This document shows, piece after piece, positions 1-46,597 of a DNA stretch of 46,597 bases. This DNA comes from an uncultured Solirubrobacteraceae bacterium (lineage in GTDB: Bacteria; Actinomycetota; Thermoleophilia; Solirubrobacterales; Solirubrobacteraceae): the NCBI GenBank assembly GCA_964588985.1, contig CAZPQW010000025.1, forward strand, positions 1-46,597, written 5' to 3'. The notes below the pieces were generated by a model. It had not been told where the DNA came from. It saw only the letters and a program-made list of their open reading frames with translations, and did no database searches. A program made the translations under genes and the position numbers. Within the stretch, counting starts at the first letter, position 1. Each line of letters opens with the position of its first letter.

Positions 1-2319
<2,319 letters not shown>

Positions 2320-2427
2320 GCGCCCCGCGCCGCAAGACGGCGCCCGCAATTCACGCGGCGCGCTTCCACTCGTCCAAATTCCGCCAGCATCCTCAGATAG
2401 GCACGCCCACCAGTCGAAACGCTGGGT

Positions 2428-3231
2428 GTGCCCCTCCCCCGCAAACGTCTCCTCGCCGCTCTCACCGCACTCATCTGCCTGGCCCTCGTCGCGATAGCTC
2501 CGACGGCTGCGTCGGCCACGATGCGACACCACCACGCTCGCTCGAGCTGCGCACGCTCCGCCGCTGCCGGCCAGCGCGCCCACGGCGCGGTCCGCGGCTG
2601 CCGCACGAGCGTCCACAGGGTCCGCGGCGCCCACCATCCCAAGACGCCAACGGCGCACAAAACCCCTGCCAAAGCGCCCAGAACGAAGATCGCCAGCGGC
2701 CACGAAAGCTCCGCCAACGAATCCGCCGCGAAGATCGCCCAGGTCCTCGCCACGCCCTGTCAGAACACCGAACTGACCCCTGAAGCAGGCAACCTCCCGC
2801 TGGTGCGCGCCGCGGTGCTCTGTCTCGTGAACCAGGAGCGCGCCCAGAACGGCCGCAACCCGCTCGCGCTCAGCCCGTCTCTCGAACAGGCCGCCGAAGG
2901 CCACTGCACAGAACTCGTCGCCGACGACTACTTCGCGCACGTCTCGCCCAGTGGAGAGACACCCGTCCAGAGGATCGACGCCGCCGGTTACATACCGAGC
3001 CCCAGCGACGGGTACGCCATCGGCGAGAACCTCGCGTGGGGAACGCTCAGCCTCTCCACCCCCAAGGCGATCGTCGCCGCATGGATCGCCTCCCCGGGCC
3101 ACCTCGCCAACATCCTCGAAAGCCAGTACACAGAAACTGGGATCGGCGTCACGCCCGCGGTGCCAGCATCGCTCGGCGAAGGCGAGCCCGGCGCAAGCTA
3201 CGCGCAGGAGTTCGGCGTCATCATCCACTGA
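2428..3231 (+). CDS. Secreted CAP/SCP-domain protein
   Basis: N-terminal signal peptide. CAP motifs LCLVNQERA, YFAHVSP, GENLAWG, WIASPGHLANIL. Confidence 0.88.
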   Translation: MPLPRKRLLAALTALICLALVAIAPTAASATMRHHHARSSCARSAAAGQRAHGAVRGCRTSVHRVRGAHHPKTPTAHKTPAKAPRTKIASGHESSANESAAKIAQVLATPCQNTELTPEAGNLPLVRAAVLCLVNQERAQNGRNPLALSPSLEQAAEGHCTELVADDYFAHVSPSGETPVQRIDAAGYIPSPSDGYAIGENLAWGTLSLSTPKAIVAAWIASPGHLANILESQYTETGIGVTPAVPASLGEGEPGASYAQEFGVIIH

Positions 3232-3309
3232 TCGCCTTCGCGAATTTCGCCTCCTCGTCGTCGCGGTTCGCTACTCTGGCTGGACCAGAGAAAGGAGGTG
3301 GTCCAAACG

Positions 3310-3354
3310 TTGAGTGACAGTTTTTCCGGGACCCTGGAGGTGACCGGCCGTTAG
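3310..3354 (+). CDS. Putative 14-aa micropeptide MSDSFSGTLEVTGR
   Basis: TTG start lies just downstream of the very strong SD AGAAAGGAGGTG; TAG stop at 3352-3354. Confidence 0.45.
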   Translation: MSDSFSGTLEVTGR

Positions 3355-3471
3355 GTCGGTAGGCTGGTCCGCCTAGCGGAATCCAACCCGGGACACCCCG
3401 AGACGACCGCCGGTACTGGTCCCTCCGGCCGCTGTTTCGTCGCTCTCGGTTCTTTCCAGTCAGCGCAGCAA

Positions 3472-3513
3472 ACGAGGGGCGTCGTAGGGCAGGCGCCCCT
3501 CGTCCTTTCTCCT
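3472..3513. terminator. Probable bidirectional intrinsic terminator
   Basis: ACGAGGGGCGTC-N8-GGCGCCCCTCGT stem. Followed by CCTTTCTCCT on + and by TTTG on - (just past the HNH stop). Confidence 0.7.
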
Positions 3514-3529
3514 AGAGGCCGAACGCCGA

Positions 3530-4126
3530 CTAAGCAGCTTGCGGCAGGTATTGGAGCCACGCCGCCGGGATCGTGGGGCTCGCCACGTGGATGAAGATCT
3601 CCGCCCGTGGCGTGCGGGGCGTGTGCCGCGGGTGCATCCCCGCCTGCTTCGGCAGCCGGTCGCCCTTGCGGCGGTTGCACGGCGCGCACGAAGCCACGAT
3701 GTTCTCCCAGTTGGAGCCGCCACCCTTCGATCGCGGGATCACGTGGTCGACCGTGAGGTTCGAGCGCGACCCGCAGTACTGGCACGTCCAGCTGTCGCGC
3801 GCGAACACCGCCCGCCGCGTGATCTTGCGCCGGTGGGCGTCCCTCGGCACATTCACGTAGCTCACCAGACGGATCACCACCGGTCGCGCGAGCGTCGAGC
3901 TCTCCGAGTGCAGCTCCCAGCGCCCGCGCTCCAGCAGCTCGGCCTTTTCCTTCAGCAGGAGCACCACCGCGCGCTTGACCGTGCACACGTTGATCGGCTC
4001 ATACGTGGCGTTCAAGACAAGCACCCGGCCACCCATCGCCCGGTGGGGCGATGCCTCAGGTCCGTGCCGCTGGTGCTCTGAAGGCGACACGAACCCCACC
4101 GGCTCGGGTGGGACTGTGCTCTCCAT
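3530..4126 (-). CDS. HNH endonuclease (McrA-like)
   Basis: [11 protein letters not shown]-terminus, [44 protein letters not shown]. The start could instead be the ATG at 4036. Confidence 0.92.
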
Positions 4127-4185
4127 GTTCGCCGGAGAGTCTAGCGGGGGTTCTGGCCGATGGGGCGCAAACGCCGCGCCGGGCG

Positions 4186-5100
4186 TCAGCTCACCGCTAC
4201 CCTGGGGCGCGCGGCCGAGTGGTACGAGCCCAGCACACGCACCTCCTCGCAGCGCTCTCGCAGCCCCGCGATCGCGTCCGCGACCGGCGCCTGCGAACTG
4301 CTGCCCGCAAGGTCGATGAAGAACATGTAGGTCCCCAACCGCCCGCGCAGGGGGCGCGACTCGATCCTCGTGAGGTTGATGTCCCTGCGCGCGAACTCCT
4401 CCAGGCAGCGCAGCAGCCAGCCGGGCTGCTCAGCACCAGGTCCCCAGAACACGAGCGATGTCTTCCACTCGCCGGTCGCATGAGCATCGGCGAGCGGCGC
4501 CCGCGCACTCTCTCCACGGCGGGCCAGCCACACGAAGCGCGTTTCGTTGTCGTCGCGATCCTCCACGCCCTCGCGCAGGATCGTGCCACCGTAGATCCTC
4601 GCCGCGAGCGCCGTCCCAAGCGCCGCCTGATCGGATCTGCCCTCACTCACCACCGTCCGCACCGCCTCCGCCGTCGAGCTCGCCGCCGCCACGCGGGCGT
4701 GCCCCAGCTCGCCGCGGAGGAAGCGCGTGCATTGTCCGGGCACCTGCGGGTGGGTCAGCACGGTCTGGATCTGCGCGAGATTGACGGGGCCCGCGGTGAT
4801 CAGCGAGTGGCGCACGCGCACGAGCGCCTCGCCGACGATCTCCACGTCGTCCGGCTCGCCCGCGAGCAGGTCCAGCGTCACCACGATCGACCCCTCGAGC
4901 GAGTTCTCGATCGGCGCCACCGCCCAGTCGACCTCTCCGCTGCGCAGCGCAGCCACCGTCTCGTAGATGCCGGCGAGCCCCACCGGCTCGACCGCGCCCT
5001 CCGCCGCGCTCCCCAGCAGGGCCTCCTCCGTGAAGGTGCCCTCCGGTCCCAGGTACCCCACCCGCGCCCGGCCGGTAGGCGGCTCAGGCGGGATGCTCAT
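4186..5100 (-). CDS. pheA: Prephenate dehydratase
   Basis: [26 protein letters not shown], and ACT domain with [10 protein letters not shown] and LGSY. ATG at 5100 overlaps the end of the upstream gene. Confidence 0.95.
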
Positions 5101-5617
5101 CCCCGGCCGCCTCGCCGCCGCCCGCGATCGCCAGGCGCACCGCCTCGGCCTCCTCCGGGGACAGCTCCAGTTCGCCCCGCCCCGCGAGCACCTGCTTGCC
5201 GTAAACGCGCGCCTGGTCGCGATGGTGGATGCACGACAGCACGATCCCCGACTGCTGGTCGTCGAGCAGCGCGATCGACATCGACTGCTGCCCGGAGAGC
5301 TCGTTGTAGGCGTCGTAGCGCACGAGCGAGCGGTGGGCGATCGCCCCCCGCAGCGCCGCCTCCGCTCCCGCCAGGCGGCCGTCGAGGCGCAGCGCCATCT
5401 CCTCGACATAGTCGCGCAGCGCCTCGAACGCCTCCTGCATCGCTGCCGCGTGGGCCACCAGATCCTGGTCCTCGCGCTCGCCGAGCACCGTCCGCTGCGC
5501 GCGGCGCAGCCGGCGAACGGACATGCTCAGCGCGACGCACCCCAGCAGCGCTCCCAGCGCCAGCGCGACCGCCGCGATCGCGACGATGCCCTGGGTGTCG
5601 GTGATCGACGTGGCCAT
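5084..5617 (-). CDS. DUF4446-like membrane-anchored protein
   Basis: N-terminal TM helix, coiled coil, and VRYDAYNELSGQQSMSIALLD...YGK...LSPEE pattern recognised as DUF4446-like. Confidence 0.75.
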   Translation of the reverse strand: MATSITDTQGIVAIAAVALALGALLGCVALSMSVRRLRRAQRTVLGEREDQDLVAHAAAMQEAFEALRDYVEEMALRLDGRLAGAEAALRGAIAHRSLVRYDAYNELSGQQSMSIALLDDQQSGIVLSCIHHRDQARVYGKQVLAGRGELELSPEEAEAVRLAIAGGGEAAGDEHPA

Positions 5618-5651
5618 CGTCACAACTTAGCCGCTGGACTTAGACAGGTTC

Positions 5652-6794
5652 TTATTCGGCAAAGATCGCCAGGTAGGTGTTCTTGTTGTTTTCGAGGTCG
5701 TTCTCGCCCGGCACGCCCTCGACGTTCACCTGGATCTTCGCGGCCGCGCCGAGCGGCACGCCCGTCACGGGGATTTCCACGTTCACCGTCTTGCCCGGTT
5801 CGGTCTTGTCGACCACGTGCGTCGCCTTGTACTGCTTGCCGCCGGCCGAGATCGTGATGTCCACCTTCACGCTCGTCTCGTTGAATTCGCCGGAGTTTTC
5901 GACCTGGACCGCGAACGTCGGGCTGCTTCCCCCGCTGATGTGGTTGAGCGTCGGTTCCGGCGTGAGCGTGTTGGTCCCCACGCTCACCCCCTTCAGCGCG
6001 CTGCCGTGATTGCCGGTCACGGTCTGGCTCTGGCCCGAGCTCGAGGCCTGCCCCGTGATGCGCGACAGCGTCGTCGAAGCGTCGAGCCAGCCGAGGTTCG
6101 GCAGGAAGCGTTCTGCGGCGAGCGTCAGCCCCTGGATACCGTCGGCGCTCAGGGTCTGCTGGATGAGCGGAGCGGCGCGCTGGGAGTAGATCACGTCGGA
6201 GGCGAGGAACACCTCCATCTCGCCCGCGATCTGCGAGCTGATCTGGGTGCTCTGTCCGCTGAGCATCTTCGGCATCAGCAGCGCCACCTTCGCCATGCCT
6301 TCCGCGCGCAGGCCGAACGTCGTCAGCACGTTGCGCTGCGCGCTCACCATGTCGCCGGGCACGCTCATGTCCCTCGCGCGAGCCGCCAGTTCCTGGGCCA
6401 CCTTGCTCAGCTGGTCGATCTGCAGCTCAACGTCGAGCGCCGACTTGCTCGTCGCGTTCGTCAGCGCACCGAACAGCGGGCGCGACACCTGCGAGCTCGA
6501 TTCCTGCACCAGCCGGCCGACCGCGCTGTTGTAGTCCTTCAACGACTGCTGGCGTTTGCTTTTCACGCAGCCGTTGATCAACAGCACGATCACGATCAGC
6601 GCCACCACGCCGCCCACCAGCGCCGCGATGCGGCGGCGGATCAACAGCGTGTGCTGATCCAGTCCCCCGCTCGCGCCACCGCCGCCCTGCGGGCGCCGCG
6701 GTCGAGGCCGCTGCGCGGTCGCAGAGGCAGACGGTCGGGGCGCTCGGGGTGACGGTCGGGGCGCTGTGTCATCGCCATCGTCAAAGAACGACAA
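5652..6794 (-). CDS. Membrane-anchored protein with C-terminal Ig-like (CARDB-like) domain
   Basis: SD AAGGAG before TTG at 6794. One TM segment, a helical region, then a beta-rich C-terminus (VQVENSGE...VPGENDLENN). Confidence 0.7.
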   Translation of the reverse strand: MSFFDDGDDTAPRPSPRAPRPSASATAQRPRPRRPQGGGGASGGLDQHTLLIRRRIAALVGGVVALIVIVLLINGCVKSKRQQSLKDYNSAVGRLVQESSSQVSRPLFGALTNATSKSALDVELQIDQLSKVAQELAARARDMSVPGDMVSAQRNVLTTFGLRAEGMAKVALLMPKMLSGQSTQISSQIAGEMEVFLASDVIYSQRAAPLIQQTLSADGIQGLTLAAERFLPNLGWLDASTTLSRITGQASSSGQSQTVTGNHGSALKGVSVGTNTLTPEPTLNHISGGSSPTFAVQVENSGEFNETSVKVDITISAGGKQYKATHVVDKTEPGKTVNVEIPVTGVPLGAAAKIQVNVEGVPGENDLENNKNTYLAIFAE

Positions 6795-6944
6795 AAGCCA
6801 ACCGCTCCTTTGCAGGGACTTCGGGAAGGGCCCAAGTATGACTGCACGCCACCTACGTGACGATTCTGCAAGTTCTCGGTCAAAGCGTCTTTTCCTGCCT
6901 TGGGCGGCAGGGAGAGGACCGCGCGGCGGCGAACGCGGGAGGTG

Positions 6945-8678
6945 GTGGAGTCGCAGCGCACCCTCCTTCAGCAGCGCACCCCGGTCGAGGACACGCTCGT
7001 GCTCGAGCGCTACCGGCTGCTCGAGGAGCTCGGAACGGGCGGCTTCGGCACCGTGTGGAGCGCCCACGACGAGCTGCTCAACCGCCCCGTCGCGCTCAAG
7101 CGCATCTGGCTCGGCCCGGACGGGGACCTCGAGCGGGCGACCCGCGAGGCGCACGCCGGCGCACGCCTCAAACACCCCGCGATCGTGAGCCTGTACGAGG
7201 TCGTCTCGGCCGACGACGCCTTCTACCTCATCTCCGAGCTCGTCGAGGGACACACGCTCGCGCGGCTGATCGCGGACGAGGAGCTCGACGACGAGGAGAT
7301 CCTCGAGATCGGCCTCGCGCTCGCCGAAGCCCTCGCGCACGCGCACGCGCACGGGGTGATCCATCGCGACATCAAGCCGCACAACGTGCTCGTGCCCGAC
7401 CGCGTGGACGAGCGAGGAGGAGTGGCGGCCAAGCTGACCGACTTCGGCGGCGCGAGCCTTGTCGGCGAGGACGCGCTCACCCGCCCCGGCGACGTGCTCG
7501 GCACGCTCGCCTACATGGCCCCCGAGCAGGCCGACGGCCGTGAGGTCGCCGAGGAGGCGGACCTCTACTCGCTCGCGCTCGTCCTCTACGAGGCGCTCAG
7601 CGGCGTGAACCCCGTGCGCGGGTCGACCCCCGCGGCCACCGCGCGGCGCATCGGGCGCCCGATCGAATCACTTGCACGCACACGACGCGACCTGCCCCGG
7701 GCGCTCACAAGCGCCCTCGACATAGCCCTCTCACCCGCGCCCGGCGACCGCGGCACCATCGACAGGCTCCGCCTGGTGCTCGCCGAAACGCTCGAGCGCG
7801 GCGTGCAGCGCCCACGCCGCGGCCGCGGCCGGACCCGCGTCGAGGAGCCGACCCACGCGGACCCGATCGAGGCAACGCGCCGCTCTGCCCTCCCCGAACC
7901 AGAGGATCGACCGCTCCGCGCGCGTCTGCCGCGGTCACTCGACAGCCAGCGCCCGCCCGCGCGCCAGCACCTGGACCCCGAGGAGCAGCCTGAGCCCACC
8001 CGTGCGCGAATCGCGCTGCCTCGCGCGATCTGGATCTCCGTCGCCGTGGCCGCCGTCGTGTGGCAGCTGATCGCCGGACGCTCCGGGGTCGCGCTGCTCG
8101 CCGCCGCCGCTCTGCTGCCGCTGCTCCTGCTGCCCGGCGAGCGGCACTCCCGACGCGTCGGCGCGGGCTGGCTCGTCGCGGCGCTCGCGCCGATACTCGG
8201 TGTCGTCGGTCTCGCCGGCGCGTTTCCCGCGATCGCCGGGCAGGCATCGCGCTGGCGCTGGCGGCTCGCGATCGGAGCGCTCGGCTACTGGTGGCTGACG
8301 CTCGCCGAGCCGCTCGTGAACCGGCGCCTGTGGCTCGGCGCCGCGCCCGGAACACCCGCGCACGCGGCCTGGGAGAGCTCGATCGGGACGACCGCGTCGC
8401 ACGTCGTCGAGCCGATGCTCAGCCTCGGCGTGCTGCTCGGGGCGCTGCTGTGGGCGTGCGGCGCGCTCGCGCTGCCGTGGATCGTGCGCGGGCGCACAGC
8501 CGCCCTCGACCTCGTCGCCGTCGTGATGTGGTCGGCCGCCATCGCAGCATCCGCTCCCGCCCTCGACGCCGGCCTGTCACGACAGCCGACCCACCCCAGC
8601 CCGCACGGCGCCGTCCTCGGCGCCCTCGTCGGAGGGCTCGCCGCGCTCGCCGCAAGGGCTCTGCGCGGGCCCGTGTAA
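6945..8678 (+). CDS. Hanks-type Ser/Thr kinase with multi-TM C-terminus
   Basis: LGTGGFG, VALK, HRDIKPHN, DFG, GTLAYMAPE. Several hydrophobic helices at the C-terminus. Start uncertain (6900, 6942 or 6945). Confidence 0.9.
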   Translation: MESQRTLLQQRTPVEDTLVLERYRLLEELGTGGFGTVWSAHDELLNRPVALKRIWLGPDGDLERATREAHAGARLKHPAIVSLYEVVSADDAFYLISELVEGHTLARLIADEELDDEEILEIGLALAEALAHAHAHGVIHRDIKPHNVLVPDRVDERGGVAAKLTDFGGASLVGEDALTRPGDVLGTLAYMAPEQADGREVAEEADLYSLALVLYEALSGVNPVRGSTPAATARRIGRPIESLARTRRDLPRALTSALDIALSPAPGDRGTIDRLRLVLAETLERGVQRPRRGRGRTRVEEPTHADPIEATRRSALPEPEDRPLRARLPRSLDSQRPPARQHLDPEEQPEPTRARIALPRAIWISVAVAAVVWQLIAGRSGVALLAAAALLPLLLLPGERHSRRVGAGWLVAALAPILGVVGLAGAFPAIAGQASRWRWRLAIGALGYWWLTLAEPLVNRRLWLGAAPGTPAHAAWESSIGTTASHVVEPMLSLGVLLGALLWACGALALPWIVRGRTAALDLVAVVMWSAAIAASAPALDAGLSRQPTHPSPHGAVLGALVGGLAALAARALRGPV

Positions 8679-8772
8679 GAAACCCAGGCCCCGCCTGGAA
8701 ACCTGCTCCTGACGCCAGGTGCGTAGCATGGCTAACACCTGGCCACCGATCTGCGATCGGCCCGCCAAGCCT

Positions 8773-9552
8773 ATGCCGATGAACCTGCTCAAGAGCGTCG
8801 AGACCACGATCTCCAACCTCGTCGAGGGCGCTTTCGGACGGGTGTTCCGCTCCGAGGTCCGGCCGATGGAACTCGCGCGCAAGCTCACGCGCGAGATGGA
8901 CGCGCACCGCACGGTGTCCGTGTCACGGGTGTACGTGCCAAACGAGTACTCGGTATGGCTCTCGCCCGAGGATCGCGCGCGCTACGAGGGCGTCGAGCAC
9001 GAGGTGATCGACGAGCTATGCGGCTACCTGCTCGAGCACGCCCGTCGCGAGGAGCTGATCCTCGCCTCGCAGCCGCACATCACCTTCCACACCGACGAGC
9101 GGCTCTCGCTCGGCGAGTTCGGCATCCAGGCGCGGTTGGTCCGACCGGACGATCACAGTGATGGGCATACACCGCCACCCGTCGAGCAGGAAGAACACGG
9201 CCAGACGATGATCTACAGCACCTCCGCGCGAACCCGCGGAGCGCTCGAAGACGCACGCGACCGGCGCCGCAGCACGCGCGCGCTGCTCGTCGTCGGCTCG
9301 CGCCGGCTGCTCGTTCCGCCCACCGGCGGAGTCGTGGGCCGCAGTCGCGACTGCGAGATCGTCATCGACGACGCCGGCATCTCACGTCGTCACGCGGAGA
9401 TCCGCCCGGATCTGGACGGCTGGACCGTCGAGGATCTCGGTTCCACCAACGGGGTGGCCGTCAACGGCCACGCGATTCGCGGCGCGGCCTCTCTGCAATC
9501 GGGCGACCGCATCGAGCTCGGCTCGACCGAGCTGCTCTTCGAAGTTGGATGA
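8773..9552 (+). CDS. fhaA: DUF3662 + FHA domain protein (FhaA)
   Basis: N-terminal FRSEVRPMELARKL...VPNEY. FHA motifs GRSRDC, SRRHAEI, DLGSTNG. First gene of the canonical actinobacterial cluster. Confidence 0.9.
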   Translation: MPMNLLKSVETTISNLVEGAFGRVFRSEVRPMELARKLTREMDAHRTVSVSRVYVPNEYSVWLSPEDRARYEGVEHEVIDELCGYLLEHARREELILASQPHITFHTDERLSLGEFGIQARLVRPDDHSDGHTPPPVEQEEHGQTMIYSTSARTRGALEDARDRRRSTRALLVVGSRRLLVPPTGGVVGRSRDCEIVIDDAGISRRHAEIRPDLDGWTVEDLGSTNGVAVNGHAIRGAASLQSGDRIELGSTELLFEVG

Positions 9553-10058
9553 ACGCGCTCGAGCCCGTATCGGTCGCGCTGAAGTTCGGCTTCCTCGCCG
9601 TCCTCTACCTGTTCCTGCTGTGGGTCGCGCGCAGCGCCCGCCGCGACCTGCGCACGGACCTCTCGCCGAGCCCGCAGCGCGGCGGCGAGGCGCACCCCAT
9701 ACCGCCCGACGCCACCGGCCTCTACTCGGCCTCCACGCTAGGCACGGTAGGCGCCTCCGCGCTCGCGCCGCGACTGGTCGTCGAGCGCGCGCCCGGGCAC
9801 GAAGCGGGCATGATCTACGACCTCAACGGCGACCTCGCGCTCGGTCGCGGCGAGAACGCCGAGATCCGCCTCGAGGACCCCTTCGCCTCCTCTCGCCACG
9901 CGCGCATCTACGAGCAGGGCAACATCGTCGTGATCGAAGACCTCGACTCCACCAACGGCACCTACCTCAACGAGGAGCTGCTGCAGACGCCCAGGCCGCT
10001 GCACCCGGGCGATCGCGTGCGCATCGGCGACAGCGAATTCACCTTCGAGGTCGGCTGA
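9549..10058 (+). CDS. fhaB: Membrane-anchored FHA protein (FhaB/FipA-like)
   Basis: N-terminal TM and FHA motifs GRG, SSRHARI, DLDSTNGTYLN. ATGA overlap with fhaA. Confidence 0.9.
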   Translation: MNALEPVSVALKFGFLAVLYLFLLWVARSARRDLRTDLSPSPQRGGEAHPIPPDATGLYSASTLGTVGASALAPRLVVERAPGHEAGMIYDLNGDLALGRGENAEIRLEDPFASSRHARIYEQGNIVVIEDLDSTNGTYLNEELLQTPRPLHPGDRVRIGDSEFTFEVG

Positions 10059-11230
10059 TGCTCCGCGTTGCCGAGCAATATGCCGGGAGCGACACCGGGC
10101 GTCAGCGACGCGCCAACGAGGACTCGATGCTCGCGCGCTCGCCGTTGTTCGTGATCGCCGACGGCATGGGCGGCGCGCAGGCGGGAGAGGTCGCCTCGAA
10201 ACTCGCCGTCGACTCCTTCCAGTTTGGCCTGCCCGACACCGCCGAGCCCGAGCTCGCGCTCGCCTCGCTCGCCCACGCGGCCAACGCGCGCATCCACGAG
10301 CTCTCGCACGCGAGCGCCGAGCACGCCGGTATGGGCACGACGCTCACCGCCGTGTACGTCACAGCGGAGGAGGTCGCGATCGCCCACGTCGGCGACAGCC
10401 GCGCCTACTGCCTGCGCGACGGCGAGCTGCTGCGCCTGACCGACGACCATTCGCTCGTCGACGAGCTGATGCGCCAGGGCAGGCTCACGCCCGAGGAAGC
10501 CGTCGAGCACCCCCAGCGCTCGGTGATCACGCGCGCGCTCGGACCCGAAGGCATGGTGGAGGTCGACACGCGCTCGTTCCGCGCTCGTCCCGGCGACGTG
10601 TACCTGCTGTGCAGTGACGGGCTCACCACGATGATCTCCGAGGAGGAGGTCGCCGCCGTCCTGCTCGCACACCCGCGCCTGCACGACGCGGGGGAGGCGC
10701 TGATCGCGGCCGCCAACGACGCTGGCGGGCGCGACAACATCACCGTCGTGCTGTTCCGCCTGGAGGACGTGGAAGCGGGGCAGTACCTCGACCCGCAGGA
10801 CCAGGCCACGATGACCGACCTCCCCGCCGTCGTCGCGCCGCCGCAGCAGAGCGCTCCCCCGCGGACGCTCGCCCCGCGTGCCGCCGTCCCCCAGCAGCCG
10901 TACTCAGGAGGCTCGCGCAGGCGCATGCGCCGTCTGGGCGCGTCGGTGGCGATCCTCGCGGTGCTGGCCCTGATCGGCTGCGCCGCCTACCTGGCCTTGC
11001 AGTCCGTGTACTTCATCGGCACCAACGACCGCGGGCTGGTCACGCTCTACCAGGGCGTCCCGTACCGACTGCCGGGCAACATCGCGCTCTACAGCAGCCG
11101 ATACGTCTCCGGCGTGAGCGCGTCGACGCTCGCGCCACAGCGGCGCAAGACGCTGCTCGACCACTCGCTGCGTTCGGAAGCAAACGCCGCGTCGCTGATT
11201 CGCAGCCTCGAACTGGGTCAGCTCGAATGA
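10058..11230 (+). CDS. pstP: PP2C-family Ser/Thr phosphatase (PstP/Stp1)
   Basis: GRQRRANED, ADGMGG, HVGDSRAY, LCSDGL, GGRDNIT; C-terminal TM. TGATG overlap with fhaB. Confidence 0.94.
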   Translation: MLRVAEQYAGSDTGRQRRANEDSMLARSPLFVIADGMGGAQAGEVASKLAVDSFQFGLPDTAEPELALASLAHAANARIHELSHASAEHAGMGTTLTAVYVTAEEVAIAHVGDSRAYCLRDGELLRLTDDHSLVDELMRQGRLTPEEAVEHPQRSVITRALGPEGMVEVDTRSFRARPGDVYLLCSDGLTTMISEEEVAAVLLAHPRLHDAGEALIAAANDAGGRDNITVVLFRLEDVEAGQYLDPQDQATMTDLPAVVAPPQQSAPPRTLAPRAAVPQQPYSGGSRRRMRRLGASVAILAVLALIGCAAYLALQSVYFIGTNDRGLVTLYQGVPYRLPGNIALYSSRYVSGVSASTLAPQRRKTLLDHSLRSEANAASLIRSLELGQLE

Positions 11231-12672
11231 ACCGCCCGATCGTGCGCCTCTACGGCCTCGTCGCCATCCTGTTCGCGCTGCTCGTCGCGTTCACCTCGCG
11301 CTGGACCGTCTTCGAAGCCTCCTCGCTGCGCGAAAACAAACTCAACGCACGCACGGTGCTCGAGCAGCAGCGCATCGACCGCGGCCCGATCGTCGCCTCC
11401 GACGGAACCGTGCTCGCGCGCAGCGTCCCTCGTACGGAAGGCACCTACGCTCGCACCTACCCCACAGGCGAAGAGTTCGCGCACGCGATCGGCTACTACT
11501 ACAACGCCGGTCTCGGCAGCACAGGCCTCGAGCAGTTCCGCAGCTCCGCGCTGAACGGGAAGACCGGCACCGATCTGCAGAGCGTCCTCGACCAGCTGCA
11601 GGGCAAGGAACCGCGCGGAGACAAGGTCATCACCACGCTCGACACGCGCGCCCAGAAGGTCGCCAACGCCGCGCTCGCCGGCCACCGCGGCGCCCTCGTC
11701 GCGCTCGACCCGCGCACCGGCGCGGTCACCGTGATGGCCTCCTCGCCGAGCTACAACCCCAACGCCCTGCGCTCGGCGAGCGGCTACAGGGCTATCCTGA
11801 GCGACACCACCGGCAAACCGCTCGTCAACCGAGCCACCCAGTTCGGCTACCCGCCCGGCTCCACGTTCAAGGTCGTCACCGCCACCGCCGCCATCGACAC
11901 CGGGGCGTTCACGCCGTCGTCGGTGGTGAACGGCAGCAACGACATCCCGATCTCGGGCGTATCGCTGCGCAACGACCACGACGAGAGCTTCCCGCAGATC
12001 ACCCTCACACAGGCGCTCGTGCACTCCGTCAACACCGCCTGGGCACAGGTCGCCGTGCGGCTCGGCAAGGCCACGCTCGCCCGCTACATGAACCGCTTCG
12101 GCTTCGACCGCAAGCCGCAGCTCGATTACCCCGCGGGGGAGATGTCCAGCAGCGGAGAGTACGGCCCGAAGGGCCTCCTGCAGCCCACCAGCCCACTCGT
12201 GGACGTCGGAAGGATGGGCATCGGCCAGGACAAACTCGAAGTGACCGCGCTGCAGATGGCGGAGGTCGCCTCCGCGGTCGCGAACCGCGGCCGCCTGATG
12301 GTGCCCCACCTCACGAGCCGCATCGTCGACTCCGAAGGGCAGACCGTGCAGACGATCTCCCCGCGGCTGCAATCGGAAGTGATGAAACCGTCGACCGCCA
12401 CCGCCGTAACCTCGATGATGGAAGCCGTCGTCAACGAAGGCACCGGAACCGCCGCGCGGATCCCCGGCGTGCAGGTGGCCGGCAAGACGGGCACCGCGGA
12501 GACGCTGATCGGCAACACGATCAACAACGTGTGGTTCATCGCCTTCGCACCCGCAGCCAACCCCCGCGTCGCCCTCGCGGTGACGCTCCAGGGGGTGCCC
12601 GGCGAAGGCGCCTCGTTCGCCGCGCCGGTCGCCAGAGAAGTGATCGAAAGCCTGCTGAGCGCCCATGGTTGA
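11227..12672 (+). CDS. pbpA: Class B penicillin-binding protein (PbpA)
   Basis: SxxK (PGSTFK), SxN (SVN) and KTG motifs; N-terminal anchor. Confidence 0.93.
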   Translation: MNRPIVRLYGLVAILFALLVAFTSRWTVFEASSLRENKLNARTVLEQQRIDRGPIVASDGTVLARSVPRTEGTYARTYPTGEEFAHAIGYYYNAGLGSTGLEQFRSSALNGKTGTDLQSVLDQLQGKEPRGDKVITTLDTRAQKVANAALAGHRGALVALDPRTGAVTVMASSPSYNPNALRSASGYRAILSDTTGKPLVNRATQFGYPPGSTFKVVTATAAIDTGAFTPSSVVNGSNDIPISGVSLRNDHDESFPQITLTQALVHSVNTAWAQVAVRLGKATLARYMNRFGFDRKPQLDYPAGEMSSSGEYGPKGLLQPTSPLVDVGRMGIGQDKLEVTALQMAEVASAVANRGRLMVPHLTSRIVDSEGQTVQTISPRLQSEVMKPSTATAVTSMMEAVVNEGTGTAARIPGVQVAGKTGTAETLIGNTINNVWFIAFAPAANPRVALAVTLQGVPGEGASFAAPVAREVIESLLSAHG

Positions 12673-14611
12673 ACCGGACACGATCATCGACGGCCGCTAC
12701 CGGGTGATCTCGCGCCTCGGCTCGGGCGGGATGGCCGACGTGTACCTCGCCAAGGACCAGCTCCTCGGCCGCGACGTCGCCGTCAAGATCCTGCACCACC
12801 ACTTCGCCGAAGACCACGAGTTCGTCGAGCGCTTCCGCCGCGAGGCCTCGAGCGCCGCCGCGCTCTCGCACCCCAACATCGTCGCGATCTTCGACCGCGG
12901 GGAGTGGAACGGCACCTACTACATAGCGATGGAGTACGTGGCCGGCCGCTCGCTCAAGGCGATCGTGCGCGAGGACGGCGCGCTGCCGGCCGCCACCGCG
13001 ATCGACATCGTCATCCAGATCCTGCGCGCCGCTCGCTTCGCCCACCGTCGCGGCGTCATCCACCGCGACCTCAAGCCGCACAACGTGATCATCGACGAAG
13101 AGGGTCGCGCCCGCGTCACCGACTTCGGGATCGCCCGCGCCGGAGCGTCGGACATGACGCTCACCGGCTCGATCATGGGCACCGCCCAGTACCTCTCGCC
13201 CGAGCAGGCGCAGGGCCATGCGGTCAGCGGCGCCTCCGATCTCTACTCGGTCGGCGTGATCCTCTACGAGCTGCTCACCGGCGTCGTTCCGTTCGAGGGC
13301 GAGACGGCCGTCGCGATCGCCTTCAAGCAGGTCTCCGCCGAACCTCGTCCGCCGAGCGAGCTGAACCCCGCCGTGCCGCCGTCGCTCGACGCGGTCGTGC
13401 TGCGCTCGCTCGCCAAGGACCCGGCCGCACGCTACGCCGACGCGGACGAGCTGATCGTCGCGCTCCAACACGAGCGCGACGCGCTGCCCGCGTTCGCCGG
13501 CGCCGACGCGCTCACCGCGGTCGAGGGGCACGTCCACCACGTGCAGCCGCACCCCGCGATGCCGGCCACCGGCTCGCTGCTGATGGCGCCGGCCGGCGGC
13601 TTCGGCCCCGACTACGCCCCGCCCGGTCCCGACGATCGCGCAGGGCGGCGACGCAGAGCGATGTGGTGGGGTCTGGCCGCGGTGGTCGTGGTCGCCGCCG
13701 CGGTGCTCGCGGTCCTGCTCCTGCAGTCCAAGCAGCAGACGGTGATCGTGCCGAACGTCGCCGCGCAGAGCGAACAGACCGCCGGCGCGACGCTGCGCAG
13801 CGCCGGGCTGAACCCCGTGCCGTCGCTCGCGCCGAGCACCACCGTCCCGGTCGGCCTCGTCATCAGCCAGTCCCCAGCGGCCGGCAGCCGTGTCGAAAAG
13901 GGCTCTCGCGTGAGCATTGTCGTCTCCGGCGGCCCGTCGAGCGCGGCACTCGTCAACGTCGCCGGGCTGACCACCGCGAAGGCGGCCGCGCAGCTGCGCA
14001 AAGCGGGCTTCAAGCCTGCCACCAGGGCGCAGTCGAGCGCCACTGTGAAGTCCGGTCTGGTGATCTCCACCGAACCGCCGGCGGGCACCGAGGTGCAGGT
14101 GGGGAGCGTCGTCACGATGCTCGTCTCCAGCGGCCCCGCGCCGGTGAACGTGCCCGACGTCACCGGCGAGACGCTGACCGCGGCCGAAGCGTCGCTCGCG
14201 GAAGCGAAGCTCGCGCTGGGCACGGTCACGCAGAAGGTCTCCGACACCGAACCGCCCGAAACGGTGCTCTCGCAGTCCCCCGCCGGCGGGCGCTCGGTGC
14301 GTGCGGGCAGCAAGGTGAACCTCACGGTCGCGCAGGAACCGAAGGAGGTGGCGGTGCCGGGGGTGGTCGGCCAGAGCGAAGTGCAGGCGGTGGCCACGCT
14401 TGAAAAAGCGGGCTTCGCGGTCAAAACCGTCAACGAAGCCACGAGCGACACCACGAAAGTGGGGGCCGTCTTGAGCCAGAGCCCTGTCGCCGGCGCGAAA
14501 GCCCGCAAAGGCTCCACCGTCACCGTCACGATCGGCGCGCTCAACCAGCAGACCACGCCAACCACCACCACGACCACGACCACCACAACCCCACCCCCAG
14601 CGTCGGGCTGA
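12665..14611 (+). CDS. pknB: PASTA-domain Ser/Thr kinase (PknB/Stk1)
   Basis: LGSGGMADVY, HRDLKPHN, DFGIARA, GTAQYLSPE, a TM helix and four PASTA repeats. Confidence 0.95.
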   Translation: MVEPDTIIDGRYRVISRLGSGGMADVYLAKDQLLGRDVAVKILHHHFAEDHEFVERFRREASSAAALSHPNIVAIFDRGEWNGTYYIAMEYVAGRSLKAIVREDGALPAATAIDIVIQILRAARFAHRRGVIHRDLKPHNVIIDEEGRARVTDFGIARAGASDMTLTGSIMGTAQYLSPEQAQGHAVSGASDLYSVGVILYELLTGVVPFEGETAVAIAFKQVSAEPRPPSELNPAVPPSLDAVVLRSLAKDPAARYADADELIVALQHERDALPAFAGADALTAVEGHVHHVQPHPAMPATGSLLMAPAGGFGPDYAPPGPDDRAGRRRRAMWWGLAAVVVVAAAVLAVLLLQSKQQTVIVPNVAAQSEQTAGATLRSAGLNPVPSLAPSTTVPVGLVISQSPAAGSRVEKGSRVSIVVSGGPSSAALVNVAGLTTAKAAAQLRKAGFKPATRAQSSATVKSGLVISTEPPAGTEVQVGSVVTMLVSSGPAPVNVPDVTGETLTAAEASLAEAKLALGTVTQKVSDTEPPETVLSQSPAGGRSVRAGSKVNLTVAQEPKEVAVPGVVGQSEVQAVATLEKAGFAVKTVNEATSDTTKVGAVLSQSPVAGAKARKGSTVTVTIGALNQQTTPTTTTTTTTTTPPPASG

Positions 14612-14620
14612 TCGACCGGC

Positions 14621-15619
14621 ATGAACCTGACGTCACAGCCAGACACGCGAGCGCTCACGGTCGTCGTGCTCGCCGGGGGCCGCTCCTCCGAGCATGAGGT
14701 CTCGCTCTCCTCGGCCGCCGCGGTCCGCGACGGGCTGCGCGCGAGCGGCCACGACGTCATCTGGGTCGAGGTCGGCCGCGACGGCGCATGGCGACGCGAC
14801 GGCGAGCCGCTGAGCGTCACGCCCGGGGCCGGCCTGCTCGACGCGGATGTCGCGTTCCCCGTGCTGCATGGTCCGTTTGGAGAGGATGGGACCGTGCAGG
14901 GCTTGCTCGAGACCCTCGACGTGCCCTACGTCGGCGCCGGTGTCGCGGCCTCGGCGGTGTGCCTGGACAAGGTGCTCTTCAAGGAGCTGATGTCCGCGGT
15001 GGGCATCCCCCAGGTTGACTACGTCGGCGTACGCGCCGAGCGCTTCGACGCCGAGCGCGAACAGGTGCTCGAGGAGATCGCAGCGCTGGAGCTGCCGGTG
15101 TTCGTCAAGCCCGCCCACCTCGGCTCCTCCGTCGGGATCGTCAAGGTGCAGGAGCCCGACGCGCTCGCCGAGGCGCTGCTCGGAGCATTCGCCCACGACG
15201 ACCTCGCGATCGTCGAGGCGATGTCCCACGGGATGGAGGTCGAGTGCGGCGTGCTGGACACGTTCGTCTCCGAGCCGGGGGAGATCGCGTTTCCCGGCGA
15301 CTGGTACGACTACGAGGCGAAGTACACGCCCGGCGGCATGGAGCTGAGGATCCCCGCGGCGATCTCGCCGAGCGCCCGCGAGCGGGTGCGGGAGCTCGCG
15401 TCGAAGGCGTTCCTCGCCAGCGGCTGCCACGGCCTCGCACGCGTCGACTTCTTCGTCGACGGCGAGCATGTGCTCGTCAACGAGCTAAACACGATGCCCG
15501 GCTTCACGCCCACGAGCGTCTACGCAAAGCTGCTCGACGCCTCGGGCGTGCCCTACCCGCAGGTGGTCGACCGGCTCTGCCGTCTCGCGCTCGAGCGCCA
15601 CGCCCGGCGCGTCACCTGA
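14621..15619 (+). CDS. ddl: D-alanine--D-alanine ligase
   Basis: GGRSSEHEVS, FPVLHGPFGEDG, VKPAHLGSSVG, YDYEAKY, NELNTMPGFT. Confidence 0.95.
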   Translation: MNLTSQPDTRALTVVVLAGGRSSEHEVSLSSAAAVRDGLRASGHDVIWVEVGRDGAWRRDGEPLSVTPGAGLLDADVAFPVLHGPFGEDGTVQGLLETLDVPYVGAGVAASAVCLDKVLFKELMSAVGIPQVDYVGVRAERFDAEREQVLEEIAALELPVFVKPAHLGSSVGIVKVQEPDALAEALLGAFAHDDLAIVEAMSHGMEVECGVLDTFVSEPGEIAFPGDWYDYEAKYTPGGMELRIPAAISPSARERVRELASKAFLASGCHGLARVDFFVDGEHVLVNELNTMPGFTPTSVYAKLLDASGVPYPQVVDRLCRLALERHARRVT

Positions 15620-17186
15620 ACAGCGCGATCTCCGAGATCGTCGCGGACTGGCTCTTCGGCGGCAACGACGTCAGCCACACGAGGTAGTAGCGGTAGGACT
15701 GGCCGAGCAGGCTCAGCTTGACGCGCGCGCCACTTCGAACGTGTGCGCTCGTGCCCACCGGCCCCTGCCAGCCGCGTTCGCTCAACGGCTCCGAGGAGCC
15801 GTATGGCAGCTGCAGGGCGACGTGGTCTGCGGCGTAGATCTGCACCGCGAACCCCGGGGTCGGCGTCTGGATCGCGATCGCCTTCGCTGTAACTCCGGGT
15901 GCCGCGTCGAGATACACGCCCAGGCCGACGCCGCCCGCCTTCTTCAGCGTCTCGTCGTAGTACTGCTCGGTGCTCCACGTCGTGTTGGGGTCGTTGTCGA
16001 CCACGTTGCCCACCAGGTCGCGGTTTTCCGGCCCGGTGCCGAACGGGTTGTAGTCATGCGCGGCGCTGTCCGCGAGCTGCACCTGCACGAGCCCTGCGCG
16101 CGACTGCGCTTCGCCCGCCGTCCCGGTGCCGCGGTGGGCCTGCTGCGCCGCGAGCGCGAGCGCGAGCGCCACGCCCGCAACGAGCACCGCCAGCGACCCC
16201 GCCCAGCGCGCGGGGTGGCGCATCCGCCACGGCACGCGCCGCCGCGCTCTGCCCGGGAGCGTGCGCAGCACGGTCGTGGCCTCACCCGTAGCCTGCCCGG
16301 AGCGGGACGCCTCGAGCGCCAGCACCTCCTCCAGCGCCGCGACCATGCTCGCCGCGTCCGGATAGCGATGGGAGAGATCCTTCGCCACCGCGCGATCGAC
16401 CACAGCGGCCGTCGACGCGGAGATTTCGGGGCGCATCAGCTGCACGTCGGGGATGTCCTCGCGCACGTGCTTCATCGCCACCGCCACCGGCGAGTCACCG
16501 TGAAAGGGGACGTCCCCCGTGAGCATCTCGTAGAGGACCACGCCTAGCGAGTACAGGTCCGACTGCCCGGTCACGGGTTGTCCCAGCGCCTGCTCGGGGG
16601 AGACGTAGTCGGTGGTCCCGAGCACCCGTCCGGCGAGCGTCAGGCCTTCCTCGGTGAGCGTGCGCGCGATCCCGAAGTCGGTGATCTTCGCCCCGCCCTC
16701 CTCGCTGATCAGCACGTTGTGTGGCTTGACGTCGCGGTGGACGATCTGGCGATCGTGCGCCGCCCCGAGGGCGCGCGCGATCTCGATCGCGTACGCGATC
16801 GCCTGCGGGATGTCCATCGGCCCTTCGCGACGGATCACCTGCTTGAGCGTCTCCCCGGCGACGTACTCGAGCACGATGTATGGCGTGCCCACCTCAGGCG
16901 CCGTGCCGCCGCCCTCGCCATGCTGCGCTCCCTCGCCGGACGGCTCCTCGCCGGCGTCGATCACGGTCACCACGTGCGGGTGGTTCAGCTGCGCCACCGA
17001 GCGGGCCTCCCGCCGAAAGCGCTCCAGCTGGTCGGAGTCGGCCGCGATCTCGCGGTGCATCAGCTTGATCGCCACCGGTCGTTCGAGCACCGTGTCGAAC
17101 GCGCGGTACACCGTCGACATCCCGCCGCGCCCGATCTCCGCGTCGAGCCGGTAGCGCCCGCCGATGATTGTCCCGAGCGCCGTCAT
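15612..17186 (-). CDS. Ser/Thr kinase with TM and extracellular discoidin-like beta-sandwich
   Basis: IGRGGMSTVY, HRDVKPHN, DFGIAR, GTTDYVSPE. ATG at 17186 has an SD (GGAGGG) and overlaps the uppP stop. Confidence 0.92.
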   Translation of the reverse strand: MTALGTIIGGRYRLDAEIGRGGMSTVYRAFDTVLERPVAIKLMHREIAADSDQLERFRREARSVAQLNHPHVVTVIDAGEEPSGEGAQHGEGGGTAPEVGTPYIVLEYVAGETLKQVIRREGPMDIPQAIAYAIEIARALGAAHDRQIVHRDVKPHNVLISEEGGAKITDFGIARTLTEEGLTLAGRVLGTTDYVSPEQALGQPVTGQSDLYSLGVVLYEMLTGDVPFHGDSPVAVAMKHVREDIPDVQLMRPEISASTAAVVDRAVAKDLSHRYPDAASMVAALEEVLALEASRSGQATGEATTVLRTLPGRARRRVPWRMRHPARWAGSLAVLVAGVALALALAAQQAHRGTGTAGEAQSRAGLVQVQLADSAAHDYNPFGTGPENRDLVGNVVDNDPNTTWSTEQYYDETLKKAGGVGLGVYLDAAPGVTAKAIAIQTPTPGFAVQIYAADHVALQLPYGSSEPLSERGWQGPVGTSAHVRSGARVKLSLLGQSYRYYLVWLTSLPPKSQSATISEIALFR

Positions 17187-18013
17187 CCCTCCAAGCGCTC
17201 CCTGCGCAGGCGCGCCATCACGAGACCCGCGAGCAGACACCGATACAGCGAGTACCCCAGCAGCGAGCGCCGCTCACGACCGCGTTCACGAAGCGCCCCG
17301 ACGCTCGCGAGGGTCGACAGGAAGGCGCTCGCGCCCCCCAGAGCCAGGCCTGCGCGCGCGCGGCGAGGCGCGCCGTGGGAGAGCAGCCGCCCGCCCTTCA
17401 ACACGCTCGCGCCGAGGATCACCGGCAGCGCCACGTTCCACGACAGCGTGTGAGACGCCTCGCGGCCGAAGCCTCGCGCACGTGCCGCTGTCAGCGTGGC
17501 GCCGTTGCGCGACACCCCTGGGATCAACGCACTCGCCTGCGCGAGGCCGAGGGCGAGACCGTCAGCCGCGCTCGCGTCATCGCACGGACGCCCCTCGCCT
17601 CTCCCCGCGCGTGTGTCCGCGAGCGCCATCGCCAACCCCCCGGCCGCGAGGCCGAGCGCGATCGAGCGCGGCCCGCCGAGCAGCCGCTCGATGCGAGAGC
17701 GCAGCACCAAGCCCGCGAGTGCGGGCGGCGCGAGCGCGAGCGCGAGCACGGCGGCGCTTCGCCGGTCCATGCTCGTCACCTCGTCCAGCAGCTGGCCGCG
17801 CATGTCGATCGCCAGCGCCAGTCCCGCGCCGGCGTGCAGCGCGACCTCGAAGGACTTGCGCAGCTCGCCGTCCAGCTCCGCGTACGGCCAGCCCGCCAGC
17901 CAGGGCAGCAACGCGATGTGTCCGGAGGATGAGATCGGCAGCAGCTCGGTGGGTCCCTGCAGCAGACCGAGCGCCACCGCGTGGCGAAGCGCGAGCGTCT
18001 CAGTCGAGCGCAT
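17183..18013 (-). CDS. uppP: Undecaprenyl-diphosphate phosphatase (BacA/UppP)
   Basis: LGLLQGPTELLPISSSGH and ALIPGVSRNGAT motifs; polytopic membrane protein. Confidence 0.92.
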   Translation of the reverse strand: MRSTETLALRHAVALGLLQGPTELLPISSSGHIALLPWLAGWPYAELDGELRKSFEVALHAGAGLALAIDMRGQLLDEVTSMDRRSAAVLALALAPPALAGLVLRSRIERLLGGPRSIALGLAAGGLAMALADTRAGRGEGRPCDDASAADGLALGLAQASALIPGVSRNGATLTAARARGFGREASHTLSWNVALPVILGASVLKGGRLLSHGAPRRARAGLALGGASAFLSTLASVGALRERGRERRSLLGYSLYRCLLAGLVMARLRRERLEG

Positions 18014-18665
18014 CGTGCGCCGGGTCGCGGCGTCCCTGCCGCCGACGCACGATCGCGTAGGCGATCCCGATCACCACCAACGCAACGATCGCGTAGTCGA
18101 CGTACTCGAAGCCCTTGCGAACGCTCGTCCAGTCCCCGCCGAGCGCGTGACCGGCGATCGCCAGGCCGAGCACCCAGGGGACCGTGCCGATCAGTGAGAA
18201 CACCGTGAAGCGCCCCACCGGCATCTTCGAGACGCCCGCCGGCAGCGACACGAACGCCCTCACCAGCGGCACCACGCGACCGAACAGCACGATCGCCTCG
18301 CCGTGACGCTGGAACAGTCGATCCGCGCGCTCGATCTGCGTGGGCCCCATGTGCAGCTTTGCGCCATGGCGTTCGAGCAGCTCCAGACGGCCGCCGCGCC
18401 CGACCGCGTACGCGACCCACGAGCCGACCATCGTGCCCACAAGTCCCGCGAGCACTATCCCCACCATCGTGAGGTGGTGATGGGAGGCGCTCTGGCCAGG
18501 GTCCGCCACGGCAAAACCCGCGAACAGCATCACGACCTCCGAGGGAATCGGGATGCACGCGCTCGAGATCGCCATCAGCGCGAAGATCCCCGGCAGGCCC
18601 GCTTCGCGGACGAAGTGCGAGGTTTCGTTGACCAGCGTTTCCGATATCGAGGCTAGGACGAGCAC
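18000..18665 (-). CDS. DedA family membrane protein
   Basis: PIPSEVVMLFAG, GSWVAYAVGR, FGRVVPLVRAFVSLPAG. Start uncertain (18665 or 18719). Confidence 0.9.
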   Translation of the reverse strand: MLVLASISETLVNETSHFVREAGLPGIFALMAISSACIPIPSEVVMLFAGFAVADPGQSASHHHLTMVGIVLAGLVGTMVGSWVAYAVGRGGRLELLERHGAKLHMGPTQIERADRLFQRHGEAIVLFGRVVPLVRAFVSLPAGVSKMPVGRFTVFSLIGTVPWVLGLAIAGHALGGDWTSVRKGFEYVDYAIVALVVIGIAYAIVRRRQGRRDPAHDALD

Positions 18666-18741
18666 CGCGCGGGCAACGATACCTGCGAAGCGGGCGTCGC
18701 GATGAGCCTTCGCCGCCACGGAGCGTTACCGTCCGTCGCGA

Positions 18742-19788
18742 ATGCGCGTCTGGATCGACCTGACCAACAGCCCCCACGTACTGGTGATGAGGCCGGTCGT
18801 CGAACTGCTGAGCGCCGAAGGCCACGAGGTCCGCGTGACAGCCCGCGACTTCGCCCAGACCGTCGAGCTGTGCGACCGCTTCGACATCGCCCACACGACC
18901 ATCGGCCACCACCGCGGCGGGCGGCTCGCCGCCAAGGGCATCGGCCTGCTCTCGCGCTCGAGCGCCCTGCTGCGCTGGGCTCGCTCCCAGGCTCGCCAGC
19001 CCGGCGGCGCGCCGTTCGACATCGCGCTCGGCCACGGCTCCAATGACGTGACCGTCGCCGCGGCGCTGCTGCGAATACCCAGCTCCACGATGTTCGACTA
19101 CGAGTGGGCCACCGTCCAGCACAACGTCAACTGCCGCCTCGCGTGCGCCGTCGTGGTGCCCGACGCGATCCCGCTCGAGCGCCTCGCGCGCTACGGCGCC
19201 AAGCGCAAGGTGCGCGCGTACGCGGGCCTGAAGGAGGAGTACTACCTCGCCGACTTCGAGCCTGACACGCGCGTGTTGGGAGAGCTGGCACTCGATCCGT
19301 CGCGCCCGATCGTGCTCGTGCGCACGCCGCCCGATGTCTCGCTCTACCACCGTTTCGAGAACGACCTGTTCGCGAACGTGCTGCGGCGGCTGAGCGCCGC
19401 GGCGGAGCGGGGCGTGCAGACGGTGGTGTTGCCGCGCGTGGACGCGCAGCGCGAGGAGCTCCGTCGCGCCGGCGGCTTCGTCGTCCCGGAGCACGCGATC
19501 GACGCCCAGTCGCTGATCGCCCACGCCGACCTCGTGATCTCCGCCGGGGGCACCATGAATCGCGAGGCCGTCGCGCTCGGCACGCCCGTCTACACCACCT
19601 TCCAGGGTCGTCTCGGCGCGGTCGACGAGCGCCTGATCTCCGACGGCCGCCTGCGCACGCTCGAGGACGCCGACACGCTCGATCTGACCAAGCGCGACCG
19701 TTCAAGCGCCGCGACCCGCGTGCGCCGCGACCCGCGCTCGCTCGTCGAGCTGCTGCTCTCCCCGCTGCAACAGTCCTCCCGGGCCTAA
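18742..19788 (+). CDS. DUF354-family GT-B fold protein
   Basis: MRVWIDLTNSPHV N-terminus, GLKEEYYL, ISAGGTMNREAVALGTP. Confidence 0.85.
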   Translation: MRVWIDLTNSPHVLVMRPVVELLSAEGHEVRVTARDFAQTVELCDRFDIAHTTIGHHRGGRLAAKGIGLLSRSSALLRWARSQARQPGGAPFDIALGHGSNDVTVAAALLRIPSSTMFDYEWATVQHNVNCRLACAVVVPDAIPLERLARYGAKRKVRAYAGLKEEYYLADFEPDTRVLGELALDPSRPIVLVRTPPDVSLYHRFENDLFANVLRRLSAAAERGVQTVVLPRVDAQREELRRAGGFVVPEHAIDAQSLIAHADLVISAGGTMNREAVALGTPVYTTFQGRLGAVDERLISDGRLRTLEDADTLDLTKRDRSSAATRVRRDPRSLVELLLSPLQQSSRA

Positions 19789-19833
19789 CAGCCCGGTACG
19801 CCCCAGTCGGGGTGGGCCCTTACAATTCTCGCG

Positions 19834-21984
19834 ATGCGCCGACGGATCCGCTCGGCGGCCCTTCCGCTGCACCGCCACTCGCTGCCTCAACTGGCAGTCG
19901 ACGGCGCGCTGGTCGCGCTCGCTTACTACCTAGCGTTCCAGCTGCGCTTCGACAGCGGACCGCCCGCCCAATACGCGCACCTGCGCGAGGACACCATCTG
20001 GTGGGTGCTCGGCGGGAGCCTGCCGGTGCTGGTGCTCACGCGCGTCTACCAGCGCCGCTGGCGCTACGCCGGCCAGCGCGACTACGAGGCGGTAGTGCGC
20101 GCCGTCGCGATCGTCGTGCTCCTGACGGTCGTCGCGATCGAGGTGCTGCGCCCCGTGCACAGCTACCCGCTCGTGTTCGTCAACGGTGTCTCCACCCACC
20201 ACCACAGCACCGTCGCGGTCGTGCTGCCCAACGGCGTGATCGTCCTGTTCGCACTGCTCGCGGGCGTGTTCCTCGTGGGCATCCGCGCGGTCGCCCGCAG
20301 CCTCTACGAGCGCCGCCCGCTGGCGGTGTTCCGCACCCCCGGCAAGAGCCAGCGCACGGTCATGATCGCCGGCGCTGGAGAGGGCGGTCGGATGGTGCTG
20401 CGCGAGATCCTGCGCAACCGCGAGCTGGGCCTGATCCCGGTGGGCTTCCTCGACGACGACCCCCGCAAGCGCAGGATGCGCATCGACGGCGTGCGCGTGC
20501 GCGGCAACACCGAAGCCGAGCTGCCGCGCATCCTCGACGAGGACGAACCGGACGAAGTGATCATCGCGATCCCCTCCGCGCCCGGCTCCACCCGCGCGCG
20601 GATCGTGCGCGAGTGCCGCGCGCGCGCGATCCCGGTGCGCACGCTGCCGACGGTGTTCGAGCTGCTGCAGACGCGTGGAGCGCTCGCGCGCCAGATGCGC
20701 GAGGTGCGCGTCGAGGACGTGCTCGGCCGCGAGCCGGTGCACATGGAGCTGGAGCGCGTCGGCGCGTACCTCGCCGGCGAGACCGTGCTCGTGACCGGCG
20801 CGGGCGGGTCGATCGGCTCGGAGCTGTGTCGTCAGATCGCGCGCGTGGAGCCGCACCGGATCGTGCTGCTGGACCACGCCGAGGACAACCTCTTCTCGAT
20901 CCAGCGCGAGCTCGAGGACGAGCGCCACGTGCCGCCGTCGATGCTCGCCGCGGTCCTCGCGGACTGCAAGGAGGAGGAGCGGATGCGCGAGGTGTTCGCC
21001 GAGCACCGCCCGACGGTCGTCTTCCACGCGGCCGCCTACAAGCACGTGGGCCTGATGGAGGCAAACCCGGTGGAGGCGGTCCGCAACAACGCGATCGCCA
21101 CCAGGGTCGTCGCGCACATAGCCGGGGAGCTGGGAGCGAGGCGCTTCGTGCTCGTCTCCACCGACAAGGCGGTGGCCCCCGCCACCGTGATGGGCGCCTC
21201 CAAGGCGCTCGCCGAGTTCGCGCTCGAGGCGGCCACCGCGCGCTTCCCCGACACGAGCTACGCGGCCGTGCGCTTCGGAAACGTGCTCGGCTCCTCCGGC
21301 AGCGTGGTGCCGATCTTCCGCCGCCAAATCGAGCGCGGCGGGCCGGTGACCGTCACCGACGAGCGCATGACCCGCTACTTCATGACCATCCCAGAGGCCG
21401 TCCAGCTGATCATCCGCTCCGGCTCGCTCGCCTCCGCGATCACCGACGACGAGGCCGCCGCGCAGGCCAACGGCTCCGTGCGCATCGGGGTGCGGGCGCG
21501 CGAGGAGCGTCGCAGGTCGGCGAAGGTGTTCGTGCTGGAGATGGGCGACCCCGTTCGGATCGTCGATCTCGCCCGCGCGATGATCGACCTGTCCGGCCTC
21601 GACCCCGACCGCGACATCGACGTGGAGATCGTCGGCGCGCGCCCCGGGGAGAAGCTCCACGAGGAGCTGTTCAACAGCTACGAGCGCGCGCGGCCCACCG
21701 AGGCCGAGAAGATCCTGCTCGCCGAGCGCAAGCCGATGGCTGTGGAGGCGGTCGAGTCGATGTTCGCCGAGATCGGCCTGCTGGTCCTCGAAGGCGACGC
21801 CGCCGGCCTCGCGGCAAAGGTCTCCGAGCTGTCCGCCGAGCGTCGCGAGGCGCCGGCGGACGGATCGGAGGGTACCGCCGAGGGCTCCGAGCCCGACCCG
21901 GCTCCAGCGGCCTCGCACGAGGCCAGCACGGGCGAGGACCTACGCGATGCGCCTGCGCCCCTCGTACACTCCCCCAATTCATGA
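19834..21984 (+). CDS. Membrane-bound nucleotide-sugar 4,6-dehydratase (CapD/PglF/WbpM-like)
   Basis: Four N-terminal TMs, a CoA-binding-like domain, TGAGGSIGSELCRQ, HAAAYKHV, STDKAV, RFGNVLGSSGSV, RPGEKLHEEL. Confidence 0.93.
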   Translation: MRRRIRSAALPLHRHSLPQLAVDGALVALAYYLAFQLRFDSGPPAQYAHLREDTIWWVLGGSLPVLVLTRVYQRRWRYAGQRDYEAVVRAVAIVVLLTVVAIEVLRPVHSYPLVFVNGVSTHHHSTVAVVLPNGVIVLFALLAGVFLVGIRAVARSLYERRPLAVFRTPGKSQRTVMIAGAGEGGRMVLREILRNRELGLIPVGFLDDDPRKRRMRIDGVRVRGNTEAELPRILDEDEPDEVIIAIPSAPGSTRARIVRECRARAIPVRTLPTVFELLQTRGALARQMREVRVEDVLGREPVHMELERVGAYLAGETVLVTGAGGSIGSELCRQIARVEPHRIVLLDHAEDNLFSIQRELEDERHVPPSMLAAVLADCKEEERMREVFAEHRPTVVFHAAAYKHVGLMEANPVEAVRNNAIATRVVAHIAGELGARRFVLVSTDKAVAPATVMGASKALAEFALEAATARFPDTSYAAVRFGNVLGSSGSVVPIFRRQIERGGPVTVTDERMTRYFMTIPEAVQLIIRSGSLASAITDDEAAAQANGSVRIGVRAREERRRSAKVFVLEMGDPVRIVDLARAMIDLSGLDPDRDIDVEIVGARPGEKLHEELFNSYERARPTEAEKILLAERKPMAVEAVESMFAEIGLLVLEGDAAGLAAKVSELSAERREAPADGSEGTAEGSEPDPAPAASHEASTGEDLRDAPAPLVHSPNS

Positions 21985-23543
21985 CGTCTCTGCCGCTCGC
22001 GCTCTCGCTTTCGAGCACGTTCACCCAGATCGGAGCGATCGCCGCATTCGCGGCGCTGGTCGGGATCGCGGTGCTGTCGCTGCTCGTGTTCTCGCAGGCC
22101 CGTGAGATCAAGCGTCTGCGCGAGTGGGCCGGCCGCGCCCCCGAGCGCGCCGCCGAGATGGAGCAGCGCGTGGCCGTCACCGCAGCCGCCCGTGTGCAGC
22201 AGGCCGCGGGCGTGCAGGCACAACCCGTCCCGCGCGCCGCACCCGTACAGCCGCGCGCCGCGGCCGCCACCGGCGCGGGCCCCGCCACCCGCGTCGTGGC
22301 CACGCCCCTCGCGCAACCCGCGCAGGCCGTGACCGCTACGGGCGCCCCGGCCCAGCCGGTGTCGCCCGCCGCTCCACCCGGCGTCCCCGGCGCTCCCGCT
22401 GTGCCCGGGGCGCAGCCCGGCGTGGGGGTGCCCGCCGCTCGTCCGCTCGTCCCCGGCCAAGCTCAACCAGTCGCGCAGACTCCGCCACCCGGAGCGCCAC
22501 CGCCACCTCGGCCACCCGCACCCGCGGGCCAGGCGCCCATCCCCGGTCAGCCGCCGACGCCGTCCCCGCGTCTTCCCATTCCCGGCCAGGCGCCGCCGTC
22601 TCCACGCCCGCTCGCGCCTGGGTCTCCAGCTCAGCCTTCGCCCGCGTCTGCATCGGCGGCGTCAGCTCCGCCTGCTCCGCTCGGCAGACCCGCGTCTGCT
22701 GCAGCCAGCGCCGCCGCGCAGGGCGCCCCGCCGTCGGCTCCTCCCGCGCCGCCGTCACCGAACGGCCCGGGCTCCGCTGCGCCCCCAGCAGCACCCCCGC
22801 TGGCGCCCGCGACCGTCGCGGCGAGCGTCTCGCCGCGCGCTCCCAGTCCGCCCATGCCCCCGGCGCCTCGCCGTCCGCCGCCACCCCCTGGGGAGGTCAG
22901 GCGCCCAGACCCGCGTGCCGCCGCCCAGAGCGCTGCTCCGGCTCCGGCGCGTGCGCGCACCGCACCGGCCGAGCGCCGCCCAGGTGAGGGAGCGTCGTCC
23001 GAACGTCTCGCGCCGACACCCGAGCGCGGCTCCTCGCGCCGAACGGCCGTACTGATCGCCGGCGCCGCCGTGGCGATCGTCGCCGTGATCGTTCTCGCGA
23101 TCGTGGTGCTCGGCGGGTCCTCGTCGAGCAAAAGCCCGAAATCCACGCCTGTGAGCACGGCCGTGAACACGGTCAAGAAATCGTCGAGCGCGCACGCGAA
23201 GAAATCGACCCAGAGCAGCACCAGCACCGCCACGCCTCCGGCCAACGCGGCGGAAACGACGGTCGCGGTGTTGAACGGCACAGAAACGACCGGCCTCGCG
23301 CACCGCGTGTCGACCGCGCTGCAGCGGCGCGGCTACTCGCAGGCCAACGCCCTCAACGGGCGCCCGTCCGGCGCCGGCCAGGAAACCGTCGTGGAGTACG
23401 CCAGCGGACACCAGGCCGAAGCCGAAGGCGTCGCGCGCTCGCTCTCGGTCAAACAGGTGCAGCCACTGGATGCTGCCACCGCTGGTCTCGCCGGCTCGGC
23501 GCAGGTGGTGGTGATCGTCGGCGCCAACACGACGGTCCCATAG
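21981..23543 (+). CDS. Pro/Ala-rich membrane protein with LytR C-terminal domain
   Basis: ATGA overlap at 21981. TM, long Pro-rich linker, second TM, then VAVLNGTETTGLA...VVVIVG (LytR_C pattern). Confidence 0.82.
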   Translation: MTSLPLALSLSSTFTQIGAIAAFAALVGIAVLSLLVFSQAREIKRLREWAGRAPERAAEMEQRVAVTAAARVQQAAGVQAQPVPRAAPVQPRAAAATGAGPATRVVATPLAQPAQAVTATGAPAQPVSPAAPPGVPGAPAVPGAQPGVGVPAARPLVPGQAQPVAQTPPPGAPPPPRPPAPAGQAPIPGQPPTPSPRLPIPGQAPPSPRPLAPGSPAQPSPASASAASAPPAPLGRPASAAASAAAQGAPPSAPPAPPSPNGPGSAAPPAAPPLAPATVAASVSPRAPSPPMPPAPRRPPPPPGEVRRPDPRAAAQSAAPAPARARTAPAERRPGEGASSERLAPTPERGSSRRTAVLIAGAAVAIVAVIVLAIVVLGGSSSSKSPKSTPVSTAVNTVKKSSSAHAKKSTQSSTSTATPPANAAETTVAVLNGTETTGLAHRVSTALQRRGYSQANALNGRPSGAGQETVVEYASGHQAEAEGVARSLSVKQVQPLDAATAGLAGSAQVVVIVGANTTVP

Positions 23544-24307
23544 CCGACTTCCTCGACATCCCCGCTCGCACGGCCAAGCCGCGCGAGCGCGGCATCACCC
23601 ATGTGATCGACAAGGGACTGTCGGTGGCGGAAGTCGACGGCCTGCTCGAGGTCGCGGGCGAGATCGTGGACATCGTCAAGCTCGGCTGGGGAACGGCGCT
23701 CGTGAGCGCCAACCTCGCGCCCAAGCTCGAGCTGTACGCGCGCCACGACATACCGGTGGTGCTCGGCGGAACGCTCACCGAGCTCGCGATCCGCCAGGGC
23801 CGGGTCGAGGGGCTCGTCGCGTGGCTGCGGGAGCTCGGCCTGCGCCACGTCGAGATATCCGACGGCACGATCGCCGTCGAGCCGCAGCTCAAGCACGAGC
23901 TCATCGAACGGCTCTCCCGCGAGTTCATCGTCCTCGCGGAGGTCGGCAGCAAGGACGCCGACTTCATCATGGCCCCATACGTGTGGGTCGAGCAGATCGA
24001 ACGTGACCTCGAAGCGGGCGCGTGGAAGGTGATCGCCGAGGCCCGCGAGTCCGGAACCGCCGGTATCTACCGTGCCACCGGCGAGGTCCGCACCGGCCTG
24101 ATCGACGAGATCGTGCATGCCGTCTCACCCGACCGCCTGATCTTCGAGGCGCCGCAGCGCGAGCAGCAGGTGTGGCTGCTGAAGAGCTTCGGAACGGAGT
24201 GCAATCTCGGCAACATCGCCCCCGCCGACGTGATCTCGCTCGAGACGCTGCGTCTCGGGCTGCGCTCGGACACTGTCGAGCGCTTCGCGTTGGGCGGCGG
24301 GGATTGA
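23540..24307 (+). CDS. comA: Phosphosulfolactate synthase (ComA family)
   Basis: KPRERGITHVIDKG, DIVKLGWGT, GGTLTE, VEISDG, EVGSK, EARESG, FEAP, NLGNI, LETLRLGLRSDT. The conserved N-terminus lies upstream of the first canonical start (GTG 23603), so ATA at 23540 is the inferred start. Confidence 0.88.
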   Translation: MADFLDIPARTAKPRERGITHVIDKGLSVAEVDGLLEVAGEIVDIVKLGWGTALVSANLAPKLELYARHDIPVVLGGTLTELAIRQGRVEGLVAWLRELGLRHVEISDGTIAVEPQLKHELIERLSREFIVLAEVGSKDADFIMAPYVWVEQIERDLEAGAWKVIAEARESGTAGIYRATGEVRTGLIDEIVHAVSPDRLIFEAPQREQQVWLLKSFGTECNLGNIAPADVISLETLRLGLRSDTVERFALGGGD

Positions 24308-24807
24308 CCGGGGACGGGTCCGACGGCGAGGACGCGCCCAAGCCGCTGGCGCTACTCGTCTTCGCCGTCCTGGTGGTCGCCTGCCTAGCGGCGTTCTTCG
24401 TCACCCAGCGCCTCAAGCACACACCCACCGCGGTGCAGAAATTCAAACTGCAGACGCGCTTCTCGCCGTATGGGCCGCCGGGTCACAACCAGGAGCAGTT
24501 CTCCTTCAAGCTCGCCAACGCGGACGAGGTCACCGTCACGATCATCAACGCGTCGGGCAACACGGTCGCCACGCTTCTGGTCGACCACCCGGTCGTCCGC
24601 TACAAACAGTTCACGCTGCGCTGGAACGGCCGTCGCGGGACCGCTCGCGGATACGCGCAGATCACGAGCCCCGGAGGGCGAACGATCCTCATCCCGAGGA
24701 ACCACGGCGCGGTCGCGCCGCCGGGCGAATACCGCGTCGAAGTCGCGCTGCGCAAACAGGATCATCCGGTGATCTCGCCGTACAGCTTCACGCTGGTGGG
24801 CCGGTGA
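24304..24807 (+). CDS. Membrane-anchored Ig-like (FlgD Ig-like) protein
   Basis: TTGA overlap with comA. TM followed by FSP...VTVTIIN..G..VATL...WNG...GEY, a FlgD-Ig-type pattern. Confidence 0.65.
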   Translation: MTGDGSDGEDAPKPLALLVFAVLVVACLAAFFVTQRLKHTPTAVQKFKLQTRFSPYGPPGHNQEQFSFKLANADEVTVTIINASGNTVATLLVDHPVVRYKQFTLRWNGRRGTARGYAQITSPGGRTILIPRNHGAVAPPGEYRVEVALRKQDHPVISPYSFTLVGR

Positions 24808-24814
24808 GCAGCGC

Positions 24815-26242
24815 GTGATCTACGTGCCCGCCACGAGCCTGCCCAGCGCCTCCACGGTCGCTCTCTATCTGGTCGCCGCCGCATTGGCGATCGCTGCGCT
24901 GGTGACCGTAATGCGCCGCTCGAGCCAGGCGTTCCCGCTGCTCGCGATCTTCGCGCTGCCGTTCAGGCTGCCGATCTCCGCCGACGGCAGGACCGTCAAC
25001 CTGCTCATCCCCCTCTACCTCGTCGTCGCGGCAGGCACCTTCGCGCACCTGCTGCCGCGACTCGTGCGCGCACGCGCCAACGCGCCCGCCGAGCGTCCCG
25101 CCGGCCCGCGGCAGGGCTCACCGCGAGAGCTCTCGTTCTGGGGCACGCCCCGGGGCCTCGAATGGCTGCTGTTCGGGTCCGTCGCCCTGTACGCGCTGCA
25201 GGCGATCTACTCCAGCGACCACGCCCGCGCGGCGGAGAACGTCGCCTTCTTCTACATACCCTTCGCGCTGCTTTTCGTGCTGCTGCGCGAAGTGCACTGG
25301 ACACGCGAGCTGCTGCTGCGCTGCCTCGGCGTGGTCGTCGGACTCGCGGTGATCTTCGCGGGGATCGGCTTCGTGGAGTACGCGCGCAAGTCGCTGTTCC
25401 TCAACCCCAAGGTGGTGGTGGCCAACCAGTACGACAACTACTTCCGCGTGAACTCGCTGTTCTTCGATCCGAGCATCTACGGCCGCTTCCTCGCGCTCGT
25501 GATGATCGCGCTCACCACCGTGGTGCTGTGGAGCGTGCGCCGACGCGACACGCTGATCGGCGCGGCGGTGCTCGCGTGGCTGCTCGCGGGGCTCGTGACG
25601 AGCTTCTCGCAGTCGAGCATCGCCGCGCTGCTGCTGGGCCTCGCCGTGCTCGCCGCCTGGCGCTGGGACGCGCGCACCACCGCCCTCGCCTCGATCGTGC
25701 TGCTCGCGCTCGCCGGCGCGGTCGTGTTGCTCGCGCCCACCAGCCTGCACTTCGGCCTGAAGGGAACGAAAGGCTCGACGAGCAACGCCACGAGCGGACG
25801 CACCAAGCTGATATCGGGCGGCCTCGAACTGTTCGCCGATCGACCGCTCGAGGGCTGGGGGTCGGGCTCCTTCGAAGCGCAGTACAAACGCCACGGCGGG
25901 GGAACCTCGGCGAACGCCACATCCGCGTCGCACACGATCCCCGTGACCGTCGCCGCCGAGCAGGGCGTCCTCGGCCTGGCGGTGTACGCGGCGCTGCTCC
26001 TCGCCGCGCTGCTCGTGCTGTGCCGCGGCGCTGGACGCTCGCCGCCCCGCATCGCACTCGCGGCGTGCTTCGCGGCGCTCGTGCTGCACACGTGGACGTA
26101 CGCGGACTTCCTCGAGGACCCGTTCACGTGGGCGATCCTCGCCGTCGGGGTGGCCCTCGCACGCCAGGACGAGGGCTGGGCAAGCGAGGCACGGATCAAA
26201 GCCCGCCCACCCGCGTGGCGTGCATCGCACGCGAGCGACTGA
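24815..26242 (+). CDS. O-antigen ligase / Wzy-like polymerase
   Basis: About 12 TMs. FRVNSLFFDPSIYG, TSFSQSS, RPLEGWGSGSF, SHTIPVTVAAEQG. Confidence 0.85.
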   Translation: MIYVPATSLPSASTVALYLVAAALAIAALVTVMRRSSQAFPLLAIFALPFRLPISADGRTVNLLIPLYLVVAAGTFAHLLPRLVRARANAPAERPAGPRQGSPRELSFWGTPRGLEWLLFGSVALYALQAIYSSDHARAAENVAFFYIPFALLFVLLREVHWTRELLLRCLGVVVGLAVIFAGIGFVEYARKSLFLNPKVVVANQYDNYFRVNSLFFDPSIYGRFLALVMIALTTVVLWSVRRRDTLIGAAVLAWLLAGLVTSFSQSSIAALLLGLAVLAAWRWDARTTALASIVLLALAGAVVLLAPTSLHFGLKGTKGSTSNATSGRTKLISGGLELFADRPLEGWGSGSFEAQYKRHGGGTSANATSASHTIPVTVAAEQGVLGLAVYAALLLAALLVLCRGAGRSPPRIALAACFAALVLHTWTYADFLEDPFTWAILAVGVALARQDEGWASEARIKARPPAWRASHASD

Positions 26243-26291
26243 GGACACCGCCTCGCGCCGCCCAGCACTCGTCCTGAGTAGCGTCTGAGCC

Positions 26292-27821
26292 GTGCTCGGC
26301 CACCTCAAGCGCCTCCTCAGCACGGGCGCGGCGTACCAGTTCGGGGACATCCTCGCGAAGGGCCTCGCGCTGCTCACGCTGCCGCTCTACACGCACCACC
26401 TGAACCCGAGTGCCTACGGCGCGGCGGAATCGCTGCTGACGGCGGTGATCCTGTCGAGCATCCTGCTGCGCGTGGGGGTGGGCGAGGCGTTCGTCCGCTT
26501 CTACTTCGACGACGAGGACGAGCAGCGACGCGTGCGGATCGCGCGCACCGCGACCGCGACGGTCGCGTGGACCACGACGCTCGCGGCGCTCCTCGCGGTG
26601 GCGTTCGCCGGACCGCTGTCGAAGCTGATCGTGGGCTTCCGCGACCCGCTGCTGCTCGACTGCGCGGTGCTCGGCCTGTGGGCGTTCACCAACCTCGAGA
26701 TGGCCTACGCGCAGCTGCGCGTGGACGCCCGCGCGCGTGCCTACATCTACGCCTCCGGCGCGAATGTGGCGATGACCGTCGCGTTCACCATCTCCCTCGT
26801 GGTGTTCGCCCAACAGGGCGCGCGCGGCCTGCTGCTCGGCAACTTCGGCGCCTCCACGCTGGTCGTGCTGGGGCTGTGGTGGACGCTGCGCGCACGAGTG
26901 TCGCTGCGGGTAAGGACGGCGGACCTGCGCGCGATGCTGCGCTTCGGCCTGCCGACGGTTCCCGCGGACGCGAGCGTGTACGCGCTGCAGGTCGCCGACC
27001 GCTTCTACCTGTTCCGCGTGTTCTCGCAGTCCGCCGCGGGGCAGTACGCGGTCGCGATCAAGCTCGCGACGGTCGTGTTCGTGGCGGTGCGCGGCTTCCA
27101 GTACGCGTGGCCGCCGCTGGCGTACTCGATTGAGAGCGACGAGGAGGCCGCGCGGCTGTACTCGCTCGTGACGACCTACTACGCGCTAGCCACAGGTGTG
27201 GTGGTGTGCGCGGTGGCGCTGCTCGCGCGCTGGATCGTGCGCCTCCTCGCCGCCCCCGAATACTTCGGCGCCTACAGGGCGCTGCCGTGGCTCGCGCTGG
27301 GGTGGGCGCTGTATGGGCTGTACCTCGTGTTCGTCGCGATCTCCGGTCGCGCGCGCGTCACCACGCGCAACCTCCCCGCCGCGCTCGCTGGTCTCGCGAT
27401 CAACGTCGCGCTGCTGCTGTTGCTCGTCCCCTCTGGCGGCGCCGGCCTCGGCATCGCCGGCGCGGGCATCGCGCTGTGCGGCGCCTACGCGGCGATGCTG
27501 GGCGTGATGTACGCGCTCACGCGCAGCCTGTTCAAGGTTGGCTTCGAATGGGCTCGTCTGGCGTGGCTCGTCGCGATCCTGGCCGGCGTGGCGGTCTCCG
27601 GCGAGCTGCTGCTGCCCACGCATGGGCTCGGGGGTCTCGCGGCGCGTCTGGCGTGGCTCGCGCTGGTCCCCGCGGCGCTGCTGCTGACGCGCTTCTTCCA
27701 TCCCCACGAGTGGGCCGGGGCGAGGTCGCTGGTGGCGGATGGGCGCCGGCGTGTGGCCACGTTCCGGGCGGGGCACGGCGAGGTCGAGGCCTACGCGGAG
27801 GACCCGCTGAGGGACGTCTGA
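26292..27821 (+). CDS. Wzx-type oligosaccharide flippase
   Basis: About 12-14 TMs. LLTLPLYTHHLNPSAYG, MLRFGLP, ADRFYL, GQYAVA. Confidence 0.88.
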   Translation: MLGHLKRLLSTGAAYQFGDILAKGLALLTLPLYTHHLNPSAYGAAESLLTAVILSSILLRVGVGEAFVRFYFDDEDEQRRVRIARTATATVAWTTTLAALLAVAFAGPLSKLIVGFRDPLLLDCAVLGLWAFTNLEMAYAQLRVDARARAYIYASGANVAMTVAFTISLVVFAQQGARGLLLGNFGASTLVVLGLWWTLRARVSLRVRTADLRAMLRFGLPTVPADASVYALQVADRFYLFRVFSQSAAGQYAVAIKLATVVFVAVRGFQYAWPPLAYSIESDEEAARLYSLVTTYYALATGVVVCAVALLARWIVRLLAAPEYFGAYRALPWLALGWALYGLYLVFVAISGRARVTTRNLPAALAGLAINVALLLLLVPSGGAGLGIAGAGIALCGAYAAMLGVMYALTRSLFKVGFEWARLAWLVAILAGVAVSGELLLPTHGLGGLAARLAWLALVPAALLLTRFFHPHEWAGARSLVADGRRRVATFRAGHGEVEAYAEDPLRDV

Positions 27822-27855
27822 GGCGCGTAGGGTGTCCGATCGGATGGGCGTTCTC

Positions 27856-27883
27856 TCAAGTCATGCCCCGATTTGGCCGAAAT
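27856..27883 (+). promoter_or_regulatory. Sigma-28 (FliA/WhiG)-like promoter
   Basis: TCAAG-N15-GCCGAAAT, ending 7 nt before ATG 27891. Confidence 0.55.
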
Positions 27884-27890
27884 CGCACCC

Positions 27891-29096
27891 ATGCGTGAGC
27901 CTCCCGCAACCTCCGAGATCACCGCCGCGCGCCGCCCGACCAGCGCGCGCGAGCGCCGCAGACGCGAAGAGGCGCTGCGCATCCACCACGAGGATCGCCT
28001 CGCCCGCAGCGTCGCGCCCGCCGGCAAGGTCACGTATCTGCGCGCACAGCTGAGGCTCGCCGCGCGCCTCACGGCACGCCTGGCGGCCACGAACGACATC
28101 GAGGAGATGGTCACGCTCGTCGTGGACGAGCTGCAGGGGACGTTCGCCTTCTACCTCGCCGCGATCCAGCGGCTCGACGACGACGAGACGCTGCGTCTGG
28201 TCGCCGGCAGGGGCGCGCTCGCGGATGTGATGACGGAGTTCCTGCTCGTGGAGCAGTCGCTGCACCACGGCATCAACGGGCGCGTGGCGCGCACCGCCGC
28301 GACCGCTCTCGTGGCCGACACGCGTCAAGACGCCGACTACATCGTCCGCGACCCCGAGACCGACCCGCGCTCGGAGCTGGCGGTGCCGATCGTGCTCGAC
28401 GGTGCGGTGTGGGGCGTGCTCAACCTCGAGGCGCCCGAGCCGGAAGCGTTCAGCGAGGCCGATGCCGTGCTCGTGGAGGCGATCGCCGCGAGCCTCGGCT
28501 CCTCGCTTCACCGCGCCAACCTCGTGCTCGACCTCGAGCGCACGTTCACCACCACCCTCAGCGCGCTGATGAGCGCGGTCGAGGCGAAGGACAGCTACAC
28601 CGCCTCGCACGAGGAGGAAGTCGCCGCGCTCGCCGAACGCGTCGCCGTGCGCCTCGGCAACTCGTCCACGCGCGCGCACGATGTGCGCTACGCGGCGCTG
28701 CTCCACGACGTGGGCAAGGTCGCCGTGCCGAGCGAGATACTGCTGAAGCCAGGGCCGCTGAACGACGAGGAGTGGGTCGTGATGAAGCGCCACGCCGCCG
28801 TGGGAGGCGAGCTTGTCGCGCGGATAGACGCCTTCGCGCACCTCGCGCCCGCGGTGCGAGCAAGCCACGAGCGCTGGGACGGCGCCGGCTACCCCGACGG
28901 TCTCGCCGGCGAGGACATCCCGCTCGCCGCACGGATCATCTCCGCGTGCGACACCTACGAGGCGATCGTCACCGACCGCCCCTACCGCCCCGCCAACACG
29001 CCCGAGCAGGCGTGCGAGGAGCTGCGCCGCGTCGCCGGCGCCCAGCTCGACCCGCGCGTGGTCGACGCGCTGCTCGACGAGCTCGCGTCCGAGTAA
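27891..29096 (+). CDS. GAF + HD-GYP c-di-GMP phosphodiesterase
   Basis: GAF domain (GINGRVART, SELAVPI). KDSYTASH, LLHDVGK, HERWDGAGYPDGL, DRPYR. Confidence 0.92.
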   Translation: MREPPATSEITAARRPTSARERRRREEALRIHHEDRLARSVAPAGKVTYLRAQLRLAARLTARLAATNDIEEMVTLVVDELQGTFAFYLAAIQRLDDDETLRLVAGRGALADVMTEFLLVEQSLHHGINGRVARTAATALVADTRQDADYIVRDPETDPRSELAVPIVLDGAVWGVLNLEAPEPEAFSEADAVLVEAIAASLGSSLHRANLVLDLERTFTTTLSALMSAVEAKDSYTASHEEEVAALAERVAVRLGNSSTRAHDVRYAALLHDVGKVAVPSEILLKPGPLNDEEWVVMKRHAAVGGELVARIDAFAHLAPAVRASHERWDGAGYPDGLAGEDIPLAARIISACDTYEAIVTDRPYRPANTPEQACEELRRVAGAQLDPRVVDALLDELASE

Positions 29097-29105
29097 GAGC
29101 GGGCT

Positions 29106-30035
29106 CTAGCTTCGGTTGTACTCCGCGGCCACCTCGCGCAGTCCCTCGCCTCGACCGGGCATCAGCGTTGCCGTCACATGGCGCCAGTAGCGCCGCGATG
29201 AATGCCCGGGAAGCAGCAGTGCCCCCACCGCACGCACCGCATAGCTCCACGCGGTGAGCCAGCGCACCGCTCGCGCCGCGCCCGGCGAGTGGTGCTTGCG
29301 CATGTACAGGTCTCGGTTGCGCGCCATTTCCACGATCCGCCGCTCCGGCACCGCGCCCGTGGAGAGCTGCTCGTGGTGGACGGCGAGCGCGGAGGGCACG
29401 TACACCGAGCTCCAGCCCGCGTCGCGCAGGCGCCAAGCGAAGTCCACCTCGTCTGAGTACACGAAGAAGGCCGGGTCGAGGTAGTCCACCTCCGCGGCCG
29501 CCTCGCGGCGTACGAGCAGCGCGGAGGACTGGCACCAGTCGACCTCACGGGTTTGAGTGCCGGTGCTCTGCACAGTGAATCGACGGTGCAGCATCAACGC
29601 GCCAGCGAGCGCCGTCCACGGCCTGGGAAACCGCCACGCGCACGCCTGGGGAGTCCTGTCGGGGCGTAGCAGTTGGGCGCCCGCGCACGCGGCTCGTGGG
29701 CGGTCCTGAAGCGCCTGCCACAGCGCGAGCGTCGCACCGGGCTGCAGCTCGGAGTCCTCGTTCAGCAGCAGCGCGTAGCGCCCCTGCGCGCGACGCAGCA
29801 GCTCGGAGTCGTTCTCGGCCTTGCCGCGGCGTTCCGTCAGCGCGATCGTCTCGTCCACGGTCGGGTGCGCGCGAGCAGCCTTGGCCGAGCCGTCGCGCGA
29901 GCCGTTGTCCAGCACGAGCACCTCGGTCGCGAACGGCAGCCCCGCGCGCTCCCGTGCGATCGCGTCGAGCCCTCGCAGCAGCAGCTCGCGCTGGGAGGTG
30001 TTCACCACGCAGTAGGTCAGCTCGATCTCTGCCAT
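29106..30035 (-). CDS. GT2 glycosyltransferase (WbbL-like)
   Basis: VLDNGSRDG, LLLNEDS, FFVYSDEVD, VHH. ATG at 30035; the upstream part of the listed ORF is a shadow of the antitoxin gene. Confidence 0.9.
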   Translation of the reverse strand: MAEIELTYCVVNTSQRELLLRGLDAIARERAGLPFATEVLVLDNGSRDGSAKAARAHPTVDETIALTERRGKAENDSELLRRAQGRYALLLNEDSELQPGATLALWQALQDRPRAACAGAQLLRPDRTPQACAWRFPRPWTALAGALMLHRRFTVQSTGTQTREVDWCQSSALLVRREAAAEVDYLDPAFFVYSDEVDFAWRLRDAGWSSVYVPSALAVHHEQLSTGAVPERRIVEMARNRDLYMRKHHSPGAARAVRWLTAWSYAVRAVGALLLPGHSSRRYWRHVTATLMPGRGEGLREVAAEYNRS

Positions 30036-30080
30036 TGGGGGCACCCTACTTTCAAAGCCACTCAAAGCCACAGGCGCCTG

Positions 30081-30096
30081 TGGTAGATTCATACCA
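30081..30096 (+). promoter_or_regulatory. vapBC promoter/operator palindrome
   Basis: TGGTA-GATTCA-TACCA inverted repeat overlaps the -10 TAGATT and the ATG, typical of TA autorepression. Confidence 0.55.
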
Positions 30097-30341
30097 TGAT
30101 CGCAACCATCGACACCGCCGGTCGTATTGTCGTTCCAAAGCGACTTCGTGAGGAGCTCGGTTTCACGCCTGGGCAGCAGCTTGAGCTGAGCGCGGTGGAT
30201 GGGAGGCTCGAGGTCGAGCATCCAACAACACCCATGCGCCTAGAGAAGCGCAAGGGTCGATTGGTGGCTGTCGCGGATCGTCCTATGCCTGAGCTCACGT
30301 CCGAGATCGTGCGTGAGACTCTCGAACAGATTCGCCGGTGA
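30096..30341 (+). CDS. vapB: AbrB/MazE-type antitoxin
   Basis: TIDTAGRIVVPKRLREELG swapped-hairpin motif; GTGA overlap with the PIN gene. Confidence 0.9.
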   Translation: MIATIDTAGRIVVPKRLREELGFTPGQQLELSAVDGRLEVEHPTTPMRLEKRKGRLVAVADRPMPELTSEIVRETLEQIRR

Positions 30342-30742
30342 CGCCCGACAGCAGCGTCGTGATTGCTGCCTTCGCTAGCTGGAACCAACACCATGAGGCA
30401 GCTGTAGAGGCGCTGAGCCAACACGGGGTCGTGGACCTTCTTGCCCACGCGGAGCTCGAGTCCTACTCCGTCCTCACCCGTCTGCCAGAGCCATTTAGGG
30501 CAGAGCCCACACTCGTCGCGGAGTATCTGCACAGCGACTATCCCGGCAGCCGTATGGTGCTCCCCGAGCGTGAGCGGCGGAGGCTGCTCAGGAGGCTGGC
30601 ATCCCTCTCGATCTCTGGTGGTGCTGTCTACGACGCCATGGCGGCGGCCACCGCAACTCATCACGGGCATGGCCTCCTGAGCTGCGATCGTCGCGCTGCA
30701 TCGGTTTACAGCCGACTCGACGCAGAGGTCACCTACCTCTGA
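30338..30742 (+). CDS. vapC: PIN-domain toxin
   Basis: Acidic PIN residues in DSSV, ELESYSVLTR, GGAVYDA, SCDRRA. Confidence 0.9.
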   Translation: MTPDSSVVIAAFASWNQHHEAAVEALSQHGVVDLLAHAELESYSVLTRLPEPFRAEPTLVAEYLHSDYPGSRMVLPERERRRLLRRLASLSISGGAVYDAMAAATATHHGHGLLSCDRRAASVYSRLDAEVTYL

Positions 30743-30744
30743 GC

Positions 30745-31857
30745 ATGCGCGTCCACGTAGTAGATCCCTCCGCCTTCACCCCGCCCTACGACCACGCCCT
30801 GTGCAGCGCCCTCGGCGCGGAGGGGGCGGACGTGGAGCTGTACACGAGCCGCTTCGCCTACGGCCCGGTCGCTCCCGCCTACGGCTACGTCCGCCGCGAG
30901 GCCTTCTACAGAATCGCCGCCCGCATCCACGACCCACGCGCCCGTCGCGCGGTGAAGCTCGCGGAGCACGTGCCCGACATGCTGCGCTATCGACGCGCGG
31001 CGCGCGCGGCCGACGTTGTGCACTTCCAGTGGCTCACGGTCCAGCACCTCGACGGGCGTCTGCTGCCCACCGACAGGCCGCTCGTCCTCACCGCGCACGA
31101 CGTGCTCCCACGCGAGCCGCGCCCCGGCCAGCGCGCCGCGCAGAAGCGCCTCTACAGCCGCTTTGACGGGGTGATCGTGCACTCCGAGCACGGCCGCGCG
31201 CGGCTGATCGGCGAGCTGGGTATCGACGCGGCGCGCGTGCACGTGATCCCGCACGGGACGTTCGAGCACCTCGCCGTCGACACACCCACGCCCGCGGGTG
31301 TGCCGGCGCCGTTCCATACGGACAAGCCGGTGGTGCTGTGCTTCGGTCTGATGCGCCCCTACAAGGGCATCGACCTGCTGCTCGAAGCATGGGAGGGCAT
31401 CGAGGACGCGGAGCTGTGGGTGGCGGGGATGCCGCGCATGGACATCTCCGCGCTGCGCGCCAGCGCGCCCGCGGGGGTGCGCTTCGTGCCGCGCTTCATC
31501 GGCGACGACGAGCTGCCGGCGTACTTCCGGCGCGCCGACCTCGTGGTGCTGCCGTACCGCGAGATCGACCAGTCCGGCGTGCTGTTCACAGCGCTCGCGT
31601 TCCGCAAGCCGCTGCTGCTCAGCGACGTGGGCGGCTTTCCCGAGGTGGCAGCCACGGGCGCCGCGCGCACCTTCCCCGCCGGCGACGCCGCGGCGCTCCA
31701 CCGCGAGCTGCGCGAGCTGATCGGCGACCCCGCGGCGCTGGCCGAGCTGACCGAGCATGCGCGCGCCGCGGCTGAGGGCGCCTACTCGTGGCGCTCGATC
31801 GCTCGCCGGACACTCGAGCTGTACGACACGCTGATCGAGCAGCACGGCGCACGATGA
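30745..31857 (+). CDS. GT4 glycosyltransferase
   Basis: HFQW, LTAHD, FGLMRPYKG, DLVVLPY...QSGV, SDVGG. Confidence 0.92.
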   Translation: MRVHVVDPSAFTPPYDHALCSALGAEGADVELYTSRFAYGPVAPAYGYVRREAFYRIAARIHDPRARRAVKLAEHVPDMLRYRRAARAADVVHFQWLTVQHLDGRLLPTDRPLVLTAHDVLPREPRPGQRAAQKRLYSRFDGVIVHSEHGRARLIGELGIDAARVHVIPHGTFEHLAVDTPTPAGVPAPFHTDKPVVLCFGLMRPYKGIDLLLEAWEGIEDAELWVAGMPRMDISALRASAPAGVRFVPRFIGDDELPAYFRRADLVVLPYREIDQSGVLFTALAFRKPLLLSDVGGFPEVAATGAARTFPAGDAAALHRELRELIGDPAALAELTEHARAAAEGAYSWRSIARRTLELYDTLIEQHGAR

Positions 31858-33035
31858 CCGTTGCGCTGGAGATCGTTTTTTGGATGGCGTGCGCGCTGGT
31901 CGTCTGGACGCAGCTCGGCTACGCGGCCGCTCTATCCCTGATCGCCCGTGCGCGGGCGGACACCCCTGAATCGCCGCCCGCACGCCCGAGCGAAGCTCCT
32001 AAAAAGCTTTCACCGCCCTTCCTGTCGCTGATCGTGGCTGCGCACGACGAGCAGTCGGTGATCGCCGCCAAGGTCGCCAACGCTCTCGCGCTCGACTATC
32101 CGCGCGAGCTGCTGCAGGTGATCGTCGCGTGCGACGGCTGCTCCGATGCGACCGCCGAGAGCGCGCGCGAGGCCGGCGCGGACCTCGTGCTCGACCTGCC
32201 GCGCGGCGGCAAGATCCGCGCGCAGGACGCCGCCGTCGAGCGGGCCACGGGCGAGATCGTCGCTTTCTCCGACGCCAACGCGCTGTGGGAGCCCGACGCC
32301 GCCCGCGTGCTCGTCGCCGCGTTCGAGGACCCGCGCGTGGGCTACGCCTGCGGGCAGGTGCGCTTCGTGCAGGCCGCAACCGGCGATGGCGCTCCCGCTC
32401 TCCCCAACCAGGAGGGCGTGTACTGGCGCTACGAGATGGCCGTGCGTTCGTACGAGTCGAAGCTCAGCTCGATCACCGCCGGCAACGGCGCCATCTACGC
32501 CACCCGCCGCGACTCCTACATCGTGGTCGACCCGATCATGGGCCACGACCTGTCGCTGCCGTTCAACATCGTCAAGCGCGGCCTGCGCGCCGTGTACGTT
32601 CCCGCCGCGCGCGCCAGCGAGAAGATGGTGCCCTCGATCGGCGGCGAGTTCGCTCGCAAGCGGCGCATGATGAGCCACACCTGGCCCATCCTCCTGCGCG
32701 GCGGCATGCTCGACCCGCGCGGCTACACGCCCGGCTACGCGCTCATGATCGTCTCCCACCGCCTGCTGCGCTACGCAGCCCCGTTCCTGCACGCGATCGC
32801 GATCGCCGCCAACGTGGTCCTCGTCGCACGCGGAGCCGGCGCGCTCTACACCGTCGCGCTCGCGCTCCAGCTCGCCCTGCTCGCCGCCGCCGCCCTCGCC
32901 GGCGTCGTTCGCTCACGTCCGCTGCTGATCGCTCGCTACTACGTGCTCACCACCGCCTCGCCCGCCGCCGGGCTGTGGGACTGGCTGACGCACGGGACGG
33001 AGGCGTCCTGGGAGGCCGCGGAGGGTACCCGCTGA
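31854..33035 (+). CDS. Membrane GT2 glycosyltransferase
   Basis: N-terminal TM, CDGCSD, FSDAN, YWRYE, GAIYA, EFARKRR, C-terminal TMs. ATGA overlap. Confidence 0.92.
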   Translation: MTVALEIVFWMACALVVWTQLGYAAALSLIARARADTPESPPARPSEAPKKLSPPFLSLIVAAHDEQSVIAAKVANALALDYPRELLQVIVACDGCSDATAESAREAGADLVLDLPRGGKIRAQDAAVERATGEIVAFSDANALWEPDAARVLVAAFEDPRVGYACGQVRFVQAATGDGAPALPNQEGVYWRYEMAVRSYESKLSSITAGNGAIYATRRDSYIVVDPIMGHDLSLPFNIVKRGLRAVYVPAARASEKMVPSIGGEFARKRRMMSHTWPILLRGGMLDPRGYTPGYALMIVSHRLLRYAAPFLHAIAIAANVVLVARGAGALYTVALALQLALLAAAALAGVVRSRPLLIARYYVLTTASPAAGLWDWLTHGTEASWEAAEGTR

Positions 33036-33210
33036 GAAGTTGAAAACAAAATGCGCGGCCACGCGGCCGGGACAGCCCGCCGCAGACACGTTTCGTCCGC
33101 TATTTGCAGCATTAACGGCCAACTTCACAGGATCTTCACCCCATGACGCTTACATTCATGCCCGCACCCGCGCAGGCTGCGGGACGGGAAGGCAAGCGAG
33201 GGGGAGCACA

Positions 33211-33459
33211 GTGTCCCACCAATCTCACGGTCGTCGCAGCGAACCGCTGAGCCGGACGGTCGCCGAACGCGCCGAAGAGGCGCGGCTCGAAGACGCCCGC
33301 GAACACGAGGAGCGGATTCGCTCCAGGCGCGAACTGGGCCTCGAGCTGTCCCCGCCGTCGTGTCGCCTGCATGGCAACAACCCGGCCACGTGCCCGCTCT
33401 GCAGGGACTGGACGGTCGCGCGCCACGTGGGCGTAGACCTCCACACGCGTGCCGCGTAG
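33211..33459 (+). CDS. Small hypothetical protein with CxxH-x6-CxxC motif
   Basis: SD GGGGAG before GTG 33211. Charged helix then CRLHGNNPATCPLC. Confidence 0.5.
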   Translation: MSHQSHGRRSEPLSRTVAERAEEARLEDAREHEERIRSRRELGLELSPPSCRLHGNNPATCPLCRDWTVARHVGVDLHTRAA

Positions 33460-33540
33460 CGGCCTCGGCTGAGAACCTGTTTTGACCCCGACGCGCCGTC
33501 CGGGGGGTGTCCCGCGTCGGCAAGCGGCACAATCCGCCCG

Positions 33541-34134
33541 GTGATCCGCCGCGCCGTCGACATCGTCGCCTCCTCGCTCGCGCTGCTCGTCAGCTCTCCC
33601 GTGCTTGCCCTCGCCGCACTGGTGATACGCCTCGAGAGTCCCGGAGGCGTCATCTACCGCCAGGGTCGCGTCGGCCTGGAAGGCCACCCGTTCGACGTGA
33701 TCAAGCTGCGCACGATGGTCGACGGCGCCGAGCACAAAGGCGCCGGGCTGGCCGTCAACGTCAACGACTCCCGCATCACACGCGTGGGCGCGCTGCTGCG
33801 CAGGACGTCCCTGGACGAGCTGCCCAACCTGCTCAACGTGCTGCGCGGCGAGATGTCTCTGATCGGCCCGCGGCCGACGCTGCCGATCCAGGTGGAGCAG
33901 TACACCGAGCGCCAGCGCGGACGGCTCGCGATCAAGCCCGGGATCACCGGCTGGGCGCAGGTCAACGGGCGGGCGTCGCTGCCGTGGTCGGAGCGGATCG
34001 AGCTCGACCTCTGGTACATCGAGCACCGCTCGCTCGCCCTCGACCTGAAGATCCTGTGGCGCACCGTCGCGATGGTGCTCGGCGGCTCGGGCCTCTACAA
34101 GGGCGCCGCAGGCGGCTGGGAGGGGAAGCTGTGA
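33541..34134 (+). CDS. Priming sugar transferase (PglC/WcaJ-like phosphoglycosyl transferase)
   Basis: IRRAVDI, KLRTM, DSRITRVG, RRTSLDELP, MSLIGPRP, KPGITGWAQVNGR. Confidence 0.94.
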   Translation: MIRRAVDIVASSLALLVSSPVLALAALVIRLESPGGVIYRQGRVGLEGHPFDVIKLRTMVDGAEHKGAGLAVNVNDSRITRVGALLRRTSLDELPNLLNVLRGEMSLIGPRPTLPIQVEQYTERQRGRLAIKPGITGWAQVNGRASLPWSERIELDLWYIEHRSLALDLKILWRTVAMVLGGSGLYKGAAGGWEGKL

Positions 34135-35132
34135 CCAGTCCTCCCGCCATCCTGCTGACCGGCGCGGGCAAGCGCTACGACATCGTCTCGTGCTTCGCGC
34201 GGCTCACCAACACGATCGTCGCCGACCCGTCGCCGCTCGCGCCAGCCCAGTACGCGGCGCACGTGCGGGTAGCGGTGCCGCTGATCGCGGACCCCGACTA
34301 CATCCCTGCACTGGAAAGTCTGTGCGAGCAGCACGGCGTGGGCGCGGTGCTGCCGCTCACCGACCTCGACATCGAGGTGCTCGCTCGCGCTCGCGAGGAA
34401 GGCCGCCTGCCCGCGCTCGGGCCCTCCTCGGAGATCGCGCGCGCCACCTACGACAAGTACGAGACCCACCTGCTGCTGCAGCGCCACTCGCTGCCCTCGC
34501 CGCCCACCGTCCTGCCCGACGACGACCTCGACGCGCTCCACTACCCGGTCATGGTCAAGCCTCGGCGCGGCTCCGGCGCACGCTCCATCCACCTCGCCCA
34601 CGACGCCCGGCAGGCGCGCTTCTTCGTCGACTACGTCGACGAGCCGACGATGGTGCAGCGCGCGATGAACGGCCCCGAGATCTCGATCGACTGCCTCGGC
34701 GACCGCGACGGGCGCTGCCTCAACGCGATCCCCAGGAGCATGCTCGAGTCGCGCGGAGGAGAGTCCATCAAGGGCCAGGTCATCCGCGACGAGGAGCTGA
34801 TCGAGCTGGGCCGGCACACGATGGAGACCCTGCGCGTATACGGCCCCGCCACCATCCAGGTGTTCCGCGACCCCGAAGTCGGCCTCGGCATCACCGACGT
34901 GAACACGCGCTTCGGCGGCGCCTTTCCCGCTCCCGTATACGCCGCCCCGCCGGGGCGCACCTACCCCGAGCTGATCGTGCGCATGGCCGCCGGGGAGACC
35001 GTCGAGCCGCACGTCGGTGAGTTCCGGGAGGGCGTCACGTTCACCCGCTACTACTGGCAGTTGGAGCTGGACGAGCGCCACCGGCCCACCGGGCGAGACA
35101 TCGTTCCCGGCGGGCCGCCCGCGCCTCGCTGA
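34131..35132 (+). CDS. ATP-grasp protein of the polysaccharide-locus type
   Basis: GTGA overlap at 34131. ILLTGAGKR, PLTDLDI, DKYET, VKPRRGSGA, DVNTRFGG. Confidence 0.85.
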   Translation: MTSPPAILLTGAGKRYDIVSCFARLTNTIVADPSPLAPAQYAAHVRVAVPLIADPDYIPALESLCEQHGVGAVLPLTDLDIEVLARAREEGRLPALGPSSEIARATYDKYETHLLLQRHSLPSPPTVLPDDDLDALHYPVMVKPRRGSGARSIHLAHDARQARFFVDYVDEPTMVQRAMNGPEISIDCLGDRDGRCLNAIPRSMLESRGGESIKGQVIRDEELIELGRHTMETLRVYGPATIQVFRDPEVGLGITDVNTRFGGAFPAPVYAAPPGRTYPELIVRMAAGETVEPHVGEFREGVTFTRYYWQLELDERHRPTGRDIVPGGPPAPR

Positions 35133-35190
35133 GCGGCTCTCGCGCACAAGTGGCTCGACCGCTTGCGTCGTAGGGCTAGAATTCCTCTCA

Positions 35191-36261
35191 GTGGCCACGC
35201 TGCTAGCCGATTCGCCGCCCGCGCAGTCCGACGAGCCGAAGGCACCGGACGCGCCCTCTGTCGCGCCGCAGGCGCCGCTCAACGGCAACGGCGCCGCCCC
35301 GGCATCCGCCGCGCCCGTCATGGTCGTCGCGGCGGAGTCCCCGCTCGCGTGCACCCGCTGCTCCGCGCCGATGGCGCCCGGGCAGGACTGGTGCCTGCAG
35401 TGCGGGGCCGGCGCGCCCGGTAGCATCGGCACGCCCGGCTGGCGCTCCGCCGCCACGCTCCTCACGGCCACCGCCGTCCTCGCCGTGGGCGCCGCCGCGG
35501 CCGCCTACGCGGCGCTCAGCAAAGGCACCCCCGCCACGCACATGGTGACAACCACCGTCGCCCAGGCCACGACGCCCGCGACCACCGTGCCGCCAGCCGG
35601 CACCGTCAACCCGCTCGGGGGCACGTCCACCGTCCAGCCGCTGATCCACTCCAAAGTCAAACCGCCCAAAATCCCCATCGTCGCCTCCAAAATCCCGCAG
35701 CAGACGACGACCACTCCCACCAACACCACCGGGTCGAAAACCACCACCACGCCCACGAGCACCAACAACGGCGGCGGCACCGAACCGAAACCCGTTGCGA
35801 TCGTCCTCGACACCAACGCCGCGTCCACGTACAACCCCTACAACTACCCCGCGAGCGACTTCGGCGATCCGAGCCTCACGATCGACGGCGACACCTCCAC
35901 CGCGTGGGACGCGCAGGTGGAGCCGGCGAAGGCGCCCAACATGGCCGAGGGCCTGCTCGTCGACCTGAAGGCGAGGGAGAAGCTCGGCTCGCTCAACATC
36001 GTCACCTCGACCCCCGGCATGGTCGTCCAGATCTACGGCACCAACAGCCAGACCGCGCCCACGTCGATCACCGACACCGCGTGGGTGCCCCTCAGCCACG
36101 CGCGAGTGCTCAAGAAGAAGCACGCGCACATCGTGCTCAAAGACTCCACCAAGGCGTTCAACTTCATCACCGTGTGGATCAGCAAGGCGCCCCCGACGTC
36201 CACCGCCGAAGCGCCCGGCCACGTGAGCGTCAACGAAGTCGAACTGTTCCCCGCCAAATAG
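35191..36261 (+). CDS. Zinc-ribbon + TM + Thr-rich linker + discoidin-like membrane protein
   Basis: CTRC...WCLQCG, TM helix, Thr/Pro linker, C-terminal beta-sandwich. TAGAAT lies 8 nt before GTG 35191. Confidence 0.72.
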   Translation: MATLLADSPPAQSDEPKAPDAPSVAPQAPLNGNGAAPASAAPVMVVAAESPLACTRCSAPMAPGQDWCLQCGAGAPGSIGTPGWRSAATLLTATAVLAVGAAAAAYAALSKGTPATHMVTTTVAQATTPATTVPPAGTVNPLGGTSTVQPLIHSKVKPPKIPIVASKIPQQTTTTPTNTTGSKTTTTPTSTNNGGGTEPKPVAIVLDTNAASTYNPYNYPASDFGDPSLTIDGDTSTAWDAQVEPAKAPNMAEGLLVDLKAREKLGSLNIVTSTPGMVVQIYGTNSQTAPTSITDTAWVPLSHARVLKKKHAHIVLKDSTKAFNFITVWISKAPPTSTAEAPGHVSVNEVELFPAK

Positions 36262-36280
36262 GCGGCCTCGACGGCCAGAG

Positions 36281-37198
36281 CTAGCTGGCGCCGGTGCGCG
36301 TGCGCTTGGCCGCGGGGCGTTTCGTGCGTGCTTTGCGCGGCGTCTCCCACAGCTCGTCCAGGAACGCCGCGATCTCGTTCGTCAGCCGCTCCTTCTGGAC
36401 GCGCAGCTCAACCAGCGAGTTCGCTTCCAAGAGGCGCGCGTTTGGCATCTCCTGCGCGAGCATGCCCGCGTCGGAGAACGGGTGCACGGGATCGCGCGGA
36501 TGCCCGAGCACGAGCGCGGGCGTCTGAAACGTTTTGCGCTCGCTGCGCGGCGGCGCGATGCGCCCGAAGAACAAGCCCTGCAGCAGCGCCCCCCCCGGCC
36601 CCGGCTCCTGGCGCACGAGATCGAGCAGCACGTTTCCATAGTGGGGCAGCAGGCGACGCGGCACCGCTCGCGTGACGCGCGAGACGACCTTCATCACCGG
36701 CTCACCGAACGTCAACGCCACCAGCAGCGGCGTGAACGTGAGCGCGCTGCCGAGCAGGCCGTTGTCGAGCACCGGCATCTCGATCACCATGCCGCGCAGC
36801 CGCTCCGGCCTGCTCGAGGCCACCTCCAGCGCGGCGTTCGCGCCGAGCGAGGTGCCCATCACGGCCGCCTGCTCGATGTTCAGGTGGTCCATCAGCGCGA
36901 CCACCTCCCTGCCGTAGGTCGCCATCGAGTAGCGCCACATGTCGCGCGGGCGGTCGGACTTGCCGTGCCCGAGCAGGTCGAGCGTGATCACGCGGTTGCC
37001 GCGCGCCGCCAGGTCTTCGGCCAGCGGACGGTGCATCTCCTGTGAGAGCAGCAGCCCGTGCAGCAGGATCAACGGCCGTGTGCTCGCCGGCGCGCTCTTC
37101 GCCGTCCGCCCGCGCACGCCGTTCTTCGTGACCGCGGCCGGGCCGCCACCGAACTCGGTGTAGGCGATGCGCTGCCCTTCGAACTCAAAGAACGGCAT
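36281..37198 (-). CDS. Alpha/beta hydrolase
   Basis: LLHGLL, DLLGHGKSD, nucleophile elbow GTSLG. ATG at 37198. Confidence 0.88.
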   Translation of the reverse strand: MPFFEFEGQRIAYTEFGGGPAAVTKNGVRGRTAKSAPASTRPLILLHGLLLSQEMHRPLAEDLAARGNRVITLDLLGHGKSDRPRDMWRYSMATYGREVVALMDHLNIEQAAVMGTSLGANAALEVASSRPERLRGMVIEMPVLDNGLLGSALTFTPLLVALTFGEPVMKVVSRVTRAVPRRLLPHYGNVLLDLVRQEPGPGGALLQGLFFGRIAPPRSERKTFQTPALVLGHPRDPVHPFSDAGMLAQEMPNARLLEANSLVELRVQKERLTNEIAAFLDELWETPRKARTKRPAAKRTRTGAS

Positions 37199-37292
37199 GA
37201 GATCAACACTACACCCACCGGCGTGCATTTCCAGCCCCGGCGCGCTAGCTTTGGCTGGCCAACTTAATTCCGCAGCCACCCAGGAGGGACCC

Positions 37293-38207
37293 ATGGCCAA
37301 GCAGCCCCGCATCCTCGCCGGAGAGACCGCCGCCATCACCGGCGCAGCACGCGGGATCGGCCGCGCCACCGCCGAAGCGTTCCTGCGCCAGGGCATGAAG
37401 GTGGCGATCGGCGACGTCGACGTCGCCGCCGCCCGCCAGACCGCCTCCGAGCTCGGCGCCAGCACCATCGCCCTGCCGCTCGACGTCACCGACCGCGCCT
37501 CGTTCACCGCGTTCCTCGACGGCGCCGAGGAGCAGCTCGGGCCGATCGACGTGCTCGTCAACAACGCCGGGATCATGCAGATCGGGCGCTTCATCGACGA
37601 GGACGACCTCACCGCGCGGCGGATGGTCGACATCAACATCCACGGTGTGATCCTCGGGATGAAGATCGCGCTCGAGCGCATGATCCCCCGCGACCGCGGC
37701 CACATCGTCAACATCTCCTCGCAGGCCGGCAAGTACGGCTCGCCCGGCGGCGCCACCTACTCCGCCACCAAGCACGCCGTCGTCGGACTCACCGAGGCCG
37801 TGCGCGGCGAGCTGCACCTGATGGGCGCGCACGTCGACCTCAGCTACGTGATGCCGTTCGTCGTCAACACCGAGCTCGGCGGCGGTCTCGGCACCGCGCG
37901 CGGGATGAGCAACCTCGAGCCCTCCGACGTGGCCGACGCGATCGTCGAGGCGCTGCAGCTCCGCACGGTGGACGTGTGGGTGCCGAAGTCCGCCAAGCGC
38001 ACCAACGCGCTCGGCGCGGTGCTCCCACGCGCTCTCTCCGAGGGCATGGCGCGGGCGATGAAGGCCGACCGCGTGCTCGCCGGCGCGGACCTCAACAGCC
38101 GTCGCGAGTACGAGCTGCGCGCCGCGCGCTCCGAGCCCGGCCTCGAGCCCGCACCCGAGCAGCCGCAGCTCGTGCCGGCGGCCGCTGGCGAGGACGGCGA
38201 GGAGTAG
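37293..38207 (+). CDS. SDR family oxidoreductase
   Basis: TGAARGIG, NNAG, YSATK; SD AGGAGG before ATG 37293. Confidence 0.93.
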   Translation: MAKQPRILAGETAAITGAARGIGRATAEAFLRQGMKVAIGDVDVAAARQTASELGASTIALPLDVTDRASFTAFLDGAEEQLGPIDVLVNNAGIMQIGRFIDEDDLTARRMVDINIHGVILGMKIALERMIPRDRGHIVNISSQAGKYGSPGGATYSATKHAVVGLTEAVRGELHLMGAHVDLSYVMPFVVNTELGGGLGTARGMSNLEPSDVADAIVEALQLRTVDVWVPKSAKRTNALGAVLPRALSEGMARAMKADRVLAGADLNSRREYELRAARSEPGLEPAPEQPQLVPAAAGEDGEE

Positions 38208-38214
38208 GGCTTAC

Positions 38215-39096
38215 TCAGCCGGAGGTGAGCCAGTCTGCGATCAGGGCGCCGATCAGCGGCCCCTGATCCTCCTGCAGGAAGTGGCTCGCGTCCTCGATCG
38301 TGCGCGGCTTCTCGCGCCCGATCGACTCCGCGAACCGCTCGCCCGTCGCCAGCGGCAGCACAGGATCCGAGTCCGCCCACATCATCAGCGTGGGGCGCCT
38401 GTCCGCGCGCAGCGCGTCGATCACGCTCTGGCCCTCCTCAGCGCCCGGGGCGTCCGGTGTCTGCGGGATCAGCAGCGGGAACGCTCGCGCGCCCGCCTTC
38501 GACGCGGAGTCCGGATACGGCGCTTCGTAGGCCGCGATCACGTCGTCGCCGGGGTCGTTCTTGCACGCGCCGCGCACGAGGAAGCCCACCGGCAGATCCT
38601 CCGTGCGCGCCACGAAGTCGCGGAACGCGAGCCACGCGTCGCTCATCTTCTGGTGGCCGTTGAACAGGCCCGTGTCCATGATCACGATCCGGTCGATCCG
38701 CTCCGCCTGCTCGATCGCGAGGCGCAGGCCGATCGGCCCGCCCCAGTCGTGGACCACGATCGTCGCGCCGCGCACGTCGAGGTCCTCCAGCAGCGAGCCC
38801 GCGAGCGCCACATGGCGGTCGTAGGAGTAGAAGTCGATGTCCGTCGGCTTGTCCGAGCGCCCGAAGCCAACCAGGTCGGGCGCCAGGCAGCGAAAGCCCG
38901 CGTCGCGCACCGGCGGGATCACCTTGCGCCACAGGAACGACCATGTGGGCTCGCCGTGCAGGAACACCACCGGCGCTCCCTCGCCCTCGTCCAGGTGAGC
39001 CAGACGCAGGCCGTCGACCTCACGGAAGTGGGACACGAACGGGAAGTCCGGCAGTCCCTCGAGCGCCTCCTCGGGCGTGCGAACCACGTCGGCCAT
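38215..39096 (-). CDS. Haloalkane dehalogenase (DhlA/DhmA-like)
   Basis: LHGEPTWS, GFGRSDKP, nucleophile HDWGG, AYEAPYP, HFLQED. Confidence 0.9.
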   Translation of the reverse strand: MADVVRTPEEALEGLPDFPFVSHFREVDGLRLAHLDEGEGAPVVFLHGEPTWSFLWRKVIPPVRDAGFRCLAPDLVGFGRSDKPTDIDFYSYDRHVALAGSLLEDLDVRGATIVVHDWGGPIGLRLAIEQAERIDRIVIMDTGLFNGHQKMSDAWLAFRDFVARTEDLPVGFLVRGACKNDPGDDVIAAYEAPYPDSASKAGARAFPLLIPQTPDAPGAEEGQSVIDALRADRRPTLMMWADSDPVLPLATGERFAESIGREKPRTIEDASHFLQEDQGPLIGALIADWLTSG

Positions 39097-39143
39097 CAGC
39101 TCACGCAGCATACCCGGCACCTCATCGGCTAGGCTCGCGCCCG

Positions 39144-39797
39144 ATGCACACGATCGCAGTCCAGCTCGCGCCCATCCTCGCGGCGGAGAAGAGCAAGACC
39201 CCGTTCTACATCGCGGGCGGCCTGCTCGTGGCCTGGGCGCTGATCCTCTCGCTCGGAATCGGTACGCGCATGCCCGACTTCCCACGCAGCCTTCAGCAGC
39301 AGCGCGGGGTGATGGCGATCACCGCGGTGCTCGTGCTCGCAGCGCTCGTCACCGCGATCGCCACCTCGGGCGGCTCCAAAGCCACGAGCGAGGCGGCGCA
39401 GACGACCAGCACCAGCACGGAAAGCCCGACGCCGAGCGCCACATCCACTTCGACGAGCACCCCCACCGCCACCACCGGCACGCCCGCGCCATCCTCCTCG
39501 CCCGCCGCCGCGAGCACCTCGCTCAGCCTCGCCGCCGACCCCGCCGGCGCGCTCGCCTACAACACCAAGCAGCTGAGCGCGAAGGCAGGCACCGTGACGA
39601 TCACGATGGCGAACGCGTCGCCCGTGGAACACGACGTCGCGATCGCCGAAGGCACCAAGGTGGTGGGCTCCATCCCCGGCTTCATCGGCGGCTCCAAGAA
39701 GCTCACGGTCACGCTCAAACCCGGCAAGTACACGTTCTACTGCACCATTCCCGGACACCGGGCGGCGGGCATGGAAGGCACGCTGACCGTCTCGTGA
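39144..39797 (+). CDS. Membrane-anchored cupredoxin (plastocyanin/azurin-like)
   Basis: Two TMs, a Thr/Ser linker, and type-1 copper ligands in EHDV and YCTIPGHRAAGM. Confidence 0.88.
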   Translation: MHTIAVQLAPILAAEKSKTPFYIAGGLLVAWALILSLGIGTRMPDFPRSLQQQRGVMAITAVLVLAALVTAIATSGGSKATSEAAQTTSTSTESPTPSATSTSTSTPTATTGTPAPSSSPAAASTSLSLAADPAGALAYNTKQLSAKAGTVTITMANASPVEHDVAIAEGTKVVGSIPGFIGGSKKLTVTLKPGKYTFYCTIPGHRAAGMEGTLTVS

Positions 39798-40075
39798 AGC
39801 TGTACGTCTGCTGGGGCACCTTCCCGACGCCGCGCCCCGGCGGCCACCCTTGCGCCAACGCGTTCCACGCGCTGAAGGATGCGGGGCACGACCCCGAGGT
39901 GATCAAGTCCTACGGCTTCGCGCCGCTGCCCGCCGCGCTCAACCAGACGCGCGGGCGCCGCGAGGTGCAGGAGCTGACCGGCAACCGCTGGGTGCCCACC
40001 CTGCTGCTCGACGACGGCACCGTCATCGACGACTCCAAGGCGATCGTCAAGTGGGCGCAGGCCAACCCCGCGTAG
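39794..40075 (+). CDS. Glutaredoxin/GST-N-like thioredoxin-fold protein
   Basis: GTGA overlap. MKLYVCWG...[22 protein letters not shown] (GST-N/Grx pattern). Confidence 0.75.
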
Positions 40076-40148
40076 TCCAAGTTTCCAGCGCCGGCTGGCG
40101 AGTCCCGCCGGCGAGTACCGACAACACCCCACAGGAAGGGAGCGCGCA

Positions 40149-40820
40149 ATGGACATCCTTGCAAGGCTCGACGAGACCCGGGCGGCCACGAACGTGCTCG
40201 AGCACCCGTTCTACCAGCGCTGGAGCGCCGGTGAGCTGAGTGCCGAGGAGCTGCGCCGCTACGCCGGCGAGTACCGCCACGCGGTGATCGCGCTCGCGGC
40301 CGCATCCACGCACGCGGCCGACGTCGCCGAGGAGCCCCTCCGCGCCGGCCTGCGCCGCCACGCCGAGGAGGAGACCACGCACGTGAAGCTGTGGGAAGAG
40401 TTCGAGCGCGCACTCGGCAAGCCCTCGGAGCCGCGCGAGCAGCAGGCGCCGGTGGAGCGCGAGCCGCTTCCGCAGACGCAGGCGTGCGCCGACGCGTGGG
40501 ACGCGGGCGAGAGCCTGCTCGAGCGCCTCGCGATCCTCTACGCGATCGAGGCGAGCCAGCCGGAGATCTCGAAGACCAAGCTCGAGGGCCTCGCCGCCCA
40601 CTACGGCTACACCGACGAAGGTCCCGCGACGGAGTACTTCGCGGTGCACGAGCTGCTCGACGTCGAGCACGCGCGTCAGGCGGGCGAGCTGATCGAGCGG
40701 CTGCTGGCCGAGTCGGAGAACCCCGACGAGCAGGCCGAGCGGATGGTCAGCCGTGCGCGCGCCGCGCTGCGCGGCAACTGGCTACTGCTCGACGGCGTCG
40801 AAGCTCCCGCCGGCGCGTAG
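40149..40820 (+). CDS. CADD/PqqC-like heme-oxygenase-like di-metal oxidase
   Basis: [45 protein letters not shown]. Confidence 0.85.
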
Positions 40821-41561
40821 GCGCCACGCGAACAGCACGGCCGCCACGGACGTCGCGAGGTTGAGGCTGGAGACGCCCGCGCGCATCGGGATGCTGATGC
40901 GCGCGTCGGCCATCTCCAGCAGCTCGTCGCTCAGTCCGTGGCGCTCGGTGCCGAACGCCAGCACCGCGCGCGGATCGAGCGTCGTCGGATCGAGGCGCTC
41001 GCCGTCGGGGTCGAGCGCGAGCAGCGGCCGGTCGATCCCGGCGAGCTCCTGCAGGCGATCGAGTCTGGACACCGGAAGGGCGAAGTGGAGTCCCGCGGCG
41101 CCGCGCAGTGCGTCGGGGTGCCACGGGTCGTGGCTGCCGCTCGTGAGCACCGCCGCGGCGTCCGCCGCCGCGGACACGCGCACGCACGCGCCCATGTTGC
41201 CCAGGTCGCGCGAGTCCTCCAGCAGGACCACCGGTGCGGCTCGCCGATCGGCCAGCACTGCCGCGGGATCGACCGCGGGGCGCTCCGCGAGCGCCATCAC
41301 GGGCGTCGTCGGCGTGAGCGGCGCGAGCTGCTCGAACACCTCGCGCGCGACCGGTCGCGCGAGCGCGCGCATCTGCTCCCCCACGTCGGGCGCGAGCAGC
41401 GAGGCGAGCCGGTCGAGCTCCACGGGGTCGCTCGTCACCACCTCCAGCAGCGTCGCGCCGAAGCGCAGCGCGTGCTTGAGCGGGTGGAAGCCTTCGAGGA
41501 CCGCCAGCGACGGGTCGCGGCGTGCGCGACCGAAGCGCGGGATGAGCGATCCGTCTTGCAC
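40782..41561 (-). CDS. TrmH/SpoU family RNA 2'-O-methyltransferase
   Basis: GNMGACVR, FGTERHGLS, IPMRAGVSSLNLATS (SPOUT motifs). Confidence 0.9.
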   Translation of the reverse strand: MQDGSLIPRFGRARRDPSLAVLEGFHPLKHALRFGATLLEVVTSDPVELDRLASLLAPDVGEQMRALARPVAREVFEQLAPLTPTTPVMALAERPAVDPAAVLADRRAAPVVLLEDSRDLGNMGACVRVSAAADAAAVLTSGSHDPWHPDALRGAAGLHFALPVSRLDRLQELAGIDRPLLALDPDGERLDPTTLDPRAVLAFGTERHGLSDELLEMADARISIPMRAGVSSLNLATSVAAVLFAWRLRAGGSFDAVEQ

Positions 41562-41634
41562 GCGCCGATGATCGCACGGGGCCGCACGCCGGGAGCCCGC
41601 GGCGCCTGTGACCGCACTAAAGTGGGCGTCTGAG

Positions 41635-42570
41635 ATGAAGCTCGAGGGGATCCACCACATCAGCGCGATCACCGGCGACGCGCGCGGGAACGTCGAGTTC
41701 TACTCCGGCGTGCTCGGCCTGCGGATGGTCAAGCGCACCGTCAACCAGGACGAACCGCGGGTCTACCACCTGTTCTACGGCGACGAGCTCGGCTCGCCCG
41801 GGATGGACCTCACGTTCTTCGAGTACCCCGGCGCCGATCGGGGCATCGCCGGCGCGGGCATGGTCCACCGCATCGTCTGGCGCGTCGCCTCGCCCGCGGC
41901 GCTCGAGTTCTGGCGCGAGCGGCTGCTCGCCCACGACGTGGCCGCGGAGCTGACCGACGGCAGCCTGCTGTTCAGCGACCCCGAGGGCCTCGAACACGAG
42001 CTCGTGCCGGTCTCGACCGAGGACGAGCCGCTGTGTGCAAAGTCCCCCGAGATCCCCGCCGAGCACGCCCTGCAGGGCTTCGACGGCGTGCGCGCATACA
42101 GCAACGCGCCCGTGCGCAGCGAGCGCCTGCTAAGCCGCGCGCTCGGCTTCACCAGGGGCGCGGGCGAGCACTGGGACGTGGTCGGCGAGAACCGCCGCGG
42201 CTTCTACGCGTATGACCCCGCTCCACCCGAGATCAATCGCCGTCAGGGGGCCGGGAGCGTGCACCACGTGGCGTTCGCGTCGCGGATCGACGAGCTCGAG
42301 GCCTGGCGTGAGAAGGTCGCCGAGGCGGGCTCCACGCCCACGCCCGTGGTCGAACGCTTCTACTTCAAATCGGTGTACTTCCGCGAGCCGAGCGGAGTGC
42401 TGTTCGAGCTGGCCACGATCGGCCCCGGCTTCGCCGTGGACGAGGACATCGAGCACCTGGGAGAGCGGCTGTCGCTGCCGCCTCCGTTCGAGCCGCTGCG
42501 CGAGGAGCTCGAAGGCGCGCTCACGCCGCTGCCCTACCCGCCGCCGTGGCGGGTGCAGTCCGACGCCTGA
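41635..42570 (+). CDS. VOC-family ring-cleaving dioxygenase (MhqO-like)
   Basis: GIHHISAI, KRTVNQD...YHLFYGD, VHHVAF, RFYFKSVYFREPSGVLFELAT. Confidence 0.92.
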   Translation: MKLEGIHHISAITGDARGNVEFYSGVLGLRMVKRTVNQDEPRVYHLFYGDELGSPGMDLTFFEYPGADRGIAGAGMVHRIVWRVASPAALEFWRERLLAHDVAAELTDGSLLFSDPEGLEHELVPVSTEDEPLCAKSPEIPAEHALQGFDGVRAYSNAPVRSERLLSRALGFTRGAGEHWDVVGENRRGFYAYDPAPPEINRRQGAGSVHHVAFASRIDELEAWREKVAEAGSTPTPVVERFYFKSVYFREPSGVLFELATIGPGFAVDEDIEHLGERLSLPPPFEPLREELEGALTPLPYPPPWRVQSDA

Positions 42571-42620
42571 CGCACGCTGCCGGTAGCGCCCGGATCTGCG
42601 TCGATCCGACGCAAGTTCGC

Positions 42621-42648
42621 TCAGGGATTCCCTGCAATCTTCCGATAG
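42621..42648 (+). promoter_or_regulatory. Sigma-28 (FliA/WhiG)-like promoter
   Basis: TCAGG-N15-TCCGATAG, ending 7 nt before ATG 42656. Confidence 0.5.
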
Positions 42649-42655
42649 TCGGAGG

Positions 42656-43708
42656 ATGAAGAGTAGTGGGGAGATTCATGGGATCGTCGATCAGTCGGCG
42701 CTGCGCATTCGCGAAGCGACGTTCTCGGCCGGGGTGTGGCTGACCTTCGTTGTGTGCGGGAGCAGCGCGGTGTACCTAGCCTTTACATGGCAACAGCCGA
42801 ACCGCATCGTCATCTCGCTCGCGTTCGGCGGTGGCGCGCTCGGCGGCGCCATCGTGGGCCTGCTCCCGCGCGAGCGGATCGTGCGCAGCCGCTGGCGCGA
42901 GGCCTTCTTCCTCGCCTGGAGCTTGCTCGACCTCGCGTTGATCGTGCTCGGCACGGTCGAGGACGGCGGCACCCGCAGCCCGCTCGCGCTGATCTTCTTC
43001 CTCCCTGTTGTGTTCGCCGCGATGTCCTACCCGACGGCCTCCGTGATGACCGTCGGCGGCGTGTCCGTCGCCGCCTACCTCACGCTCGCCGTGCTCGTCG
43101 GCGGAGCCGGCTGGGGCTACCAGGCGCTGTTCGCCGTGATGCTCGCCTGCGCCGGCGTGCTCAGCGCGTGGCAGGCGCGCAGCCATGACGATCAGCGGCG
43201 TGTGCTGATCGAGGTCTCGCACGCCGACCCGCTGACCGGATGTCTCAACCGACGCGGCTTCGAGGAGCGCGCCCTGGCGGAGATCGGCGCCGCCGCGCGC
43301 TCCTCCGCGCCGGGCGCGGTGCTGCTGCTCGACGTCGACCGTCTCAAGCTCGTCAACGACCGCCAGGGCCACGAGGCGGGCGACGAAATGCTGCGCTGGG
43401 TCGTGCGCACGCTCCAGACGACCGTCCGGCCGACGGACGCGATCGGCCGGCTCGGCGGAGACGAGTTCGCGGTCCTGTTCGCCGACACAAGGGGCGCGGA
43501 TGCGGCCGCGATCTCCTCGCGTGTGACCGTCGCGCTGAGCGAGCGCGCCCCGTGCTCGGTCGGGTTGGCCGAGTTCCCACTCGACGGCACGAGCCTCGAC
43601 GAACTGCTGCGCGAGGCCGACAGGCGTCTGTACGCATCGCGCCACGGGCGCCCGGAGTACCCCCGCATGTCGATCACCGTCCTCGCGCCCGCTCGTCCCA
43701 CAGCCTGA
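42656..43708 (+). CDS. Membrane-bound diguanylate cyclase
   Basis: About six TMs. DPLTGCLNRR, VND..GHEAGD, intact RLGGDEF. Confidence 0.92.
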   Translation: MKSSGEIHGIVDQSALRIREATFSAGVWLTFVVCGSSAVYLAFTWQQPNRIVISLAFGGGALGGAIVGLLPRERIVRSRWREAFFLAWSLLDLALIVLGTVEDGGTRSPLALIFFLPVVFAAMSYPTASVMTVGGVSVAAYLTLAVLVGGAGWGYQALFAVMLACAGVLSAWQARSHDDQRRVLIEVSHADPLTGCLNRRGFEERALAEIGAAARSSAPGAVLLLDVDRLKLVNDRQGHEAGDEMLRWVVRTLQTTVRPTDAIGRLGGDEFAVLFADTRGADAAAISSRVTVALSERAPCSVGLAEFPLDGTSLDELLREADRRLYASRHGRPEYPRMSITVLAPARPTA

Positions 43709-44363
43709 TGTTGCGCCGTCCCGCGCGCAGCGCGCGTCGATCCGCCTGCTCGGCCTGATCCAGACCCGCTTCGGCGAGGTCGAGGTGCGTCTCGAGATCG
43801 GCGCGCGCGTCGTCGGGCTCGGACCACTCGCGCAGGCAGTAGCGCGCCGAGGCCAGCCGCCAGCATGCCCGTCGCAGGCGTTCTCCGAGCGCGAACACCG
43901 CGTCCGAGTCGGCCGGCGGCTCTACGTCGAGCAGCTGCTCGGCCTCGGCAAGGAGGGCACGCAGCCCGCGCTCGAACCGGTCGATCTCCTGCGCCGCCGC
44001 CAGGCGAGCGTTGCGCCACCTCCGATGCTGTGGAGACTCGGGTAGCGGCGGGACCCGCCCGGCGCGGCGCTCGCGTCGCAGGTGGCGCACGCCCGCGCTC
44101 GTCAGCCCCCAGGTCTGGATGCCGTGCACGCGCCCCAGAGCGATCCAGCCGGCGGCCTGCAGCACGTCCAGTCTGATCCGGACCTGCCGCGCGGCGGCCG
44201 AGCGCCTGGAGATGCCGAGGTGTTCGAAGATCGCCCACACGGGAACCGCCGCGGTGTCGCGGGCACGATGGCGGGCGGCGCGGTCGAGGGCCGCCAGCAC
44301 GAGCTCGTCGGTCGGGTCCTCGGCGCGAGCGGCGCCTGAGCCTGGGGGGTCGGGGTTGAGCAT
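43674..44363 (-). CDS. Hypothetical protein, possible winged-helix N-terminus
   Basis: SD AGAGGAG before the ATG. AIFEHLG...RLDVLQAAGWI...WGLTSAG resembles a wHTH. Confidence 0.6.
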   Translation of the reverse strand: MLNPDPPGSGAARAEDPTDELVLAALDRAARHRARDTAAVPVWAIFEHLGISRRSAAARQVRIRLDVLQAAGWIALGRVHGIQTWGLTSAGVRHLRRERRAGRVPPLPESPQHRRWRNARLAAAQEIDRFERGLRALLAEAEQLLDVEPPADSDAVFALGERLRRACWRLASARYCLREWSEPDDARADLETHLDLAEAGLDQAEQADRRALRAGRRNIRLWDERARGR

Positions 44364-44745
44364 CGCCGTCTCCTCTTCTCGGTCACGGTCCCGAGCGGCG
44401 CACGTGCGAGTTCCAGTCGAGTGTCAGCCAGGCATCGGGTGCGTGGTTGAGCGACAATCGACGGGCATCGAGGGTGAGCGACTCGGTGCCGGGCCCGGGG
44501 TGTTAGCGCACCGCCGGGCCACTATTTGCGGGATGTCGCGAGCATAGATCGGCTCGATTCTTCTCGTAACCGCGGTGCCAGAAAGTTCTCCATTTCGACA
44601 CTGTTGGAGCGAGAATTGACACGAAGATGGGAACCGCTCCGATCGCCCGCTCCGTGGGCGGTGCCTGGACGGCGTAGCGTCCCGGACGAGATTGTCCAGA
44701 TCGGATAGTTGTCCGTGCCTGGATGGCGCAATAGACTCGGGGCAG

Positions 44746-45849
44746 ATGTCCTCGAGTGCGGGTACGACGATGGATGTGCCGGGCTCGCATCCTCCGCCGT
44801 CCGGGGACGTGGCCCCGGGTGTGGCAGTGCGCCTAAACGGCGTACGCAAGACATACGGTGACGTGGTCGCCGTGGAGCGGCTCTCGCTTGAGGTGCTCGC
44901 GGGCGAGTTCTTCACGATGCTCGGGCCGTCGGGGTCGGGGAAGACGACCACGCTGCGGGTGATAGCGGGCTTCGAGTTCGCCGACTCCGGGACGGTGGAG
45001 CTCCACGGCGAGGACGTCACCCGCAGCCCGCCCTACCAGCGCCCCGTCAACACCGTCTTCCAGGACTACGCGCTGTTCCCGCACATGAGCGTGCTGGAGA
45101 ACGTCGCGTACGGCCTGCGCGTGTCGGGCGTGGGCAAGCGCGAGCGCGCCGAGCGCGCCGCGCAGGCGCTGGAGATGGTGCGCCTGCCGGGCGTCGAGGG
45201 CCGGCGTCCGATCCAGCTCTCGGGCGGGCAGCGCCAGCGCGTGGCGCTCGCCCGCGCGATCGTCAATCGCCCGCGCGTGCTGCTGCTCGACGAGCCGCTC
45301 GGGGCGCTCGACCTGAAGCTGCGCCAGGAGATGCAGTTCGAGCTGAAGTCGATCCAGCGCGAGCTGAGCGAGCGCATCACCTTCATCTACGTGACCCACG
45401 ACCAGGACGAGGCGCTGACGATGAGCGACCGCATCGCGGTCTTCTCCGAGGGCCGGATCGAGCAGGTCGGCACGCCCGGCGACATCTACGAGCGTCCCGC
45501 CAACGAGTTCGTGGCGGGCTTCGTCGGCACGACGAACATCCTCGAGCGCGACGGACGCAGGTACATGGTGCGCCCTGAGAAGATCCGCCTGCTGGGCGCC
45601 GGCGAGGAGACTGCGCCCGCCGGCGAGCCCGCACCGCTTCGCGGCGTGGTGCGCGAGGTCGCGTATCTGGGCTCGGTCACGCGCTACGTGGTCGAGGCCG
45701 AGCACGGCGAGACGCTCGTCGTGATGCAGCAGAACCTCGACACCACAGCGGCACGGGCGATGGAAGAGCGGGGCCGAAACGTGAGGATCACCTGGCGTGC
45801 GGCGGACGAGTCGGTGCTTGACGAAAACCAACGGGAGGAAGCGAACTGA
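44746..45849 (+). CDS. potA: Polyamine ABC transporter ATP-binding subunit (PotA/YdcT-like)
   Basis: GPSGSGKTT, VFQDYALFPHM, LSGGQRQR, LLLDEPLGALDLKLR, YVTHDQ, TOBE-like C-terminus. Confidence 0.9.
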   Translation: MSSSAGTTMDVPGSHPPPSGDVAPGVAVRLNGVRKTYGDVVAVERLSLEVLAGEFFTMLGPSGSGKTTTLRVIAGFEFADSGTVELHGEDVTRSPPYQRPVNTVFQDYALFPHMSVLENVAYGLRVSGVGKRERAERAAQALEMVRLPGVEGRRPIQLSGGQRQRVALARAIVNRPRVLLLDEPLGALDLKLRQEMQFELKSIQRELSERITFIYVTHDQDEALTMSDRIAVFSEGRIEQVGTPGDIYERPANEFVAGFVGTTNILERDGRRYMVRPEKIRLLGAGEETAPAGEPAPLRGVVREVAYLGSVTRYVVEAEHGETLVVMQQNLDTTAARAMEERGRNVRITWRAADESVLDENQREEAN

Positions 45850-46597
45850 TGAAGCTTGCGAAGATCGACTGGGCAATGGGAGCGGTGCTGGCGCTGATGG
45901 CCATCGGCGTCACCGCATGCGGCAGCTCCTCGAGCACCAGCACGTCGTCGAGCAATCTGCCGACGAGCGTCGGAGCGGGGGAGGGCCAGCTGAACCTGGT
46001 CGCGTGGGAAGGCTACGCGCAGCCGGAATGGGTGAAGCCGTTTGAAAAACAGAGCGGCTGCGTGGTGCACGCGAAGTACGCCGGCTCCTCCGACGAAATG
46101 GTGACGCTGATGCGCCAGGGCGGCGGTAGCCAGTACGACATGGTCTCCGCTTCCGGCGACGCGAGCCTGCGGCTGATCCGCGGCGGCGACGTGGCGGAGA
46201 TGAACGTGGCGCTGGTGCCGGAATGGAAGAACTTCATCCCGCAGCTGCAGTCACCGCCGCACAACACGGTCGACGGCAAGCACTACGGGATCTCGCTGCA
46301 GTGGGGCCCGAACACGCTGCTCTACAGCACCAAGTCGGTGCAGCCGGCGCCCACGAGCTGGGCGGCGATCTACAGCTCGAAGTACAAGGGCGAGATCACC
46401 GTGCCGAACAACCCGATCCAGATCGCAGACGCGGCGCTGTACCTGTCGAAGACGCAGCCGAGCCTCGGCATCACCGACCCGTACGAGTTGACGGAAGCGC
46501 AGCTGAACGCGGCTGTGAGCTTGCTCAAACAGCAGCATCCGCTGATCAAGAAGTACTGGGCGCTCGCCTCGGATGAGATCGAACTGTTCAAGAACGG
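45849..46597 (+). CDS. Polyamine ABC transporter substrate-binding lipoprotein (PotD/YdcS-like), 3'-truncated
   Basis: TGATG overlap. MKLAKIDWAMGAVLALMAIGVTAC lipobox, LNLVAWEGY, SSDEMV, YDMVSASGDAS, QWGPN. Open to the window end. Confidence 0.9.
   Translation, partial: MKLAKIDWAMGAVLALMAIGVTACGSSSSTSTSSSNLPTSVGAGEGQLNLVAWEGYAQPEWVKPFEKQSGCVVHAKYAGSSDEMVTLMRQGGGSQYDMVSASGDASLRLIRGGDVAEMNVALVPEWKNFIPQLQSPPHNTVDGKHYGISLQWGPNTLLYSTKSVQPAPTSWAAIYSSKYKGEITVPNNPIQIADAALYLSKTQPSLGITDPYELTEAQLNAAVSLLKQQHPLIKKYWALASDEIELFKN

Follow-up and report, generated by a model that had tools for sequence, protein, structure and literature searches.

A divergent Thermoleophilia member of the small RNA family Ms_IGR-5 complementary to the entire free end of 16S rRNA

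The 46,597-nt stretch of DNA from an uncultured Solirubrobacteraceae bacterium analysed here (the window) contains a locus that a preliminary description had read as a separate transcription unit for an RNA of about 230 nt, which it could assign to no known family and which combines an extremely long anti-16S Shine-Dalgarno (SD) sequence with a 14-codon open reading frame. The questions raised by this locus are whether such an RNA is new and what so long an SD in front of so short a frame could be doing.

An RNA gene with its own promoter box and terminator

Window positions 3284 to 3512 of the plus strand form an RNA gene that is conserved and structured and has a -10 box and a terminator to itself. 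Its features are the following:

3272-3277, plus strand: -10 promoter box TACTCT (TAnnnT), conserved at a fixed distance
3284-3512, plus strand: small RNA of about 229 nt, 5' end placed by the onset of conservation and 3' end by the terminator
3289-3305, plus strand: extended Shine-Dalgarno SD1, AGAAAGGAGGTGGTCCA, complement of the whole free 16S rRNA 3' tail
3300-3333, plus strand: hairpin H1 of the RNAalifold consensus, GGACC 3329-3333 pairing back to GGUCC 3300-3304 at the 3' end of SD1
3310-3354, plus strand: mini-ORF UUG...UAG of 14 codons, in the frame ending at the conserved stop
3336-3343, plus strand: SD2, second SD-like box GGAGGUGA inside the ORF, with conserved GAGGUG
3343-3360, plus strand: hairpin H4, formed by ACCGGCC/GGUCGGU; the stop UAG (3352-3354) falls at its loop
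3368-3380, plus strand: hairpin H5, UCCGC/GCGGA, paired in 83% of cells
3394-3397, plus strand: CACC box, an internal anti-SD-like tetramer present in all lineages just 5' of the long hairpin
3398-3449, plus strand: long hairpin on the 3' side, corresponding to Rfam P3 and supported by covariation, its apical loop being UACUGGUCCCU
3472-3512, plus strand: intrinsic terminator from the terminator scan, a 12-bp stem (3472-3503) followed by a U-rich tail

Conservation sets in at A3284, 7 nt past the -10 box, within a stretch of about 3252-3511 that nhmmer found conserved in 26 loci. The proposed -10 hexamer is in place, TAnnnT being retained at this spacing by 25 of the 26 homologs aligned (the exception, L008, reads TTCAAT). 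In Actinomycete members, too, TAnnnT is found, accompanied by a TTG-type -35, and the spacing to a conserved 5' AC is unchanged. A scan for E. coli-type consensus promoters returned none, as expected for this phylum. The terminator, with the tail CCTTTCTCCT after its stem, was seen in every Solirubrobacterales homolog inspected; both-side changes affect 6 of 11 stem pairs and 92.5% of cells are paired. This and all other pair-change counts come from a 33-sequence alignment (A1), which was used because a 155-sequence MAFFT alignment was too noisy in H4 and H5 and in the central part of the long hairpin. Both arms of the first hairpin of the preliminary description, TGGACCA/TGGTCCA, were found at 3281-3287 and 3299-3305; the TGG at 3281-3283 in its first arm varies across homologs and, on this pattern, probably lies outside the transcript.

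Contigs from four metatranscriptome runs cover 3294-3454 and none covers 3000-3269. Their summed depth is up to about 18,000 on 3294-3454, at most about 50 on the neighbouring HNH gene and 0 on 3000-3269, figures that carry no strand, ends or true level, sum relatives, may include DNA carry-over and rest on four runs with small sequencing-run shares (0.05-0.13). One contig of 169 nt covers 3296-3454 with 1 differing letter, plus 10 loose letters, and no contig in the four runs joins the RNA to the upstream gene. Together with the fixed-distance -10 box, the covarying terminator and strand-specific G-U pairs, this coverage supports the independent plus-strand transcript of about 230 nt that had been claimed. 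For Ms_IGR-5, the family to which the locus is assigned below, passages of two papers give RNA-seq validation in S. lividans and an sRNA transcription unit in S. avermitilis (PMC8079986, PMC8780764).

A minus-strand reading, in which the reverse complement resembles a 16S 3' end, was rejected because several helix G-U pairs would become C-A there; moreover, the Rfam match lies on the plus strand, the -10 box and terminator both face that way and the minus fold is weaker (z -1.33). On the plus strand, the fold of 3272-3513 is mildly better than that of shuffled sequences (z -2.06, with 6 of 200 shuffles as good). A tRNA/tmRNA scan of the window found none.

Membership in the Ms_IGR-5 family

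By covariance-model and profile comparison the locus is the Thermoleophilia/Solirubrobacterales version, and a divergent member, of the Actinomycetota-wide sRNA Ms_IGR-5 (Rfam RF02471). The RF02471 model matches window 3284-3455 over its full length (model 1-184 of 184) with 30.7 bits and an E-value of 2.8e-5, below the Rfam gathering cut-off of 45 bits, and at that threshold no Rfam family matches anywhere in the window. Homology to members above the cut-off is nonetheless present; the locus L028 in genome G130, from the same family of bacteria, scores 45.5 bits and aligns with the window RNA along its whole length. Above-cut-off matches occur in 19 of 151 genomes of the phylum (maximum 185.6 bits), and a profile of Solirubrobacterales copies finds 27 of 36 other loci, with E-values down to 5.7e-15, among them members with Rfam scores of 77-186 bits. 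Two covariance-model matches lacking the SD block (L027 and L045) were dropped as false positives and are excluded from the homolog counts. The preliminary description had found no known family for the RNA and had made its novelty depend on there being no match in Rfam; the full-length cmscan match and the 45.5-bit relative overturn the first statement, and the novelty of the RNA itself is removed because RF02471 already describes the family. What is new, as far as these alignments go, is the Thermoleophilia branch of a catalogued family, which the Rfam threshold misses as a whole; the family reaches into this class below the cut-off.

Each of the 24 same-genus genomes sampled has kept the element, as a single copy, its parts follow the same order in 10 aligned RF02471 members, and the exact 5' motif occurs in at least 120 public genome records. 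The nhmmer search that had been suggested for the locus did find relatives keeping the extended SD, the ORF and the 3' hairpins. The consensus architecture of RF02471 is present in the window from end to end: 5' AC followed by the unpaired purine-rich GGAGGUGGUCC, the short ORF, GAGGUG, a stop-bearing hairpin, the AAUCC...CACC linker and a long hairpin with a GUCC loop, at one copy per genome in the phylum Actinomycetota. The window differs from the model in its much shorter middle hairpin (7 nt versus 26), in the Rfam helix P1 (GGUGGU/GCUGCC), which is flagged as non-canonical and stays unformed in a match scoring 30.7 against the cut-off of 45, in an extra terminator hairpin conserved in its lineage past the model end, and in its host class, Thermoleophilia instead of Actinomycetes.

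Thermoleophilia is a class mostly of uncultured soil bacteria. Ms_IGR-5 was reportedly first cloned from Mycobacterium smegmatis, the family being said to have been first recovered as an sRNA by Li et al. in 2013, and to our knowledge RF02471 has stood in Rfam for years without an assigned function. Literature searches by the name Ms_IGR-5 retrieved no functional study, those by ncRv0812-type names retrieved nothing, and those on anti-SD or 30S sequestering in mycobacteria gave nothing relevant by title or abstract start. The Streptomyces sRNA scr4389, considered as a possible synonym, was dropped, as the published passages on it give no link to Ms_IGR-5 and the orientation of the flanking genes differs.

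Complementarity to the 16S tail, reading frame and fold

A search of the genome's own assembly found no 16S gene, so the 16S ends of same-genus genomes were used; in four of five the gene ends in ...CTGGATCACCTCCTTTCT, the fifth (L201) being out of register and left out. With this 3' end the 17-mer SD1 forms 17 of 17 pairs, one of them G-U, in agreement with the anti-16S match that had been announced, and its exceptional length holds genome-wide: no other contiguous complement to the 16S tail on either strand of the 3.4-Mb genome reaches 17 pairs, the runners-up being one 15-pair and seven 14-pair sites. The SD1 16-mer with at most one mismatch occurs once in the genome and its reversed control not at all. 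The predicted duplex with the 16S tail amounts to -30.8 kcal/mol, compared with -7.0 for the GGAGG core, at an opening cost of 14.3 kcal/mol, and the complement begins at nucleotide 6 of the putative transcript, counted from the 5' end set by conservation. Pairing with the 16S tail is possible at positions 1-16 of SD1 in no fewer than 69 of 71 homologs, and at position 18 in just 15. Opposite C, G is found in 70-71 of the 71, and A/G changes fall almost only opposite U, a variation with which a plain purine-rich motif would also be compatible. Conserved as it is across the phylum, the complementarity makes binding of the RNA to 30S subunits or ribosomes plausible, and passages of one paper report ribosome footprints on Ms_IGR-5 homologs of M. 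abscessus and M. smegmatis (PMC4974804).

The 14-codon TTG-initiated ORF was also found as described (TTG...TAG, 3310-3354) and its frame is kept family-wide. An in-frame ORF leading to the same conserved stop, with its start 5-13 nt past GGAGG, exists in 62 of 71 homologs found by the covariance model, the window included, 47 of them with canonical and 15 with near-cognate starts; lengths are 10, 12, 13, 14, 15 or 17 codons. Of the canonical start triplets within the spacer, 47 share the frame of the conserved stop and 2 do not, counts that overstate the number of events because kin are not independent. Start codons are mostly weak (UUG in 39/62; CUG, AUC or AUA in 15/62), and 9 of 25 same-genus copies have neither a canonical nor a near-cognate start at the usual spacing while the remainder of the RNA is kept, so that the RNA may be able to do without translation. 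The check on the peptide gave a split answer, the frame being conserved in those 62 homologs and the peptide not, since it varies freely outside the residues encoded by GAGGUG, N-terminus and length included. A C-terminal (T/R)-x-E-V-x-x-x recurs in most lineages, its "EV" being the GAGGUG box itself. That box is present in 189 of 189 sequences analysed, of which 118, found by pattern, had been selected for it. Its distance to the stop is 9 nt, or 8 nt in family f7, among the 75 rows listed; f7, with this spacing 1 nt shorter, still keeps an ORF in the shifted frame and reads the box in another frame, as GGG. The predicted duplex of SD2 with the 16S tail is -20.5 kcal/mol.

Covariation backs the hairpins of the 3' side, namely the long one and the terminator stem. 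The long hairpin, claimed for and found at 3398-3449, shows both-side changes in 8 of 10 outer and middle pairs and in 2 of 5 inner pairs, and the GUCC motif of its loop is part of the Rfam consensus. H4 is paired in 92% of cells, with compensatory replacement of C-G by U-A and of A-U by U-A, and pairing encloses the stop codon in 141 of 150 distinct local folds of relatives; an alternative longer helix, CCGUUAGG/CCUAGCGG (3348-3355/3372-3379), corresponds to Rfam P2. H5 varies mostly in its 3-nt loop, with no double changes. The four helices of the three-way junction in the preliminary description were recovered (as CCGGG/CCCGG, TGGA/TCCA, ACCGGCC/GGTCGGT and TCCGC/GCGGA), the outer pair of the closing helix being the part that did not hold; it is canonical in 41 of 155 relatives' sequences. 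That closing helix (3326-3330/3387-3391) competes with H1, and variation in neither is enough to decide between them. H1, which has the start codon within its loop, is 100% paired and nearly invariant in the 33 sequences, and streptomycete members have a shifted or altered version, AUCCGA/UCGGAU. The CACC box, which reads ..AGuCACC.. in the Rfam consensus, is paired by RNAalifold with the GGUG of SD1, 95.5% paired but invariant. Covariation speaks neither way on H1, GGUG/CACC and UGGA/UCCA, on which a ribosome-driven switch would depend, because these helices never vary. For a putative pseudoknot of GGAC (3329-3332) with the loop sequence GUCC (3420-3423), the flanking pairs are found in 21 of 41 distinct cognate triples versus 33% of non-cognate pairs, under an automatic choice of loops that frequently landed on the AAUCC linker. 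The streptomycete copy L053 has GGAU together with AUCC, which stands in its SD1 and, according to the cmscan alignment, also in the loop of its long hairpin. Pairing of the 5' and 3' ends in the minimum-free-energy fold of the window was rejected, as it relies on the unconserved terminator tail.

Possible roles of the RNA

The distant members expose four constants, namely the 16-17 nt complement to the 16S tail at the very 5' end, the frame-kept mini-ORF, SD2 at its fixed spacing from the stop and the covarying 3' hairpin, and these lead to a concrete, testable ribosome-capture hypothesis for a conserved sRNA. Mycobacteria and streptomycetes, which also carry the family, are genetically tractable. 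The explanation that we favour, with moderate confidence, is that this version of Ms_IGR-5 is a ribosome-engaging mini-ORF RNA in which ribosome occupancy matters and the peptide does not. Transcription would proceed from the RNA's own -10 box, running from about A3284 to the terminator at about 3512. The segment of nucleotides 6-22 in the transcript would then pair with the entire single-stranded 16S 3' tail and capture the 30S subunit far more tightly than any mRNA of the genome, and binding would open the small hairpin holding the UUG, allowing the mini-ORF of 10-17 codons to be read. The ribosome would halt at the UAG embedded in the hairpin, with the second GGAGGUG then at an initiation-like spacing behind the P site, and its occupancy may shield the 5' end of the RNA from 5'-dependent nucleases and/or switch the downstream fold. 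What the sequences establish is the family identity, the conservation of the RNA and of its frame, the complementarity and the covarying 3' hairpins; 30S binding, translation in this lineage and its consequence are what we infer.

Such shielding would recall STAB-SD, the 5' stabiliser of the Bacillus thuringiensis cry3A mRNA (Agaisse and Lereclus 1996, as presented in passages of PMC4113751). The likeness, as far as those passages go, lies in an SD-like complement of the 16S 3' terminus close to where the RNA begins (here the 5' end set by conservation) and in a possible 30S binding that would block 5'-to-3' decay; an RNase J gene is encoded in the present genome (555 bits, cut-off 400). As described there, STAB-SD acts without initiation, whereas the RNA studied here has a start at SD spacing in 62/71 homologs, a complement of 16-17 nt and the form of a stand-alone sRNA instead of an mRNA leader.

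A different role, which we regard as unlikely, is that of a decoy or parking RNA titrating or storing free 30S subunits through the whole 16S tail, perhaps protecting that tail, with the weak start and the second SD holding the subunit bound instead of letting it translate. It would fit a complementarity that spans exactly the free tail and ends there, a duplex far stronger than initiation needs, start codons that are weak or missing, an SD2 conserved at the nucleotide level whatever the frame, the single-copy, phylum-wide occurrence without a conserved neighbour and the high summed contig depth. It sits less well with an in-frame ORF maintained despite length changes and a frame shift, superfluous for a pure decoy, and with the need for one RNA per subunit and thus for very high abundance, of which contigs are no measure; our literature search found no described precedent, which leaves absence unproven. 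The role would be like that of 6S RNA, a housekeeping, widely conserved decoy for RNA polymerase. The comparison is one of analogy only, both being widely conserved RNAs that mimic the natural nucleic-acid ligand of a core machine; the putative target here is the 30S subunit, and the two have no sequence or structural relation. In its broadest form, that Ms_IGR-5 is a phylum-wide housekeeping RNA storing, protecting or metering free 30S subunits, for instance when cells enter or leave dormancy, the idea is a speculation to which we give a small but not negligible chance; the weak-start mini-ORF, together with SD2 standing 9 nt ahead of the stop, would be there to load the subunit and keep it. 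If true, it would provide a ribosomal counterpart of 6S RNA extending from mycobacteria and streptomycetes to soil Thermoleophilia.

Somewhat less likely again is an ordinary base-pairing sRNA, whose purine-rich 5' end or GUCC loop would be a seed for pyrimidine-rich or GGAC-containing mRNAs and might free SDs masked by internal anti-SD sequences, the SD likeness being a by-product. A single-stranded 5' stretch and an apical loop motif that do not vary, both present here, are what seeds typically look like, the gene is independent and has a terminator, and the family was reportedly first recovered, by Li et al., as an sRNA. Against it stand a start codon conserved at the spacing of an SD, a conserved reading frame, a complementarity that stops exactly at the end of the 16S tail and, in the passages mentioned, ribosome footprints on homologs (PMC4974804).

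We consider it improbable that the locus is a micropeptide gene, whose RNA would encode a functional 10-17-residue peptide and express it highly through the very strong SD, even with an ORF correctly spaced from the SD in 62 of 71 homologs and the C-terminal motif recurring in most lineages. N-terminal residues and length vary freely, "EV" is GAGGUG kept as nucleotides and read as GGG in f7, 9 of 25 same-genus copies lack a start, and two thirds of the RNA, conserved and structured, lie 3' of the stop. The variable peptide, the different frame of f7 and the copies without a start likewise weaken the dual-function micropeptide mRNA suggested in the preliminary description. Dual-function sRNAs such as SgrS/SgrT, RNAIII/hld and SR1/SR1P combine, as here, a short ORF and a structured non-coding part in one small RNA, but their peptides are conserved and functional, whereas the peptide sequence is not conserved in the present family.

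Finally, a cis-acting element (a leader-peptide attenuator of a downstream gene, part of the 3' UTR of gyrA or of the CAP gene, or an antisense regulator of the convergent HNH gene made by read-through) would account for the arrangement of a short ORF with hairpins and a terminator after it, as in erm-type or whiB7-type leaders, and for the gyrA-RNA-HNH synteny of Solirubrobacterales, but is very improbable given neighbours and orientations that differ outside that order, a convergent next gene in the window, a conserved -10 box of its own and the lack of any contig linking the RNA to the upstream gene. In erm-type leaders and the whiB7 uORF a strong SD precedes a very short ORF whose peptide identity is of little weight; the likeness extends to a stop beside hairpins and a terminator, and the difference is that the RNA described here has no co-oriented downstream gene and is conserved independently of its neighbours. 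No co-oriented gene that it might regulate lies directly downstream, the next gene being convergent in the window and in 33 loci. Within Solirubrobacterales, gyrA, the RNA and the convergent HNH gene are syntenic (36 and 33 of 73 loci), and the HNH gene is a neighbour only in that order (33/73 loci). Outside it the neighbours differ, those in mycobacteria being, we assume, PabC-like and YgfZ-like genes, and the orientation of the downstream gene varies among lineages.

Family membership and expression of the RNA

The small RNA considered here (the RNA) lies between two convergent genes, and all the features listed for it in the preliminary description are present where they had been placed, the terminator being recovered also by a terminator scan.

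Features of the locus
2428-3231, +, CAP/SCP-domain protein gene with a signal-like N-terminus, upstream of the RNA and downstream of gyrA
3232-3529, intergenic region holding the RNA, between two convergent genes
3272-3277, +, -10 box of the RNA
3284-3512, +, the RNA, about 229 nt
3289-3305, +, SD1, the extended Shine-Dalgarno
3310-3354, +, mini-ORF
3472-3503, +, terminator-like site of the RNA, tail CCTTTCTCCT
3530-4126, -, HNH endonuclease gene (Pfam HNH and HNH_5), convergent to the RNA
4189-5409, -, prephenate dehydratase gene (PDT plus ACT domains), beyond the HNH gene
5087-5623, -, DUF4446 protein gene, also beyond the HNH gene

At curated thresholds Rfam returned no match in the whole window. 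With E-value reporting, 3284-3455 (+) aligned to all 184 positions of the RF02471 model (Ms_IGR-5, 'Actinobacteria sRNA') with 30.7 bits (E 2.8e-5), below the cut-off of 45 bits, and the earlier statement that no known family could be assigned is therefore superseded. With the same model, all 24 sampled genomes of the window's genus, and 1 of 16 others from its order, yielded exactly one full-length copy scoring below the cut-off. In a class-wide sample the model matched 20 of 151 genomes (own genome counted; one match, L045, was false on inspection) and in a phylum-wide sample 50 of 151, 19 of these above the cut-off and the best at 185.6 bits; these tallies count four unpublished genomes, whose sequences were left out of further analysis. 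A genome of the same family (G130) scored 45.5 bits, the Solirubrobacterales copies, turned into a profile, matched 27 of 36 loci from other lineages, and ten members aligned to the Rfam consensus carried their parts in identical order. Together with the full-length match, these similarities identify the RNA, on sequence grounds, as a divergent Thermoleophilia-branch member of Ms_IGR-5; since that family is known, it is a new branch below Rfam's cut-off rather than an element of a new kind. Scanned for the exact pattern, named genome records gave at least 120 stretches, and among the matches listed nearly all were labelled Solirubrobacterales, Solirubrobacteraceae, Conexibacter or Thermoleophilia, the group to which the window's organism is thereby assigned.

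Published passages on Ms_IGR-5 describe its validation by RNA-seq in S. lividans (PMC8079986), a transcription unit for the sRNA in S. avermitilis (PMC8780764) and homologs in M. abscessus and M. smegmatis that carry ribosome footprints (PMC4974804); none of these three passages assigns it a function. Contigs from four metatranscriptome runs of four studies map on 3294-3454, one contig on the RNA (169 nt) differing in 1 letter. Their summed depth, about 18,000 at its highest on the RNA, no more than about 50 on the HNH gene and nil at 3000-3269, is only a hint that the RNA is abundant, because the contigs pool relatives and carry no strand, ends or level.

Complement to the 16S tail and folding

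No 16S gene was found in the window's own assembly. In four of five same-genus genomes this gene ends in ...CTGGATCACCTCCTTTCT, with which SD1 pairs at 17 of 17 positions including one G-U, confirming the complement proposed in the preliminary description. Its unusual length is likewise borne out, SD1 being the longest contiguous 16S-tail complement on both strands of the 3.4-Mb genome, followed by one site with 15 pairs and seven with 14. These eight other sites (GGAGGTGATC-type, including C1:174111, C9:50426, C23:39256 and C20:45020 on the genome contigs) suggest that some ordinary genes here use long SDs of the GGAGGUGAUC kind. At one same-genus 16S locus (L201, genome G023) the match is 3 nt longer, scores 1513 vs about 1570 bits and has its 3' end out of line, possibly owing to inserted sequence or faulty assembly close to that end.

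Among 71 homologs found with the Rfam model, pairing with the tail is possible at each of positions 1-16 in 69 or more, at position 17 in 54 and at position 18 in 15; thus, the complement covers the free 16S tail, i.e. the part 3' of helix 45, and ends there. Positions facing U vary between A and G, and those facing C are G in 70-71 of the 71. Sequence conservation begins at A3284, 7 nt past a conserved TAnnnT box, and the complement starts 5 nt past the inferred start of the RNA. The SD1-16S duplex is predicted at -30.8 kcal/mol, vs -7.0 for the GGAGG core, and opening SD1 within the folded RNA at a cost of 14.3 kcal/mol.

The fold of 3272-3513 is modestly better than that of shuffled sequences (z -2.06), so that thermodynamics is insufficient alone and the case rests on conservation. 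When 33 Solirubrobacterales sequences were aligned without regard to structure, 87.2% of cells were paired in the proposed structure vs 35-47% with partners slid, and 18 pairs were altered on both sides, a number equalled in 0 of 500 shuffles.

Helices of the RNA in the 33-sequence alignment
3398-3449, +, long hairpin: both-side changes in 8/10 outer and 2/5 inner pairs
Terminator stem: both-side changes in 6/11 pairs
3343-3360, +, stop-codon hairpin: some compensatory changes
GGUCC/GGACC, enclosing the start codon: invariant
GGUG/CACC: invariant
UGGA/UCCA: invariant

Covariation therefore sustains two of the helices claimed at the outset, the long hairpin and the terminator, and speaks neither for nor against the three invariant ones, UGGA/UCCA, also claimed, among them. 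Of 150 distinct relatives, 141 have the stop codon enclosed by local pairs. In the RNAalifold consensus GGAC and CACC are the partners of the SD's 3' half, which would leave only the SD's 5' AGAAAGGA free, as a toehold. The terminator tail at 3504-3512, CCUUUCUCC, resembles the 16S 3' end. When the whole RNA is folded to its MFE, this tail pairs with GAGAAAGG near the RNA's 5' end (3288-3296), a pairing that is probably incidental because relatives do not conserve the tail.

The mini-ORF and a possible ribosome-occupied state

The window's mini-ORF starts with UUG 11 nt past GGAGG and comprises 14 codons up to UAG at 3352-3354. Scoring starts at 5-13 nt and in frame with the conserved stop, 47 of the 71 homologs have a canonical start (UUG 39, GUG 4, AUG 4), 15 a near-cognate one (CUG 9, AUC 5, AUA 1) and 9 none, the latter being confined to the window's genus, where they make up 9 of 25 copies. 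Canonical triplets in the spacer were in frame in 47 cases and out of frame in 2, counts that overstate evolutionary events because relatives are not independent. The 118 pattern-found relatives gave the same picture (75 canonical, 32 near-cognate, 11 without start). ORF lengths are 10, 12, 13, 14, 15 and 17 codons, and the peptide is unconserved, only residues from the GAGGUG box and its surroundings recurring. In another Thermoleophilia family (f7) this box lies 8 nt from the stop, elsewhere 9, and is read as Gly codons, the ORF being retained in the shifted frame. Because the frame is kept, the peptide is not and the f7 ORF survives the shift, selection appears from these comparisons to act on an open frame from here to this stop plus a nucleotide box rather than on a peptide, which makes a micropeptide gene, one of the initial proposals, less likely.

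The best-supported reading is that the RNA would be built for occupancy by a ribosome. A maximal SD at the extreme 5' end would engage the ribosome, which would translate a short ORF of arbitrary sequence from a usually weak start codon; at the stop codon it could re-pair its anti-SD with the second SD-like box (SD2, GGAGGUG, within the mini-ORF). From GGAGG of SD2 to the P-site codon of a stop-positioned ribosome there are 8 nt, initiation-like by the usual rule of SD spacing. Two plausible, non-exclusive consequences would be ribosome-dependent refolding of the downstream domain and protection of the 5' end of the STAB-SD kind, a type of protection described in PMC4113751; RNase J is encoded in this genome. 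The weak or missing start codons speak for the main rival, a pure decoy for 30S subunits, and the maintained reading frame speaks against it. Action through a base-pairing seed is less likely. The initial observation stands, and its interpretation, an RNA binding or sequestering ribosomes or a dual-function micropeptide mRNA, is supported in part only. Our comparisons bring out three family-wide regularities, the full-tail complement, the frame-only conservation of the ORF and the fixed SD2-to-stop distance; in the literature searched, the founding paper and all supplements aside, we found no published statement of any of them.

Variable neighbourhood of the RNA

gyrA lies upstream of the RNA in 36 of 73 loci, in the window's order, and a convergent HNH gene accompanies the RNA downstream of gyrA in 33 of 73, all of that order, outside which the neighbours and their orientation vary. 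This restriction argues for a stand-alone gene probably acting in trans and makes a cis-element, such as an attenuator, less likely. Directly 3' of the terminator, three f7 loci (L035, L036 and L037) carry a sequence that by appearance is tRNA-gene-like (..GCCCCCATCGTCTAG.GG..), a further sign of an unconserved neighbourhood. Of the 36 loci with gyrA upstream, only 11 have the CAP-domain gene in the interval before the RNA, so that this gene is a variable insertion. HNH nucleases are commonly regarded as mobile, and a chromosomal single-copy HNH gene conserved beside gyrA is unusual for such a nuclease; its protein shares 65-95% amino-acid identity across RNA-HNH loci. The ORF list contains long overlapping alternative frames, as is typical for high-GC DNA.
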